Positions 1-64,000 of a DNA stretch of 64,000 nucleotides are shown here, in pieces. A program made the translations under genes and the position numbers. Position 1 is the stretch's first letter. Each line of letters begins with the position of its first letter. Source of the stretch: an uncultured Candidatus Saccharibacteria bacterium (GTDB lineage Bacteria > Patescibacteriota > Minisyncoccia > Minisyncoccales > CSSED10-335); contig CAZPFW010000001.1 in NCBI GenBank assembly GCA_964586065.1, positions 131,614 to 195,613 on the forward strand, read 5' to 3'. The notes under the pieces were generated by a model. That model saw nothing but the letters and a program-made list of their open reading frames with translations, ran no database searches and was not told the DNA's origin.

Positions 1-339
1 ATTATAACCCATCTTTTGCAATATCTCTCCGAGCATTGCATCCGTTTCTATAATAGCAAGCTTAAACTCAGCCTCAATTCCACTGTTCAATCTCTTGGCT
101 ATCTTCCTCCATTCCTTTACATATTTATCACTCCCGTAAGGTTGAAATCTTACAAACTCCGATATGTCTTCCATCGCCCTGTATTTCAACCAATTACTTG
201 AAATAAAGATGTATATTATCAAAGAAATCAACAAGAAAGAGATAATAATAAAGGAAATCTTCATCCAACCTATAACTTGAATATAAGGAGAAGGAACTAT
301 TCTTGGATTTAGAAGATATTCTAATATTAAGTCTTCCAT
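1..339 (-). CDS. hypothetical single-pass membrane protein (C-terminus lies beyond window start)
   Basis: Read by hand on the reverse strand. ATG at 339 (alternative ATG at 264) opens a stop-free frame to position 1: MEDLILEYLLNPRIVPSPYIQVIGWMKISFIIISFLLISLIIYIFISSNWLKYRAMEDISEF... There is a hydrophobic helix after the second Met. It is absent from the ORF track because no stop lies in the window. Confidence 0.5.
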   Translation of the reverse strand, partial: MEDLILEYLLNPRIVPSPYIQVIGWMKISFIIISFLLISLIIYIFISSNWLKYRAMEDISEFVRFQPYGSDKYVKEWRKIAKRLNSGIEAEFKLAIIETDAMLGEILQKMGYN

Positions 340-1640
340 AACTCTTGTATCTTTTTTCCAAATTTAATCATAAGATTCTCTTTTGAACAAGGCGCCATGA
401 TCTGAATTCCGATTGAATTTTCATCTTCTTTCTTATAAGGAATCGAGATTGCCGGAATACCTGAAAGGTTAGCTATAACATTGAAGATTGATGAAGATCT
501 TTGATCTTTATCAGGCAGTAAATTCGGCATCGTTGGGGTTAAAATAAGATCAACTTTATTAAAAGACTTATCAAGCTCTCCTGTAATAAAAGATCTCATT
601 GCTACCGCTTTTTGATAATAGTTATCTTTATTGCCTGCCAATAGAGCATAAGCTCCGAATATTATTCGCTCTTTAAGATCAAGACTAAATCCCTCGCCTC
701 TACTTGAGATATAATCATCTGTTAAATCACCTCCCTTTACAGAAGAGAGCCCGTATCTCAAGCCGTCATACCTTCCCATATTTGAAGATATTTCAGAAGA
801 AGACAGCACATAATAGGTTGACATCAAATGATCAATCTCCACAAAAGAAATCTCTTCAATTTTTACTCCTAAAACAGATAAAGACTCCACCGCTTCTTTT
901 GTCTTGCTTTCGATTCCTTTGTCTTCAATCCGACCAAACCAACTTCTTGGCAATCCGATCTTAATTTTTGAAAAATCAATCTCTTCCTTTGAGAGGTTTG
1001 AATCTTCTGATTTTAAATCATTATCGTCCTTTCCTGAAATGACCTTCAAGACATCTTCTATATCTTCAACGTTGACGGCAATTATACCCGCCTGACTGAA
1101 TGAAGAATCGGCTGAAATCACTCCGTATCTTGAGACACTACCTCGACTCGGTTTAAAACCGACGAGATTGTGATATGAGGCTGCACGCCTCAACGAACCG
1201 GCACTGTCTAAATCAATGACAAAGCTTGCTAAACCATCTGAAATAATCTTGGCCGAATCAAATGATAACCCGATGCCAAATTCATCGACTTTCGTTTTAC
1301 CCAAAACTATTGTACCCTCTTTTTTCAATTTTTTAACTATTGTTGCATCGTAAGGAGATCGATAACCGTCTAAAATCTTAGATCCAGCTTCTGTTTTGAA
1401 ACCATTTATCATAATATTATCAGATACAACCGATGGGATCCCGAGAAAAAGCCTTTCATCCCCTAAAAGAATCTTTTCTTGAGCTTCTTGAGCTTCTTTT
1501 AATAAAGTGTTCTTATCCGCTAAATCAAAGCCCAACTTGCCATCCGACTTGCCGATAAGAGGTTTTATTAAATCTTGAACCGTTGATTTACCAGACCTGA
1601 AATCACAAGCGATATCTCTGATTTTGGCCAAAGAAATCAT
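327..1640 (-). CDS. gatA: GatA-like subunit of Asp/Glu-tRNA amidotransferase with degenerate amidase active site
   Basis: Collinear with GatA (PYDATIVKKL, GFKPSRGSVSRYG, SSNMGRYDGLRYG, NLSGIPAISIP). It follows gatC with a 4-nt overlap. The IKDN Lys reads VVSDN and the GGSSGGS block is missing. Confidence 0.75.
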   Translation of the reverse strand: MISLAKIRDIACDFRSGKSTVQDLIKPLIGKSDGKLGFDLADKNTLLKEAQEAQEKILLGDERLFLGIPSVVSDNIMINGFKTEAGSKILDGYRSPYDATIVKKLKKEGTIVLGKTKVDEFGIGLSFDSAKIISDGLASFVIDLDSAGSLRRAASYHNLVGFKPSRGSVSRYGVISADSSFSQAGIIAVNVEDIEDVLKVISGKDDNDLKSEDSNLSKEEIDFSKIKIGLPRSWFGRIEDKGIESKTKEAVESLSVLGVKIEEISFVEIDHLMSTYYVLSSSEISSNMGRYDGLRYGLSSVKGGDLTDDYISSRGEGFSLDLKERIIFGAYALLAGNKDNYYQKAVAMRSFITGELDKSFNKVDLILTPTMPNLLPDKDQRSSSIFNVIANLSGIPAISIPYKKEDENSIGIQIMAPCSKENLMIKFGKKIQELWKT

Positions 1641-1897
1641 AAAATCTGTTTAACTTTAAGATAATCACCTTCTTTCTTTTTAAAATTTGCGATGATCTTA
1701 TCCCTGTTCTTATAATCAACAGGAATATCGTCTCTAAAGAGATTGGATCTGTCTGAAAAGTCGGCGAGTTCATAATTGGGTAAATCGTCTATATCTTCAA
1801 TTATTTTCAAAACCCTCTCATGAATTAACTCTTCTTCTTCTTGAGTTAATTTAATTCTAAGCAATTTGAGTACTTCTTGTAGTTCGTCTTTTCTCAT
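1637..1897 (-). CDS. gatC: Asp/Glu-tRNA amidotransferase subunit C
   Basis: 86 aa, typical GatC size. Has the GatC-like C-terminal FRDD...P motif region and lies directly upstream of, and overlapping, the gatA-like gene. Confidence 0.7.
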   Translation of the reverse strand: MRKDELQEVLKLLRIKLTQEEEELIHERVLKIIEDIDDLPNYELADFSDRSNLFRDDIPVDYKNRDKIIANFKKKEGDYLKVKQIL

Positions 1898-2961
1898 TGT
1901 TTTGGTGCTTCTAAGTTATCCGATTCCACTAAGACCTCTTGAAGCTCATCTATATTTTCCAAAACAAAACCTGCCCCTCTGGCTACGGCTGTCAAAGGGT
2001 CATCCGACACCTTCGTTTCAATCTTGGTCTCTTCCGTAATCAATAGATTTAGCCCTTTGAGTAGACTTCCCCCTCCCATTAAGTGAATTCCCTTGCTCAT
2101 TATATCCGCCAATAACTCCGGAGGCGTCTCTTCCACCGTAATCTTAATAGCTGCAATTATCTCTTTAACCGATCTCTCTAAGGCCTTTCTTATATCCTTA
2201 TCAGTAACTGTAATCTCTTCCGGTAATCCAGTTACCAGATTTCTTCCTCTGATCGGCATCTCCATCTTTTCTTTCAAAGGATAAGCGGATCCGATATTGA
2301 TTTTAATCTCTTCCGCCGTTCTTTCTCCTATCAAAAGTTTATACTCATCTTGAGCAAACTTAATGATATCTTCATTCAATCTATCACCCGCGACTCTTAA
2401 ACTTCTTGCGGTCACTATCCCTCCGAGGGATATGACAGCAACTTCAGTCGTCCCCCCTCCTATGTCAACGATGAAATTCCCTCCTGCATCTTGAACCGGT
2501 AATCGTGCTCCGATTGCAGATGCCATAGGCTCTTCTATAAGATAGACAACCCTGGCTCCCGCACTTTTTCCGGCATCTTGAACCGCTTTCTTTTCAACCT
2601 CAGTAACTCCAACCGGTATGCTTACAATAAGTCTCGGTCTCAAATTAAAGATGAAGTTTTTTTTGCAAGCCTTTTCTATAAAATACCTCAACATCTGTTC
2701 CGTAACATCAAAGTCTGAAACAACTCCGGAAACCAAAGGTCTGGTAGCCACTATATAAGCAGGGGTTCTACCAACCATTCTTTTTGCTTCTTCTCCTATT
2801 GCTAATATTTGTCCGGTTTTTTGATTAATGGCAACAACCGAAGGTTCGGATATAATTATCCCTCTACCTCTGACATAAACCAAAGAGTTAGCAGTTCCAA
2901 GATCTATCGCTATATCACTTGAAATCTTTTTGGCGATTTCTTTTAAGAAATTATTGTTCAT
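1894..2961 (-). CDS. mreB: rod shape-determining actin homolog MreB (paralog 1)
   Basis: Actin-fold phosphate motifs IAIDLGTANS and DIGGGTTEVAVISLGG; full-length MreB collinearity. Confidence 0.9.
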   Translation of the reverse strand: MNNNFLKEIAKKISSDIAIDLGTANSLVYVRGRGIIISEPSVVAINQKTGQILAIGEEAKRMVGRTPAYIVATRPLVSGVVSDFDVTEQMLRYFIEKACKKNFIFNLRPRLIVSIPVGVTEVEKKAVQDAGKSAGARVVYLIEEPMASAIGARLPVQDAGGNFIVDIGGGTTEVAVISLGGIVTARSLRVAGDRLNEDIIKFAQDEYKLLIGERTAEEIKINIGSAYPLKEKMEMPIRGRNLVTGLPEEITVTDKDIRKALERSVKEIIAAIKITVEETPPELLADIMSKGIHLMGGGSLLKGLNLLITEETKIETKVSDDPLTAVARGAGFVLENIDELQEVLVESDNLEAPKQ

Positions 2962-2970
2962 CTTTTTATT

Positions 2971-4038
2971 TTAACCCCAAATGTCATAAAAAGTCACGAG
3001 AAAGAAAAATCCTATCAATATCAAAAACGATGCCATTACCAGACTTTGCTCAAGCTTTTGATTTACCGGACTGCCCTTAATTTTCTCAATCAATAAAAAT
3101 AGGAGTCGACCTCCATCCAACGCCGGAATCGGTATTAGATTAAAAACTGCCAAAGATATGGAAACCATCACCATAACTTGAAGATAATCAACCAAACCTC
3201 TCTCTATCGCTCCAGCAAAGAAGTCCTTAACTATTCCGACCGGACCAGCCACTCTGACTCCAGGAGGAAGTGGTTTTCCAACAATAGCGTTTTTTACCGT
3301 ACTTCCGAGAAAATAGACAACATTTGCCGTAATCACTCCTGTCATAATTCCAGCCTGAACCGGTGCTTGATACCAAGAATAGCGCTTTGTTTCTATTCTT
3401 TCAAGAAAGACCCCGATAATTCCAGCCTCGTTTTCCGAAGAAATACTGATCTCGTGTTTAGAACCATTTCTGTCAATTGTTGCCAAAAATTCTCGACCCT
3501 TGTTCTCTTCTAAGAAATCTTTTACATCAGAAACTTTTCTAAGGCTGATACTCTCTTCTTCAGATTTAAATTCAAGAAGAATATCACCTGACATTATGCC
3601 TGTCTTTTGAGCCGGATAATCTTCTTCCACATCCAAAACCAAGATTTTGGAGTTTGGTGATATCGCATCGTCAGATATGGCGATCGGGGTTCCAATCATT
3701 GCAATGGCTATCAAGAGAAAGTAAGCAACTATCCAAAAAGCGACAACACCTCCCAAGAGAATCAATGCTCTTTGCCAAATTGTTTTTTCACTGAAACTTC
3801 TTTCATCTTTTATCGCCTCGTTTTCCCCATATATATTCACAAAGGCCCCGATCGGAAGAAGATTAAGAGAGAAAACGGTTTCACCAAATTTCTTAGAACA
3901 TATCTTAGGTGGTATTCCTATTCCAAACTCCTCAACTTTTACTCCGAACTTTTTAGCAACCAAAAAATGTCCCAACTCATGTAAGGTAACCAAAGCCAAA
4001 AGACTTACTATTGATATAATTATGTATGTCGCCATCAT
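2971..4038 (-). CDS. rseP: site-2 protease, M50 family zinc metalloprotease (RseP-like) with PDZ-like insert
   Basis: HELGH zinc motif in the first TM helix, a central soluble PDZ-like segment, and NLIPIPALDGG in a C-terminal TM region. Confidence 0.85.
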   Translation of the reverse strand: MMATYIIISIVSLLALVTLHELGHFLVAKKFGVKVEEFGIGIPPKICSKKFGETVFSLNLLPIGAFVNIYGENEAIKDERSFSEKTIWQRALILLGGVVAFWIVAYFLLIAIAMIGTPIAISDDAISPNSKILVLDVEEDYPAQKTGIMSGDILLEFKSEEESISLRKVSDVKDFLEENKGREFLATIDRNGSKHEISISSENEAGIIGVFLERIETKRYSWYQAPVQAGIMTGVITANVVYFLGSTVKNAIVGKPLPPGVRVAGPVGIVKDFFAGAIERGLVDYLQVMVMVSISLAVFNLIPIPALDGGRLLFLLIEKIKGSPVNQKLEQSLVMASFLILIGFFFLVTFYDIWG

Positions 4039-4599
4039 TTAGTTTTCCATTATCTCTTTTATTTTCTTATCCGTGATCTTTTCAATTCTTTCATTATACC
4101 CATCTATCAGTTTTTGAAGATCGTCTTTCCCTTTGAACTTGTCGTCTTCTCTTATGCCTCCTTCTCTAAAGCCGTCTTGCATTTTTTTCCAAGCATCTTC
4201 CCTAACTCTGCGAAGAGAGACTCGAGCCTCTTCGCTCTTCTCATTTAATATTTTAGTTAAGTTCTTTCTAAACTCCTCTGTCAGTGGAGGCAAAGGAATA
4301 TTAATTGAATCCTTATCGGTTACCGGATTTATTCCAAGATCTGATTGCGCTATCGCTTTTTCAATAACAGACATCAATGCTCTATCCCAAGGTTGGACTG
4401 TAATAATTCTCGGTCCCGGAACATTAATTGATGCAACCTGTTTTAATGGCAACTTGCTCCCGTAAGAGTCAATCAATATGTTCTCGACTAAGGATGTTGT
4501 TGCCCTTCCTGTTCTAATACCGGATATGTCACTCTCGTAAAACGAGATGATTTTATCAAATTCCGCTCCGGTCTCTCTTATTATTTCTTTAATATCCAT
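4039..4599 (-). CDS. frr: ribosome recycling factor
   Basis: 186 aa, collinear with RRF (TGRATTSLVENI, ITVQPWD, NIPLPPLTEE, RRVREDA). Confidence 0.95.
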   Translation of the reverse strand: MDIKEIIRETGAEFDKIISFYESDISGIRTGRATTSLVENILIDSYGSKLPLKQVASINVPGPRIITVQPWDRALMSVIEKAIAQSDLGINPVTDKDSINIPLPPLTEEFRKNLTKILNEKSEEARVSLRRVREDAWKKMQDGFREGGIREDDKFKGKDDLQKLIDGYNERIEKITDKKIKEIMEN

Positions 4600-4601
4600 A
4601 T

Positions 4602-5519
4602 CTATAATTCCATTATTAATTTTTCTAAAACCAATCTGTTATCAGCGTTAGTTCTTGAGATAAGATAGATTGATTCCTCTATTGAATCAATTGATTCTTT
4701 AATTTTTAAAAAAGATTGATTGAGCTTTATTTCTTCTCTTACTTTCTTGATCATAATCGCTCTAAAATAACTTAACCATATCTCCAAGACTTCTTTAAGG
4801 TTTTCTTTATCTTCCGATAAGCCCTTGACATACTTTAACCTCATTCGATAGGGAGATTTAGCGGATGTAACATCTAAGAGAGTTTCAACCTGCTTTCTTC
4901 TTTCATTTATAACAGATGGATCTTTTGAAAAATCTATCGCAACACCAGGTCTTCCAAATGAGAGAAGTGCAATTTCATCTGTTAAATCGCAACTAAATCC
5001 TTCTTTTTCCAAAAATCTCTTAATCTCTTCTTCATTGACGGGGAAAAATGACAACTTGGTTGTTCTTGATCTTACTGTTGGAAGTAGTGCTTGAGAATGC
5101 TCAGTTATTAAAATTATGACTGACTTACCCAGAGGCTCTTCTAACAATTTTAAGATGGAGTTTTGAGCTTCTGAATTCATTAAATGAGCGTTATCAATTA
5201 TGGCAATCTTGAAAGGAGCTAAATATGGTTTATATGAAAAATTAGCGATTAGCTCTCGAATTTGCAAAATCTTTATCTCTTTGCCATTGGGAGAGATAAT
5301 ACTGACATCGGGATGAGTTTCTTTGTCAATATTTTTGCAAGACCAACAATTTCCGCAATTATCTTCTTGGCAGAAAAGATTCTTTACAAAGTCGAGCGCC
5401 ACCTTTCGTTTACCCAACTTAGAAATTCCCTCAAAAATCATAGCGTGCGGAACCTTCTCTGACTTAATCATCGCTGAAAGAAATTCCTGTTGTCTCTTAT
5501 GCCCGATGATCACCGCCAT
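4602..5519 (-). CDS. holB: DNA polymerase III delta-prime subunit (clamp-loader AAA+)
   Basis: N-terminal HAMIFEG...GKRK box, Cys-rich zinc module CQEDNCGNCWSC, and LLKLLEEP and SRT sensor motifs. Confidence 0.8.
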   Translation of the reverse strand: MAVIIGHKRQQEFLSAMIKSEKVPHAMIFEGISKLGKRKVALDFVKNLFCQEDNCGNCWSCKNIDKETHPDVSIISPNGKEIKILQIRELIANFSYKPYLAPFKIAIIDNAHLMNSEAQNSILKLLEEPLGKSVIILITEHSQALLPTVRSRTTKLSFFPVNEEEIKRFLEKEGFSCDLTDEIALLSFGRPGVAIDFSKDPSVINERRKQVETLLDVTSAKSPYRMRLKYVKGLSEDKENLKEVLEIWLSYFRAIMIKKVREEIKLNQSFLKIKESIDSIEESIYLISRTNADNRLVLEKLIMEL

Positions 5520-5520
5520 G

Positions 5521-6570
5521 CTATTTTTTAATCATTATGCTTCTTTTGTAGTAATCGATGTTCTCCAAAACCATTCCCGTGCCTTTGACTACACAAACGA
5601 GCGGATTATCAGCTATAAAACAAGGAACTCCGGTATTTTGAGAAATCAAAACATCAATTCCTTTCAATAATGCTCCGCCTCCTGAAACAACCATCCCTTT
5701 GTCAATAATATCAGCCGATAGTTCGGGTGGCGTATCTCTTAGAACTTGTCTTATCGTTTTTATTATCTCTTCAAGAGTCTCTGCCATCGCTTCGACAATC
5801 TCATTTGATCCGACTGTTATATTCTTAGGAAGTCCCGTAATCAAATCTCTTCCTCGAACTTCCATCTTCTCTTCTTCCTTCTCCGGAATAGCCGTACCTA
5901 TCTTTTTTTTGATCTCTTCGGCTGTTTGAGATCCCACAGCCAATTTATACTTCTTCTTAATGTAATCTGCTATTGCAATATCAATCTTATCACCGGCAAC
6001 TCTCAAAGATTCAAAAGTAACTACTCCTCCTAAAGAGATAACTGCCACCTCCGATGTTCCTCCTCCAATATCAACTATCATGTTCCCTGAACATGAATTG
6101 ATCGGGATTCCGGCTCCAATTGCAGCTAATACCGGCTCTTTAGTCAAATAAACCGCCCTAGCTCCGGCCAATGTTCCTGCTTCTATCACAGCTCTTCTCT
6201 CGGTAGATGTTATTCCGGCAGGAACTCCGACAACTATTTCGGGTTTCAAGAATTTGAAATAACCCAAAGTCTTTTTAATGAAACGTCTGATCATGACCTC
6301 TGTCATCTTGTATTCTGCGATAACACCGTCTCTTATCGGACAGTACACTTTTATCGTTTCTGGTGTTCTCCCGATCATGTCTTTGGCTTCTGATCCAACA
6401 GCCAATATTCTATTCTCAACTATCGATACTGCAACAACGGATGGCTCCTCCATCACAACTCCCTTCCCCGGAACAAACACCAGAGAATTACAAGTACCAA
6501 GATCTATTCCTATTTTTCTAGTAAACACATTAAAAAGATTATTTTTCAACTCTCTTGATAGAAGCACCAA
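5521..6570 (-). CDS. mreB: rod shape-determining actin homolog MreB (paralog 2)
   Basis: IGIDLGTCNS and DIGGGTSEVAVISLGG. Diverged from paralog 1 along the whole length, roughly half the residues identical by eye. Confidence 0.9.
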   Translation of the reverse strand: MVLLSRELKNNLFNVFTRKIGIDLGTCNSLVFVPGKGVVMEEPSVVAVSIVENRILAVGSEAKDMIGRTPETIKVYCPIRDGVIAEYKMTEVMIRRFIKKTLGYFKFLKPEIVVGVPAGITSTERRAVIEAGTLAGARAVYLTKEPVLAAIGAGIPINSCSGNMIVDIGGGTSEVAVISLGGVVTFESLRVAGDKIDIAIADYIKKKYKLAVGSQTAEEIKKKIGTAIPEKEEEKMEVRGRDLITGLPKNITVGSNEIVEAMAETLEEIIKTIRQVLRDTPPELSADIIDKGMVVSGGGALLKGIDVLISQNTGVPCFIADNPLVCVVKGTGMVLENIDYYKRSIMIKK

Positions 6571-7867
6571 TTGCCTGAAGTCGCTCTTCTATTCTCTCAT
6601 AACCTCGATCAACTTGCGATATGTTTTTTATAATGGTAACTCCATCAGCGGATAACCCGGCGATTATAAGGGCAGCTCCGGATCTAAGATCCAATGGACC
6701 CAATTCAGTTCCATAAAGCTCTGTTGGACCGTTAATAACCGCTCGATGCGGATCACATATCACAATCTCCGCACCCATCTTATTCAATTCTTCCAAATAC
6801 TTTAATCTTCCGTCATAGAGTGGATCGTGAATCAAAGTTAATCCTTCAGTCTTTGTGGCTAAAGCTCCAAAAGCCGATTGAAGGTCGGTCGGTATTCCAG
6901 GATAAGGAAGTGCTTGTATCTTATTCATCTTCATCCCAAAAGAAGTCTTTACCAAAACAGAACTATCACTCACTAACTCCACATTGGCTCCAAAAGATTT
7001 TAGTTTTTTGAAAAAGAGTTCCAAATGGTTGACCGGAACATTGTCCACTCGAACTTCTCCTCCAACAGTCAAGCCCATCAAAATATAAGTCCCCGCCTCA
7101 ACATAATCATAAGGAATGGAGTAATCAGCTCCTTTCAACTTCTTTTTACCCAATATTTCTATGGTATGAGTTCCCTCACCATTAATTTCAACCCCCATTT
7201 TCTTTAGAAAACGTGCCAACTCTTGCACATGGGGCTCGCAAGCCGCTATCCTTATCGTTGTTTTCTTTTCGGAAAGAGCCGACGCCATCAGGATATTTTC
7301 CGTAGCAGTCACAGAAAACTCATCCAATATTATTTCATTACCACCAAGTTCACCTTTTGATTTCAATGAGTAAAGGTTTGTTTTTTCGGAATAGCCGCAA
7401 AAAATCTTCTCGTCGGTCAAATCTACCTGTGTTCCAATCTGTGTTACTTCAATAGCGGCTCCGAGACTTTCAAACCCGTCAAGATGAGTATCAAGCGATC
7501 GAGTCCCAATGACACATCCGCCCGGATGATTTATCTCAACAGAACCGGAACGGGCAAGAAGCGGGCCCATAATCAAAACCGACGATCTCATCTTGGATAT
7601 AAGGGATCTATCGATAGAGTTTGGGTCAATATCAACAGCTTCTATTCTAACCGCATCTTTATCAATCCAATCAACTTTCGCTCCCAAACTCTTGATCAGT
7701 TCAATCATTCTAAAAACATCCTCAATAAGAGGAAGGTTTCTGATTATGCAAGGCTCATCTGTTAAAAGAGTCGCCGCTAAAATTGGTGTAGCTGCGTTTT
7801 TAGATCCTCTTGCCTTAATCTCCCCCTTCAAAGGTCTACCACCTTCTATGATAAATCTCTCTGGCAT
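6539..7867 (-). CDS. murA: UDP-N-acetylglucosamine 1-carboxyvinyltransferase
   Basis: GSKNAATPILAATLL and a catalytic-loop Cys in HPGGCVIGTRSLDTH; 442 aa, full-length MurA collinearity. Confidence 0.95.
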   Translation of the reverse strand: MPERFIIEGGRPLKGEIKARGSKNAATPILAATLLTDEPCIIRNLPLIEDVFRMIELIKSLGAKVDWIDKDAVRIEAVDIDPNSIDRSLISKMRSSVLIMGPLLARSGSVEINHPGGCVIGTRSLDTHLDGFESLGAAIEVTQIGTQVDLTDEKIFCGYSEKTNLYSLKSKGELGGNEIILDEFSVTATENILMASALSEKKTTIRIAACEPHVQELARFLKKMGVEINGEGTHTIEILGKKKLKGADYSIPYDYVEAGTYILMGLTVGGEVRVDNVPVNHLELFFKKLKSFGANVELVSDSSVLVKTSFGMKMNKIQALPYPGIPTDLQSAFGALATKTEGLTLIHDPLYDGRLKYLEELNKMGAEIVICDPHRAVINGPTELYGTELGPLDLRSGAALIIAGLSADGVTIIKNISQVDRGYERIEERLQAIGASIKRVEK

Positions 7868-7910
7868 ATAAAAGTAAAATGATATCCCATCATATCTTAT
7901 AAAAAGTAAG

Positions 7911-7939
7911 TTGGCAAGAGAGCAAAAATGTTATAAAAT
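7911..7939 (+). promoter_or_regulatory. putative sigma70-type promoter of the 7948 gene
   Basis: TTGGCA (7911-7916), 17-nt spacer, TAAAAT (7934-7939). An alternative is the extended -10 TGtTATAAA at 7929-7937. Only 8 nt separate the -10 from the ATG, implying a leaderless or near-leaderless mRNA. Confidence 0.35.
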
Positions 7940-7947
7940 AGCTTAAT

Positions 7948-9294
7948 ATGAACAAAAAAATACGGTCATTCATCTTTTTTTCTCTTGTGATAATTTTCTT
8001 AATCATCTCTCCTTTGGCTATCTTTTATTCCCAAGGATACAGATTTGATTCTAAGAATTTTCGAGTAGTTCAAACGGGAAGTTTTTATTTCAAAGTGACT
8101 CCTCGAAGCGTAGATATTAAAATCATCGAAGATAAAAACGACTTAATAGCAATGAAAAGAAAGACTGATTTTTTCTTTGGAACATCTTATGTGGAAAACA
8201 TTCTGCCTGGAAGATACAAGATAAGTGTCGGTAAGGACGGCTATCATGTATGGGAAAAGACATTGGAGGTAAGAGAAAAATTAGTCACTGAGATGAAGAA
8301 TATTGTTTTAATCCCCACAGATCCAATCTTTTCCATTATTGGAGGGAAAACATCTAATATTTTTCCTCTTTCAGGTAAGCGGGAAATGGCTGTGAAAGAG
8401 ATAATCGACAAAGATGATTGGAACCTTTTTCTTTATGATCCGGTAGGGGGTGGCTCAACCCAAATAATCTCTTCACAAGAATTAAAAGAAGAGCCGATCG
8501 ATGTTATCTCTTTTTATGGAAGAGACGAGATTCTTTTAAAGATAAACTCGGGTTGGTTGATTGTTGATACTCAAAATGAAAAAAGTTATTCAATTGATGA
8601 TAAAGAAAGGTTATTCTTAGACCCTAAAAGAGCTGATTCTGTACTCTATTTAGAAGAAAACAGATTAATCTCGTTCAATTACCTTAAAAAAGAGACTCAA
8701 TTAGTAGTAAAAGATGTAATTTCTTTCACTATTAAAGAGAATGGGGATATATTCATGATGTTGGAAGATGGTTCGTTTGCCCAAAACAACCAAACGTTAA
8801 GAACTCCTCGTTTCACAATATCAAAAGATTCCAACTGCGAGATGCGATTATTGGACTTGGAGCTCTTCGTGCTTAAAGACGATACTCTCTTTTTTCTTGA
8901 TAGAAAAGAATCACTTTTTAAGGAGATATCAAACTCTTCCCATCTACCCATCTTCTCGCCTGATAAAAGAAAAGCGGCATACTTTAATGACCACGAAATC
9001 TATGTAATTTATTTAGACAACATAACCGATCAACCTAAGAAAAGTTATGGTGAGAATTCTTTTTTAACGAGATTTTCAGAAACAATAAAAGGTGTTGATT
9101 GGTTAACTGATCATTATCTGATTTTAAGTGTCGGGGACAGTATAAAAATTATTGAAATCGACGATCGTGATCAGATAAATCTCGTAGACTTCGCCCTATT
9201 ACCCGATCATAAATCAATCTTTGATCAATATTCAAAGAGACTCTATGTCATCAGTAATAATAATCTTTTTGTTTCAAGAATCATTGTCTCTTAA
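7948..9294 (+). CDS. membrane-anchored protein with PEGA-like beta-sandwich segment, otherwise unknown
   Basis: N-terminal TM helix (FIFFSLVIIFLIISPLAIF). LPGRYKISVGKDGYHVWEKTLEV resembles the PEGA motif. The remaining ~330 aa are unassigned. Confidence 0.5.
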   Translation: MNKKIRSFIFFSLVIIFLIISPLAIFYSQGYRFDSKNFRVVQTGSFYFKVTPRSVDIKIIEDKNDLIAMKRKTDFFFGTSYVENILPGRYKISVGKDGYHVWEKTLEVREKLVTEMKNIVLIPTDPIFSIIGGKTSNIFPLSGKREMAVKEIIDKDDWNLFLYDPVGGGSTQIISSQELKEEPIDVISFYGRDEILLKINSGWLIVDTQNEKSYSIDDKERLFLDPKRADSVLYLEENRLISFNYLKKETQLVVKDVISFTIKENGDIFMMLEDGSFAQNNQTLRTPRFTISKDSNCEMRLLDLELFVLKDDTLFFLDRKESLFKEISNSSHLPIFSPDKRKAAYFNDHEIYVIYLDNITDQPKKSYGENSFLTRFSETIKGVDWLTDHYLILSVGDSIKIIEIDDRDQINLVDFALLPDHKSIFDQYSKRLYVISNNNLFVSRIIVS

Positions 9295-9977
9295 TTTTTA
9301 AGACATCTCACTGAAAAACCGTTCTCATTATCAACCGCTCCTCTGAAAATTCTATCATCTTTTCTGTCCAAAGCTCTCATCCATGACTTATCTAAGTTGA
9401 AGGCCACGCCCCAAAGACAAGCTTGATTATTTAATCCTTTAAACTCACCTGTTGAATTCATAAATCCCGCGGGCAAAATATTGAATTCAAAAACTCCTTC
9501 TCCCCATGATTTATCTTTAATGGCTTTACCAATCCCTTTTCCTCGCCAGCCATTAGAATCCACTTCAAGGGTATTAATGCCTAATATCTTTTCAAGATCT
9601 TTGAAGTCATCATCCCATGGAAGTCTCCATCCTTGAGGACAAATCTTTCTTGCATCTTCCGCATAATAGAGCCCTCCGTAAAGATCACAATTAGCGGGAT
9701 CATTATCGTAACAAAAAACTTTGACTTTTCCACCGTTAGCGTCAAAACCGCTCTTCATATTTTCAGCCATCCAGCACTGAAAGTCTATCTGTATGGTTTG
9801 ATACCTATTGCCATCCATATCAATAACCTCGTCTTCTCCGCATACAAGATTCTTGTTGTGTCCTTTTATTGATACAATCTTCTCTTCTCTCTTGAGTTGA
9901 AAAAAGATGACACCAATTACCAAAAGAAAAATAAAGACTGAGAATGTCAGAAAGAGAACTTTTTGATTAAACTTCAT
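9291..9977 (-). CDS. secreted/anchored protein with Fibrobacter-succinogenes-major-paralogous (FISUMP) type domain
   Basis: CWMAENM..., GGLYYAEDARKICPQGWRLPWDDDF, C-terminal GFSVRCLKN, plus an N-terminal hydrophobic anchor. I place the start at ATG 9977; the track start at 9989 is a GTG inside the rpsI terminator. Confidence 0.65.
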   Translation of the reverse strand: MKFNQKVLFLTFSVFIFLLVIGVIFFQLKREEKIVSIKGHNKNLVCGEDEVIDMDGNRYQTIQIDFQCWMAENMKSGFDANGGKVKVFCYDNDPANCDLYGGLYYAEDARKICPQGWRLPWDDDFKDLEKILGINTLEVDSNGWRGKGIGKAIKDKSWGEGVFEFNILPAGFMNSTGEFKGLNNQACLWGVAFNLDKSWMRALDRKDDRIFRGAVDNENGFSVRCLKN

Positions 9978-9980
9978 AAT

Positions 9981-10003
9981 AAAAATCACCCCTTGGGGGT
10001 GAT
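9981..10003 (-). terminator. intrinsic terminator-like hairpin after rpsI
   Basis: On the minus strand: AUCACCCC-CAA-GGGGUGAU (8 bp; 9985-9992 pairs with 9996-10003), followed by UUUUAUU running into the ATG of the next gene. Confidence 0.5.
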
Positions 10004-10008
10004 CTCAA

Positions 10009-10509
10009 TTACCTCTTCTTCCATTGAGGAGCGCGTCTGGCCCTCTTTAATCCAAACTTTTTGCGTTCTCTCTTTCGAGGATCTCGAGTCAAAAATCCTG
10101 CTCTTCTTAATCTCTTTCTAAATTCTTCATTAAAGAGAACCAAAGCCCTGGATATTCCATGCCTCATGGCTTCCGATTGAGAATTCACTCCTCCGCCGGA
10201 GACTTTTACCACTACCCTAAAACGATCCATATACTTCATCTTCTTCAGAGGAGATATGCAAACCTCTCTTAATTCTTCCGTATTAAAGTAATCTGTGTAA
10301 AGTTTGTCGTTAACAATCACTTCTTTTTTCCCGCTCACGTAAAGTCGAACCCTTGCAACCGATGTCTTTCTTCTACCAACAGCTTCGAAATATCTGTCCT
10401 TCCCTATCTTTTCTATATCAATCTCCTCCGCCTCAAAACCGTCCTCTTCAATAATTTCTTGGTTCAGCTCATCATTTCTCATCTCTTTCGTTGTTTTTTC
10501 TTCAACCAT
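10009..10509 (-). CDS. rpsI: 30S ribosomal protein S9 with acidic N-terminal extension
   Basis: GRRKTSVARVRL, GGGVNSQSEAMRHGISRAL, C-terminal ...APQWKKR; about 35 extra acidic N-terminal residues. Confidence 0.95.
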   Translation of the reverse strand: MVEEKTTKEMRNDELNQEIIEEDGFEAEEIDIEKIGKDRYFEAVGRRKTSVARVRLYVSGKKEVIVNDKLYTDYFNTEELREVCISPLKKMKYMDRFRVVVKVSGGGVNSQSEAMRHGISRALVLFNEEFRKRLRRAGFLTRDPRKRERKKFGLKRARRAPQWKKR

Positions 10510-10516
10510 GTCAGTA

Positions 10517-10867
10517 TTATTGCTTTATTGTTAGTCTTTTAATAAAGTCTGATCTAAGCCTGTTCTTGGGTAACATTCCCATAACAGCTTTCCGAAGAGT
10601 TTCGCCAGGTCTCTTTGATTCAATGCTTGTAATCGTTTCTTCTTTAAGCCCTCCGAGATAACCACTGTGTCTGTAATATCTCTTTTGACTTTCTTTTTTA
10701 CCCGTCAATTTCATTTTGCTTGCATTTTCAACCACCACAAAATCTCCGTCGTCTCTGTGAACCATAAACCCCGGCTTCTGCTTTCCTCTCAAAAGAGTTG
10801 CCACTTCGGTTGCTATCCTGCCTAACGACTTACCTTTTGCGTCAATTGTATGTGTTTGTCTCTCCAT
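10517..10867 (-). CDS. rplM: 50S ribosomal protein L13 (short form)
   Basis: GKSLGRIATEVATLLRGK, GDFVVVENA, YYRHSGYLGGLK, MGMLPKN. Confidence 0.95.
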   Translation of the reverse strand: MERQTHTIDAKGKSLGRIATEVATLLRGKQKPGFMVHRDDGDFVVVENASKMKLTGKKESQKRYYRHSGYLGGLKEETITSIESKRPGETLRKAVMGMLPKNRLRSDFIKRLTIKQ

Positions 10868-10874
10868 AATTTTC

Positions 10875-11225
10875 TCACTTAACCAACTCTATATAAGCCA
10901 TTTTTGCTCCATCGCTCTTTCTGGCTCCAGCCTTTATGATTCTTGTATAACCCCCTTGCCTTTCCTTGTATTGTGGAGCAATCTCATCCACCATTTTTTT
11001 AACAATATCATCTGAAAAAAGCTTGGATAATTCCCTTCTTGAATGTATCGATTCGGTCTTGGCTTTAGTAATACACTTCTCAACAAAACCCGAAACTTCT
11101 TTGGCTCGACTTTCAGTTGTCATTATCTTACCATTTTTAGTCAATTCACGAGCCAAAGATGTCAAAAGCGCTTTTCTTTGACTCTTTTCTCTTGATAATA
11201 TTCTCCCTTTTACTCTCTTTCTCAT
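10875..11225 (-). CDS. rplQ: 50S ribosomal protein L17
   Basis: LSREKSQRKALLTSLA, ITTESRAKE, GGYTRI...R.DGA.MAYIELV. Confidence 0.95.
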   Translation of the reverse strand: MRKRVKGRILSREKSQRKALLTSLARELTKNGKIMTTESRAKEVSGFVEKCITKAKTESIHSRRELSKLFSDDIVKKMVDEIAPQYKERQGGYTRIIKAGARKSDGAKMAYIELVK

Positions 11226-11230
11226 AAAAA

Positions 11231-12163
11231 TTACTTTAACTCAATTTCAAACTTTTGAAGAGCCTTCTCTATCTCATCCACTCCCTTATCACCCATCCCT
11301 TCTATTTTTAAAAGACTCTCTTTGCTTTTTCTTGCAATTCCAGCAACCGTCTTAACTCCAGCTTTAATTAAAACATTAGCAATTCTTGAACTTATCTCAA
11401 TATCACCAATGGCGATCTTAGTCAAATCCTTCACATCTTCGGTTTCCTTAACTCCTTCGATCTTGTTATCGGATAACTCTTCTATTTCTCGATTTGCAAT
11501 CACTAAGAAGTGATTAGCTAAAATGTCCGATGCCTCTTCAAGCGCCTCTTCCGGCTTTATCGTTCCATCTGTTTCAATCTCCAAAAAGAGCCTGTCAAAA
11601 TCAGTCCTCTTCCCAACTCTCATGTTTTCCACTTTAAAGTTAACACTCTTAATCGGAGTAAAAATTGAATCTATGGAAATCTGCCCGACTTCTAATTTAT
11701 CTCTTTTATCTTGATCGGCTATAACAAACCCAAACCCCTTCTCAACAGTCAATTCCATCTCCAACTCAGATTTTTTTTCGGTTAAGGTGGCGATATGAAG
11801 ATCTTTGTTCACCAACTCTAACTGAGTCGGAACTTCAAGATCCGATCCCTTAACATCTTTTTCACCCTTAGCGTTTAAAGTCACTGTTTGAGGTTCATCC
11901 GAGAAAGTCTTAAATCTAAGTTTCTTAATATTAAGAATTATTGAAATGATGTCCTCAAGAATTCCGTCTTTGGTCGAAAACTCATGCTGAACTCCTTTGA
12001 TCTTTACGCTAGTTACCGCTGATCCTTCCAAGGATGAGAGTAATACTCGTCTAAGGCTGTTACCTATTGTCACTCCATAGCCCGGATAAAGACCTTCTAT
12101 TTCAAAAGTGGCTCTATTTTCTTCTTCTTGAATTATTTTGGGCTTAGAGGGTAATGAGATCAT
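11231..12163 (-). CDS. rpoA: DNA-directed RNA polymerase alpha subunit
   Basis: EGLYPGYGVTIGNSLRRVLLSSLEG in the N-terminal domain and a C-terminal HhH-like domain (ISSRIANVLIKAGVKTV); located between rpsD and rplQ. Confidence 0.95.
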   Translation of the reverse strand: MISLPSKPKIIQEEENRATFEIEGLYPGYGVTIGNSLRRVLLSSLEGSAVTSVKIKGVQHEFSTKDGILEDIISIILNIKKLRFKTFSDEPQTVTLNAKGEKDVKGSDLEVPTQLELVNKDLHIATLTEKKSELEMELTVEKGFGFVIADQDKRDKLEVGQISIDSIFTPIKSVNFKVENMRVGKRTDFDRLFLEIETDGTIKPEEALEEASDILANHFLVIANREIEELSDNKIEGVKETEDVKDLTKIAIGDIEISSRIANVLIKAGVKTVAGIARKSKESLLKIEGMGDKGVDEIEKALQKFEIELK

Positions 12164-12182
12164 TTTTTTCTATTAAATTAAA

Positions 12183-12821
12183 TTATTTAGAATAAAATTC
12201 GAAAACAACGGATGTCTCAACCGGAACTCCGGCCTCTTCCATAGAAGGAAGATTGAGAATTTTTCCTTTCATGTTTTCTTTATCAAGAGATATCCAGCTT
12301 GGCGGATTAAAACCTTTAAGAAGAGCTTTTACCTCTTTCATCTTCTTTTTCTCTTTTGACTCCGGCTTAACTTCTATCTCATCTCCAATGGACATCTTAT
12401 AAGAAGGGATGTCCACTTTCTTTCCATTGACCGTAAAATGACCATGATTTACAAGTTGTCTGGCCTCCGATCTGGATGGTGCAAAGCCCATTCTGAAAAC
12501 AAAGTTATCCAATCGACTTTCCAATCTCTTTATTAATTGATCTCCCGTATCCAATTCACCCTCTCCCTTTTTTCTTGAAAGAATACTCTTTACTTCAGTA
12601 CTCAATTGCTTTTCACTTAAATTATACCAATTCTTAATCTTCTGTTTCTCCATTAAACCTCTGCCATAGTCAGATATCTTTCTTCCTCTTCTCTTACTTC
12701 TTAATCCGGGAGGATAGTTTCTTTTCACTATCTCACATTTTTGACCAAAACAACGCTCTCCCTTCAAAAAAAGCTTCGTACCTAATCTTCTGCAAATTTT
12801 ACACCTTGGACCTATAATCAT
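12183..12821 (-). CDS. rpsD: 30S ribosomal protein S4 (zinc-ribbon type)
   Basis: GPRCKICRRLGTKLFLKGERCFGQKC and an S4 RNA-binding domain (RLDNFVFRMGFAPSRSEARQLVNHGHFTVNG). Start set at MIIGPR; the track start at 12860 would overlap rpsK. Confidence 0.9.
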   Translation of the reverse strand: MIIGPRCKICRRLGTKLFLKGERCFGQKCEIVKRNYPPGLRSKRRGRKISDYGRGLMEKQKIKNWYNLSEKQLSTEVKSILSRKKGEGELDTGDQLIKRLESRLDNFVFRMGFAPSRSEARQLVNHGHFTVNGKKVDIPSYKMSIGDEIEVKPESKEKKKMKEVKALLKGFNPPSWISLDKENMKGKILNLPSMEEAGVPVETSVVFEFYSK

Positions 12822-12829
12822 AATTTTAT

Positions 12830-13285
12830 TTATACTCTTCTGGCTTTCTTGGGACGACAACCATTATGCGGTATGGGAGTTGTGTCTTTTATTGAAGTTA
12901 TATCAAATCCTTTAGAGGCTAAAGCTCTAATCGCAGAATCTCTTCCTCCACCAACTCCTTTGACAAAAATATCTATTCTTTCAATACCTAATTTTTGAGC
13001 TTTTTGGGCTAAAACTTCAACAACCTTAGAAGCGGCAAAAGGAGTTGCTTTCTTACTTCCACGAAATCCTATGTTACCGGCTGTAGCCCAGCTCAAAACG
13101 TTACCTTGAGAATCAGTGAGTGAGATAACGGTGTTATTGTAAGAACATGATATATAAACTCTTCCATCTCCCAAACCCCTTGATCTTGTCTTGGAGGTCT
13201 TCTTAATCTCTTTATTAAGTTTCTCTTTTTCAGCCTCCAACTCCGCTTCGGTTTTTTCAATAATTCTTTTTTTCCCCATAATCAA
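12830..13285 (-). CDS. rpsK: 30S ribosomal protein S11 with N-terminal extension
   Basis: YISCSYNNTVISLTD..GN, GFRGSKKATPFAA, GGGRDSAIRAL...TPIPHNGCRPKK. Confidence 0.95.
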   Translation of the reverse strand: MIMGKKRIIEKTEAELEAEKEKLNKEIKKTSKTRSRGLGDGRVYISCSYNNTVISLTDSQGNVLSWATAGNIGFRGSKKATPFAASKVVEVLAQKAQKLGIERIDIFVKGVGGGRDSAIRALASKGFDITSIKDTTPIPHNGCRPKKARRV

Positions 13286-13288
13286 TCA

Positions 13289-13678
13289 TTATTTGGCCGT
13301 TGGAGCCGGTCTTCTTCCGGATCCTACGGTCTTTCTTACATTTCCTCTCACCGTTCTGCTGTTGGTCTTAGTTCTTTGCCCTCGAGCAGGTAAACCTTTT
13401 GAATGACGCATTCCTCTCCAACTGCCGATCTCTTTAAGTCTTTTAATATTCAGCATCACTTTTCTTCTCAAGTCTCCCTCAACCGTATGATTCTTCTCAA
13501 TCGACTCTTTCAATCTTTGCACCTCTTCTGTAGTTAATTCAGATGTTATCTTGTTTGGATCAATTCCAACCTCGTCAAGAATCTGTCTGCTTAAACTAAG
13601 TCCAACGCCCAATATATGGGTTAAAGATCTCTCAATTTTTTTATTCTCGGGTATATTAACCCCGGCAATTCTTGGCAT
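13289..13678 (-). CDS. rpsM: 30S ribosomal protein S13
   Basis: MPRIAGVNIP, LTHILGVG, IGSWRGMRH..GLPARGQRT.TN.RT. Confidence 0.95.
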   Translation of the reverse strand: MPRIAGVNIPENKKIERSLTHILGVGLSLSRQILDEVGIDPNKITSELTTEEVQRLKESIEKNHTVEGDLRRKVMLNIKRLKEIGSWRGMRHSKGLPARGQRTKTNSRTVRGNVRKTVGSGRRPAPTAK

Positions 13679-13680
13679 AA

Positions 13681-13797
13681 TTATCCTTGTCTCTGTTTAT
13701 GTTTCTTATTGGCCGAACAAATCACATAAACTCGGCCTTTCCGCCGAACAATTTTACAATCTTTGCAAATTTTCTTTACGGATGATCTTACCTTCAT
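13681..13797 (-). CDS. rpmJ: 50S ribosomal protein L36
   Basis: Translated by hand; too short for the ORF track. [38 protein letters not shown], 38 aa, ATG at 13795-13797 and TAA at 13681-13683. It sits in the canonical position between infA and rpsM. Confidence 0.9.
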
Positions 13798-13829
13798 CTT
13801 GTTTATAATCAAAAAAGTATTTAGGAGGG

Positions 13830-14051
13830 TTATCTCTTCCTGTAAACAATCCTCCCTCTCCTGTCATCGGGAGAAGCCATTTCAACAGTAACATTATCAC
13901 CAGGGAAGACTCTTATTCTGTGTATTCTCATTTTACCCGCCAGATGAGCCATAATCTCTTCTCCTTCGTCTAATCTAACCTTGAAATGAGCGTTGGGAAG
14001 CGCTTCAATAATTGTTCCCGTCCTCTGTAAGACTTCTTTTTTATTATTCAT
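13830..14051 (-). CDS. infA: translation initiation factor IF-1
   Basis: 73 aa S1-like OB fold: [44 protein letters not shown]-like. Confidence 0.95.
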
Positions 14052-14062
14052 TTAACAACTGA

Positions 14063-14091
14063 AAGATACCAAAAAGTAGAGTTTAAGTCAA
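14063..14091 (-). promoter_or_regulatory. possible promoter for infA-rpmJ-rpsM...
   Basis: Minus strand TTGACT (14091-14086), 17 nt, TATCTT (14068-14063). The -10 is weak. Confidence 0.25.
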
Positions 14092-14108
14092 CCCCTGTCT
14101 TTTTATCA

Positions 14109-15365
14109 TTATTTATCAATCACCGTCTCTATCTCTATCTTGTCCACAACCGGCATCTTTTTGAGCCAAGACGATCTTGTTTTTATCTCCACTGATTTAA
14201 TTCTATCATAACTGCTTAATAATTGATATGCCTCCCCTATCTTCATCTTGGATATCTCTCTTTTCATTAATTCCTTTCTGATCAGAGGATAGGCTATTGC
14301 CGAAGACTCAATCTCAAGAGTAATTGATCCTTCGTCTATCTTCCTTATATCTTCTTCGTAAGAGAATATTAAGCTGTCTTCCCATATCTCTATCTTTGAG
14401 AAGATTGGATCAAGATCATGATCGTCAACGCTATCAAGAAGCGCCTTCTTTAAAAAGTCTTTAAGATCGGATTCTTTGAAAGAAAAACTTTTAACTTCGA
14501 TCTCTATCGTGTAATCAAATGAATCAAATCTCTCCCCTACCGTAGGTCTCACAAATTCAGTAACCAAATCTATTTTCATTAATTTTTCATCAAATAGATA
14601 ACCAGGTGCTAAACCGGCAAGATCTTCTTTTGCACTCTCAATAGCAGACGAAAATAGTAATTCTTTTGCCACCTCAACATCACTCTCAAGAATGATTGGC
14701 GATTCACCGATAAAACCTCCGGTTATCGGCTTTGGATTTTCGGCATAAATATCCATGTACATTGCGGTTCCTTGCAATCCCGGAATTGAGAATTTAGACG
14801 TTTTATCAATATTATAATCTTCTCCCGACTCAACCGCTCGAACCATTACATCCGCTTGACCCGGAATTGATCCTGTCTTACCTGGGACGGTTACACTTTC
14901 GGTCGATCTGAAGAGTTTTCCGTCCGCCGATACAAATCTGGTTTCATTAATTAATGTTTGAGGAAGTTCCGAGTAATTATTATAGACTCTTAAAACCCCT
15001 TCGGCGCGTCTCTCATCTTTATCTCTGCCCGATACACTGAAAGTTTTTGATTCTTCAATTTTTGTTGTAAAAATCTTTCCCGGAATCACTGATGGTTCAA
15101 TACTCGTGTGATATTGATCTGTTCTAACCTCAATCACCCCAGAATATTGAGTCAAATCGGTTTCGGGCCATATATCAATATTAACTTTTAAAAAAACCCA
15201 ATTCAAAGCCAACACTATGAGAAAAAGAAAGGTTATCAGCGCTATAAATTTGACAGGATTTCTCTTTCTTACTGTGTCGGATCGCCTCACCCGCTCCTTG
15301 TCTTGTAAAGGCTTTACTTCTTTGTTGTGATTTGGGGGAAATATATCGTATATCTTTCTTGTCAT
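14109..15365 (-). CDS. hypothetical N-terminally anchored extracytoplasmic protein
   Basis: One TM helix (FIALITFLFLIVLALNWVFL) after a basic N-terminus, followed by about 350 aa with no motif I can assign confidently. Confidence 0.5.
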   Translation of the reverse strand: MTRKIYDIFPPNHNKEVKPLQDKERVRRSDTVRKRNPVKFIALITFLFLIVLALNWVFLKVNIDIWPETDLTQYSGVIEVRTDQYHTSIEPSVIPGKIFTTKIEESKTFSVSGRDKDERRAEGVLRVYNNYSELPQTLINETRFVSADGKLFRSTESVTVPGKTGSIPGQADVMVRAVESGEDYNIDKTSKFSIPGLQGTAMYMDIYAENPKPITGGFIGESPIILESDVEVAKELLFSSAIESAKEDLAGLAPGYLFDEKLMKIDLVTEFVRPTVGERFDSFDYTIEIEVKSFSFKESDLKDFLKKALLDSVDDHDLDPIFSKIEIWEDSLIFSYEEDIRKIDEGSITLEIESSAIAYPLIRKELMKREISKMKIGEAYQLLSSYDRIKSVEIKTRSSWLKKMPVVDKIEIETVIDK

Positions 15366-15369
15366 ATTA

Positions 15370-17208
15370 TTATTGAATTATCGCTTTTATTCTTCTTATT
15401 CCTGCCCCGCTAGACTCCTCTTTAATTATCTTAAAACCACCTATTTCAGAGGTTCTTGAAACATGGGGACCATGACAAACTTCATTGGAGAAAGATCCGA
15501 TCTGATAAACATTCACCCTGTCCGGATATTTCTCCCCAAAGGTCGCCAAGGCGCCCGATGAGATTGCTTTATCAAGATTCATCTCTTTTTTATTGATCTC
15601 AATATCATCTTTTATTATAGAATTCACCATCTCCTCCACCCTGTTTATCTCGTCTTCCGTCAGCTTATTGGGATGAGAAAAATCAAATCGCAATCGCTCA
15701 GAAGTAATATTGCTTCCTCTCTGAACTACGTGATCTCCGAGAGTCTTTCTAAGAGCCGCTAATAATAAATGTGTCGCCGTGTGAAGTCTTTTCGTTTTTT
15801 CGCTCGAATCCGCCAAACCTCCTTTAAAAACTCCGGCCGAAGCGGTTTGAGAAAGCTTCTTATGATTATTCAATTCTTCGTTAAATCCTTTCTCGTCTAC
15901 GATCTGACTTGATTCTTCTGCTATCTCTTTTATCATCTCTATCGGGAAACCGTAAGTTTGATAAAGGTTAAAAGCCTCCTTGCCCGATATCATCTCTTTC
16001 TTTATCTTCTTAAACTCTCGTAACCCTTTATTCAAAGTTTTATCAAATCTTTGTTCCTCTTTCTCTATTTCTTTGAATATGTTTTCTGAATTTTTGTTAA
16101 GTTCTGGATATATTCCTCCGTATATGGAGATTACTTCTTGAGCCAATCTGTTCATCCAATCATCAGACGAGATCCCGATGCCTTTTCCGTACCTTATTGC
16201 TCTCCTTATCATTCTTCTGACAAAATAACCCTGTTGCTTGTTACTCGGAACAACTCCCCTCTCATCTCCAATTATGAAAACTGTTGCCTTGATATGATCG
16301 GCGATAATTTCAAAAGCTTTTATATTGTCCTGATATTTTAATCCCGATATCTCTTCAATGGTACTTACAATCGGTCTGAAAAGATCAGTTTCAAACACTG
16401 TTGAATATCCATTTTTAACCATGGCTAATCTTTCCAATCCCCCCCCAAAGTCAACATTTTTATTCTTTAGTTCAATCCAACCGTTTTCAGTTTTGCGGTA
16501 CTGCATAAAAACCGAATTTCCGATTTCCAAAAATCGCCCGCAGTCACAGTTAGGATGACAAAATCTCCCAAACTTAGGATCGTGTTCTTTCCCCGTATCA
16601 TAAAACGTCTCTGAATCGGGTCCACCCAATTCGCCAACGGCATCACCTCTTTGCCACCAATTCTTATCCTTGTAGGCAAATATTCTTTCTTTGGTAAAAT
16701 CCAACTCTACACCCGGACCAAGGTCGCCATCACCTTTAGTTTCAGCCCCTTCTTGAGCGGCTATTCCGTATTGATTAAAAACTTTCTTAATGATCTCCAC
16801 TGATTCTATATCCTTTTCTATGCTTTCGTCACCGGCATAAACAGTCTGATATATTCTTTCAGGATCAAGTTTTAATTCATTGATCATAAAGTCAAACCAC
16901 CAGCTAAGTTGCTCTTCTTTAAAGTAGTCGCCAAAAGACCAATTACCCAACATCTCAAAAAAAGTAGTGTGTCTGTTATCTCCGATCTCTTCAATATCAT
17001 CTGTTCTAAATGATTTCTGGCAATTCACCAATCTCTTCCCTTTTGGATGATCTTCTCCTAAGAAATATGGGACCAAAGGAAACATTCCGGAGTTGACAAA
17101 AAGAAGAGTCGGATCATCCTCCGGTATCAACGAAGCCGAGGGTATGACCGCATGACTTCGCTCTTTGTAATAATTGATAAATTTTTCTCTTATCTCTTGC
17201 GAATTCAT
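15370..17208 (-). CDS. alaS: alanine--tRNA ligase, short form ending after the editing domain
   Basis: Class II AlaRS motifs (FVNSGM, NWWQRGD..GPDSETFYD, LEIGNSVFMQY), editing-site HTATHLL and CHGPHV. 612 aa, ending ...GIRRIKAIIQ. Confidence 0.9.
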   Translation of the reverse strand: MNSQEIREKFINYYKERSHAVIPSASLIPEDDPTLLFVNSGMFPLVPYFLGEDHPKGKRLVNCQKSFRTDDIEEIGDNRHTTFFEMLGNWSFGDYFKEEQLSWWFDFMINELKLDPERIYQTVYAGDESIEKDIESVEIIKKVFNQYGIAAQEGAETKGDGDLGPGVELDFTKERIFAYKDKNWWQRGDAVGELGGPDSETFYDTGKEHDPKFGRFCHPNCDCGRFLEIGNSVFMQYRKTENGWIELKNKNVDFGGGLERLAMVKNGYSTVFETDLFRPIVSTIEEISGLKYQDNIKAFEIIADHIKATVFIIGDERGVVPSNKQQGYFVRRMIRRAIRYGKGIGISSDDWMNRLAQEVISIYGGIYPELNKNSENIFKEIEKEEQRFDKTLNKGLREFKKIKKEMISGKEAFNLYQTYGFPIEMIKEIAEESSQIVDEKGFNEELNNHKKLSQTASAGVFKGGLADSSEKTKRLHTATHLLLAALRKTLGDHVVQRGSNITSERLRFDFSHPNKLTEDEINRVEEMVNSIIKDDIEINKKEMNLDKAISSGALATFGEKYPDRVNVYQIGSFSNEVCHGPHVSRTSEIGGFKIIKEESSGAGIRRIKAIIQ

Positions 17209-17268
17209 TTTAATTCCAAAGTAAAAACTAAAGTCTTTGACTCATGATACTGATTTTTGTCAGTCGGG

Positions 17269-17955
17269 TCAAATAGAAGCAATCTTAGCAAATTCATCGG
17301 GATTAAGAGACGCTCCTCCGATTAAAAGTCCTGAAAATGATGCTTTTTCAAGGTATCTTTCCGCATTTTCAATCTTAACGCTCCCTCCGTATAAGATCCT
17401 GTCTATATTAAATCTTTTATGAATGAATTCTTTGATATCTTCTGCCGTATCGGGATCAAGAGACCTTCCCGAACCGATAGCCCAAACCGGCTCATAGGCC
17501 ACAACAACTTCTCTCTCTATTCCGTTGAGCTCTATCAAAAGTTGTTTTTCCACAGCTCTTTTTGCATCTTCCTGATCTTTCTCTCCTACACAAAGAATAA
17601 CCGAGAGGCCCGCTTCTTGAGCCGCATTTATTTTTTGATTTATTATAAAAGAAGTCTCTTTAATATAATTTCTTCTTTCGGAATGACCTATAATAACATA
17701 ATCAACTCCCAAATTCTTAAGCATCACGGGGGAAATCTCTCCCGTCAATGATAATTCGTTTTTAAAAGAGCAATCTTGAGCTCCGATCTTTATTCTTCTT
17801 GTGATCTTCTTTAATTCGCTTATAAAAAGAAATGGTGGACAGACCACCACTTCAGACGAATCATTCAGTAGTTCTTCAATATCTTTGATCATTTTTTCCG
17901 CCTCTTCAAGACGGAGTGGGTTCATCTTCCAATTTCCCACAATTAATCGTTTCAT
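17269..17955 (-). CDS. tpiA: triosephosphate isomerase
   Basis: VGNWKMN, IIGHSERR, AYEPVWAIGSG, GGASL. Confidence 0.9.
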   Translation of the reverse strand: MKRLIVGNWKMNPLRLEEAEKMIKDIEELLNDSSEVVVCPPFLFISELKKITRRIKIGAQDCSFKNELSLTGEISPVMLKNLGVDYVIIGHSERRNYIKETSFIINQKINAAQEAGLSVILCVGEKDQEDAKRAVEKQLLIELNGIEREVVVAYEPVWAIGSGRSLDPDTAEDIKEFIHKRFNIDRILYGGSVKIENAERYLEKASFSGLLIGGASLNPDEFAKIASI

Positions 17956-18989
17956 ATCTTCTGTTCTCTTAAATAAGCGGCCGCTTTTTCCGGTTCAATT
18001 GTTGAGATCTCTATACCTACCGCCAACTCAAAACCAGCCCAAATTGAAGTCTTAGGAAGGATGGTCCAATGCCAATGATAGTAAGAATGGTTATTACCAT
18101 TAATTGGCGCAGAGTGAAGATAAAAATTATAAGCGGGATCTCCTAACCCTTTATAAAGCTTCGCCAGAACCACTTTAAAAGCGTCTGCCAGATTTTCTTT
18201 CTCTTTTTCGGTAATTCTTTCAAAATACGAGAGATGTTTCTTGGGAGATATTATTACTTGAAATGCCGTCTTGGATGCAAAAGGACAAAGAGCGATAAAG
18301 TCGTCGTTTTCATAAACTATTCTCTCCTTCTCTTTAATTTCCCATTCGTTCATTTTACAATATATACAATTACCGGTAGTTTTGAATTTTTTTGCTTTTT
18401 CTAAGGCGTTTTCCAAATCAACGTCTATTAGAGGAGTTGTTATAAGCTGGGAATGTGGGTGATATATTGATGCTCCTGCTTCAGACCCGTGATTATGAAA
18501 GATTGAAACATAGCCGACTATGTCTTCTTTGATCAGATCAATATATCTTTGACTATAGACGTCAAATAATTCTTTTATATGCCACTTAGGAAGAAGTGCC
18601 AAAGATTTATCGTGATCTTTTGTAATAATGACTTCGTGAAAACCGATGGCGTTCATCGTTTCAAAAAGTCCGTTACACTTTTTTTTGTTTACCTTCTCTG
18701 AAGGGATAAAAGCGGGATATTTGTTTGGCAAAACAACCGTAGTCCAGTCTTTTGGGAATTTATCACCCTTGTTGTAATTCACCTCTTTACCATTGCTATA
18801 AAAAAGAATCGGCTCTTCTTGGCTCTCTATTTCGCAAAAAGGACATCCTTTCTTGGGAACTCTTTTCTTCTCTTTTTTGTCTTTCTTAAAAGAATCCGGC
18901 CTCCTTGATCTTCCTGTAGCGATAACAACCCAATCTCCGGAGCTGCAATCCAATCTTAATTCTGAAGGAAACTTGTTCTCTTTCTTCAT
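17952..18989 (-). CDS. galactose-1-phosphate uridylyltransferase family (HIT superfamily) nucleotidyltransferase
   Basis: CPFC zinc site, active-site HPHSQL, second half-domain with HWHW. The sugar-nucleotide specificity cannot be read from sequence. Confidence 0.75.
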   Translation of the reverse strand: MKKENKFPSELRLDCSSGDWVVIATGRSRRPDSFKKDKKEKKRVPKKGCPFCEIESQEEPILFYSNGKEVNYNKGDKFPKDWTTVVLPNKYPAFIPSEKVNKKKCNGLFETMNAIGFHEVIITKDHDKSLALLPKWHIKELFDVYSQRYIDLIKEDIVGYVSIFHNHGSEAGASIYHPHSQLITTPLIDVDLENALEKAKKFKTTGNCIYCKMNEWEIKEKERIVYENDDFIALCPFASKTAFQVIISPKKHLSYFERITEKEKENLADAFKVVLAKLYKGLGDPAYNFYLHSAPINGNNHSYYHWHWTILPKTSIWAGFELAVGIEISTIEPEKAAAYLREQKI

Positions 18990-18990
18990 C

Positions 18991-19716
18991 TTACTTGTAA
19001 ACCCCTTTTAATTGATTAAGCCTAACTTGAAAAAGCTCTTTAAAGACTTGCAAATAACCCTTCAAACTAACTTTGCTATCGGGATCATTAACCCAATTAA
19101 CGGGAACAATGCCGATCTTATACCCGAGCATTCTTGATAAGAAGAGTATCTCTATATCAAAGCCCCAACGATCTATCTTCTGCTTGGGAAAAACTGATTC
19201 CGCCAATTGGTCGGTAAAAGCCTTGAATCCGCATTGAGTGTCCCAAATACCGGGTACCGCTATCAACTGAATCAGAAGGTTTCCTATATTTCCGAGCGAT
19301 CTCTTGATAAATGATTGAGGTACGGCTTGTTTGGCTCCGGGAGCATCTTTTGAATCTCTTGTTCCTATGACTATGTTAAAGCCTTCATTAAAAAGCGGCC
19401 ACATCCTCTCTATATGATCTATTGACGTGGAGTTATCAGCATCTGTAAAAAGACGATACTTCCCCTTCGCTTCAAGCATTCCTTGTTTAACAACCCCACC
19501 CTTCCCTTTGTTTTCTTCATTGTCTATAAGTTTGAGTCCTTTAATCTCTGTTGTCATGCCACGAACCACCTCCGCAGTCTTGTCCGTTGAGCCGTCATTT
19601 ACAACTAAAATCTCATAGCTATAATCTTTATCTTTCAGATAAGAACTTATTTCTCTTATCGTTGAGGGAAGTCTTTTTTCTTCGTTGTAAGCCGGAATTA
19701 TAATTGATAGATACAT
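18991..19716 (-). CDS. family-2 glycosyltransferase (polyprenol-phosphate hexosyltransferase-like)
   Basis: LSIIIPAYNEE, VVNDGSTDKT, TDADNS (DxD-like); 241 aa soluble GT-A fold. Confidence 0.75.
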   Translation of the reverse strand: MYLSIIIPAYNEEKRLPSTIREISSYLKDKDYSYEILVVNDGSTDKTAEVVRGMTTEIKGLKLIDNEENKGKGGVVKQGMLEAKGKYRLFTDADNSTSIDHIERMWPLFNEGFNIVIGTRDSKDAPGAKQAVPQSFIKRSLGNIGNLLIQLIAVPGIWDTQCGFKAFTDQLAESVFPKQKIDRWGFDIEILFLSRMLGYKIGIVPVNWVNDPDSKVSLKGYLQVFKELFQVRLNQLKGVYK

Positions 19717-19753
19717 ATTTGAATTATATCATCTTAATTAAAAATAGAAAGCA

Positions 19754-20500
19754 CTACTCCGTCATCACTTCAAAGCCTGAAGATGTAACAGCTATCGTAT
19801 GTTCAAAATGCGCTGAAAGAGATCCGTCTTTTGTTTTAAAAGCAAAACCGTCTTCATCTTTTATAATCTCAGACCCCCCGGCAGACACCATCGGCTCGAT
19901 ACAAAAAACCATCCCCTCTTTTATCTCCGGACCTGATCTCCTCTTACCAAAGTTATGAACCTCCGGAGCTTCATGTAACTCTCTTCCTATTCCATGACCA
20001 CAAAGACCATCAACCACTGAGAACCCTTGAGATTCAACATATCGTTGAATAGTATTTCCGATATCTCCAAAAGTATTACCCGGCCTAACTTTCTTTATCC
20101 CTCTCTTTAACGCTTTCCTTGTGATTCTTACAAGGCGAGCCGCCTCTGAATCTGCCTTATCACCGATTATGAGGGTGGTTGCCATATCGCTATGAAATCC
20201 TTTATAAAGCATTCCGATATCTATGCTGAAGACATCACCTTCTTCTAAAACCCTCTCCGAAGGAACTCCGTGAACAATCTCATCGTTTATTGACGTACAT
20301 ATTGTTGCAGGAAATCCCCCGTAACCCTTAAAGGAAGGCTTTCCTCCATAACCCAAAATCAACTCCTCGGCGAGTCTATTCAGTTGAGCTGTTGTTACTC
20401 CGGACTTTGACTTTTCTTTGAGTTCTTGAAGAGTTTTTGCCAAAAGCTTTGACCCTTCTCTTATGATCTTGAGCTCATCTTGGCTCTTAATCTTTATCAT
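19754..20500 (-). CDS. map: type I methionine aminopeptidase
   Basis: NDEIVHG.P, DIGMLYKGFHSD, GHGIGRELHE.P, CIEPM, FEHT metal-ligand pattern. Confidence 0.95.
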   Translation of the reverse strand: MIKIKSQDELKIIREGSKLLAKTLQELKEKSKSGVTTAQLNRLAEELILGYGGKPSFKGYGGFPATICTSINDEIVHGVPSERVLEEGDVFSIDIGMLYKGFHSDMATTLIIGDKADSEAARLVRITRKALKRGIKKVRPGNTFGDIGNTIQRYVESQGFSVVDGLCGHGIGRELHEAPEVHNFGKRRSGPEIKEGMVFCIEPMVSAGGSEIIKDEDGFAFKTKDGSLSAHFEHTIAVTSSGFEVMTE

Positions 20501-21182
20501 TACCTATAGCTTTCATTACCTGATCAAAAACGCCGGCCGGTGGAACCGCACCGTCAACTTTATTAACCGACACACCCTCTCTTTCAAAAAAATCAATGAG
20601 AGGCAAGGTTCTCTCTTCAAACTCCCTAATTCTGACTTTTATGCTTTCAACATCATCAAGTCCTTCTCTTCTTATTAATCTCGATCCGTCTATCGGACAA
20701 TATTCAAGATTCTTGGTCTCATCGTTGAAGAGAATCGGATGTCTTATCAACTCACAAATTCTTCTATTTGAATTCCTATAGATGGTTTCTTCCGGCGTTA
20801 TATCAAGAAATATGATTTTAATATTCTCGGTCCCGTAAAGGTCTTTCAAACAAGGAAGAACCTTTTCTCCTTCATATAGTGTTCGAGGAGATCCCGAAAA
20901 AACTATTCCTTTGCCTTCTTTGTGAAGTTCTTTTATCTTATCTATAACAAGCTGGGCAACAAACGGAGGGTCACAAAGAAATCCTGTTTGCCAAAGCTTC
21001 TTCTGATCTTTTGTATAAAATTTCTCGCCATCAACTTCAATATATTCATCCTCTTGCAAATCTTTGAATTTTCTTTCCAATATTTTACTTGTTTCAAAAG
21101 AGTGCAAACCAAAAGTTGTGGCAATCAACTCTGACTGAGTTCCTTTACCCGAACCTGGCGGCCCAAATATAATTACAATCAT
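20487..21182 (-). CDS. adk: adenylate kinase
   Basis: P-loop IFGPPGSGKGTQ, canonical position after secY, and a long LID segment with only partial Cys content. Confidence 0.85.
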   Translation of the reverse strand: MIVIIFGPPGSGKGTQSELIATTFGLHSFETSKILERKFKDLQEDEYIEVDGEKFYTKDQKKLWQTGFLCDPPFVAQLVIDKIKELHKEGKGIVFSGSPRTLYEGEKVLPCLKDLYGTENIKIIFLDITPEETIYRNSNRRICELIRHPILFNDETKNLEYCPIDGSRLIRREGLDDVESIKVRIREFEERTLPLIDFFEREGVSVNKVDGAVPPAGVFDQVMKAIGNDKD

Positions 21183-21200
21183 TTTAAAAAGAATTAATTT

Positions 21201-22499
21201 CTAAAAGGTTTCGTAATCTCTCATTTGGAGCTGAGCATTGACTTGTTTTAGCGTTTCAAGAACAACACTCACTATAATCAAAACCGAAGCACCACCTATT
21301 AAGAAACGAAAACCTTCGATCTGCTCACCGGTTATTACTTGAATAAGGCCTTGAATAACCCACGGTAAAACGGCGATAACAGCAAGGAAAAATCCTCCCA
21401 AGAAGAGAGTTCTATTTAAAACATGTGATAAATATTTCACCGTTGGATTGCCCGGTCTAATTCCCGGAATGAAACCTCCCATCTTCTGAAGATTATCTGC
21501 AACATTTTTAGGATCAAAAGTCACGGCGGTATAAAAATATGTAAAAAGAAAAACTAATATAAAGACAAAACTACCCAACACCCAAAGATTACTGAAAAGG
21601 CCAACAACCATAATTGAAACAGAACCAATTACGCCACCAATTCCTGATAAAAATTGCCCTATCATGGAAGGCAAGAAAGCGATAGCAAAAGCAAAAATTA
21701 TCGGAATCACTCCGGCCGGATTAAGATTTAAAGGAAGATAAGTTGAGACTCCCCCATACATTTTTTTCCCCCTTACTCTCTTGGCGTAAGAGACGGGAAT
21801 ATTTCTCCTCGCCTCATTAAAATAGACTACCCCGATAAGAGTGATGACCGCCATTAAAAAGAGTAAAAGGTAAGATTGAATTGCTCCCGGATAATCTACT
21901 ATACTAACAATCATATTTCGAGTATTGTTCGGAAAGTCAGCGATAATTCCCGCGAATATTAAAAGAGAGACTCCGTTACCGATTCCTTTTTGAGTTATCA
22001 ACTCTCCTATCCACATTAAAAGAACCGTCCCAGCGACTATGGTAAACAATGAAACCATCATTCCCATCGGAGACAACGAATCAATCACTCCTTGATTTTG
22101 AAAAAGAGTCATCATTCCAAAGCCCTGAACTAGAGCAAAAGGAATTGTTAAAATCCTTCCATACTGATTTATCTTTTGCCTTCCGGCATCTCCTTCTTCT
22201 TTTTGAAGTCTCTCAAGAGCCGGAATAACCATGGTCATCAATTGCAAGACAATTGTAGCCGTAATGTAGGGTCCGAGCCCAAGCATCACTATGGAGAATT
22301 TATCCAAAGCTCCACCGGTTAATGCGCTGGCAAATTTAAGAATACCCAATGTTTCAAACAACGTCCCCATCCTATCAGGATTTATTCCAGGCATCGGAAT
22401 ATTGGCCATTAATCTAAAAATCGCGAAAGCTCCGAGAACAAAAAGAATTTTGTCTCTCAACTCTTTTACTTTGAATATTTGAATAATCTTATTAATCAT
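21201..22499 (-). CDS. secY: preprotein translocase subunit SecY
   Basis: Ten-TM profile; LGLGPYITATIVLQL, GRQKINQYGR, GGFIPGIRPG. Confidence 0.95.
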   Translation of the reverse strand: MINKIIQIFKVKELRDKILFVLGAFAIFRLMANIPMPGINPDRMGTLFETLGILKFASALTGGALDKFSIVMLGLGPYITATIVLQLMTMVIPALERLQKEEGDAGRQKINQYGRILTIPFALVQGFGMMTLFQNQGVIDSLSPMGMMVSLFTIVAGTVLLMWIGELITQKGIGNGVSLLIFAGIIADFPNNTRNMIVSIVDYPGAIQSYLLLFLMAVITLIGVVYFNEARRNIPVSYAKRVRGKKMYGGVSTYLPLNLNPAGVIPIIFAFAIAFLPSMIGQFLSGIGGVIGSVSIMVVGLFSNLWVLGSFVFILVFLFTYFYTAVTFDPKNVADNLQKMGGFIPGIRPGNPTVKYLSHVLNRTLFLGGFFLAVIAVLPWVIQGLIQVITGEQIEGFRFLIGGASVLIIVSVVLETLKQVNAQLQMRDYETF

Positions 22500-22935
22500 C
22501 GTTCTTCATGACTTTGCCACCCGCTTTCTCAATCTTATTGACAGCTAACTTTGATAAGAGACAACCTTCAACTGTCAACGGTTTATCAATTGACCCATTT
22601 GCCAATATCTTTACCAAAGGAAATTTTCCTTTTTTTGACCTTAATACTTTTTTATCCACAAGAGTTTTGGGTGACACCGTGTCATTTGATTTAAAGTTCT
22701 TCTGAAGATCGGATATCTTAACAATCTCCGCTTTCTCTGAAATCGGATTGAATCTGTATCCTCTAAGCTTGTGATACTTTTTAATTATCTCTCTGATGAC
22801 CGGAGCTTTTTTATGTCCAGCTCTTGAAAGCTGTCCTTTTACACCTCTACCAGAGTAAGCTCCTCTCTTACCTCCGCGCCCCACTCTTTTCTCACTCTTT
22901 AATCTATTTTTTGGTCTTACTTGATGAATCTGCAT
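22492..22935 (-). CDS. rplO: 50S ribosomal protein L15
   Basis: KRVGRGGKRGAYSGRG.KGQ.SR.G; directly follows rpsE with a 32-nt overlap. Confidence 0.95.
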   Translation of the reverse strand: MQIHQVRPKNRLKSEKRVGRGGKRGAYSGRGVKGQLSRAGHKKAPVIREIIKKYHKLRGYRFNPISEKAEIVKISDLQKNFKSNDTVSPKTLVDKKVLRSKKGKFPLVKILANGSIDKPLTVEGCLLSKLAVNKIEKAGGKVMKNDD

Positions 22936-23413
22936 CTTTTTCTTGTGTCTTTACTTTAGGAGCCCTTATCTTTTTTAATGCTAAAATTGTCGCTTTTGCA
23001 TTGTTTAATTTATTAGTACTTCGGGATATATTCTTGGCCGATATGTTCTTTATTCCGGCAAGCTCACATATAAGCTTGGCGGTCCCCCCCGCAACCAATC
23101 CCCTTCCTTTACCTTGCGGTCTCAAAAGAACTTGAGCCGCCTCAAAACGGGCTTCGGATTGATGAGGGATCGTGTCATCGACAATCTGAACATCTATCAT
23201 ATTCTTTTTACCAAGTTTTGTCGCCTTCTCTATTGCTTGACTCACATCAGTGGCTTTGGCTGAAGCAACACCGACTCTGCCTTTCTTATCACCAACTACC
23301 ACCACAGCTCTAAATCTCAGTCGTCTCCCTCCGGCTGTCATTCTCTCCACCCTGCCAAGATCAAGCAGTTTTGACTCTATCTCTTCATTTTTAGTAACTT
23401 CTTTTGCAATCAT
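22904..23413 (-). CDS. rpsE: 30S ribosomal protein S5
   Basis: RVERMTAGGRRLRFRAVVVVGD..GRVG, GRGLVAGG, plus a short Lys-rich tail. Confidence 0.95.
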   Translation of the reverse strand: MIAKEVTKNEEIESKLLDLGRVERMTAGGRRLRFRAVVVVGDKKGRVGVASAKATDVSQAIEKATKLGKKNMIDVQIVDDTIPHQSEARFEAAQVLLRPQGKGRGLVAGGTAKLICELAGIKNISAKNISRSTNKLNNAKATILALKKIRAPKVKTQEKDADSSSKTKK

Positions 23414-23422
23414 AATTAAAAA

Positions 23423-23776
23423 TTAAAACTTTAAGCCTCCTTTTCTCGCCCCTTCCGCTAAAGCTTTTACTCTTCCATGATAAGCATATTGACCTCGATC
23501 AAAGACAACTTCCTCAATCTGCTTCTCTTTAGCCTTTTTGGCTATAAGAAGACCTGTTTGATAAGCATTGAAAAAATTTTTACTCATCTCTTTCGAAGGT
23601 TTTGATTTTTCTATCTTTGAGCTGTCAGCGGCAACTATCGTTTTTCCTTCGTTGGGATCTATAATTTGTGCATAGATCTGATTAATAGATCTAAAAACTG
23701 AGAGTCTGTGCCTTCTCTTGTTGGCAGACAGTTTTGCTCTTACTTTTTTCTTTCTTTTTATCGCCGTTTTTTTCAT
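23423..23776 (-). CDS. rplR: 50S ribosomal protein L18
   Basis: RLSVFRS..IYAQIID, VFDRGQYAYHGRVKALAEGAR.GGLKF. Confidence 0.95.
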   Translation of the reverse strand: MKKTAIKRKKKVRAKLSANKRRHRLSVFRSINQIYAQIIDPNEGKTIVAADSSKIEKSKPSKEMSKNFFNAYQTGLLIAKKAKEKQIEEVVFDRGQYAYHGRVKALAEGARKGGLKF

Positions 23777-23781
23777 ACCTT

Positions 23782-24321
23782 CTATTTTCCAGCTGCTTTT
23801 TTACCAACCTTTCGTTTAATTATCTCACCTTCGTATCTTATACCTTTTCCTTTATAAGGCTCTGGGGGACGCACTCTTCTGATCTCCGCTGCCGTGTGAT
23901 TCACCTTTTGCTTGTCTATTCCCGAGACAGATATTACATTTTTATCAACCGACAAAGTGATTCCGTCTTCCGGTGCCACCCTAACCGGATGGGAGAAACC
24001 GATCTGAAACACTAAATCATTACCCTCGGAAACGGCTCTGTAACCAACGCCTTCCAATTGAAGCCTTTTAGTATATCCTTCGGTTACCCCTATTATCATG
24101 TTATTAACTAAAGTTCTCGTCAGGCCCCAAAAAGAATTGTTTCTCTTGTTCTCTTTTACTGGCTGGAAAAATATTTGATTATCTTTAATCTCAAGAACTA
24201 TCTCTGATCTTAATTCTTCTTTGAGCTCTCCTTTGGGCCCTTTGACCGTAACCTCATTTCCATCGATCTTGACATCGACTCCCGAAGGTATTGTTATTGG
24301 TTTTCTTCCTATTCTTGACAT
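23782..24321 (-). CDS. rplF: 50S ribosomal protein L6
   Basis: MSRIGRKPI.IP.GV, VKGPKGEL, GVGYRA, IGFSHPV, PEPYKGKGIRY. Confidence 0.95.
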   Translation of the reverse strand: MSRIGRKPITIPSGVDVKIDGNEVTVKGPKGELKEELRSEIVLEIKDNQIFFQPVKENKRNNSFWGLTRTLVNNMIIGVTEGYTKRLQLEGVGYRAVSEGNDLVFQIGFSHPVRVAPEDGITLSVDKNVISVSGIDKQKVNHTAAEIRRVRPPEPYKGKGIRYEGEIIKRKVGKKAAGK

Positions 24322-24322
24322 C

Positions 24323-24718
24323 TTAAAAAATCTCTATTAAAACTTCTCCTCCGAGTTTTGCTCTTCTTGCTTCATAGTTGGTCATCAATCCTTTTGAAGT
24401 CGATATTATCGACATTCCCGCCCCGTCTCTTACCTTCTTTATCTTGTCAAATGAAGCATAGATTCTCTGTCCGGGAGTTGAAACCCTATTAACGCTCATT
24501 ATAAAGGGGCTTCCATCTTCTTGATATTTCAATTCAATTTCCAAAATCTTACCGACCTTCTTCCCTTTCTTCTCAACCTTCCCAATCCACCCTTTTGCCT
24601 CCAACACTTTAGCTATCTCATACTTTAAACTGGAAAAAGGCATCCTGATCGTCTTTTTGGAGACGACTTGAGCTGTCTTTATTCTGTTTATCATGTCTGC
24701 GATTGGATCTGTATTCAT
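24323..24718 (-). CDS. rpsH: 30S ribosomal protein S8
   Basis: DPIADMINRIKTA, SKGLMTNYEARRAKLGGEVL..I. Confidence 0.95.
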   Translation of the reverse strand: MNTDPIADMINRIKTAQVVSKKTIRMPFSSLKYEIAKVLEAKGWIGKVEKKGKKVGKILEIELKYQEDGSPFIMSVNRVSTPGQRIYASFDKIKKVRDGAGMSIISTSKGLMTNYEARRAKLGGEVLIEIF

Positions 24719-24721
24719 CTT

Positions 24722-24907
24722 TTACCAACTTGATTTTTTAACTCCGGGAATAAGACCTTTATTTGCCTTCTCTCTAAAACATATTCTACAAAGATTAAAA
24801 TCTCTCATATAACCTCTACTTCTCCCACACTTAAAACATCTGTTGTTTGTTCTTGTAGAGAATTTTGGAGTATTTTTCGATTTTGCTATCTTTGATTTCT
24901 TTGCCAT
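24722..24907 (-). CDS. rpsN: 30S ribosomal protein S14, zinc-binding type Z
   Basis: 61 aa; [10 protein letters not shown]...LCRICFRE four-Cys motif. Confidence 0.95.
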
Positions 24908-24912
24908 AAAAC

Positions 24913-25473
24913 TTATTCTGGTTTAATTGGAAATCCCAATAATCTCATCAATTCCACTCCTTCCTCTTTAGTCGAGGCGGTCGTTCTGATTGTTATCTGA
25001 AATCCAAATATGTTTCTTATCTTATCAACTGATACTTCAGGAAATATTATCTGTTCTTTGATGCCGATGGACATATTCCCCTCATCATCAAATGATTTAT
25101 TATTCAAACCTCTGAAATCTCTTGATCTAGGCAATGCTACATGGATCAATCTGTTAAGAAAATCATACATTCTTTTACCTCTCAACGTAACTTTTGCTCC
25201 TATTACATTGCCTTCTCTTAATTTGAACCCAGCAATTGACTTCTTGGCCTGTCTCATCGAAGGCTTTTGTCCGGTGATAGCTGCCAAATCATCAGTAATT
25301 CCAGAGATAAATTTTCTAAGCTCTTCTCCACTCTTGGCGATCGCATCTCTGCCAAACCCGATGTTAATCACAACTTTATCTATTTTTGGAGCTTGGTTTC
25401 TGTTTTTATACCCGAATCTTTCCATCATCGCCGAAACCACCTCTTGATTATATTTTTCTTTAATCCCGGTCAT
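24913..25473 (-). CDS. rplE: 50S ribosomal protein L5
   Basis: [15 protein letters not shown]...AKKSIA.FKLREG..IG.KVTLRG, RDFRGL, FPE. Confidence 0.95.
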
Positions 25474-25475
25474 CG

Positions 25476-25790
25476 TTATAATTCTACCTTACACTTTTTA
25501 CAAATCCTCACTTTCTTATCATCTTTAAAAAGATAACCGACTCTGACGGCCTTTTGACATTTGGGACAGAAAATCATTGCGTTGGAAACGTCAATCGGGG
25601 CCGGAAACTCCACTATCTGACCCTTTTCACCTCCTTTCCTTGCCTTAACACTCTTCTTTCTAAGATTCACGTTTTCTATTACAATCCTCTTACTAAAAGG
25701 AAGGGCTTGAAGAATTTTTCCTTTCTTACCCTTGTCTTTTCCGGCTATTACCATTACTATGTCTCCTTTTTTTATCTTCATGATACTCAA
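25476..25790 (-). CDS. rplX: 50S ribosomal protein L24 with C-terminal CxxC...CxxC motif
   Basis: KIKKGDIVMVIAGKDKGKKGKIL (KOW) and C-terminal CPKC...CKKC. Confidence 0.9.
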   Translation of the reverse strand: MSIMKIKKGDIVMVIAGKDKGKKGKILQALPFSKRIVIENVNLRKKSVKARKGGEKGQIVEFPAPIDVSNAMIFCPKCQKAVRVGYLFKDDKKVRICKKCKVEL

Positions 25791-25813
25791 AGATACTAAC
25801 AGAATTTTACTTC

Positions 25814-26185
25814 TTATACAAGCTCTCTCGATATGCCAATTATCTTATCAAACCCTTTCTCTCTCAATTCTCTTGGAATGGGCCCAAAAACTCTTCCACC
25901 TTTTGGGCTCTTGGTTTGACCATCCAAAATCACAGCCGCATTTTCATCAAATCTGATATATGATCCATCAGATCTTCTGTAAGCTTTCTTTTGTCTAACC
26001 ACAACAGCTCTGACCACATCGTGCTTTTTTACGGGCTTTCTCGGCTCAGCCTCTTTTACAGCAGCAACCACAACATCGCCTATTTGAGCATACCTCCTCT
26101 TGCTTCCGCCTAAAACTTTAAAACACTGGATCATTTTTGCTCCGGAATTATCAGCTACCTTTAACATTGTTTGTGGTTGAATCAT
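25814..26185 (-). CDS. rplN: 50S ribosomal protein L14
   Basis: [17 protein letters not shown]...; FGPIPRELR; 123 aa. Confidence 0.95.
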
Positions 26186-26191
26186 AAAATA

Positions 26192-26437
26192 TTATTCTTC
26201 TTTTTCATTAGAATCTATTACTCTCCATCTTTTATCCCTGCTCAAAGGCCTAGTCTCTTCAATCGTAACCGAATCACCTTCCTTATTCTTATTACTCTCG
26301 TCATGAGCTTTATATCGAGTGGATATTTTATATCTTTTTTTATACTTTGGGTGTTCTTTAAATCGATCAACATTAACTACAACGGTCTTATCCATCTTAT
26401 CAGACACTACGGTACCTTTTAATCTTCGTCTTGGCAT
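26192..26437 (-). CDS. rpsQ: 30S ribosomal protein S17
   Basis: [27 protein letters not shown]....GD.V.I.E.RPLS..K. Confidence 0.95.
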
Positions 26438-26438
26438 A

Positions 26439-26627
26439 TTATTCTTCTTTTTCTTTTAAAATAGTTAATATTTTTGCGATTTCCCTCTTTATCTTATTCA
26501 AAGCTTTTACATCTTTAATCTTATGAGAGGCGATGTCAAATCTGATCCTTCTTGCTTCTTCTCTCTTGTTTATTAAAAGATTCTCAAGGTCTAATTTTGA
26601 TTTTGTTCTTATTTCCGAGATCTTCAT
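26439..26627 (-). CDS. rpmC: 50S ribosomal protein L29
   Basis: 62 aa helical hairpin; position between rplP and rpsQ; ...REIAKILT. Confidence 0.9.
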
Positions 26628-26631
26628 ATAT

Positions 26632-27042
26632 CTATCTCATTACAAATTTTGTTTTAATCGGAAGTTTGTCGGCGGCTTTTCTTAGCGCTTCTCTTGCATC
26701 CTCCTCTTTTATTCCTTCAATCTCAAAAAGAATCCTTCCCGGTTTGATTGGAACAACATAATGATCCACCGAACCTTTACCTCCGCCCATTGGGACTTCG
26801 TTTCCCTTGTGAGTTACCGGCTTATCAGGAAAAACCCTTATCCAAAGTTTTCCTCCTTTTCTTAAGTATCTGATAATCGCTCTGCGAGAGGCTTCAATTT
26901 GGCGTGATGTAACCCAACGCGTCCCCATACTCTTTAATCCATAAGTTCCAAAATTCAACTCGTTTCCCCTTCGAGCAACGCCGCGACTCCTTCCTCTGAA
27001 GGATTTTCGGTGCTTAACTTTTCTTGGCATCATTAATGACAT
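26632..27042 (-). CDS. rplP: 50S ribosomal protein L16
   Basis: MPRKVKHRK.FRGR, ITSRQIEA.RRAI.R, K.WIRVFPD.P.T.K, RMG.GKG. Confidence 0.95.
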   Translation of the reverse strand: MSLMMPRKVKHRKSFRGRSRGVARRGNELNFGTYGLKSMGTRWVTSRQIEASRRAIIRYLRKGGKLWIRVFPDKPVTHKGNEVPMGGGKGSVDHYVVPIKPGRILFEIEGIKEEDAREALRKAADKLPIKTKFVMR

Positions 27043-27045
27043 ATC

Positions 27046-27702
27046 TTAGTCAAACTTATCTCCTTTATAAATCCAAACTTTTATTCCGATCGTTCCGTAA
27101 GAACAAACAGCTATATTTTGGTGGTAATCTATATCGGCCCTTATCGTTTGTCTCGGGAGCCGCCCTTTTTGAACCCATTCGCGTCTTGCAATCTCAACTC
27201 CGTCAAGTCTCCCTGAAAGTTCGACTCGAGCTCCGATTATCTCTTTATTACTCATTATCTTATCTATCGCCTGCTTTAAAACTCTCTTATGACGAACTCT
27301 TCTTTTAAGTTGTTCTGCAATCCAATCCGACGAAAGAACCGCCGATGTCCATGGGTTTCTTACCTCTTTTATCTCAATATTCAATTCTCCGGGCACTATC
27401 TTCTTAGAAAATCTCCTCTCAATCTTTTTAATCAGATCTTTTTTAAGTCTCTCGATTCCCTCTCCGCCTCTGCCGATTATCAATCCGGGTCTAGAACTAA
27501 AAACCAATATGTTTATCTTTCGAGTGAATCTTTCTATCTCTATCTTCTCAACTCCCATCTTATCCAGCTTCTTGTTTAAAAAATTTCTTATCTCAAAATC
27601 CTCCTCCAGAAGTTTCGGAAGATCCTTTTGGTAGAACCCGCGAGAAACCCAATCCTCCGTGGTTCTTATTCTGTAACTTTTTGGATGTACTTTATGAGAC
27701 AT
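27046..27702 (-). CDS. rpsC: 30S ribosomal protein S3
   Basis: SHKVHP...R, KH domain with IIGRGGEGIERLK, C-terminal GRL.G.EIAR.EW..GR.P..T.RA.IDY. Confidence 0.95.
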   Translation of the reverse strand: MSHKVHPKSYRIRTTEDWVSRGFYQKDLPKLLEEDFEIRNFLNKKLDKMGVEKIEIERFTRKINILVFSSRPGLIIGRGGEGIERLKKDLIKKIERRFSKKIVPGELNIEIKEVRNPWTSAVLSSDWIAEQLKRRVRHKRVLKQAIDKIMSNKEIIGARVELSGRLDGVEIARREWVQKGRLPRQTIRADIDYHQNIAVCSYGTIGIKVWIYKGDKFD

Positions 27703-27704
27703 GA

Positions 27705-28220
27705 TTATATTGATTTCCTTCTAAATATCTTTTTGTTGGAAGTGTCTTGTGTGGTCATCTTAACACTCTCTTTCTTTTCTCTTCTTGGCTTTACTTTCAT
27801 CTTGAGATCTTTAACCTCTTCCACTTTTTCCACTAAGACCGCTTCTGGCTTTTTAATCTCTTTCTTATTGGCAGATTTCTTTGATTCCTTTATCTCTTTC
27901 AAAACAATTGTAACGTGACTCGTCTTTTTCTGTATCGGTGAAGCCGATCCTCTTGCTCTTGGCATCCATCTTTTCAATTTAGGACCTTCGTCAACTCTTA
28001 TTTCTGAAACATAGAGATTTGATTCTTCTAAATTATAGTCGTTTTTGGCCGTGGCAACTGCTGAATTTAGGAGTTTAAGTAAAGGATCTGTTGCCCTCTT
28101 TGGAGTAAATGTAAGAAATCCCTTCGTTTTAGGGACAGTCTCACCTCTCATCTGATCCGCAACGAGTCGAACTTTCCTTGGGGCAATTCTTAAATATCTC
28201 AATTTTACTTTAACCTCCAT
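27705..28220 (-). CDS. rplV: 50S ribosomal protein L22 with Lys-rich C-terminal extension
   Basis: LRIAPRKVRLVADQMRG, EGP.LKR..PRARG.A..I.K.TSH. About 60 extra K/E-rich residues at the C-terminus. Confidence 0.9.
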   Translation of the reverse strand: MEVKVKLRYLRIAPRKVRLVADQMRGETVPKTKGFLTFTPKRATDPLLKLLNSAVATAKNDYNLEESNLYVSEIRVDEGPKLKRWMPRARGSASPIQKKTSHVTIVLKEIKESKKSANKKEIKKPEAVLVEKVEEVKDLKMKVKPRREKKESVKMTTQDTSNKKIFRRKSI

Positions 28221-28222
28221 AA

Positions 28223-28507
28223 TTATTTCTTGGATTTTTCTATTTCTCTCTGCATCTTTCCTCCATGCCTTATAAACTTTGTGGTGGGAGAAAATTCTCC
28301 GAGTTTATGACCAACCATATCTTCGGTAACTTGAACCACGATATGTTCCTTACCATTGTGAACTCCGAAACTGTAGCCGATCATTTCCGGTGTTATGGTG
28401 GCGCTACGCGCCCATGTCTTAATGGCAGCTCCTCCGGGCTTCGAATTCTTCACCTTTTTCATCAACTTCTCGTCGATATATGGTCCTTTTTTAATACTTC
28501 TGGACAT
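28223..28507 (-). CDS. rpsS: 30S ribosomal protein S19
   Basis: [16 protein letters not shown]...[27 protein letters not shown]. Confidence 0.95.
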
Positions 28508-28512
28508 ATTTA

Positions 28513-29295
28513 TTATCTTCTCTTCTTCCTTCTTCTTTTAATAATTAAATGATTCGTATTTTTTCTTCTTCTTGTTTTCCCTCCGATAGCGATCTTACCC
28601 CAAGGAGTTTTAGGCGCCGGCATTCCGATAGGAGCCCTCCCTTCTCCGCCACCATGGGGGTGATCCACCGGATTCATTGCAGAACCTCTCACCGATGGCC
28701 TGCGTCCCAATCTTCTGCTGACTCCCGCTTTCTTAATCTTCTTATATCTGTGTTCCGGATTAGAGATCATCCCGATTGAAGCAAAGCAATCTCCGTGTAT
28801 CTTTCTTATCTCTTTTGAAGGCATCTCTATCGTTGTATATTTGCCTTCGTGAGCCATGATTTTGGCTCCCGATCCGGCTGATCTTACAAATTGACCTCCC
28901 TTATTCGGAATAAATTCAATATTATGAACTATCGTACCAACAGGAACATTTTTAATCTTCATTCTGTTTCCGATCTTTAACTCGGATTTTTCAGAGACAA
29001 CCAGCTCATCCTCTTCTTTCAATCCGTGAGGTGCGATGATATATGACTGATCTCCGTTCTGATACTCCACTAAAGCGATGTTAGCGGTTCTGTAGGGGTC
29101 ATACTCAAAACGAATGACTCTGAAGGGATCATCCAGTCTTCTCTGTTTAAAATCAACGAGACGATAGAGCCTTTTCACCCCTCCCCCCCTATGTCTTACG
29201 GTTATTCTCCCCGAACTTCCTCTTCCTGCTCTCTGCTTAAGCTTAATTACAAGTCTTTTCGGGGGTCTTTCTTTTGTAAGTGTTTGTTTACTCAT
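28513..29295 (-). CDS. rplB: 50S ribosomal protein L2
   Basis: GR...[44 protein letters not shown]. Confidence 0.95.
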
Positions 29296-29350
29296 CTCTT
29301 TGCGTCAACCCCGTCATTTAAACATAAAAAGGGGCCTTGGTCAAGTTAAG

Positions 29351-29704
29351 TTACTTGGTCATTAAATCTATTCTTTCTCCTTTTTTCAACTGGACCACCG
29401 CTTTTTTAAGCCCTTTTCTCCACCCGGTGTACCTTCCAAGCCTCTTCTTTTTTTTGGGAAGCTTAATGATGTTTACGCTTAAAGGGTTAACTCCGTAGAG
29501 TTCTTTTATCGCCTTTTTAACCTCAATCTTATTGGCATTTTCCGTAACTTCAAAAACATATCTGTTCTCTTTCTCCAAATCAGTCGTCTTCTCACTTATA
29601 TGAGGTTTGACAATCGTCTTCCATGCAAGACGTTCTGTAATTGAAGGCGTGGAACCTTTCTCTTCTCTCTCCCTATCTGTTTTTTTCTTACCAAAAATAG
29701 CCAT
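29351..29704 (-). CDS. rplW: 50S ribosomal protein L23 with N-terminal extension
   Basis: I.KPHISEKT, YVFEV...ANK.EVKKAI.ELYGV.P..VN; position between rplD and rplB. Confidence 0.9.
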   Translation of the reverse strand: MAIFGKKKTDREREEKGSTPSITERLAWKTIVKPHISEKTTDLEKENRYVFEVTENANKIEVKKAIKELYGVNPLSVNIIKLPKKKKRLGRYTGWRKGLKKAVVQLKKGERIDLMTK

Positions 29705-29709
29705 CTTTT

Positions 29710-30357
29710 TTATGCCTTACTTAAATTATCTTTTAAAAATGTCTCTTTTATCTTGGCTACGGAGTCCGGAGTCATGATCAACTTTTTAAAAGAAAGAATA
29801 TTCAAGGCAGTTAAGTCTTTAGCTTGAATCGACTCGGTTTTGGGAATATTTCTAAAGCTTAAAACTATATTCTTATCCGGCTCGGATAAAACAACTAATC
29901 CACTCTTGTCTGATAATGGAAGTTTTTCTAATATTGACTGAGCAATCCTTGCCTGAGGTTTTTTAATGCCAAAATTATCAATAAGAATCAACTCATCATC
30001 ATTAACTTTTGAAGAGAGCGCCATAAAGAGAGCCTTTCTCTTCATCTTTTGAGGTATGGTTTTTTTATAATTTTTTTCAGATTTAGGTCCAAAAGTAACA
30101 CCTCCGCCAACCCAGATCGGAGATCGTCTTGATCCGTGTCTTGCTCTCCCAGTTCCTTTTTGTCTCCATGGTTTTTTACCACCGCCACTGACATCTCCCC
30201 TGTCTTTTGTGTGAGCGCTTGATTGTCTTTTGTTGGCCATCTGCGAGACAATTACTTGATGGAGCAAATCTGAGTTAATCTCTACATTAAAGATCTCATC
30301 GGGAAGATCTGTCTTACCAACCTTTTCTCCTTTTTGATTGTAAAGATTTATCTTCAT
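29710..30357 (-). CDS. rplD: 50S ribosomal protein L4
   Basis: SAHTKDRGDVSGGGKKPWRQKGTGRARHGS.RSPIWVGGGV.FGP. Confidence 0.95.
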   Translation of the reverse strand: MKINLYNQKGEKVGKTDLPDEIFNVEINSDLLHQVIVSQMANKRQSSAHTKDRGDVSGGGKKPWRQKGTGRARHGSRRSPIWVGGGVTFGPKSEKNYKKTIPQKMKRKALFMALSSKVNDDELILIDNFGIKKPQARIAQSILEKLPLSDKSGLVVLSEPDKNIVLSFRNIPKTESIQAKDLTALNILSFKKLIMTPDSVAKIKETFLKDNLSKA

Positions 30358-30362
30358 GTCTT

Positions 30363-30959
30363 CTATCCACGAATCTCAAGGAGAGTTCCTCTGGCACCGG
30401 GAATAGCTCCTTTTATCGCCATAATGTTTTTATCGGCATCAATCTTGATGATCTTAAGACCTTTTACCGTTACTCTATCCGCTCCCATTCTTCCCGGCAT
30501 CTTTCTTCCCTTAATGACTCTTTGCGGAAAGGCGCTGCCCACCGACCCTATTTTTCTCTTGTTATGCTTAATTCCATGCGAAGCCAATGCTCCCCCAAAA
30601 CCCCATCTCTTAACTCCTCCTTGAAATCCTTTTCCTTTTGAAATCCCCGAAACGGTCACCTTGTCACCTTCTTCAAAGAGAGACACATCCAACAACTCTT
30701 TTTCCGGATAATCTTTCTCATCAAGAATAGTAAATTCTTTAATGTGCTTAAAATTTGATCCTCTGGCAGACTTCTTTTCTTTTCTGCTTTTATCTATTGG
30801 GTCAAGTCCGAGCCGAACTGACTGATATCCGTCAGTCTCTTTCGTCTTCTTCTGAATTACTTTACACGGACCAGCCTCAACCAAAGTCACCGGAACAACA
30901 TCTCCGTCTTTGTTGAATATATGAGACATTCCAATCTTTTTTCCTAAAATAAATTTCAT
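30363..30959 (-). CDS. rplC: 50S ribosomal protein L3
   Basis: ILGKKIGMSHIF...G..VPVTLVEAGPC, ISKGKGFQGGVKRWGF.G, G.RMPGRMG. Start set at MKFILGKK; the track start at 30983 adds 8 residues that abut a GC hairpin. Confidence 0.9.
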   Translation of the reverse strand: MKFILGKKIGMSHIFNKDGDVVPVTLVEAGPCKVIQKKTKETDGYQSVRLGLDPIDKSRKEKKSARGSNFKHIKEFTILDEKDYPEKELLDVSLFEEGDKVTVSGISKGKGFQGGVKRWGFGGALASHGIKHNKRKIGSVGSAFPQRVIKGRKMPGRMGADRVTVKGLKIIKIDADKNIMAIKGAIPGARGTLLEIRG

Positions 30960-30983
30960 AACAACATTAAACCTGACGTGCAA

Positions 30984-31006
30984 GGGTCGGGATTGGCGCC
31001 CGACCC
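30984..31006 (-). other. GC-rich stem-loop in the rpsJ-rplC spacer
   Basis: GGGTCGGG (30984-30991) and CCCGACCC (30999-31006) form a perfect 8-bp G/C-rich stem with a 7-nt loop. No U-tract follows on the minus strand (UUGCACG). Confidence 0.5.
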
Positions 31007-31031
31007 CGCCGTAATCAATTCAGTATTAACC

Positions 31032-31379
31032 CTACATCTTAATTTCGATATCAACCCCAGCAGGAAGCGTTAAATTCATTAATGCGTCAATTACCTTAGG
31101 GTTTGGGTTTATTATGTCAACAAGTCTTTTATGAGTTCTTATCTCAAACTGCTCTCTTGCATCTTTATGAACAAAAGAAGACCTGTTAACTGTATACTTT
31201 CTAATATCTGTGGGAAGTGGAACCGGTCCAACAACCTCGCTACCGTAACGCAACACAGTTTCAACTATCTGCCTCGCACTATTGTCAATCACTTTGTGAT
31301 CATAGGCTTTGAGTCTAATATGAATCCGTGTCTTCGTATCCTCTTTTACTGTCTTTCTGGCAGCCATCTTTATTGGCAA
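31032..31379 (-). CDS. rpsJ: 30S ribosomal protein S10
   Basis: [27 protein letters not shown]....YTV.RS....K..REQFE.RTHKRL.DI. Confidence 0.95.
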
Positions 31380-31383
31380 AATA

Positions 31384-32583
31384 CTAATTAATTATCTTGG
31401 TTACCACTCCAGCTCCAACAGTTCTTCCTCCTTCTCTCACGGCAAATCTTTGCTGTTCTTCCATTGCAATCGGAGCAATCAACTTAACTTTTACATTAGC
31501 TGTGTCTCCAGGCATCACCATTTCTTTGCCTTCGGCCAAATTAACTTCAGCGGTAACATCAGTTGTTCTAAAGAAGAATTGAGGTTTGTATCCAGAGAAG
31601 AAAGGTGTGTGTCTTCCTCCCTCTTCTTTAGTAAGAGCATATATCTCCGCTTCAAATTCAGTGTGAGGCGTTATGGACCCGGGCTTTGCGATAACTTGCC
31701 CTCTTTCTATGTCTTCCTTCTTCAATCCTCTCAAAAGCAATCCGACGTTATCTCCAGCTTGACCTTGATCAAGAATCTTATTAAACATCTCAACACTAAC
31801 AACAGTCGTTTTGCTAGTTGGTCGAAGTCCGACTATCTCAACCTCTTCGTTAGCATTTACAACTCCTCTCTCTATTCTACCCGTTGCGACTGTTCCTCTA
31901 CCTGCGATAGAGAAGACATCTTCAACTGCCATAAGGGCCGGCTTGTCAATATCTCTTTGTGGCTCCGGAATATACTCATCAAGAGCTTTAACCAACTCCA
32001 TGATTGGCTTTGTCGCCTCATCGTCTTTAGATGTCGCTTCAACTGCTTTGAGAGCCGATCCTCTTATTACGGGAATCTCATCTCCGGGATATTCATATTT
32101 CTTCAATAACTCTCTTACCTCATCCTCAACAAGATCAATCATTTCAGGATCATCCACCATATCAACCTTGTTAATAAAGACCACTAATGAAGGAAGGCCA
32201 ACTTGCTTGGCAAGAAGGATGTGTTCTCTGGTTTGAGGCATCGGGCCGTCTACAGCTGAAACAACAAGAATTCCTCCATCCATCTGAGCAGCACCGGTAA
32301 TCATATTCTTAACATAGTCTGCGTGTCCGGGACAATCAATATGAGCGTAATGTCTATTCTCACTCTCATACTCAAGATGAGAAATTGAGATGGTTAATCC
32401 TCTGGCCTTTTCTTCGGGGGCAGCATCTATCTGTTCAACACTCTTATCAGATGATATCAGACCGTAAAGAGAAAGTGTTTTAAGGATGGCTGCTGTAAGG
32501 GTTGTCTTCCCATGATCAACGTGACCGATAGTTCCAACGTTAACGTGAGGCTTTCCTCTTTCAAATTTTGTTTTCTCTGCCAT
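31384..32583 (-). CDS. tuf: elongation factor Tu
   Basis: [25 protein letters not shown]; 399 aa. Confidence 0.98.
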
Positions 32584-32642
32584 GATTTTATTTTTACTTT
32601 TTAAAAATTATTTATCTTATTTTTTATCTCGAAGTCTTTATC

Positions 32643-32670
32643 ATTCTATTCATTTTTTAAAAAAAGTCAA
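32643..32670 (-). promoter_or_regulatory. putative internal promoter upstream of tuf
   Basis: Minus strand TTGACT (32670-32665), 16 nt, TAGAAT (32648-32643), in the 87-nt AT-rich fusA-tuf spacer. Confidence 0.4.
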
Positions 32671-34776
32671 TTATCTCTTTTTCCCCTCAATAACGTCCTG
32701 CGCTATATTGGCCGGCAACTCGCTATAATGGTCAAACTCCATGATGGAGTTCCCTCTACCTTCAGTAAGAGATCTAAGTGAGGTAACGTAACCAAACATT
32801 TCGGAAAGAGGAACTTTGGCATTGATAACCTTCATTCCCATCATATCTTCGGTCTCTTCGATCTTACCTCTCCTTGAAGAGATATCCCCTATGATGTCTC
32901 CCAAGAATTCTGCCGGAACTGTTATTTCAACCTTCATCACTGGCTCAAGAAGAACCGGTCTCGCTTTTTTGCAAGCTTCTTGGAAAGCCATTGCACCAGC
33001 AATCTTGAAAGCAATCTCAGAAGAGTCAACTTCGTGAAAAGACCCATCATAGAGAGTAACCTTCAAGTCTGATATCGGATAACCGGCCACCACACCCTTG
33101 CCGCAACTTTCTTTGATTCCTTTCTCAACCGCCGGGATGTACTCTCTTGGAATAACTCCCCCCTTAATCTCATCGACGAACTCGAAACCTTCTCCCTCTT
33201 CTTTGGGCTCAACTCTGACGCAAACATGACCATATTGTCCCCGTCCCCCGCTCTGCTTAACATATTTACCTTCGGCTTCAGCAGAGTTTCTAATCGTTTC
33301 TCTGTATGCAACTTGGGGTCTTCCGACTTGGGCGTCAACTTTAAACTCTCTCTTCATTCTGTCCACCAATATTTCGAGATGCAACTCTCCCATTCCAGCG
33401 ATAACCGTCTCTCCCGTTTCTTGATCAGTTTTTATCTTAAAAGTTGGGTCTTCATCAGCTAATTTCTTTAAAGCTATTCCCATCTTCTCTTGATCCACTT
33501 TCGTTTTAGGCTCTATTCTGATGGATATTACTGGTTCAGGAAAAGTTATCTCTTCCAAAATTATCGGGTTGTTATTATCACACAGAGTATGACCGGTTGA
33601 TGTATTTTTAAGTCCTATCGTAGCTGCGATATCTCCCGCAAAAACCTCTTTCACATCTTCTCTTTCCGAAGAATGCATTCTGATTATCCTGCTAATTCGC
33701 TCATTCTCTCCAGTGGTTGAATTAAGAACATAGGAACCGGTAGTTAGACTTCCCGAATAAACCCTGAAGTATGTCAGAGTTCCGACAAAAGGGTCTGTGG
33801 CAATCTTAAAAGACAAAGCTGCAAAAGGTTCGTTGTCATCAGGTTTTCTGACAATCGTGTCTCCGCTCTTTGGATCAGTTCCCTCTACCGGAGGAATATC
33901 TATCGGTGAAGGAAGATAATCACAAACTGCGTCAAGCATTAATTGAACTCCTTTCTTTTTAAGCGCAGTTCCGCAAAGAACAGGTATAATCTTACAAGCG
34001 ACAGTCGCTCTTCTGATTACCGCGACGATCTCTTCTCTTGTTATATCTTCTTTCTCCAGGTATTTTTCAAAGAGAAATTCGTCTTCAGTGGCAATCTTCT
34101 CAAGCATCTTTTCTCTCCATTCATTTGCAGTCTCGGTCATATCCGAAGGAATCTCGGAAACAACCATTTCCTGTCCAAAATCACCTTTAAATTCAATGAG
34201 TTTCATATCGATAAGGTCAATAACTCCTCTAAAATCACTTTCTGTCCCAACGGGAATCTGAAGAGCTACCGCATTCGGAGTCAATTTCTTCCATATCGTA
34301 TCAATGGCAAAATCAAACGACGCCCCCATTCTGTCAAGCTTATTGATAAAACATATTCTGGGAGTCATGAATTTATCCGCTTGACGCCAAACGGTTTCGG
34401 TTTGCGGTTGCACACCGGCGACCCCGTCAAATACAACGACAGCGCCATCTAAAACTCTCAATGATCTCTGAACTTCCGCGGTGAAATCAATATGACCCGG
34501 GGTATCTATTATATTTATACGATGCTCATAATTTTTGTCTCCGGACCTGTAAGTCGGTATCCAAAAACATGTGGTCGCTGCAGATGTAATTGTTATTCCC
34601 CTCTCTTTTTCTTGCTCCATCCAGTCCATAATCGCAGCTCCTTCATGAACTTCTCCCATCTTATGCGATATTCCGGTATAGAATAAGACACATTCAGAGA
34701 CTGTCGTTTTCCCTGCATCTATATGAGCAATGATTCCGATATTTCTATATTTTTCTATCTTGTATTCTCTTGACAT
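32671..34776 (-). CDS. fusA: elongation factor G
   Basis: [22 protein letters not shown], and domains II-V collinear; 701 aa. Confidence 0.98.
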
Positions 34777-34816
34777 AATGAAAGCCGCTTTTAAAAAGCG
34801 TTAAATAATCTATAAA

Positions 34817-35284
34817 TTACCAAGCAAAGTGGGCAAAAGCCTTATTAGCTTCGGCCATTCTATGAACGTCCTCTTTCTTCTTAATCGCCGTTCCTGTATT
34901 AGAGGCGGCATTCAAAAGTTCTTCGGCAAGCTTCTCTTTCATGGGTCTTCCTTTCCTGGACTTGGCTGAATTGATAATCCATCTACTTGCCAAACTAAAT
35001 CTCCTATCCTTTCCAACAGGAATTGGAACTTGATAAGTAGCCCCTCCAACTCTTTTTGACCTTACTTCCATAGAAGGAGAAACATTATCAATTGCAGATT
35101 CGAAAATCGAAAGCGGATCTTTTTTCTTCTCTGCGACAATATCAAGAGCATCATAAACAACTCTTCTTGCCACAGATTTCTTCCCCCTCTCCATAAGATA
35201 ATTAATGAACTTAGAGAGAGCAACGCTGTTATATCTCACATCCGGAGCTATCTCTCTATCAATAATTTTTGTCCTTCTTCCCAT
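34817..35284 (-). CDS. rpsG: 30S ribosomal protein S7
   Basis: PD.RYNS....KFIN.LM..GKKS.A...[31 protein letters not shown]. Confidence 0.95.
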
Positions 35285-35297
35285 CTTTTAATTTAAG

Positions 35298-35705
35298 TTA
35301 TTTCTTCTTGGTCCCATATTTACTTCTGCTTCTCTTTCTATTCTCCACTCCTCCCGCATCCAAGACTCCTCTGACAACGTGATACCTTACTCCAGCAAGA
35401 TCTTTGACTTTTCCTCCTCTGATAACCGCAACTGAATGTTCTTGAAGATTATGACCTATACCGGGGATGTAAGCGGTAACTTCCATTCCATTACTTAATC
35501 TCATTCTTGCAACCTTTCTTAATGCAGAGTTCGGTTTCTTGGGAGTGACGGTAAACACCTTAATACAGACACCTCTTTTAAAAGGAGAGGGGTATTTCTT
35601 ACTCTTGTTCTTTATGGTATTGAATCCAAAGGAGAGAGCTGGTGTCTTACTGCTCTTTTGAACTTTCTTTCTTCCTTTTCTTACCAATTGGTTTACCGTA
35701 GGCAT
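35298..35705 (-). CDS. rpsL: 30S ribosomal protein S12
   Basis: [62 protein letters not shown]. Confidence 0.98.
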
Positions 35706-35766
35706 CTGATTTTAGAAATTTAAAAATAATTAAGGTTAAAGGCAATCTTAATTGCTTATCAAAAGC

Positions 35767-35794
35767 ATAATACAAAAAGAGGACAAAAAGTCAA
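35767..35794 (-). promoter_or_regulatory. putative promoter of the rpsL-rpsG-fusA (str) operon
   Basis: Minus strand TTGACT (35794-35789), 16 nt, TATTAT (35772-35767), leaving a leader of roughly 55-60 nt before rpsL. Confidence 0.5.
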
Positions 35795-35804
35795 TACTCA
35801 AAAA

Positions 35805-36482
35805 CTATACTCCTATTATTATTTTAAAGATTATAAGAACAGCTTGAATAATATACGGGAAGAATTTCAAAAATAAAAAGAGAAGCAGGAAAACTCCGAT
35901 GAATCCGATTTTAGCAAATAATCGAGCCGTCTTCTCTTCAATTGAAGGAAATATCGTAAAAAGGATATGAGATCCATCAAGCGGAGGAATTGGCATTAAA
36001 TTAAATACCGCCAAAAGAGTGTTTATAAAAACTATGACCAAGCACAGATAAAAAACTTGCCCCCAAAAGCCCGCCGTTATTGCAGTCTCGGTGGAGTAAA
36101 GAAAATTACCAACTATTGCCCCCTTCATCTCCGAAGCCAAAGGAATCAGACGAGATCCTATTCCGAATAACGCAGCTATCAAAAGATTGGAAAGCGGTCC
36201 GGCCAAAGAAACTTTAAGCCGTCCATATTTTTGATCATTGAAATTGTAAGGATTTATCGGCACCGGCTTAGCCCACCCAACAATAAAAGGGGCTCGCATT
36301 GCTATCAACAGGAAGGGAACAAAGAAAGATCCGACGGGATCAAGATGCTTGAGAGGATTAAGTGTTAATCTTTCTGCATATTTGGCAGTAGGATCTCCTA
36401 TTGAATTAGCCATACCTCCATGAGCCACCTCATGAATGACGATTGAGAATATAAGGATTGCTATAATAAAAACTGTTTCCAT
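35805..36482 (-). CDS. small M50-family (site-2 protease-like) membrane metalloprotease
   Basis: HEVAHG in TM1 and NLMPIPPLDGSHIL in a later TM; about six hydrophobic segments and no PDZ. Confidence 0.75.
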   Translation of the reverse strand: METVFIIAILIFSIVIHEVAHGGMANSIGDPTAKYAERLTLNPLKHLDPVGSFFVPFLLIAMRAPFIVGWAKPVPINPYNFNDQKYGRLKVSLAGPLSNLLIAALFGIGSRLIPLASEMKGAIVGNFLYSTETAITAGFWGQVFYLCLVIVFINTLLAVFNLMPIPPLDGSHILFTIFPSIEEKTARLFAKIGFIGVFLLLFLFLKFFPYIIQAVLIIFKIIIGV

Positions 36483-36516
36483 CTTTTGTTTTTAATAATA
36501 TCACATTCTTTTGCTC

Positions 36517-36544
36517 TTGTAAAAATAAGATATTGGTGTATATT
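36517..36544 (+). promoter_or_regulatory. possible promoter for rpmB-tRNA-Pro
   Basis: TTGTAA (36517-36522), 16 nt, TATATT (36539-36544), preceded by TG. Confidence 0.3.
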
Positions 36545-36578
36545 ACGAATACAGATTAATAATATTTAAGTCTAAATT

Positions 36579-36791
36579 ATGTCCAGAGAATGCGTTGTCT
36601 GTAAAAAGAAGACCGTCATTTCCAACCAAAGAAAGAAATTGATGTCCAAATACAATCCGACTCCCAAAAAGAGAAAATACCCGAATATTCAATCGATTTT
36701 TGTACCTGAAGACGCTCCGGCTCTATTTAAAGAGTTTGCCGGTAAAAGAATTAAAGCTTGTACAAAGTGCATCAAGGCCCTCTCGAAATAA
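36579..36791 (+). CDS. rpmB: 50S ribosomal protein L28 (divergent)
   Basis: MSRECVVCKKKTVISNQR... parallels the L28 N-terminus (MSR.C...GK....GN.RSH), and KRKYPNIQSIFV parallels KR.F.PNLQ. 70 aa and basic. Confidence 0.65.
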   Translation: MSRECVVCKKKTVISNQRKKLMSKYNPTPKKRKYPNIQSIFVPEDAPALFKEFAGKRIKACTKCIKALSK

Positions 36792-36798
36792 CGGTGGA

Positions 36799-36870
36799 CA
36801 GGCCGTAGTGTTAACGGCAGCACGAGTCCATGGGGTGGATTTAGTCCGAGTTCAAATCTCGGCGGCCTGA
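36799..36870 (+). tRNA. tRNA-Pro (anticodon GGG)
   Basis: Folded by hand. Acceptor CAGGCCG/CGGCCTG, D stem GTGT/GCAC with GG in the loop, anticodon stem AGTCC/GGATT, loop AT-GGG-GT, T arm CCGAG-TTCAAAT-CTCGG, discriminator A. CCA is not encoded. Confidence 0.85.
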
Positions 36871-36871
36871 A

Positions 36872-37046
36872 TGAAAAACGAAGAATCTTTCTTCGTTTTT
36901 TTAATAAAATAAAAGGACCCCGACAACTCTAGGGAAAGATCTTTAAAAATCCACTGGTGGGTGCCGAAGTCTCAACCCACGGGCTGAGAATCATATCCGA
37001 CTCCCTTGGGAAGTTTATTACAGATTTTCCAAAGAATCAGGGTCCT
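36872..37046 (-). ncRNA. candidate structured small RNA of unknown class
   Basis: Its own promoter lies 7 nt upstream (see 37053-37080). RNA residues 1-11 (AGGACCCUGAU) pair with 123-133 (GUCGGGGUCCU). A second 12-position helix pairs CUUUGGAAAAUC with GGAUUUUUAAAG. The apical hairpin is GUGGGU...C(UUCG)G...ACCCAC. It ends in UUUUAUUUU plus the 36877-36902 terminator. No ORF is present. Confidence 0.55.
36877..36902. terminator. bidirectional intrinsic terminator
   Basis: AACGAAGA-ATCTT-TCTTCGTT (8 bp), flanked by an A-run upstream and a T-run downstream. It can therefore terminate the plus-strand rpmB/tRNA-Pro transcript and the minus-strand sRNA/adk-like transcripts. Confidence 0.7.
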
Positions 37047-37052
37047 GAAATG

Positions 37053-37080
37053 ATTTTATCTTTTAGAAAGATAAAGTCAA
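37053..37080 (-). promoter_or_regulatory. putative promoter of the candidate sRNA
   Basis: Minus strand TTGACT (37080-37075), 16 nt, TAAAAT (37058-37053). The A at 37046, first base of the closing helix, lies 7 nt downstream. Confidence 0.5.
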
Positions 37081-37087
37081 TAGATCA

Positions 37088-38155
37088 TTAAAGGTTAAGG
37101 GCTTCAGTCATTTGAGAGATTAAAGAGACTACCACCGGAGGAGCCATGAGACTGTAGAATTGATCGCCTTCTTCATCTGTCAATATCCATGGAATCTCTT
37201 TTACCTCCACTTTTTGAGAAGATTCATTCCACTCAAAACAATACTCGGGAGTGATCTCATAATCATCTACATACTCTTTGGCTAAATTAACCGGAACTGC
37301 ATTTCTCAAAAGTATCTTTGGAATACCGTATAGTGAGAAAGCTTGCTTTATCAGCTTATCATCCGTTGCAAGTCGTTCTTTTATTGGTTCTATACCAAGC
37401 TCATCTCCCTCTTTTGAAATCATCTTAACTTCGCTGCATTCGGGATTATCACAGATGAGATCAAACTCTTTCTTCTCTGGGTCATAATTGATTTTTGAGC
37501 TTGGTAAGAGTTTAAGATTTCTTGACGTCTTGCAGTCAGGACAAACTCTTCTCCACTTGATTCTTTCATTGATTACACTGTTAGGAATATCTATTAAGAT
37601 GAAAAGGTCTGGATCCTCTCTGTAGCCGACAAGATCTCTAAAGAAGAGAGAATATGATATCTGATCCATATCTCTCGGGAATCCGTCAATAAAGATAACT
37701 TTCTTCTCCCTCTTTGCAATTTCTCTTTTAACTAAAGTAAGAATTAGATCAGTGGGAAGTAATGTTTTGGTGCTCCTCTGTTTAAGCATCTCTATTATCT
37801 CATCTATACTTAACCAACCTCTGCAATTCTTTTTAAGAAATTCAATGAGCTCTTCTTCTTTGACCGAATCGGCTAATTCGGCGTCGACGTCTCTTATCAT
37901 GTCTCCGATTGAGAAATGCTCCACTTTGTCATTGCCAATAATTTCCGCAAACATCTTGGCATAAGTCCCCTTCCCCGAGCTCTTCTTTCCCATCAGATAA
38001 GCGATAAATGTGTTACCTTTATCTATATGGTCTTTTATTTTCGCTATTTCAGGTCCCGCTTTCAATTCGAAATATTCTCTTCTTTCTTCCGGATCGGAGA
38101 GATTGAATTTTCTATCAGCTCCATCCTTTCTTGTTTTAAAAATTGGAAACTCCAT
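37088..38155 (-). CDS. adenylate-kinase-family nucleoside monophosphate kinase, long form
   Basis: P-loop MGKKSSGKGTYAK, IDGFPRDMDQ, an enlarged LID with CPDC...CDNPEC, and a ~50-aa N-terminal extension. Clearly distinct from adk at 20487-21182. Confidence 0.7.
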   Translation of the reverse strand: MEFPIFKTRKDGADRKFNLSDPEERREYFELKAGPEIAKIKDHIDKGNTFIAYLMGKKSSGKGTYAKMFAEIIGNDKVEHFSIGDMIRDVDAELADSVKEEELIEFLKKNCRGWLSIDEIIEMLKQRSTKTLLPTDLILTLVKREIAKREKKVIFIDGFPRDMDQISYSLFFRDLVGYREDPDLFILIDIPNSVINERIKWRRVCPDCKTSRNLKLLPSSKINYDPEKKEFDLICDNPECSEVKMISKEGDELGIEPIKERLATDDKLIKQAFSLYGIPKILLRNAVPVNLAKEYVDDYEITPEYCFEWNESSQKVEVKEIPWILTDEEGDQFYSLMAPPVVVSLISQMTEALNL

Positions 38156-38158
38156 TTT

Positions 38159-38851
38159 CTATTTTTTATCATTTTTGATTATAAACTCCACTGCCTCTTC
38201 AGCAGTATCCACTAAAGTAAAAAGACTCAAGTCTTCTTTACTTATCGCTCGACGTTTTTGGTAAAGTTCGGTCTCAAACCAACTAAAGAGCGGTTGCCAA
38301 TAATCTTTACCCACAACAACTATTGTAACTGGATGAGATAATTTCTTCGTCTGCAACAACATTACCATCTCAAAGAATTCATCAAGAGTCCCATAACCTC
38401 CCGGAAAAAAAACATAGACCGAAGACGCAAGAGACATCATCACTTTTCTAGTAAAAAAATAATGAAAGCCAACCGCTTTTTTAACATACTTGTTTGTCCT
38501 TTGTCCATCAGGGAGTTCAATGTTTATTCCAACTGACTCTCCTTTTGCTTCAACAGCTCCTCTGTTTGCCGCCTCCATAATACCGGGACCTCCACCGCTT
38601 ATTATCGTATAACCTTTCTCTGAAAGCAGTCTGCTCAGTTTTTGAGCCTTTTCATATTCGAGATTATTTTCCGACAATCGAGTAGCTCCGAAAAAAGTAG
38701 CCGATCTTTTATCAAGTTCCGATATGAGCTCAAAACCTTCTATGAACTCGGCCATTATTTTGAAGATCTTCCAGGGAAATGATTTTCTGAAATCATCTTT
38801 TGTAAGAGGAATATTCGGATTTAACGCTTCCTTTTTTTCTCCTTTTTTCAT
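38159..38851 (-). CDS. LOG/TIGR00730-family Rossmann protein (nucleotide N-glycosidase/phosphoribohydrolase-like)
   Basis: GGGPGIMEAANRGA and PGGYGTLDEF signature motifs. Confidence 0.8.
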   Translation of the reverse strand: MKKGEKKEALNPNIPLTKDDFRKSFPWKIFKIMAEFIEGFELISELDKRSATFFGATRLSENNLEYEKAQKLSRLLSEKGYTIISGGGPGIMEAANRGAVEAKGESVGINIELPDGQRTNKYVKKAVGFHYFFTRKVMMSLASSVYVFFPGGYGTLDEFFEMVMLLQTKKLSHPVTIVVVGKDYWQPLFSWFETELYQKRRAISKEDLSLFTLVDTAEEAVEFIIKNDKK

Positions 38852-38852
38852 T

Positions 38853-39731
38853 TCATTGATTAAAAGTCAAACCGTCTGATACAATTTTTATACTCCCTTC
38901 AGTGTCAGTCCTTAGGATTTCTATACCATAATCTGACAAGATTTCCAAGGTCTCTTTATGGGGATGACCGTAACTATTACCCTTCCCCGATGAGATTATG
39001 GCGATTGTGGGAGACACTGCTTCCAGAAACTCCCTTGAAGTTGATGTTTTACTTCCGTGATGAGCGACTTTTAAGACATCTGATTTCAAATTCATAACGC
39101 GACAAACATTTGATGGTTTCAATTCTTGAGTGCAACTGTCAACCATCTCCACAAGCTCTTTTTCGTTCATCGCATAAGTATCTCCCGTAAAAAGAAACTT
39201 CCCTTGGTTTGAAACCAAACGAGCTATTATTGACGTCTCATTCAAATCACTCGCTTCTTCAATCCGATTTAAAGGATAGAGAATGTCGATATAAAAACTC
39301 TTGCCTTTAATTCTTTGACCACCTTGTGCAATCGTTGTTTCTATTTGAGAAATTGAATCTATCCATTTCTGATTTAAGAGATCGTCTTCCGAAACACCGT
39401 TCCAAATAACCCAATTTACATCATAAGAATCTATCACTTCAATCAATCCTTCCAAATGATCGCTATGAGCGTGAGATAGAATGATCAGATCAATTCTTCT
39501 CTCCCAGAAAGGAATCTCTTTGGCTATTCTCTCTTTTATTATGGACCCCGGACCTCCGTCGACTAAAATCTTATGTCCCTCGGGAGTCTTTATCAATGCT
39601 GCATCTCCTTGACCCACGTCAAAGAAGACAACCTCCATTCCATTACAAGAAGACATCTCATAAACAACACCCCAAGCGATAAGATTTACTAAAAAAAGAG
39701 TCGATAAAATTAAAAGAGACTTTCTGTTCAT
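38853..39731 (-). CDS. exported metallo-beta-lactamase-fold protein resembling the C-terminal domain of ComEC/Rec2
   Basis: N-terminal signal/anchor (LLILSTLFLVNLIAWGV), FFDVGQGDAALI, LILSHAHSDHLEGL, VAHHGS. The ComEC membrane channel domain is absent. Confidence 0.75.
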   Translation of the reverse strand: MNRKSLLILSTLFLVNLIAWGVVYEMSSCNGMEVVFFDVGQGDAALIKTPEGHKILVDGGPGSIIKERIAKEIPFWERRIDLIILSHAHSDHLEGLIEVIDSYDVNWVIWNGVSEDDLLNQKWIDSISQIETTIAQGGQRIKGKSFYIDILYPLNRIEEASDLNETSIIARLVSNQGKFLFTGDTYAMNEKELVEMVDSCTQELKPSNVCRVMNLKSDVLKVAHHGSKTSTSREFLEAVSPTIAIISSGKGNSYGHPHKETLEILSDYGIEILRTDTEGSIKIVSDGLTFNQ

Positions 39732-39741
39732 AAAAAATAAA

Positions 39742-39764
39742 ACCCCGTATGAAAGATGAGGGGC
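39742..39764 (-). terminator. weak terminator-like hairpin before the MBL gene
   Basis: Minus strand GCCCC...GGGGU (5 bp, 13-nt loop) followed by UUUAUUUUUU. The stem is short, so confidence is low. Confidence 0.3.
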
Positions 39765-39803
39765 TTTATTTAAAAATCACCTCTACCGACGATTTTGACT
39801 TCT

Positions 39804-40067
39804 CTATTCTTCATCGTCATCGCCTAACGATGAATCCAATAACTTACTTGCTTTTTCTCTCGTCGCCTCTATTTCCGAGGAAAGAATTTTAATCTTCCCC
39901 ATTGAGACGTCAATGTCTTCGCTTATCGATCTTATAACTTCCTTAGTTTCTTCGGAATCATTTTCAACCTCTTTCTTTAAATCTTCAATATCTTTCATCA
40001 ACCGACCCACCTTTTCTTCAATATCTTTGATCCCATATTCTTTTTTATCTTCTTCTTTGTTTTCCAT
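39804..40067 (-). CDS. small acidic coiled-coil protein, unknown function
   Basis: 87 aa; E/D/K-rich heptad-like sequence with an acidic tail (GDDDEE); no TM or signal. Confidence 0.5.
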   Translation of the reverse strand: MENKEEDKKEYGIKDIEEKVGRLMKDIEDLKKEVENDSEETKEVIRSISEDIDVSMGKIKILSSEIEATREKASKLLDSSLGDDDEE

Positions 40068-40078
40068 CTTGCTTTTTA

Positions 40079-41263
40079 TTAATTTTCAGGGTCAAAAGTT
40101 TTAAATATTTCTTCAAGAACATCCGATATCTCTTTATTACCGTGATCCATACTGATACGTTTTGAAATGAATTCTTTGAAATCCTTCAATGTAAGCTCTT
40201 TCTCACCGTCTGCAAATTTCTCAATATCGGGGATAATGTCTTCTTCAATTGTTAAATGAGTCTTCTCTTCTTCACTTCTCTCTTCTATGTGTTTGTTCCA
40301 TTTCTTCACTAAATCATTGATAGGAAACGGTTTTTCTTTCTCGCTTGTCTCTCCAGTTTCTTTCTTTTCTTTAGGATCCGCGCCACTCTCTTCTTTATCC
40401 GTTTTTGAAGGCTCCCCGTCTCTAATCGATTGAAAATATTTTTTCTCTTTTTGATAAACAGATACTCTCTTTTCAGCGTCTCTAATCTTGTCTCTTATAT
40501 CTCTTTGTTTGCTTTTAATGGATTCTTCGTCTTCTTTGATCTTGTCGGCTATCTCTTCTTGCGAGCTTCTTATCTTACTAAGAATACTTCTTCTTTTTAA
40601 AAAATTAACTCCGGCTAACTTCAGACTCTTTTCAAGATCTCTTTGCTCTTTTCTGAAAGATTTCAAAATTTCTCTCTGCCTGTCGTGTTTGACCTTCATA
40701 TCAGAAGCTATCACCTTCAGCTCTTCTTCTCTCGCCTTTGATTGCGCTATCTCTTCTTCTATCGGTTTTAGTTTTTCGTTATAAACATCCAACATTATAT
40801 CTATCGCTTCATTTCGATTACCTAACGCTTCTTCCAATTTTTCTTTTTCTTTTTCAAGTTTCTCCTGGCTCTTTTCTTTTCTTTCATTCAATCCATCCAA
40901 TTCTTTTTCAAGATTTACTTTTCCTTCTTCAAGAGAATCTCTCAAGCTTTCGTCATCGTTATCACTTAAGATAGACTCTATTTTCTCTATAGATTTTTCT
41001 AATGATTCAATGCTCTTGGCTATTGAATCAACTCTGATCTCTTCTTTGGAAACATTATTCTCTATCTTATTAACTTTTTTTTCTCTGTGACCAATCTTCC
41101 ATTGCAAAGTAAGCTCCCCCACCTCAGTTTTGTAAAAAGAGCTGTATTCTTCAACATGATTTTTCTTATCCTTTTCAGCTTCCAGATCGGCATCTTCCGA
41201 ACCGGTCTGTTCCGGGGATCCGAAGCCTCCTCCTTCAACTGGATTTTTGTCTTCAGTTTCCAT
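40079..41263 (-). CDS. large E/K-rich coiled-coil protein, unknown function
   Basis: 394 aa. Long uninterrupted charged heptad-like stretches (SIESLEKSIEKIESIL, EKLEKEKEKLEEAL). No TM, signal or enzymatic motif. Confidence 0.55.
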   Translation of the reverse strand: METEDKNPVEGGGFGSPEQTGSEDADLEAEKDKKNHVEEYSSFYKTEVGELTLQWKIGHREKKVNKIENNVSKEEIRVDSIAKSIESLEKSIEKIESILSDNDDESLRDSLEEGKVNLEKELDGLNERKEKSQEKLEKEKEKLEEALGNRNEAIDIMLDVYNEKLKPIEEEIAQSKAREEELKVIASDMKVKHDRQREILKSFRKEQRDLEKSLKLAGVNFLKRRSILSKIRSSQEEIADKIKEDEESIKSKQRDIRDKIRDAEKRVSVYQKEKKYFQSIRDGEPSKTDKEESGADPKEKKETGETSEKEKPFPINDLVKKWNKHIEERSEEEKTHLTIEEDIIPDIEKFADGEKELTLKDFKEFISKRISMDHGNKEISDVLEEIFKTFDPEN

Positions 41264-41319
41264 AATAATAGATTTTAATTTGTTTAAACTGCCTTATTTT
41301 AATATATATTGCAAGAATA

Positions 41320-43737
41320 TCAATATAGCCCGAGTCGAGATCGCTCCATTATCTCTTGTTCGACCAATGTCTTTGATCTTCCATACTTTAGTTTGGAGAT
41401 CTCTCTCCCCAGTGAAGCGATCTCCGGATTGCCCGATTTTGGGACGGGAGCCGCAATCTTAAACGGTGATGTTACTTTGCTGTTTATCAACATCTTAATC
41501 AAGTATTGAAAATTATCCAAGTTACCAAGATCAAATTTTGAGAATTCCGGTCTAAATTGGCTTTCTAATATCTCCGCATCGGACGTCCCTACCCTGTAAG
41601 ACGCGATGGTTCCGACGTTTCCTATAACCGCATCTTTTATTTCATCTTTAAGTTGTGGCATAAACTGATGAGCAAGAATCAAACAGAGACGGTACTTCCT
41701 GGCCTCTGAAAGTATGGTGGCGATACTGCTGGTAGTGAAGTTTTGAAATTCATCAATATAGAGATAAAAATCTTGTCTCTCATTTTCAGGAATCCTGGCT
41801 CTTCTTAATGCGACAATCTGCATCTTTGATACAAGAATTAAACCTAATAATGAGCTGTTTAATTCCCCAGTTAATCCTTTTGAAAGATTAGCTAAGAATA
41901 TCTTCTTATTGTTCATCACCTCATCGAGGTTAAATCCTGATTCGCTTTGGCCGATAATGTTTCTCATCATCTCATTCTCAATAAAACGCCCTATCTTAGA
42001 AGTGACATACCCTAACATGTCCGATCTTGTCTGCCCCGTGGTTTGTCTCCATTGTCTAAGCCAGAAATTTCTAACCAAAGGATCGGAAACTTTTTCGAGT
42101 TTCTTTTCCATAAACTGTCCGTCAGTAAACATTCTTGGAATCTCAACTAATGTTCCCGGATTCTCTTTGTCGGCCATTAGTGCCAACATCGCGTTTCTCA
42201 TATACTGCTCGAAGTTCGGACCAATGAATTCGGGAGGGAAAAGACTTGAAAAGATCATTATCATCTCAGCTATCGCCAAGTCCTTCTGCTCCGGTTCGCT
42301 CCATTCAAGCATATTGAGTCCGCAAGGTCTTTCGATATCTGACGGTTCAAATAGGACTAGATCATTCAACCTTTCCTTGGGAATACTCTCCAATGTGTGT
42401 TCAACCAAGTCCCCGTGAGGATCAATCACTCCGACTCCCCTTCCTTTTTCAATGTCTTGCCGAATCATCTCTCTTAAAAGAGTCGACTTTCCGGTACCAG
42501 TCTGCCCAATGATATAGAAATGTCTTCTTCTGTCTTCGGGAGAAGCGATGTAAATGGGTCTCTTGCTTCCTCGATAAACCGCTTCTCCTATGAAAATTTC
42601 TCCCGAATGAGGCAATTCGGATGGCGGAGGGGCTTCTTTGCTTTTTACCCATTTGATATAGGGACTCTCCATGTGTGAAAGCGGTAAGTGATAGATGCTG
42701 GCCAATTCTTCACTGTTGAGAATAAACGATATACCATCTTTAAAATCTCTAAATGCAAAATTATATATAAATTGTCTTAACCTACGCCCCTTCAACTGTT
42801 GAGTTTTAAAACCATTCATTCCTGACGAGAATTGAGCGAAACTACTCTCTATCCCATGAAGAATCTCTCGTGCTCTGTTCTTATTCTCACCAACCCCGAT
42901 CATTCGTACATTAACGCTGAAAACTGGCTTTTTTATCTTTGATCTAACACCGTCAACCACAACATCATCAACTCTAATATCATTCTTTGCCGTAACATCG
43001 CCTTTTTTCGCTTCTGCACCGGCTAAAATCTTGGATAAAGTTCCTCTGTGAGCCAAATGGACCGCTTGCTCTAATGTTTTTCCTTCATTCAAGATATGAG
43101 AAAGAACTTCTTCTCCTCTTTTTCTTATATCAAACAAGACCGGCCTTATTATGACTTGTATCGCAGCTCCCTCTGTCGAGCTAATGTTGCTGATAGAGTT
43201 TGTAATCGACTCCAAGGGATCACTGCCCAAGTCTTTATAACTGTTTATCGGAGCATAAAATGTATTTTTTAACCTAAGATAAGATGCAAAAACCTCACCA
43301 TTAGGTTCAAATATAGTATAGTCTTCCGGTTTTTTTTCCAAGATTGCTCCAGGGTAAACTCCTTGAACAAATTTATCCAAAGCCCCTTCAAGATCGGTTG
43401 GTACCGCAATATAGAAAGAGATATCGGATCCGCCAAGCTCCGATGCTATCTCAAAAGCAATTCTTGGACGTCCTTGAAAAAAAGACTTCAGCGGAGTTGT
43501 TTCGTGATCTATCCGTAGAAAGTTAGAAAAGAGCTGCTCTATTTTAGAGATCATTTTTTTAAAATCAGCTGCATCTCCGTCTTCAGAGGATTCATAACGA
43601 GGGAGTCTTACCAAGAAAAGGGACATTTCTAAGCTATGCTTTAAATGTCCCAATTTTCTCTTTCTTGAAATTAAAATAATTGCGAGAAAGAGGATTGTTA
43701 TGATCAATGCAGCTACTGTATAGTGGAAAAGATTCAT
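41320..43737 (-). CDS. membrane-anchored P-loop ATPase resembling type IV coupling proteins (TraD/TraG/VirD4; FtsK-HerA superfamily)
   Basis: N-terminal TM helix, ~380-aa unassigned domain, Walker A IIGQTGTGKST (nt 42484-42507), Walker B-like FYLYIDEFQNF, SEARKYRLCLILAHQ. Confidence 0.7.
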   Translation of the reverse strand: MNLFHYTVAALIITILFLAIILISRKRKLGHLKHSLEMSLFLVRLPRYESSEDGDAADFKKMISKIEQLFSNFLRIDHETTPLKSFFQGRPRIAFEIASELGGSDISFYIAVPTDLEGALDKFVQGVYPGAILEKKPEDYTIFEPNGEVFASYLRLKNTFYAPINSYKDLGSDPLESITNSISNISSTEGAAIQVIIRPVLFDIRKRGEEVLSHILNEGKTLEQAVHLAHRGTLSKILAGAEAKKGDVTAKNDIRVDDVVVDGVRSKIKKPVFSVNVRMIGVGENKNRAREILHGIESSFAQFSSGMNGFKTQQLKGRRLRQFIYNFAFRDFKDGISFILNSEELASIYHLPLSHMESPYIKWVKSKEAPPPSELPHSGEIFIGEAVYRGSKRPIYIASPEDRRRHFYIIGQTGTGKSTLLREMIRQDIEKGRGVGVIDPHGDLVEHTLESIPKERLNDLVLFEPSDIERPCGLNMLEWSEPEQKDLAIAEMIMIFSSLFPPEFIGPNFEQYMRNAMLALMADKENPGTLVEIPRMFTDGQFMEKKLEKVSDPLVRNFWLRQWRQTTGQTRSDMLGYVTSKIGRFIENEMMRNIIGQSESGFNLDEVMNNKKIFLANLSKGLTGELNSSLLGLILVSKMQIVALRRARIPENERQDFYLYIDEFQNFTTSSIATILSEARKYRLCLILAHQFMPQLKDEIKDAVIGNVGTIASYRVGTSDAEILESQFRPEFSKFDLGNLDNFQYLIKMLINSKVTSPFKIAAPVPKSGNPEIASLGREISKLKYGRSKTLVEQEIMERSRLGLY

Positions 43738-44099
43738 TTTTTCAAAATCCTCTTATAGTTCCCGTCTTTTGCTAATACATCGTGAAAAAGATCAAGAAGA
43801 AAAGGGTCACCGCTCTTTTTGGCAACATTCACGGCATAAACCAACCCTTTCTTTTCACTAACTTCAAGAAGCTCTTTAACCTTAGCTTTGGCTTGCTCTT
43901 TTCTTTCACTGTAAGGATCAATTACGTCTTCTTTTGGTAACTCAGCAATAATAGGTCTGTCCACTTCCGTTTCTATCTTTGTCTCCACCCTTTTATCATC
44001 TCTCTTCTCTTCCGGAATTATCGATTCTCGCTCATGATACCACTCATTGAGTGTTTCTTGACCTAATTCTCCTATCTCAATTCTTTCTTCTTTTTCCAT
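43734..44099 (-). CDS. acidic hypothetical protein translationally coupled to the ATPase
   Basis: 121 aa; its stop overlaps the ATPase start (ATGA, 43734-43737). The N-terminal half is acidic and the C-terminal segment is GLVYAVNVAKKSGDPFLLDLFHDVL. Confidence 0.5.
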   Translation of the reverse strand: MEKEERIEIGELGQETLNEWYHERESIIPEEKRDDKRVETKIETEVDRPIIAELPKEDVIDPYSERKEQAKAKVKELLEVSEKKGLVYAVNVAKKSGDPFLLDLFHDVLAKDGNYKRILKK

Positions 44100-44118
44100 C
44101 TTTTAGAGAAAGGAAAAT

Positions 44119-44151
44119 CATCTCTTCCCTTAAACCAACCGGGAAGAGATG
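44119..44151 (-). terminator. strong hairpin between the zinc-ribbon gene and the ATPase operon
   Basis: Perfect 11-bp stem CATCTCTTCCC/GGGAAGAGATG with an 11-nt loop. On the minus strand it is followed by AUUUUCCUUUCUCU, and the next ATG lies 19 nt downstream. Confidence 0.45.
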
Positions 44152-44160
44152 GTTATCCTT

Positions 44161-44319
44161 TTATTTAGAAGGCAGTATCTTAAACATCTTGGTTCCGCAT
44201 ACGGGACAAGTCCCGGTGAGGGCTCTTCTTTTAACTCCCCCCTTTCCCTTCATTTCTACTTCTTCTTCATTTTGAACTTCTCTTTTAGCTTTACACTTAA
44301 CACAATAGGCTTCTGCCAT
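44161..44319 (-). CDS. small zinc-ribbon protein (DUF5679-like)
   Basis: Translated by hand: MAEAYCVKCKAKREVQNEEEVEMKGKGGVKRRALTGTCPVCGTKMFKILPSK (52 aa), CxxC...CxxC. Below the ORF-track cutoff; the track's plus-strand ORF 44051-44275 is its shadow. Confidence 0.7.
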   Translation of the reverse strand: MAEAYCVKCKAKREVQNEEEVEMKGKGGVKRRALTGTCPVCGTKMFKILPSK

Positions 44320-44393
44320 CTTACTTAGACCAACAACCTCTCGGTCATTGATGATTTATTTTTAATCAATCGACCTTTTCTTACGCTAACTAA

Positions 44394-44421
44394 ATTATAC
44401 ATTAATTGTGATAAATTGAAA
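44394..44421 (-). promoter_or_regulatory. possible promoter of the zinc-ribbon gene
   Basis: Minus strand TTTCAA (44421-44416), 16 nt, consensus TATAAT (44399-44394) preceded by TG. The ~75-nt leader contains the hairpin at 44343-44375. Confidence 0.35.
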
Positions 44422-44445
44422 GCGAAAAATCAATCTTTTTAAAAA

Positions 44446-45606
44446 TTAGAAAGTAACCGCCTCCGCCTCTTTTAGCGCTTGATCGACTGTCTTATTAATA
44501 TCTATCTTCCTCTCTTCATCCATAATTTCCGCAATATCAGCTTTTGTTTTTGGATGTTGAGGAATAAATCTTAAACAACAGTCATCATGAGGAAGTATCG
44601 ATATGTCATAGCTTCCGATCATCTTCGCTTTCTTTATTATATCTTCTTTGTCTTCGGATATAAGAGGTCTTAGAATCAAAAACTCACAACCCTCTTCTAT
44701 CACCCTTATATTTTCTATCGTTTGGGAAGCAACTTGTCCCAAGCTCTCCCCCGTTACAACAGCAAAACATCTTTCTTTTTGGGCGATTTTCGATGAAATT
44801 TTTAACATTAATCTGCGATAAAGAATCATCCTGTTTTCAGGTAAATTATTGATAAGAATCTCTCTTTGTGCAGAGGCGAAAGGAACAAGATAGAGCTTAA
44901 TTTTCGGTTGATATCGAGATAACAATCTTGCAATCTCTATCACCTTGTTTATCGACTCTTTTGATGTTTCCGGATAAGCGTGGAAGTGGACTAAAGTTAA
45001 TCGCACTCCTTTTCTCATCATGAGAAAACTTGCCACCGGAGAATCTATTCCACCGGAGAGTAAAGATATCGCTCTGCCCCCCGAACCAGCGGGAAGACCT
45101 CCCTGTCCTTTGTACTTCTCAGTTGAGATAAAAGAGTCTTTTCCAACTATCTCAATGAAACAGATCATATCAGGATTATCCATTTGAACTTTGATATTCG
45201 GAATCTTTTTTAAAACAGCCTCGCCCACTTGAGCGTTAACTTCTTGAGAATTTATGGAAAAACTCTTCTCCGATCTCTTAGTCTCTATCTTAAATGTCTT
45301 GAATCTTTCCTTCTTAAGGAGATTGATTGTCGTATCAGATATTGAATTGATCTCTTGGTCGCTTCTTGTACAGAATAAGAAGCTGGATATGCCAAAAACC
45401 GACAAAAGATCATCCTTTAATTTCTCTTTGCTTTTATAAGCATCATCGGTTAATTTAACAAGAATTCTGCCTGATATTCTACTTACAGATAAAAATAGTT
45501 CGGTGGGAATCTTCTTTTTAATGTCATCTATTAAACATTTTTCAAAAAAAGATCTGTTCCCTCTCTTTAGTCCAATTTCGGAGTAATGACAAATAATGTA
45601 GTTCAT
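44446..45606 (-). CDS. thiI: tRNA 4-thiouridine synthase ThiI (no rhodanese domain)
   Basis: N-terminal ferredoxin-like/THUMP region and PP-loop LLSGGIDSPVA; 386 aa. Confidence 0.85.
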   Translation of the reverse strand: MNYIICHYSEIGLKRGNRSFFEKCLIDDIKKKIPTELFLSVSRISGRILVKLTDDAYKSKEKLKDDLLSVFGISSFLFCTRSDQEINSISDTTINLLKKERFKTFKIETKRSEKSFSINSQEVNAQVGEAVLKKIPNIKVQMDNPDMICFIEIVGKDSFISTEKYKGQGGLPAGSGGRAISLLSGGIDSPVASFLMMRKGVRLTLVHFHAYPETSKESINKVIEIARLLSRYQPKIKLYLVPFASAQREILINNLPENRMILYRRLMLKISSKIAQKERCFAVVTGESLGQVASQTIENIRVIEEGCEFLILRPLISEDKEDIIKKAKMIGSYDISILPHDDCCLRFIPQHPKTKADIAEIMDEERKIDINKTVDQALKEAEAVTF

Positions 45607-46550
45607 TCCAATTCAAGATTGTAATCTTCAAACTTTTTAATATCATTTGTCCCAAAGACTTTAACGTAAGCTTTCCAAACTCCCTTGCATCTGCCCTTGA
45701 ATTCACAATCTTGACAAATTGGAATATAAGTTTTCGATTCATCTTCATTTAAGCCGATTGTATCACCTATATCAGGGCGTTCCATTTTTGGATCAATTAT
45801 ACAGTTCTCTTTTATTTCACCTCCCTGAAGAAAAAATAGATTATTAAGTTCTTTTGGAAAAAGACACCAGTTGTAATCAAAAACACCTATGTAACCAAAT
45901 TGTGAAAATGTTCTGTAACCTCTTGCAATCTCTTTTGCAAGATCTGCCTTTTTGGCGACCAGTTTTTGATAAGCCTTTGCAGCTCTACCAACGGGTTTTA
46001 AGTCGAGCAGAGACCATTTATCAATCCCTAATTTGAGAGTCAAATCGGCTACCTCCTTTAATCTATTATAATTGATTGTCATCGGAACTGTGGCTGCCGA
46101 TAATTCAACACCACCTATTGAAAGAAAGTTCTCCAGCGCAGTTATTGTTTCATTAAAAGATCCCGGAATTCTGGTAACCGAATCGTGAATCTTGGCTGTG
46201 TCCCCGTGAAAACTTGTGGTTAATCCGGTTAAACCGGCATCAACAAATTCATCAACAACTCTTCTGTCTTTAAAATATCTGGCGTTGCTACTCATCTCAA
46301 TTCTGTAATAGCCCAAATCTTTTGAGACAGAGATAAATTCCAGCAGATGTTTATTGCAAGTCGGCTCACCCCCCGTAAAGTGAATTGTTTTATACCCTTC
46401 CATTTTCTTTTCGGTTATCTCCTTTAAGAGATCTTCTCTGTTCTTTGTTTTAGATAGTCTATTGGGAGCGGAAACGATACACATCAAGCAATCATTTGTG
46501 CAATCACCAGTTATTGATAATATTATATTCTGCTTTTCAGGATTGATCAT
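45603..46550 (-). CDS. radical SAM enzyme with short C-terminal Cys-rich (twitch/SPASM-like) segment, substrate unknown
   Basis: CTNDCLMC (CxxxCxxC) at residues 17-24, FTGGEPT SAM-binding motif, C-terminal CQDCEFKGRC. Overlaps both neighbours. Confidence 0.75.
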   Translation of the reverse strand: MINPEKQNIILSITGDCTNDCLMCIVSAPNRLSKTKNREDLLKEITEKKMEGYKTIHFTGGEPTCNKHLLEFISVSKDLGYYRIEMSSNARYFKDRRVVDEFVDAGLTGLTTSFHGDTAKIHDSVTRIPGSFNETITALENFLSIGGVELSAATVPMTINYNRLKEVADLTLKLGIDKWSLLDLKPVGRAAKAYQKLVAKKADLAKEIARGYRTFSQFGYIGVFDYNWCLFPKELNNLFFLQGGEIKENCIIDPKMERPDIGDTIGLNEDESKTYIPICQDCEFKGRCKGVWKAYVKVFGTNDIKKFEDYNLELE

Positions 46551-47397
46551 AAATCAATTGAACTTCGTTATTAAGCTTCTTTAATTCATTTAAGCCTACG
46601 CCGGTTTTTTTCGCAAACTTTTTATAATCTATATTAATAAGATCTTTAGCAAAAACTATATTATTTTTCAAAAGTTTTGTTTTGGCTTTATCACTGAGTG
46701 AAAAGAGAATTGTTATAGGATAAAGGCTCTTCTTTTCTATCAGTTCTTCAAGGTTATTGTTTTGAGGATAATGCCAAGCTATAACATCCACTTTACGACA
46801 ACTGGCAAACTTTAATGCTTCCGAAGTGCAACGAGTATTAGTAACCAAAATTGCTTGATGGAATTTTTGAGGATTTCTGTCTTTCATCCAAGCCTCTTTT
46901 ACGTCAAGAAATCTGGCATAAGTGTAAAGAGCAACTTTCAAATCGGATCTTAATCCGGAAGAGCTGTGATGTTTACATTCAACCATATAACGTTTGTTCC
47001 CTTTTGTCGCAATGATATCAACCTCTTGATTGACACAATGACCTTGAACAATCTCCCCCACGCTAACCTCGTAACCGTATTCTTTAAGAATTCTGGCAAA
47101 GTATTTTTCAAAAGGATATCCCGACGGACCAAGATTCATCAAGGCTCGCTTCAAATTATACTTTATCGCCACTATCGGATCATCTTTTTTAAGAAGATCT
47201 ATTACAACATCCAAGATTGTCTCGGATCTTATTCCGGATTTTGATAAACCCTTTACTCTTTTGGCTATCTCTTTCGCCTTGAGATGACTCAACCCCACCC
47301 TCTCAAGTGAGAAGATTATCTTCTCTTCTTTAAACTTCTCTTTCTCACCGGAAGCTTTAATTATATTCATAGATTTATGATACCTTTTTTGAATCAC
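46537..47397 (-). CDS. ATP-cone domain fused to PD-(D/E)XK (Mrr-like) nuclease fold and C-terminal HhH-like segment
   Basis: N-terminus IIKASGEKEKFKEEKIIFSLERVGL... is ATP-cone-like. The core reads EVDIIATKGNKRYMVECKHH (D...E.K). The tail reads FAKKTGVGLNELKKL. Confidence 0.65.
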   Translation of the reverse strand: MIQKRYHKSMNIIKASGEKEKFKEEKIIFSLERVGLSHLKAKEIAKRVKGLSKSGIRSETILDVVIDLLKKDDPIVAIKYNLKRALMNLGPSGYPFEKYFARILKEYGYEVSVGEIVQGHCVNQEVDIIATKGNKRYMVECKHHSSSGLRSDLKVALYTYARFLDVKEAWMKDRNPQKFHQAILVTNTRCTSEALKFASCRKVDVIAWHYPQNNNLEELIEKKSLYPITILFSLSDKAKTKLLKNNIVFAKDLINIDYKKFAKKTGVGLNELKKLNNEVQLIYDQS

Positions 47398-48405
47398 TTA
47401 ACAAATAATCCCTCCTCCAATCAATTGATCTCCTTGATAAATAACAGCTGATTGACCGCTGGCAGTCGCTTTCTGAGATTTATTGAAAATAACTTTTGTA
47501 GCTCCGTCTTTGAAAGAAATTAAAGCCGGTGTCGCACTATGTCGATATCTGATCTGAATCTCACACTTGAATGGAAACTTTGGATAAGAAAGCCAATTCA
47601 GATCTTTAAGATGAACTGATTTCAATTCGGGTGATTTTTTCCCGACCATTAAAAGATTTTTTGAATAATCTTTTCCCGTGACAAAATAAGGTCCACCAGA
47701 AAGACCAATTCCTTTTCTTTGTCCGATTGTATAAAACCAAAGACCTGAGTGATTCCCAACCTCTTTCTTACCATCAATAATCTTCCCCGGTTTCTCTCCA
47801 ATCTCTTTTAAAAGAAATTTATTTAAAGAGTCTTTTGCAAAGCAAACTTCCATAGACTCTTCCATATCCGAGACGGACATTTTCAGGTTAGTGACTATCT
47901 TTCTGACATCTTCTTTCCTATAATCTCCCAACGGAAATATCAATCTCTTTATCTGATCATGAGATAATCTCCATAAAAAATAACTTTGATCTTTTCCTTT
48001 ATCAACTCCTCTGTAAATATTACCATCTCTGATAATCGCATAATGTCCGGTAGCTACATAATCAAATCCGAGCGAAACGGCTCTCTCCAAGAAAAGGCCT
48101 GTCTTAATCTTTTGATTGCAATTAACGCACGGATTCGGAGTGTTGCCGTTGACATATTCATTTAAGAAATCATCAATAATCTCTCTTTTAAACTCTTCTC
48201 TTAGATCGACCGAATAAAAATCTATTGAGAGTTTTTTTGCAATTCGTTTGGCTTCTTTTTCTGCGTTGAAATTATCATCACCAAGTCTCATAAAAGCACC
48301 TGCAACAAAAAATCCTTCTCTTTTGAGAAGAGTAGCTGTCACTGAACTGTCCACTCCTCCCGACATTGCAACAAGAATTTTATCGTCTCTCTTCAGTCGA
48401 TCCAT
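47398..48405 (-). CDS. mnmA: tRNA-specific 2-thiouridylase MnmA
   Basis: PP-loop VAMSGGVDSSV, catalytic-Cys context NPCVNCN, ATGHYA, DQSYFL. Confidence 0.9.
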   Translation of the reverse strand: MDRLKRDDKILVAMSGGVDSSVTATLLKREGFFVAGAFMRLGDDNFNAEKEAKRIAKKLSIDFYSVDLREEFKREIIDDFLNEYVNGNTPNPCVNCNQKIKTGLFLERAVSLGFDYVATGHYAIIRDGNIYRGVDKGKDQSYFLWRLSHDQIKRLIFPLGDYRKEDVRKIVTNLKMSVSDMEESMEVCFAKDSLNKFLLKEIGEKPGKIIDGKKEVGNHSGLWFYTIGQRKGIGLSGGPYFVTGKDYSKNLLMVGKKSPELKSVHLKDLNWLSYPKFPFKCEIQIRYRHSATPALISFKDGATKVIFNKSQKATASGQSAVIYQGDQLIGGGIIC

Positions 48406-48890
48406 TTTGAGTATCTCTTTTCGAGAATTTCTTTTTCTTTAATTATCTTATCATGTCTTCTCTGAAGCTCATTCGGAATCTCCTTCTTATTCTTATTAAG
48501 ATAATCATAGATACTTTCAGCCAATGCGTCGGCAGCCAATATTGAGCAATGGAGCTTAATCTTTGGAAGTCCTCCTAATGATTTAGCAATACTGTTTTTG
48601 TCTATTTCCATTGCTTCTTTAATCGTCATCCCTTTAGCTAAATCCGTTACCATACTGCTGGTTGATATCGCTGCCACGCATCCGAATGTTTCATATTTGA
48701 TATCTTCAATAACATCTTCCCCATCGGACCTTTTCTTCACTTTGATATAGAGGTGCATAACATCTCCACAAATAACATTTCCGACTTTGCCAACACCATC
48801 TGGATTCTCGATTGAACCCATGTTATGGGGATTACGAAAATGACTCATCACTTTTTCATTATATAAACTCATCTTTTTATCTTCTCCCAA
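48393..48890 (-). CDS. iscU: Fe-S cluster scaffold IscU/NifU-N-like
   Basis: NP.N.G, GN..CGD, FGC..AIA.SS, LHC conserved Cys triad, plus a C-terminal helical extension. Confidence 0.9.
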   Translation of the reverse strand: MGEDKKMSLYNEKVMSHFRNPHNMGSIENPDGVGKVGNVICGDVMHLYIKVKKRSDGEDVIEDIKYETFGCVAAISTSSMVTDLAKGMTIKEAMEIDKNSIAKSLGGLPKIKLHCSILAADALAESIYDYLNKNKKEIPNELQRRHDKIIKEKEILEKRYSKWID

Positions 48891-50037
48891 AAGGAGATAT
48901 TTCTCTTAATTTTTCAACTGCGTCGGGAAGATTTTTAAGAAAATAATCAACTTCCTCATTCGTAGTCCATCTTCCAAGTGAAATTCTTAGTGATCCATGG
49001 GCCTCTTGAGGTTTCAACCCGATAGCCAAAAGAACATGACTTGGTTGAAGTTTATTTGATGAACAAGCTGAACCGGTGGATGTGGCGATTCCTAACATAT
49101 CAAGACTTATCACCAATGATTCTCCTTCAATAAAATCAAACCTTAAATTGATGTTATTTGATAACCTGTTGCAAGGATCGCCGTTTAACTTCGTATCTTC
49201 GATCTTAAGAGCTTCACCTATTATCTTATCTCTTAAAGTCTTTATTCTTTCATTCTCTTGTTCCATTACAGTCGATGATATTTCACAGGCTTTCGCAAAA
49301 CCGACAATTAATGGAAGATTAATCGTGGATGATCTCATATCCGATTCTTGTCCACCACCATGTAAAAGAGGATCAATTTTAGTACCCTTTTTAAGAAAAA
49401 GGATTCCAATTCCTTTAGGTCCATACATTTTATGAGCACTCGCTGTTAACATATCGACATTCAAGTCAGAGACATCTATCGATTCCTTGCCGAGGATTTG
49501 AGTGGAGTCGGTGTGAAAATAAACGCCCTTTTCTTTACAAATCTTACCGATCTCCGATATCGGCTGTATTGTTCCAATCTCATTTGAAGCGTGGATGATA
49601 GAGACTAAGACAGTATCCTCTCTTATCGCTTCTCTTACGTTTTCAGGATCAACTCTTCCTAATGAATCAACTTTTAATCTGGTTATCTCGAACCCTCTCT
49701 TTTCAAGCCATAAAGCGCTCTCCATTATACACGGATGTTCTATTGACGATATGATGAGATGTTTGCCTTTGTCGAAGTTTGCCGAAGCTATCCCTTTTAT
49801 GACAAAGTTATTACTCTCGGTGGCCGAGCTGGTAAATATGATCTCGTCTGAGTTTGAACCGATCATGTCAGCTACGGTTTCTCGACTTTTATCTAAAGCG
49901 ATTCTGGCTTCTTGTCCAAATGAATGAAGTGACATTGTGTTTCCATACTTTTCTTGGAAATAAGGCTCCATAGCCTCTAAAACTCTATCATCCACTTTGG
50001 TTGTTGCCGCATTATCCAAATAAACTCTTTTGTCCAT
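48877..50037 (-). CDS. iscS: cysteine desulfurase (NifS/IscS class)
   Basis: YLDNAATT, PLP-Lys context SAHKMYGPKG, active-site STGSACSS. Confidence 0.9.
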   Translation of the reverse strand: MDKRVYLDNAATTKVDDRVLEAMEPYFQEKYGNTMSLHSFGQEARIALDKSRETVADMIGSNSDEIIFTSSATESNNFVIKGIASANFDKGKHLIISSIEHPCIMESALWLEKRGFEITRLKVDSLGRVDPENVREAIREDTVLVSIIHASNEIGTIQPISEIGKICKEKGVYFHTDSTQILGKESIDVSDLNVDMLTASAHKMYGPKGIGILFLKKGTKIDPLLHGGGQESDMRSSTINLPLIVGFAKACEISSTVMEQENERIKTLRDKIIGEALKIEDTKLNGDPCNRLSNNINLRFDFIEGESLVISLDMLGIATSTGSACSSNKLQPSHVLLAIGLKPQEAHGSLRISLGRWTTNEEVDYFLKNLPDAVEKLREISPFGRR

Positions 50038-50041
50038 AGAA

Positions 50042-50440
50042 TTATGATTTCATTAAATCTTGCAATGTTACGGAATCTATCGTTTTCTCGATTGATTCTT
50101 GAAGTTTTTTCCACATATAAAAACTTTCACATCTTCCTTCCCTATAACAAGAACCTTTACTGCCCACACACTCAACTAAAACCATTTTACCTTCCAATGC
50201 TCTCAAGATGTCTCCCACTCTTATCTCTTTTGGTAAACGAGCCAAAGAGTATCCTCCTTGAGCCCCCTTTCTTGATTTCATAAGATTAGCCTTCTCAAGG
50301 GTTGAACATATTTTCTCTAAATAACTGAAAGAAATCTCCTCTTTCTCCGACATCTCTCTCAAGGAGCAGAATCCTTTACCAGTATTGGCTAAATAAACCA
50401 TAGCCCTTAGCCCATATTGGGATTTTCTTGATATCTTCAT
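50042..50440 (-). CDS. iscR: Rrf2-family transcriptional regulator (IscR-like)
   Basis: MKISRKSQYGLRAMVYLA wHTH and three clustered Cys (CVGSKGSCYREGRC). First gene of the isc/thiolation operon. Confidence 0.85.
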   Translation of the reverse strand: MKISRKSQYGLRAMVYLANTGKGFCSLREMSEKEEISFSYLEKICSTLEKANLMKSRKGAQGGYSLARLPKEIRVGDILRALEGKMVLVECVGSKGSCYREGRCESFYMWKKLQESIEKTIDSVTLQDLMKS

Positions 50441-50514
50441 TTTAAATCAGACTAATTAAGTCGGTATTAAAGATAACAAAAATCCGCTATCTCTGTCAAG
50501 ACTCATTAAGGTTA

Positions 50515-50543
50515 TTGAAAAGAAGAGTTTATTTTGATATTAT
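50515..50543 (+). promoter_or_regulatory. putative promoter of tRNA-Leu
   Basis: TTGAAA (50515-50520), 17 nt, TATTAT (50538-50543); tRNA +1 lies 10 nt downstream. Confidence 0.5.
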
Positions 50544-50552
50544 CTTTAAATT

Positions 50553-50635
50553 GCCGCGGTGGCGGAACCGGTATACGCGTACGACTCAAAATCGTATAGG
50601 AATTTCCTGTGTGGGTTCAAGTCCCACCCGCGGCA
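50553..50635 (+). tRNA. tRNA-Leu (anticodon CAA), class II
   Basis: Folded by hand. Acceptor GCCGCGG/CCGCGGC, 3-bp D stem with 11-nt loop, anticodon stem TACGA/TCGTA, loop CT-CAA-AA, long variable arm (AGGA-ATT-TCCT), T arm GTGGG-TTCAAGT-CCCAC, discriminator A. Confidence 0.9.
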
Positions 50636-50637
50636 CA

Positions 50638-51798
50638 TCAAGATATTTTATTTCCCTTTGGGCCCAATGCCGATTTCAATATTTCAGATTTGAAATTGTA
50701 AGTTATATCTTTCTTGGAGTTGAATCTTTCCTCGGCTAAATCAATCAAACCAGTCACCAGATCTATTGGTGATAGTCCTGCTTTCTTCCAATTATGATGA
50801 TAAAGACTTCCTGGGAGAGTATTGACTTCGTTTACAAAGACTTCTCCCGAAAGACCATCTATTAAAAAATCAACTCTGGCAATTCCGGAGCATCCCAAAA
50901 TTTGATAAGTCTTAACCCCGATATCTTTCACTTTTTGCGACAGAGCTTCATCTATCTTGGCTGGAATCTCTGTCTGATTGCCGCTTTTTTCTTTCTTTCC
51001 CTTACCACCTGACAGGTATTTGTCGGTAAAATCAAAGAACTCGGTCTTATTCAACGCTCGCTCTATATTAGCTGTCTTTGGATTCTCATTTCCCATGATC
51101 GGAAGTGTCACTTCTATCAAATTCTCTATGCTCTCTTCGACTAAAACTTTATCGTCATAATGAAAAGCCACATCTATAGCGCGTTCTAACTCCGAAACAT
51201 CTTTTACTTTACTGATGGCGATACTTGATCCCAAATGAACCGGTTTGACAAAAAGCGGCCACTTCAGTTGAGAAGCTTTTTCCATTCCATAATCTCTTTT
51301 TTTGTCCCAATCCTCTTTCATAAACCAAATATAAGGAACTGTCTTAATTCCTTCAATCGCTAATATCTGCTTGGTAAGAACCTTATCCATCGCAACTGCG
51401 GAAGCAAAAAGATCGCACCCGACAAATGGAATATTAGCCATTCTTAAGAGACCCATCAAGCTTCCATCTTCCCCGAATGTGCCGTGCATCGCCGGAAAGA
51501 CAAGATCAATCTTTACTGTTCTTCTTTTTACACCGGGCCATATGATTTTTAAGCCCTCGTCAAAAGATATCATAAGTTTCTTACCCAAACGAGTTTCGTA
51601 ATCGTCTTTTTGAAAAAACTCAATGCCCGTCATCTTATTATTTGAATACCAAGAATCATTCTTGGCTATATAGATCGGATAGAGATCGTATCTCCCAGTT
51701 GCAACAAGAGAACTTATTATCGGGTTATAAGCGGTAATTATTGAAACATCATGTTCGGCGCTTCTCCCTCCAAAAATTACTGCAATCTTCTTTTTCAT
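50638..51798 (-). CDS. ddl: D-alanine--D-alanine ligase
   Basis: IAVIFGGRSAEHDVS, ATP-grasp core (FVKP..LGSSI.ISKV, EVN.LPG); TGA stop at 50638-50640. Confidence 0.9.
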   Translation of the reverse strand: MKKKIAVIFGGRSAEHDVSIITAYNPIISSLVATGRYDLYPIYIAKNDSWYSNNKMTGIEFFQKDDYETRLGKKLMISFDEGLKIIWPGVKRRTVKIDLVFPAMHGTFGEDGSLMGLLRMANIPFVGCDLFASAVAMDKVLTKQILAIEGIKTVPYIWFMKEDWDKKRDYGMEKASQLKWPLFVKPVHLGSSIAISKVKDVSELERAIDVAFHYDDKVLVEESIENLIEVTLPIMGNENPKTANIERALNKTEFFDFTDKYLSGGKGKKEKSGNQTEIPAKIDEALSQKVKDIGVKTYQILGCSGIARVDFLIDGLSGEVFVNEVNTLPGSLYHHNWKKAGLSPIDLVTGLIDLAEERFNSKKDITYNFKSEILKSALGPKGNKIS

Positions 51799-51809
51799 GT
51801 TTTTAAATA

Positions 51810-53240
51810 TTATTGATATTGATCTGACCAGTCATTTTGTAATAATACAACATCACCTTTTGCTGTCAAAAGTGGTAAGGATGCAAAAAGCATAAAGACA
51901 TCGTCAAACCAGATTATCTCTCCCCTACCATTCTCTTCTTTAAATCCTTTCTCTATGAAAGGTGTTACTGAGTTCTTAATCAAAACGATTTTTTCTATAT
52001 TTGCCACAGCCAATCTCTTCCCTATCTCTCGATGAACTTCTTCAGTTCTTTCGCCCATTTCAACCAATCCGGGGGTGATATAAAATCGCCGCGAGCCGGA
52101 AAGAGATGACAGAAAATCTATAGCGGCAACTACACCATCCGGATTCCCGTTATAAGTATCATCTATTATGACGACTCCGCTGCCGTCAATTTTAGGATTT
52201 AGTCTGTGAGGAAACGGCTTGGTAGCACTTATTCCCCTCTTTATTTCATCTATAGAAAGCCCTAACCTTAATCCGATATCAAGAGCCGTCATAATCGGTC
52301 CTATCAGATGAAGCCCAAGCAGTTCTGATTTCAAAGTAACTTCTCTTTCTTTAATCAGTGTTGAGAATGACAATCCCGAAAGATCGGTAGACGGCGTATT
52401 CACTTTATATTCTCCAATCCCGAAACGACTGTAAATGATATTGCCTTGTGAGATGTTTCCAACAACGAGATCATCTTCACCGTTGAGATAAAGATTTACA
52501 CCTTTTGTAAAATCAGCCAACTCAAAAATCATTGAAGTGGTTGTTTTAAGTGATCCAGATCTTTCAAGATGAGCTTCGTTAACTCCTGTTATAATCCCGA
52601 TGTCAGGCTTTATTATTTTACAAAGCTTCTTTACGTCTCCCGGATAATATTCCCCGAGTTCAAAAATTAAGATATCTTCTTCGTTAAGTTTTTCGACAAA
52701 GCGAGCTATTCCAATTAAAGTATTGTGATTATGAGAAGGCGCTGACACCTTCCTGCCTTCTGAAAGGACGGTTCTTAAAATCTCTCTCATTGTTGTTTTT
52801 CCGTAACTTCCCGCTATCGCGATCTTGATTGCATTACTCTTTTTCAAAATCTTTTCCGTTTTCTTTGCAATTAAAAATTCAATTGGCTTCTTAATTGACA
52901 ATTCGATTATCATCGAAAAAAAAGCGACGGAATAAGCTGTAATATGAGGAATCAGAATTATTGCACAAACAAGAGTGATGATCTTGTAGAGAATAGAAAG
53001 ATTGAAAATCAAGAGAAAAGAGAGAATTATTAAAGAGAAATAAACGAATAGAGTTGCGATTAAAGTTATCTTTGCTCTCACTGTTAAATCAAGCTTCTTC
53101 CTTTGTTCAACTTGAGAAAAGTCATCCATTCTATGATACCAAGCCAGATAATTCTTAACTCCATATTCGCAAGATTGAAGCATATAAACAAGAGATCGCG
53201 GATAGTTGAAATTATATCGTGTTAAAAATTTCTTAATCAT
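51810..53240 (-). CDS. murF: MurF-like Mur ligase with membrane-spanning N-terminal region replacing the usual domain 1
   Basis: AGSYGKTTMREIL, HNHNTLIG, ELGEYYPGD...ITGVNEAHLE, IDDTYNGNP. Residues ~60-115 form two to three hydrophobic helices. Confidence 0.7.
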   Translation of the reverse strand: MIKKFLTRYNFNYPRSLVYMLQSCEYGVKNYLAWYHRMDDFSQVEQRKKLDLTVRAKITLIATLFVYFSLIILSFLLIFNLSILYKIITLVCAIILIPHITAYSVAFFSMIIELSIKKPIEFLIAKKTEKILKKSNAIKIAIAGSYGKTTMREILRTVLSEGRKVSAPSHNHNTLIGIARFVEKLNEEDILIFELGEYYPGDVKKLCKIIKPDIGIITGVNEAHLERSGSLKTTTSMIFELADFTKGVNLYLNGEDDLVVGNISQGNIIYSRFGIGEYKVNTPSTDLSGLSFSTLIKEREVTLKSELLGLHLIGPIMTALDIGLRLGLSIDEIKRGISATKPFPHRLNPKIDGSGVVIIDDTYNGNPDGVVAAIDFLSSLSGSRRFYITPGLVEMGERTEEVHREIGKRLAVANIEKIVLIKNSVTPFIEKGFKEENGRGEIIWFDDVFMLFASLPLLTAKGDVVLLQNDWSDQYQ

Positions 53241-53980
53241 AGGAATGACTTTATGAGATTTGCAACGGTTTCTGGATGATCTTGGTGAACAAAATGACCA
53301 GCTTTGTTTATCACCTCTAATTTTGAATTGGGAATTATTTGAGACATAATCTTTCCTTCAGAAAGAGGAGTCTCCGAATCATCTCTTCCCCATATAAGAA
53401 GAGTTGGAACTCTTATCTTTGAACAATCGTCAGCTAAGTTCTCGGAAATTACTTTTACAAAAATATCTTTCATTGATTCCGATCTAAGATAATCACTCTT
53501 AATCTTGTCATAAAACCAAGCTCTTATTCTTCCTCTTATCAAAGAAAGTGGCGGTATCTTTAACAAAGGACCGATTATCATTGAAGTTCCTTTCATTGCT
53601 TTGTTGCGAAAATTGTCACGCTTTGCAACTCCGGCCGATGCAATCAAAATATTCTTTTTTACTCCAAAAACTCCTCTGCTCTTTATTATAATACGCCCTC
53701 CAAAAGAATGACCAATTATCGCTTCGAGTTTAAGGTCGAGCTTTCCAATGAAATCCTCTACAAATTTAACATAAGCATTGAGATCCCAATCCTTTGAAGG
53801 AGATTCGCTTTCACCGAATCCAGGAAGATCGAGTCGTACGATTCTGAAACTTTCGGTCAAAAGTCTTGCTACCTTATCAAAAGTATTGAGATTACTTTGC
53901 CATCCGTGCAATAGAAGAATTGTTCCACCCGAACCCTCATCTCTGTAATTAATCGCCAATTTTTGAACTATGACTTTCAT
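53237..53980 (-). CDS. alpha/beta-fold hydrolase
   Basis: LLLHGWQSN, nucleophile elbow GHSFGG, C-terminal GHFVHQD. Confidence 0.75.
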   Translation of the reverse strand: MKVIVQKLAINYRDEGSGGTILLLHGWQSNLNTFDKVARLLTESFRIVRLDLPGFGESESPSKDWDLNAYVKFVEDFIGKLDLKLEAIIGHSFGGRIIIKSRGVFGVKKNILIASAGVAKRDNFRNKAMKGTSMIIGPLLKIPPLSLIRGRIRAWFYDKIKSDYLRSESMKDIFVKVISENLADDCSKIRVPTLLIWGRDDSETPLSEGKIMSQIIPNSKLEVINKAGHFVHQDHPETVANLIKSFL

Positions 53981-54506
53981 ATAAAAATTTGAATCTCTCT
54001 TTTGTATAGAAAACCAATAAAGCCGACAAGACTCCGATCGCTATTCCCCCCATTATGTCCGATGGCCAATGAATCCCTGAAGCCACTCTTGCAATTCCCA
54101 CTAAGAAAGATGACGTAAAAAAAACGATTCCGGCTCTTTTATTATGGATAAAAATTATCGTAGAGAGAGCAAAAAAGAATGCCGTATGTCCGGATGGAAA
54201 AGACGCGGTTGGACTGTGATCGAAAAGAGGTGTTAATCCGGAAAGAAAAGGACGCTCTCGGAAAAAGAATCTTCTAATAGTATCGGTGAATAAAAATCTC
54301 GCCAAAAAAGCGCTGATAAAAGCTAAAGCAAGCATCCGATAAGATTTCTTTGACCTATCTCTTATTATAAAAAGAGAAGAAACAATCAAGACGTATGGAA
54401 AATACTTTGCAAAAAAGAGAACAATCATATCCACCAATTCTGATTGAAAAACAACTCCACGAATTAGTTCGAAGATTAATTTATCCATAAATTTTCTTAA
54501 GCTCAA
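53949..54506 (-). CDS. PAP2-family membrane phosphatase (undecaprenyl-diphosphatase-like)
   Basis: PAP2 motifs R.RP..., PSGHTA, ARVASGIHWPSD; multiple TM helices. Confidence 0.8.
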   Translation of the reverse strand: MSLRKFMDKLIFELIRGVVFQSELVDMIVLFFAKYFPYVLIVSSLFIIRDRSKKSYRMLALAFISAFLARFLFTDTIRRFFFRERPFLSGLTPLFDHSPTASFPSGHTAFFFALSTIIFIHNKRAGIVFFTSSFLVGIARVASGIHWPSDIMGGIAIGVLSALLVFYTKERFKFLYESHSSKIGD

Positions 54507-55302
54507 TTATATTCCTCAAAAGACAGGCTGTTGTTATCGGACCAACCCCTCCCGGTACAGGAGAAACTTTTGAAGCTTTTCCGATTACGTTCTCAAGAAC
54601 AACATCACCTTTAATAAGATTGTCTTCCGAAGCAGATCCGGCATCAATGATTATAGATCCCTTCTTGATCATATCTCTTCTTACCAATCCTGACTTCCCG
54701 GCTCCGGATATAACAATATCAGCTTTTTTAGTGAAACTCTTGATATTATAAGTTGAACTATTAAGAGTGGTAACCGTAGCTTTTTGAGATGAGAGCCAAT
54801 GGGTAACGGGGCGCCCGACCAACCTTCCCGATCCAATCACCGCCACACTTTTACCAACGAGATCTTCCTCTTTAAGAATCTCTGATATAGCCGAAACCGT
54901 AGGAGGTATTATGGAAAAATCTCCAGAATAATAACGGCCGATTGCTCTACTTGATAAGAGATCAACATCTTTATCAACTTCGATCGCATCAAAGAGATGG
55001 TAAGTGTCAAGCTTGTGAGGTAAAGGAAGTTGAATTATAAGAGCCGAGGATTCTTTCGATATTTTGAAAACATCTTCAATTAAACTTTCTTTTTTAATGC
55101 TCAATGGGAAATTAAAGAGTGAAAAATCAATGCCCGCCTCATAACAGGCTTTCTTTTTTTGTAAAATGTAAGAGACTGATATCGGATCGTTACCAACTAA
55201 AATAACCGATAATCTTAAGTTAAGCCCGTCCTTCAAAACATCTCTTTTTACTTTTTTGATTATCTTTCGAGCAATCTTTTTCCCATCAATGATTTCTGTC
55301 AT
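54481..55302 (-). CDS. folD: bifunctional methylenetetrahydrofolate dehydrogenase/cyclohydrolase
   Basis: IIDGKKIA, LSVILVGNDP.S..Y, VIGSGRLVGRP, PVPGGVGP.T. Confidence 0.9.
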   Translation of the reverse strand: MTEIIDGKKIARKIIKKVKRDVLKDGLNLRLSVILVGNDPISVSYILQKKKACYEAGIDFSLFNFPLSIKKESLIEDVFKISKESSALIIQLPLPHKLDTYHLFDAIEVDKDVDLLSSRAIGRYYSGDFSIIPPTVSAISEILKEEDLVGKSVAVIGSGRLVGRPVTHWLSSQKATVTTLNSSTYNIKSFTKKADIVISGAGKSGLVRRDMIKKGSIIIDAGSASEDNLIKGDVVLENVIGKASKVSPVPGGVGPITTACLLRNIIELKKIYG

Positions 55303-56552
55303 GGAATGGGAAATATCTTACAGATTTCCTTAACCTCTTTTCTCACACTTTTACAAGTTCTTTCGTCTTTATCTCTTATAACCCTTGCAATCCATAGAGC
55401 AATTTTTTTCATCTCCCTTTCTTTCATCTTTCGAGTAGTAACGGCGGGAGTTCCAAGGCGAATTCCCGATGGCTTGAAGGGAGGATTAGGATCAAACGGA
55501 ATCGTATTCTTGTTAACTGTAATACCCGCTCTGTCTAAGAGATCTTGAGCTTCTTGTCCCGATAGTCCTTCTTTACTCAAGTCGACCACCATAAGATGGT
55601 TTTCGGTTCCCCCAGATACAAGGGAAAAACCAGAATCTTTAAGGTAATTGCCAAGAGCAATTGAGTTTTTAACTATCTGTTTTCCATAATCTTTAAACTC
55701 TTTAATGGAAGCTTCTTTTAAGGCAACTGCGATGGCCGCTATCTGATGCTCATGAGGTCCGCCTTGAAGTCCCGGGAAGATCGCTTTGTCAATTTTAGAC
55801 GGAAGATCCTTGTCTTTATCAATTCCTGACGGAGTTATCATTACAATCCCTCCTCTCGGGCCCCTGAGCGTCTTATGCGTGGTTGTAGTAACTATGTGAG
55901 CATAAGGAACCGGGCTGGGATGAACTCCGGCGACAACCAATCCTGCAATATGCGCTATGTCTGCGGCAAGAAATGCTCCTACGGAATCGGCCACTTCTCT
56001 AAATCTTTTCCAATCAATTATTTTCGGATATGCGGTCGTACCCGCCCAGATAAGACCGGGCTTCTCTTTCTTCGCCACTTTCAACATTTCGTCAAAATCG
56101 ATATTCCCGCCTCTTTTTTTAACGCCGTAAGAGATTGCTTTATAATATTTCCCGGAGAAATTAACTTTAAAGCCGTGAGTAAGATGCCCGCCAACCATAA
56201 GATCCATTCCCATAACCGTATCTCCCGGTTTGAGGGTTGCAAAATGAACTGCATGATTGGCCGGAGATCCCGAATAAGGTTGAACATTAACATACGGAAC
56301 TTTAAAAAGATCTTTTGCTCTCTCTTGGCAGATAAGCTCGACGCTGTCAATTATTCCACAGCCACCGTAATACCTCTTCCCAGGATAACCTTCGGCATAT
56401 TTGTCGTTTAAAATAGAACTTAATGCTTCTAATACCGCTGGAGAAGTATGGTTTTCCGAAGGGATCATTTCAAGCCCCTCTTCTCTCCTTTTCCTCTCCC
56501 CTTTAATTAAATCTGATATTTCTTTATCAACGCTTTTTAATCTCTTTGTCAT
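55299..56552 (-). CDS. glyA: serine hydroxymethyltransferase
   Basis: EMIPSENHTSPAV, YAEGYPGKRYYGGC, TTTTHKTLRGPRGG. Confidence 0.95.
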   Translation of the reverse strand: MTKRLKSVDKEISDLIKGERKRREEGLEMIPSENHTSPAVLEALSSILNDKYAEGYPGKRYYGGCGIIDSVELICQERAKDLFKVPYVNVQPYSGSPANHAVHFATLKPGDTVMGMDLMVGGHLTHGFKVNFSGKYYKAISYGVKKRGGNIDFDEMLKVAKKEKPGLIWAGTTAYPKIIDWKRFREVADSVGAFLAADIAHIAGLVVAGVHPSPVPYAHIVTTTTHKTLRGPRGGIVMITPSGIDKDKDLPSKIDKAIFPGLQGGPHEHQIAAIAVALKEASIKEFKDYGKQIVKNSIALGNYLKDSGFSLVSGGTENHLMVVDLSKEGLSGQEAQDLLDRAGITVNKNTIPFDPNPPFKPSGIRLGTPAVTTRKMKEREMKKIALWIARVIRDKDERTCKSVRKEVKEICKIFPIP

Positions 56553-57444
56553 ATATTTTCTCTCTTGCCATCTTTATCGCTCCAACCACCGGTCTGTTTT
56601 TGGAGATAATGAAATTGGCAAAAGACCCTTCTTTTTTAATTTCTCTCTCAAAAAAATAAACGAACGCTTTTGATTTAAACATCCCGCCAGATGCAATTAA
56701 TGGAAACTCTTTTCTGAATTTCAAAGATTTCTCTATAAAGTTAACCCTCCCAGCCAACTCATTAGCTCCCTCTTCCATTATCAACAATGCTGTCTTATCG
56801 CCCGCTTCAGCGGCAAGATCAACCGCAGTTGAGAGTTGAGGAACGGTAGTTGTCGGATCGGCATAGATCCATCTGTTTAATTCGTTTAGATCTTCATATC
56901 CGAAAATCTTGGTTATTAATGTCTTCTTATTCAGATCAATATGATTGATTATCGCTTGATAAGCTTTTTGTCCAACCCAAAAGGCTGAACCTTCATCTGC
57001 CAAATAACCTCGACCACCCGCTCTAATCTGATTTTCTCCTTTCCAACCTCTTACAACTGATCCAGTTCCGGCTATAACTAAAACACCGTCATTTTCATCA
57101 GTCGCCGCTCTGAAAGCAATCTCTTGATCTCCACCAAAGAGAATAGCTCTTTTATCAATGAACCCGGCAGAAGCAATCTTATCTGAAATTTTTTTAAGAC
57201 GTCCTGAATATTCTTCTTCGGCTGCCGCAATGGCGATATAAAGAGATGATAAACGAATATTCTTTCTGCCAATAGCTCTCTTAATGGAGAGTAAAATATT
57301 TTGGGCTGATTTGTCAATTCCTTGATTTCTTGGATTTGATGGCCCAGCCAAGCCTTGACCTAAAATCCTTCCGGAGATGTCCGAAAGAAGGCACTCTGTT
57401 TTAGTGCCCCCTCCATCTACTCCCGCTATAAAGAGTTCGTCCAT
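56527..57444 (-). CDS. BadF/BadG/BcrA/BcrD-type ATPase (N-acetylglucosamine-kinase-like)
   Basis: AGVDGGGTKTECLL phosphate-1 motif, AGTGS, and GG... of the ASKHA fold. Confidence 0.65.
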   Translation of the reverse strand: MDELFIAGVDGGGTKTECLLSDISGRILGQGLAGPSNPRNQGIDKSAQNILLSIKRAIGRKNIRLSSLYIAIAAAEEEYSGRLKKISDKIASAGFIDKRAILFGGDQEIAFRAATDENDGVLVIAGTGSVVRGWKGENQIRAGGRGYLADEGSAFWVGQKAYQAIINHIDLNKKTLITKIFGYEDLNELNRWIYADPTTTVPQLSTAVDLAAEAGDKTALLIMEEGANELAGRVNFIEKSLKFRKEFPLIASGGMFKSKAFVYFFEREIKKEGSFANFIISKNRPVVGAIKMAREKIYDKEIKKR

Positions 57445-57448
57445 CTTG

Positions 57449-58663
57449 TCAGTTAAATTGAGATCTTAAAATCACCTCTTTTCCAACATCTCCTTTCACA
57501 ATTGACCCTGGACCGATTATTGAATCGTTTCCGATAACCGTGCCCGGCATGATAGAGCAATTTATTCCGATACTTACTCTGTCCCCTATGATGGCTCCGA
57601 GCTTATTGAAACCGGAGTCAACCCTCTCTCCTTTTACGTTGACTTTTATATTCTTTTTATCAAATCTAAAATTGGCCAATATGGTCCCTCCTCCGATGTT
57701 AACCCGATCTCCTATGACCGAATCTCCGATATAAGTCAAATGAGGCAGATTTGTTTTCTCACCGATAACTGACGCTTTAACTTCGACTCCAGCACCTATG
57801 CGGCAATCTCTACCAATAACCGTTTTCTCCCTAATAAAAGCATTTGGACCGATTATAGCATCTTCACCAATATAGACCGGCCCTTCAATTCTCGTACCGC
57901 TTTTTATCAATGCACCTTTTTCTATCCTGACATTTCCAACAATAACGCAATTCTTTTCAATGTTTCCTTTAATGGATTTAGATTCTTTACCTACCATTAA
58001 TCGGTTAGCTTCTAAAAAATTCCACGGGTACGATATGGGGATCCAATTGCTTGTTGTTTTAAAATAAAGTCTCTCTTGTGTTATCAAGGCTTTGATGTAA
58101 TCGGTAAATTCAACTTCACCTCGCGGAGACTTCCCTATTGCGAAACTGAATATTGATTTATCCAGAAAATAGAGCCCCGTGTTAACTAAAGCGTCAGCCG
58201 GCGGGTTTTCCGGCTTTTCGGTTATGTTTTTGACAAAATTGTCATAACATTCAACAACCCCGAAAGACGATGGATTCTTTACTCTTCCGAGTAATATTGA
58301 CGGGTGTTTTTTAATGGTTGCCTTTACATCTTCTTTAAGATAAAGATCATCTCCATTTAATAAGATGAATTTATCATCAATCAGTTGAGCCGCCTTTTGG
58401 GCCGCATCTCCAGTTCCAAGTTGATCTTCTTGAACCACATATCTTACCCTTATCTTTCCGTATTTGTCACCTATCCTCTGTTTGATCATCTCACCCCTGT
58501 ATCCAATTACAATGATCACCTCTTTAACCACCCCTTGTAATTGATCTAAATTATGCTCAAGTATCGTCTTGTCTACAATTTTTAACAATGGCTTGGGTCG
58601 CTCAAAAGTCAAGGGTTGCATCCTGACTCCATTGCCTGCGGCTATTATTACGGCTTTTAACAT
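57449..58663 (-). CDS. bifunctional sugar-1-phosphate nucleotidyltransferase / left-handed beta-helix acyltransferase (archaeal-type GlmU-like)
   Basis: AVIIAAGNGVRMQPLT..RPKPLL and a C-terminal array of hexapeptide repeats (IG..V.IG...). Confidence 0.75.
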   Translation of the reverse strand: MLKAVIIAAGNGVRMQPLTFERPKPLLKIVDKTILEHNLDQLQGVVKEVIIVIGYRGEMIKQRIGDKYGKIRVRYVVQEDQLGTGDAAQKAAQLIDDKFILLNGDDLYLKEDVKATIKKHPSILLGRVKNPSSFGVVECYDNFVKNITEKPENPPADALVNTGLYFLDKSIFSFAIGKSPRGEVEFTDYIKALITQERLYFKTTSNWIPISYPWNFLEANRLMVGKESKSIKGNIEKNCVIVGNVRIEKGALIKSGTRIEGPVYIGEDAIIGPNAFIREKTVIGRDCRIGAGVEVKASVIGEKTNLPHLTYIGDSVIGDRVNIGGGTILANFRFDKKNIKVNVKGERVDSGFNKLGAIIGDRVSIGINCSIMPGTVIGNDSIIGPGSIVKGDVGKEVILRSQFN

Positions 58664-58685
58664 TGTTCTTTTTTAGATTATAAAC

Positions 58686-59630
58686 TTATAAACTCATTAA
58701 CGCTTTAACTAATTTTTTCGCATCATGAATAATGTCTCCGCGAGAATTAATCAAATCCATTCCAATAAATTTATCATTTTCACAATCAACGGCTAAAACC
58801 GGTTCTAATAATTCTGGACTTTTTTTCCTATACTCACCAACTCTTTTTGAAGAGATTTTCAAATTGTGATAGAGAACATAATCAATTGAACCTTCTATCA
58901 TCTCTTCTATTTTTTGAGTAAAATCAGATACTGAATAATCATCGGTTTCACCGTGCTTGGTCATTAAATTGGATATGTACACTTTCTTGGCCTTACTCCG
59001 ATTTATGCTTTGAGACATCCCTTTGGTCAAGAGAACTTGAGCCAATGAAGAGTAGAGATCGCCTGGACCTATGACTATCATGTCGGCTTTCTCAATCGCC
59101 TTAAGCGCCAAAGGATAAGCTTTCGCCTCCGGCTCAAGGAAAACTTTTTTAATTTTCAAGTACCCTTCGTGTTTGGGAATATCTATATTAGTCTCTCCAA
59201 TAATCTTTTTTCCGTTTTCTAAAATGGCGCAAACTTCGGATCGATCAAGAGTTGCGGGAAGCACCTCGTGTTCTATATTCAGAAGTTTTCTTATCTCTTT
59301 AATCGTCTCCTCGTAACTGTTTGTACTCAATTCTAAGGCGGTAATGAAAAGATTTGCAAAATTATGTCCTTTCAGGTCTCCGCCTTCAAATCTGAAATTA
59401 AAGAGATTTTCAACTATCGGTGAAGTATTGGCTAAAGCCAAAAGAGCTCTTCTTATATCCCCGGGAGAATTAATCTGATAGTCTTTTCTTAAACGCCCCG
59501 CCGATCCGCCAGAATCAAGCATTGCACAAATAGCAGAAATGGAAACAGGCTCTCTCTTGAGTTGAGATAAAACCGACCGAGGCATCGCATTACCTCCCCC
59601 GATACAAACAAATCTTCTCTTCTTAGGCAT
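58686..59630 (-). CDS. YvcK/CofD-family protein (UPF0052, gluconeogenesis-factor-like)
   Basis: CIGGGNAMP, DSGGSAGRLR, GPGDLYSS. Confidence 0.75.
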   Translation of the reverse strand: MPKKRRFVCIGGGNAMPRSVLSQLKREPVSISAICAMLDSGGSAGRLRKDYQINSPGDIRRALLALANTSPIVENLFNFRFEGGDLKGHNFANLFITALELSTNSYEETIKEIRKLLNIEHEVLPATLDRSEVCAILENGKKIIGETNIDIPKHEGYLKIKKVFLEPEAKAYPLALKAIEKADMIVIGPGDLYSSLAQVLLTKGMSQSINRSKAKKVYISNLMTKHGETDDYSVSDFTQKIEEMIEGSIDYVLYHNLKISSKRVGEYRKKSPELLEPVLAVDCENDKFIGMDLINSRGDIIHDAKKLVKALMSL

Positions 59631-60462
59631 AATCTTTTAAAAGTTTTCTCATTTCAACTTTCTCTTTGACACCATCTCTTAAGAAAGCTTCTTCTTCAAA
59701 TGATTTTTTGATTTCCTGATAAAAAATTCCGATCGGAATTCTTTTTTCGCTATTATAATCCCATTTGGATGCAAGAGTTAACGCTCTGTTTTTAGAAATT
59801 CCTTTTTCAGTCTCTATCTCGTAGACTGATTTGTTATACTTCTCAAGAGTATTATACCAAGTAATGCAGGGCTGGAGAACTTCAATAAAAGAAAATCCTT
59901 TATGCTTGATCCCTTTCTTTATCAAGTCGGTCAAATGTTCCATTTTTGAGCTGTATCCTCTGGCGACAAAAGTTGCTCCTGAAGCGATCATCAATTCCAA
60001 TGGGTTTATCGGTGTCTCTATGCTACCTTCCGGAGTTGAACTCCCTTTAAACCCTTTCGGACTTGTCGATGTGTACTGTTTTACCGTAAGGGCAAAGTTG
60101 TGATTGTCATGAATGATAACCGTGATATTGGTATTCCTTTTTGCTGTATGTATCAGATGAGCCATTCCTTCATTGTAAGAATCTCCGTCTCCGGAACAAC
60201 AAATAACGTCTAAGTTTGGATTGGCAATCTTGATTCCTTCCGCAAGAGAGACAGCTCTTCCATGAAGTCCGGAGAAGCTATTAATGTTAATGTAATCGGT
60301 AATTTTCCCGTGACATCCAATACCGCCGACAAGAACAAAGTTCTCTCTTTTCTTTCCCTCCTTCTCAATTTCCACTATCGCTTTCTTTAAAGATTTGAGT
60401 AGGGGAAAATTTCCGCATCCGGGACACCATGTATTTTTGGTGGGTAAATTTAAATTTTCCAT
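59623..60462 (-). CDS. 2-oxoacid:ferredoxin oxidoreductase beta subunit (TPP-binding)
   Basis: WCPGCG, GGIGCHG, CSGDGDSYNEG (GDG...N TPP motif). Confidence 0.85.
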   Translation of the reverse strand: MENLNLPTKNTWCPGCGNFPLLKSLKKAIVEIEKEGKKRENFVLVGGIGCHGKITDYININSFSGLHGRAVSLAEGIKIANPNLDVICCSGDGDSYNEGMAHLIHTAKRNTNITVIIHDNHNFALTVKQYTSTSPKGFKGSSTPEGSIETPINPLELMIASGATFVARGYSSKMEHLTDLIKKGIKHKGFSFIEVLQPCITWYNTLEKYNKSVYEIETEKGISKNRALTLASKWDYNSEKRIPIGIFYQEIKKSFEEEAFLRDGVKEKVEMRKLLKDYA

Positions 60463-60464
60463 TT

Positions 60465-62108
60465 TTAGATTTTAATTTTACTGATTAACTCTTTGGTAGT
60501 GAACAGCCTTCCCGTATATTTGAGAACGCTCTTTGATTCTATTCCGTAATATCTTAACAGTTGAGCCAATTGTCCTCTGTTGTTTGTCTCTACGGTTATT
60601 ATGCGACTAACTCCCAAGAGAGCTCTCTTTATCTGCTTCTCGGGAAATGGACTCATGATTAACGGTTGAATCATTTTAATATTCTTCTCTTTAGCAAACT
60701 CAATAGCGGCTCCCTTAACCGATCCCCAAGCAATGATCGCAGTTTTGGACTTCTTGTTTCCGTAAACCTTAACCGCTTTTATTTTAGAAATCTCCTTCTC
60801 AAGAGATCTAAACTTTCGAGATCTTTTGTCTTGCATCAACTTCGTTGTTTTTTCGTCTTCAATCGCTATACCAAACTCATCATGCTCATAGCTTGTTGCT
60901 TTTACAACGGCTCCTTTTTCTCCGGGAAAAGCGATTGGTGAAACTCCGTCTTTTGTTATCTTGAATCTCTTATACTCTCCCTTCCTATCCCAAAGAGACA
61001 ATTTCCCGGGAGTATACTTCTCTAAAGAATCAAGATCAAAAGAATAAGTACATTCAGCAAGATCTTTATCAGATAAGATAATCGATGGGATTTGATATCT
61101 CCAAGCAATATCCATGGTTAATTGGGTTAAGTAAAAAGCTTCTTCCGGATCTCCGGGAGCAACAACAAATCTGTCAAAATCACCGTGTCCAGCGGATAAT
61201 ACGTGAAAAAGATCCGACTGACCACCGTATGTTGGCAGACCGGTAGACGGTCCACTTCTTGAGATATTCACGACAACTAAAGGTATCTCCGCTTGAGCCG
61301 CAAAGCTCAATGCTTCATTCATAAGAGCAAATCCACCCCCGGATGTACCAATCATCACTCTGCTTCCGGCAAAAGCCGCTCCGATAGCGGCATTTGCAAC
61401 GGCGATTTCATTCTCCGGTTGAAAAACCTTTACTCCGTATTTTACTCCTTTTTGTGCCATGCAATTCAATATACTCGTGGCGGGTGTCATCGGATAAGCG
61501 AAGTAACTGTCAAGTCCAGCTTTCAAAGATCCTAAAACAATTGCACTATTTCCCGAAATAAGAGGTCTTTTATAAGAAGATAATTTTGGGATCTTCATCT
61601 TCACTTGAGCTGTTTTATAGGCTTCTTTTGCCACTAACAGATTCTTATCCGTTGCAACCTTCAATTCACTGATCAAGACTTTCTTTAATGTATTCCAATC
61701 AATTCCGACCGTTTTAGCAAAGGCACCTACCAGAGCGGTATTTTTCATTATCAGAAGGCCTCCGATATTTTTTGCAATTGTCTCGATTGGAAACCCATTC
61801 CCTCGATCAAATTCGAAAGCGTCGGAGTTATAGATCACCATGTCTTTGTCTTTCAATCTTTTAGTATGACGCTTTATTGTATCTTCATTGAAAGCAACCA
61901 ACAGATCTATCTCATCTCTGTGAGTTAAAACCTTTTCGTTTGAAGCTCTGATCAATGAGAAGTTATGTCCTCCTCGAATTACTGATTGATAATCTTCATG
62001 TATGTATATCTGATAACCATAGCTGGATAAAAGCTTGGCTATTATAAGTCCGGCTTTTTTTGATCCGTCTCCGGCAGATCCTCCAATAAGAATTGAATGC
62101 TCCTTCAT
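60465..62108 (-). CDS. 2-oxoacid:ferredoxin oxidoreductase alpha subunit with fused N-terminal gamma-like domain
   Basis: N-terminal IGGSAGDGSKKAG (gamma-type domain), then an alpha domain (YPMTPAT, GTSGGGFALM). Immediately upstream of beta. Confidence 0.85.
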   Translation of the reverse strand: MKEHSILIGGSAGDGSKKAGLIIAKLLSSYGYQIYIHEDYQSVIRGGHNFSLIRASNEKVLTHRDEIDLLVAFNEDTIKRHTKRLKDKDMVIYNSDAFEFDRGNGFPIETIAKNIGGLLIMKNTALVGAFAKTVGIDWNTLKKVLISELKVATDKNLLVAKEAYKTAQVKMKIPKLSSYKRPLISGNSAIVLGSLKAGLDSYFAYPMTPATSILNCMAQKGVKYGVKVFQPENEIAVANAAIGAAFAGSRVMIGTSGGGFALMNEALSFAAQAEIPLVVVNISRSGPSTGLPTYGGQSDLFHVLSAGHGDFDRFVVAPGDPEEAFYLTQLTMDIAWRYQIPSIILSDKDLAECTYSFDLDSLEKYTPGKLSLWDRKGEYKRFKITKDGVSPIAFPGEKGAVVKATSYEHDEFGIAIEDEKTTKLMQDKRSRKFRSLEKEISKIKAVKVYGNKKSKTAIIAWGSVKGAAIEFAKEKNIKMIQPLIMSPFPEKQIKRALLGVSRIITVETNNRGQLAQLLRYYGIESKSVLKYTGRLFTTKELISKIKI

Positions 62109-62124
62109 TGTTATTTTGTTTTAA

Positions 62125-63219
62125 TTATTCTAATATCACCGCTTTTGACAAGCTGCGTGGATTATCCGGGTCAAGTCCTTTGACAGCTGAAAGATAGTAA
62201 GCGAAAAGTTGAAGCGGAATTGATAATACAACCGGCAAAACTTCTTCGCTCACTGAAGGAATTCTGATAATATCGGGAGTCAAACCGTCAATCCTGCTGT
62301 CTCCATCGGTAGCCAAAACGATAAGATTTGCTTCTCTTTTCTTAAGATCTTCAATACTCAACAATGTCCTGTTTCTAATACTGTCGGACGGGGCCAAAAC
62401 AAACACCGGCAAATTCTTATCAATCAACGCTATGGGGCCATGCCTCAATTCCCCTATAGGAACAGCTTCGGCATGCACATATGACGTCTCTTTCATCTTT
62501 AGAGCTCCCTCCATTGCTATCGGATAACCATATCTTCCACCGGTAAAGATTATGTTGGAAAAATCTTTATACTTATCCGCTATCTTCTTTATGTTCGACG
62601 ATCTATTTAAGACCTCTTTAACGATTTTCGGTAATGCGATAATATCATTGATAAGAGCATCATTAATCACTCCTCCTCTCTTTTCTTTCAAGAAGAGAGA
62701 AAGAAAGAGAAGAATCATAATTTGAGACGTGAAAACTTTGGTCGAGGCGATGCTGATTTCAGATCCGGATTGATTATATAAGGTATAGTCTGTCAGCTTG
62801 GACAAGCTTGACCCTTTAACATTGGTTATTCCTATCGTTAAAGCTTCGCTTTTTTTGACTAAATCAAGCGCTCCCAGAAGATCGGATGTCTCACCAGATT
62901 GAGATATGAAAAGATAGACTTTATCATCATCAATCATCGGATTGCGATATTGAAATTCCGACGCCAATTCTACTCCCGCAGGAAAAGACGCCGCGTCCTC
63001 CAAGAGATATTTCCCTATCAATCCCGAATGATAAGAAGTACCACAAGCAATAATCTCAATCTTCTTGGAATGAAGTAATCTGTTCTCTATCTTGTCTATT
63101 CCGTCAAAAATCACTTTCCTTTGAGGAAATTTAGATTCTATCTCTTGAGATATCTTCTCATCTTGTTCCATTATCTCCTTTATCATGAAATGCGGATATT
63201 CTCCTTTCAGCTTGTACAT
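62125..63219 (-). CDS. GlmS-type sugar isomerase (two SIS domains) lacking the N-terminal glutaminase domain
   Basis: Starts at the GlmS linker (YPHFMIKEIMEQ), then ACGTSYH, ISQSGETSD and a GlmS-like C-terminal tail NPRSLSKAVILE. 364 aa with no Cys1 amidotransferase domain. Confidence 0.8.
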   Translation of the reverse strand: MYKLKGEYPHFMIKEIMEQDEKISQEIESKFPQRKVIFDGIDKIENRLLHSKKIEIIACGTSYHSGLIGKYLLEDAASFPAGVELASEFQYRNPMIDDDKVYLFISQSGETSDLLGALDLVKKSEALTIGITNVKGSSLSKLTDYTLYNQSGSEISIASTKVFTSQIMILLFLSLFLKEKRGGVINDALINDIIALPKIVKEVLNRSSNIKKIADKYKDFSNIIFTGGRYGYPIAMEGALKMKETSYVHAEAVPIGELRHGPIALIDKNLPVFVLAPSDSIRNRTLLSIEDLKKREANLIVLATDGDSRIDGLTPDIIRIPSVSEEVLPVVLSIPLQLFAYYLSAVKGLDPDNPRSLSKAVILE

Positions 63220-64000
63220 ATGATATTGATTAACTTATTCTCAACAAATATCGTTTTGATTACCTTCTTATCGTCTATCCATTTCTTTACTTTATCCCTT
63301 TGGAAAACAATCTCTTTAATCTCTTCCTCCCTCATATTCTTATCAATCTCTACCAGATCTCTGACTTTTCCGTTTATCTGAACAACAAAATTCACTTTTG
63401 GATCCTCGGCCATATCTGAATCGTAATCGGGCCATTTTTCAAGAATTATACTTTCTTTGTTACCTAAAGATTCCCATAACTCTTCCGTTATATGGGGAGC
63501 AAACGGATAAAATATCTTCAGAAATTCGGCAAAGTTACCTTTTGAAACCTCTTTTCTACTCCAATCGTTTATTAAAATCATGAATGCACTGACCGCCGTA
63601 TTGAATTTAAAATTATCTATGTCTTGGCTGACTTTCTTTATCGTCTTGTGAAGCAGCCTGTCGCAACCCTTGTCCTCATCTGTAACCTTCACCTTCCACA
63701 CTTTTTCCAAAAATCGTCTGACTCCGATAATTCCTTTTTCACTCCAAGAAGCCGACTCTTCAAACGGACCGATAAACATCTCGTACAAACGAAGAGCATC
63801 AGATCCGTAATTCTTTACCATTTCGTCGGGAGAAACAACGTTTCCTTTTGACTTTGACATCTTTTGTCCTCCCTCCGCCAAGATCAGTCCTTGGTTCTTT
63901 AACTTTTGAAAAGGCTCGACTGTTGAAACTTTACCGATGTCATATAAAAATTTATGCCAAAATCGAGCATAGAGCAGATGAAGCACTGCGTGCTCGGCTC
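63207..64000 (-). CDS. leuS: leucine--tRNA ligase, C-terminal part (5' end beyond window)
   Basis: The frame stays open to the window edge (..AEHAVLHLLYARFWHKFL). It has the KMSKSKGN class I signature and a C-terminal tRNA-binding domain. The track start at 63986 is an internal GTG. Confidence 0.9.
   Translation of the reverse strand, partial: AEHAVLHLLYARFWHKFLYDIGKVSTVEPFQKLKNQGLILAEGGQKMSKSKGNVVSPDEMVKNYGSDALRLYEMFIGPFEESASWSEKGIIGVRRFLEKVWKVKVTDEDKGCDRLLHKTIKKVSQDIDNFKFNTAVSAFMILINDWSRKEVSKGNFAEFLKIFYPFAPHITEELWESLGNKESIILEKWPDYDSDMAEDPKVNFVVQINGKVRDLVEIDKNMREEEIKEIVFQRDKVKKWIDDKKVIKTIFVENKLINIICTS

Follow-up and report, generated by a model that had tools for sequence, protein, structure and literature searches.

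A short structured RNA beside an ADK-like gene of Patescibacteria is very probably a divergent 6S RNA

An RNA gene between an ADK-like gene and a tRNA gene

In the 64-kb window, by which we mean the whole stretch of DNA that was analysed, the minus strand carries a structured RNA of 133 nt at positions 36914-37046 (covariance model match at 36915-37045), which is predicted to be a mini 6S RNA. An ADK-like gene of 355 aa (PF00406; 37088-38155) lies directly upstream on the same strand, its stop codon being located 41 nt from the RNA start, and a tRNA-Pro(GGG) gene (36799-36870) is convergent with the RNA on the other side. The RNA has a GC content of 47.4%, as compared with 19-22% in the flanking spacers and 38% in the window, in agreement with a preliminary description made from the sequence, which had noted a segment richer in GC than its spacer. 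The same description had seen no plausible ORF there. Stops are indeed present in all three frames of the RNA strand, leaving no sense ORF in the RNA, and the sole ORF is antisense and 44 aa long.

The sigma-70-type promoter that had been proposed on the minus strand (TTGACT-16-TAAAAT, 37080-37053) was found by the promoter scan. Its -35 hexamer TTGACT is at 37075-37080 and its -10 hexamer TAAAAT at 37053-37058, with a spacing of 16 nt and a predicted start near 37046, 7 nt downstream. Directly 3' of the closing stem, the sequence reads as a U-run, UUUUAUUUU (36905-36913, minus strand), followed by the hairpin AAAAACGAAGAA-AGA-UUCUUCGUUUUU at ~36874-36900 on the same strand, with a fold energy of -11.2 kcal/mol. 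A terminator is therefore found after the 3' arm, where the preliminary description had placed one. Transcription may first end, or the RNA be processed, at the U-run, which would give an RNA of ~135-142 nt. The hairpin would be a bidirectional intrinsic terminator shared with the convergent tRNA-Pro gene, leading to a primary transcript of ~175 nt; it is missing from the consensus scan list because it contains fewer than three G-C pairs. With a near-consensus sigma-70 promoter and a terminator of its own, the RNA is a gene in its own right.

Homologues of the ADK-like protein number in the thousands and, where their sources are named, come from Parcubacteria, Paceibacteria or Patescibacteria. 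Via an alignment of ADK-like proteins, we retrieved 80 loci, the genomes of which bear labels such as Nealsonbacteria, Paceibacterota and Wildermuthbacteria. In 47 loci, nhmmer run with the window segment detected a homologous stretch just 3' of the ADK-like gene and on its strand. A first covariance model (R1), built from a 9-sequence seed whose structure was drawn and annotated by hand and followed by covariance model realignment, gave a single full-length match per locus in 66 of 81 sources, with up to 152 bits on the sense strand and at most 41 bits on the antisense strand; the window copy scored 60.3 bits (E 2.4e-11). With R2, a second model of the family based on the 66 sequences, the window copy reached 82.6 bits (E 1.2e-16) and was the sole match in the 64-kb window. 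Family members are 122-147 nt long, with a median of 137 nt. Fifteen loci had no match with R1, and a filter-free search with R2 regained only one of them, L030. Among the remaining R1-negative loci, about four are truncated contigs and the others have no RNA within 3 kb of the ADK-like gene.

The homologues are found almost always just after the ADK-like gene, and this position, kept in most loci, together with the short distance from its stop codon on the same strand, is what would be expected if the RNA belonged to that gene as its 3' UTR, as a structure terminating its transcription or as a cis-regulatory element. We consider such a role very improbable, given that a near-consensus promoter separates the stop codon from the RNA not only in the window but also in 53 of the 66 family members (strict motif TTGAC-N16-18-TANNNT), and that across the family the end of the -10 element is ~5 nt from the model start, which is the first paired base, at the base of P1. 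In addition, the RNA is located hundreds to more than 1000 nt away from the ADK-like gene at six loci (L051, L037, L019, L046, L059 and L055). A rod of 130 nt that covaries and bears invariant loop sequences also far exceeds the needs of a terminator. A hairpin followed by T4 or longer is present 3' of the RNA in 50 of the 66 members, and a TTGACA/TATAAT promoter, the conserved core and a downstream terminator are visible in the raw homologue sequences.

The RNA had been presented as a candidate novel sRNA. What holds of this proposal is a stand-alone non-coding RNA running from promoter to terminator and conserved in dozens of related genomes. The idea of a new class finds no support, and the RNA is best read as a further, divergent member of the known 6S class and not as a new kind of RNA.

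A conserved rod with a central bubble

The 133-nt RNA has a minimum free energy of -50.4 kcal/mol (z = -3.19), and none of 200 shuffled sequences was as stable, confirming that it is highly structured. In each of the 48 minimum free energy folds of homologues, the RNA forms a rod interrupted by a large internal loop. MAFFT followed by RNAalifold on the raw homologues recovered P4 and P5 alone, with abundant compensatory changes, because the outer stems were misaligned, and this approach was replaced by the seed-based covariance model alignment. In the resulting 66-sequence alignment, the 40 consensus pairs are formed in 92.5% of the cells, versus 74.0% in shuffled alignments and 36-50% with partners slid. 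Double (compensatory) changes are found in 39 of the 40 pairs, and none of 500 shuffles reached the observed value.

From the outside in, the rod consists of P1, P2, a P2b of 2 bp, P3, the central bubble, P4, an asymmetric loop and P5, all coordinates below being on the minus strand. P1 pairs residues 1-11 (AGGACCCUGAU, 37036-37046) with residues 123-133 (GUCGGGGUCCU, 36914-36924). This closing helix of 11 bp, already recognized in the preliminary description, is present in the minimum free energy fold and is supported by covariation among the 66 homologues, with changes on both sides in all 8 modelled pairs and 91.3% of the cells paired. According to the covariance model alignment, the 5' strands of P2, P2b and P3 correspond to residues 13-29 (CUUUGGAAAAUCUGUAA, 37018-37034) and their 3' strands to residues 101-120 (36927-36946); helices 2-4 are paired in 84-94% of the cells, with compensatory changes in every pair. 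P3 is the helix immediately before the bubble.

The central bubble measures ~14 nt on its 5' side and 12 nt on its 3' side across the family. In the window copy, its 5' strand spans residues 30-41 (37006-37017, the UAAUAAACUUCCCAA region), which are unpaired in the consensus (family median 14 nt), and its 3' strand (36947-36958) begins with an invariant A-C, that of CCCAC (36957-36961), followed by ACCAGUGGAUUU. On the apical side of the bubble, P4 is formed by GGG-A-GUCGGA (36996-37005, with the invariant GGGAG at 37001-37005) and UUCGGC-A-CCC (36959-36968), as judged by alignments and column counts, so that AGGGAGUCGGA pairs with UUCGGCACCC in the window copy. Its architecture is GGG, an A/A or A-U position, GYC and then a non-Watson-Crick zone, with covariation in GUC/GAC. 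The blocks GGG-A-GYC and GRC-A-CCCAC(C/U)UGGA beside the bubble are nearly invariant among the 66 sequences (GGG 64-65, A 61, CCC 63-65, A 64, C 65), and read GGGAGUC...GGCACCCACC in the window copy. They were defined before the match to 6S RNA described below came to light.

Beyond P4, the family-specific asymmetric loop N-A-U-G-A (36991-36995) faces a single C at 36969. Its columns contain A in 59, U in 64, G in 51 and A in 45 of the 66 sequences, and the opposite C in 50. A kink-turn was considered for this AUGA/C loop and rejected by inspection, the required G-A being absent from the non-bulged strand. The rod ends with the apical hairpin P5, UCUCAGCC-CGUG-GGUUGAGA (36970-36989), whose 8 pairs all show compensatory changes and which is paired in 96.6% of the cells; it was also regained by the sequence-only MAFFT alignment. 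The stem covaries freely and is capped by a YNNG-type tetraloop of variable sequence.

Other inner pairings had been put forward in the preliminary description, namely a helix between residues 13-24 and 95-106, a GUGGGU/ACCCAC apex around a C(UUCG)G loop and a potential UUCCCU/AGGGAG pseudoknot. These can form in the window sequence and are not conserved. Over the 66 homologues, they are compatible with 63.2% of the cells versus 63.6% after shuffling, 453 of 500 shuffles being as high, and no covariation was detected for them.

A hairpin-like rod of a size near that of 4.5S RNA, present once per locus, could also suggest a divergent form of another housekeeping RNA such as the SRP RNA. The conserved domain IV of bacterial SRP RNA is made of a GNAR tetraloop with symmetric and asymmetric loops. 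The apical loop of the family is of the variable YNNG type on a stem that covaries freely, no GNAR loop with domain IV internal loops being present, and neither the window copy (at E <= 10) nor 20 relatives gave an SRP, tmRNA, RNase P or Y-RNA match in Rfam, making this identity hardly credible. The preliminary description was thus correct in not assigning the segment to SRP RNA.

Relation to the 6S RNA family of Rfam

When the window copy was submitted to Rfam in 161-nt and 701-nt searches, no family matched it at E <= 10, and the neighbouring tRNA alone was found. Neither the window copy nor any of 20 tested family loci reached the gathering threshold of the 6S family RF00013 (46.4 bits). 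The sole weak match was obtained with L032, at 24 bits (E 0.0024 in a 181-nt search), the other 19 loci giving none. The alignment of L032 to RF00013 runs from end to end, and its columns of highest confidence are GGGAGCC and GGCACCCACCU. The RF00013 consensus can be written ...CuGAgCC-(16-nt bubble)-GGG-a-gccc...gggc-a-CCCACCUggaA-(bubble)-GGuUCaAg..., and in this alignment the family blocks occupy the matching positions, the third G-C pair being followed in both by a 1x1 A/A loop and the bubbles being of similar size (16 and 13 consensus positions). The 5' bubble (37006-37017) aligns to the 16-nt 5' bubble of the consensus, the P4 block matches "GGGagcc" and the 3' bubble block aligns to "CCCACCUggaA". 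Such model-to-sequence evidence is thin by itself, since ten further relatives showed no 6S match. In the reverse direction, R2 did not match E. coli ssrS at E <= 10, with filters off too.

Metagenome contigs were scanned for GGGAGCC-N30-60-GGCACCCACCT. Of 34 motif loci run through Rfam, 15 passed the 6S gathering score at the motif site and 6 more were sub-threshold 6S matches, indicating that the invariant core of the family is a specific 6S signature. R2 matched 20 of 80 motif-selected loci. Strong canonical 6S RNAs are among the 60 that it did not match, and the shared motif alone therefore cannot explain the scores of bridging loci, that is, of nine loci that both pass the 6S gathering score and are matched by R2, four of them with R2 E <= 0.0015.

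Since these loci were picked by a motif common to both models, both scores are somewhat inflated in the following values, given as RF00013 and R2 bits: L147 scored 48.1 and 38.1 (R2 E 1.7e-5; 156 nt), L127 69.9 and 36.1 (161 nt), L128 56.7 and 33.0, L108 72.0 and 29.8 (160 nt), L146 80.1 and 27.5, L103 57.5 and 26.4, L093 104.9 and 24.8, L120 70.6 and 23.2, and L087 88.1 and 20.1. The strongest R2 matches (L158, L149, L148, L106 and L126) had no 6S match in Rfam. Taken together, these loci grade from canonical 6S RNAs into the mini forms.

In the R2 alignments, which are collinear for L127, L108 and L147, P3 coincides with the 6S downstream helix (UUGAACC/GGUUCA), and both bubble strands, P4 and the apical hairpin line up as well; their 5' bubble reads AACAC... 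These short 6S RNAs of uncultured bacteria, which pass RF00013, share with the family a collinear central domain and an apical arm of about equal size. They differ from it by an extra outer segment of the closing stem, by the UUGAACC/GGUUCA downstream helix and by lacking the AUGA/C loop.

By sequence comparison, the RNA is linked through intermediate sequences to RNAs above the Rfam 6S threshold. Taken together with the RF00013 alignment of L032, the bridging loci show that the passing remark in the preliminary description on a 6S-type rod was the correct lead. We conclude that the 133-nt RNA is very probably a miniaturised and divergent 6S RNA (ssrS-type) of a CPR/Patescibacteria bacterium, overlooked by the curated Rfam model. 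In the literature that we searched, no relevant account of a 6S RNA or other structured RNA from CPR/Patescibacteria turned up.

Proposed function and comparison with known RNAs

6S RNA is a bacterial open-promoter mimic that sequesters RNA polymerase. Key contacts with the sigma-70/sigma-A holoenzyme are made by a "-10-like" element located in the 3' bubble, from A131 to G136 in E. coli, and, within the apical arm, by a "-35-like" region; RNA polymerase then transcribes a short product RNA (pRNA) that starts in the 5' bubble and runs into the helix next to it, leading to unwinding, refolding and release of the enzyme (PMC8876501). In the family, the 3' bubble starts with the invariant A-C and (C/U)UGGA, to which the segment A131-CCUUG of E. 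coli 6S RNA (A131-C132 for the A-C) corresponds by alignment only.

By analogy, the RNA would mimic an open promoter and lie in the DNA channel of the RNA polymerase holoenzyme that carries the housekeeping sigma. Sigma would find its "-10-like" contact in the invariant A-C that opens the 3' bubble strand, and the apical arm with its conserved AUGA/C loop may form the upstream or "-35-like" side. Upon a rise in NTP, the polymerase would copy the 5' bubble strand and the 5' strand of P3 into a short product RNA. The putative template region is the 5' bubble strand at residues 30-41, and a start of synthesis at U30 would give the window copy a pRNA of approximately 5'-AUUACAGAUUUUCC. This copying would unwind P3, and the RNA would then refold and the enzyme be released.

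The 3' bubble (UUGGA) is able to pair with the freed 3' strand of P3 (UCCAG) in most members, like an E. coli-type release hairpin. Cells compatible with this hairpin amount to 76.6%, versus 39-55% with partners slid, a level reached by 47 of 500 shuffles and showing no covariation beyond that of the shuffles. In the window copy, GGAUUU and AGAUCU could form this pairing. Two hallmarks have been reported for pRNAs, an adenine adjacent to the start site and a GG at position 4/5 or 5/6 of the pRNA (PMC8414754). The first of these would be matched by a (C/U)-A step that is conserved at the 5' border of the bubble (ACAAA; in the window, UAAUAAA). The predicted pRNA would carry CC and not GG, because the P3 template is CUGG, without CC. 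As for size, B. subtilis 6S-1 can be cut down to the bubble with two short arms and still go through the whole 6S cycle in vitro (PMC8876501), making a 6S RNA of ~133 nt plausible.

Part of these data would also fit a CPR-specific structured sRNA resembling or derived from 6S RNA and doing another job away from RNA polymerase, for example by binding a protein via the GA...AUGA/C motif. Rfam gave no 6S match for the window copy or for 19 of the 20 relatives tested, family members are shorter than the 6S RNAs known so far and carry a nearly invariant asymmetric loop absent from canonical 6S examples, and the predicted pRNA lacks the GG hallmark. The most conserved nucleotides are, however, exactly those of the 6S core, with which they share both structural position and bubble geometry, and the intermediate sequences are significant with both models. 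Moreover, no other partner gene is consistently linked to the RNA, even the ADK-like neighbour being absent at a few loci that bear the RNA further away, so we regard this sRNA as distinctly unlikely.

Descent from 6S RNA with a changed function of the mini-6S lineage, through another way of engaging the polymerase or a CPR-specific partner, would make a distinct 6S-derived class, which we consider unlikely. Hints in this direction might be the nearly invariant GA...AUGA/C loop, the shortened closing stem and the GG-less template; such RNAs might, for instance, do without pRNA-driven release or be recognized by a different sigma or an accessory factor.

The RNA might also bind core RNA polymerase and not the holoenzyme, as does the actinobacterial Ms1, described as related to 6S RNA in structure yet binding the core (PMC9130861). 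A rod-plus-bubble architecture by itself indeed fails to separate Ms1-type RNAs from 6S RNAs. We judge core binding highly improbable, since the family retains the 6S sequence core, including the "-10-like" A-C contacted by sigma, and since its bridged relatives are matches to RF00013 and not to Ms1, which was matched in none of the Rfam searches with the window copy and 20 relatives. A divergent 6S RNA acting on the holoenzyme is the reading retained here.

6S RNA belongs to the small number of regulatory RNAs that are near-universal in bacteria, and standard annotation leans on RF00013. This model misses a whole CPR clade of the Paceibacteria/Nealsonbacteria type, whose genomes would therefore seem to be without 6S RNA. 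If our identification is true, ultra-small host-dependent bacteria with genomes of ~0.6 Mb keep a growth-phase control of RNA polymerase. The family would then represent a natural 6S RNA of ~130 nt, near the minimal in vitro constructs, which helps to define the essential 6S parts, and the 66-sequence alignment and its model could extend the Rfam family.

Like the 6S RNAs of RF00013 (E. coli SsrS, B. subtilis 6S-1), the family RNA is a stand-alone gene with a sigma-70 promoter and a rod made of a closing stem, a central bubble with strands of similar length and an apical stem. It shares with them the core GGG-A-GCC ... GGC-A-CCCACCUGGAA beside the bubble. Its P3 (CUGG/CCAG) sits where the "downstream" helix P2 of 6S RNA sits (CUGA/UCAG), and in most members a 3' bubble segment might pair with the released 3' strand of P3 in the manner of 6S RNA. 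Described 6S RNAs are ~200 nt long (PMC8876501), and against a 6S range put at ~150-200 or ~160-200 nt the family (122-147 nt) is reduced mainly in its closing stem. It further differs by the conserved N-A-U-G-A/C asymmetric loop of the apical arm, which canonical 6S examples do not have, and by a template strand devoid of the CC that lies behind the "GG" hallmark of pRNAs.

Ms1 of Actinobacteria likewise has the shape of a 6S-like rod containing an internal bubble, and it is found in association with RNA polymerase (PMC9130861). It differs from the family in binding core RNA polymerase, in being much longer and in not having the 6S sequence core. In the engineered truncated 6S-1 RNAs, as would be the case here, a bubble with short flanking helices suffices for sigma-A RNA polymerase binding, pRNA synthesis and release; those are laboratory constructs with a ~10-fold lower affinity (PMC8876501), whereas the family RNA is a natural conserved gene.

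Gene order around the mini-6S RNA

The mini-6S RNA, a ~133-nt structured RNA read as a shortened, divergent 6S RNA, lies in a gene neighbourhood on the minus strand (window 32671-39731) whose order is MBL-fold hydrolase, LOG/"lysine decarboxylase"-like protein, ADK-like protein, mini-6S, M50 peptidase, rpsL, rpsG and fusA. The order MBL-fold hydrolase, LOG-like, ADK-like and mini-6S is kept in the identical contigs that we retrieved. In L051, L037, L019, L046, L059 and L055, loci retrieved from related genomes, the RNA is separated from the ADK-like gene by hundreds to more than 1000 nt, and a filter-free search detected no mini-6S within ~3 kb of this gene in L017, L026, L038, L047, L056, L058, L061, L065, L072 and L076. 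Since some loci are devoid of a nearby RNA and others carry it at a distance, the association is one of synteny and not an obligate pairing.

The "adk-like" gene itself (window 37088-38155, minus strand) encodes a 355-aa protein, and adenylate kinases are typically far shorter than this product. The PF00406 match is partial, covering residues 130-264 only. Four cysteines of the protein are invariant (C205, C208, C235 and C240), and they suggest a putative zinc-binding lid. The ADK-like protein is very common across the CPR, with 4200 matches at E <= 0.001.

A convergent tRNA-Pro

Between mini-6S and the M50 peptidase gene, a tRNA-Pro(GGG) is found on the opposite strand (window 36799-36870, plus strand). 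It was identified by ARAGORN as well as by a cmscan of 701 nt, in which it scored 47.1 bits against a tRNA threshold of 29. This tRNA was absent from the Rfam gathering scan of the whole window, a miss that looks like a loss at the speed filter. The tRNA gene converges on mini-6S and the two share a bidirectional terminator; in many related loci, as in the window, mini-6S is likewise followed by a convergent tRNA.

Antisense and metagenome matches

The covariance model of the family also matched the reverse complement of mini-6S (in L066, L073, L063 and others), scoring at most 41 bits, whereas sense-strand matches reached as much as 152 bits. Such antisense scoring is expected because mini-6S is a near-symmetric rod. 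If kept, these matches would contaminate the alignment; they are included in alignment A5 and left out of A6, which holds 66 mini-6S sequences.

Among the metagenome contigs scanned with the 6S core motif pattern (GGGAGCC, 30-60 nt, second conserved block), L104, L122 and L130 contain the pattern, yet gave no match to the Rfam 6S family RF00013 at E <= 1. They are either chance motif matches or further divergent 6S-like RNAs. On another contig, L087, the Rfam family S35 (Staphylococcus sRNA 35) was matched at 9160-9352 (plus strand) with 83.8 bits. A canonical 6S gene lies ~200 nt away from this match, which is unrelated to mini-6S.

An asymmetric loop in the apical arm

Ten base pairs above the central bubble of the rod, the mini-6S family carries a nearly invariant asymmetric internal loop in which N-A-U-G-A faces a single C (window 36991-36995 and 36969, minus strand; A6 columns 82-89 and 127). 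Directly below it lies a non-Watson-Crick N-G/N-R zone. As a guess, the loop may be the upstream or "-35-like" contact of the mini-6S lineage. The canonical 6S RNAs that we inspected, in contrast to the mini-6S family, are devoid of this loop.
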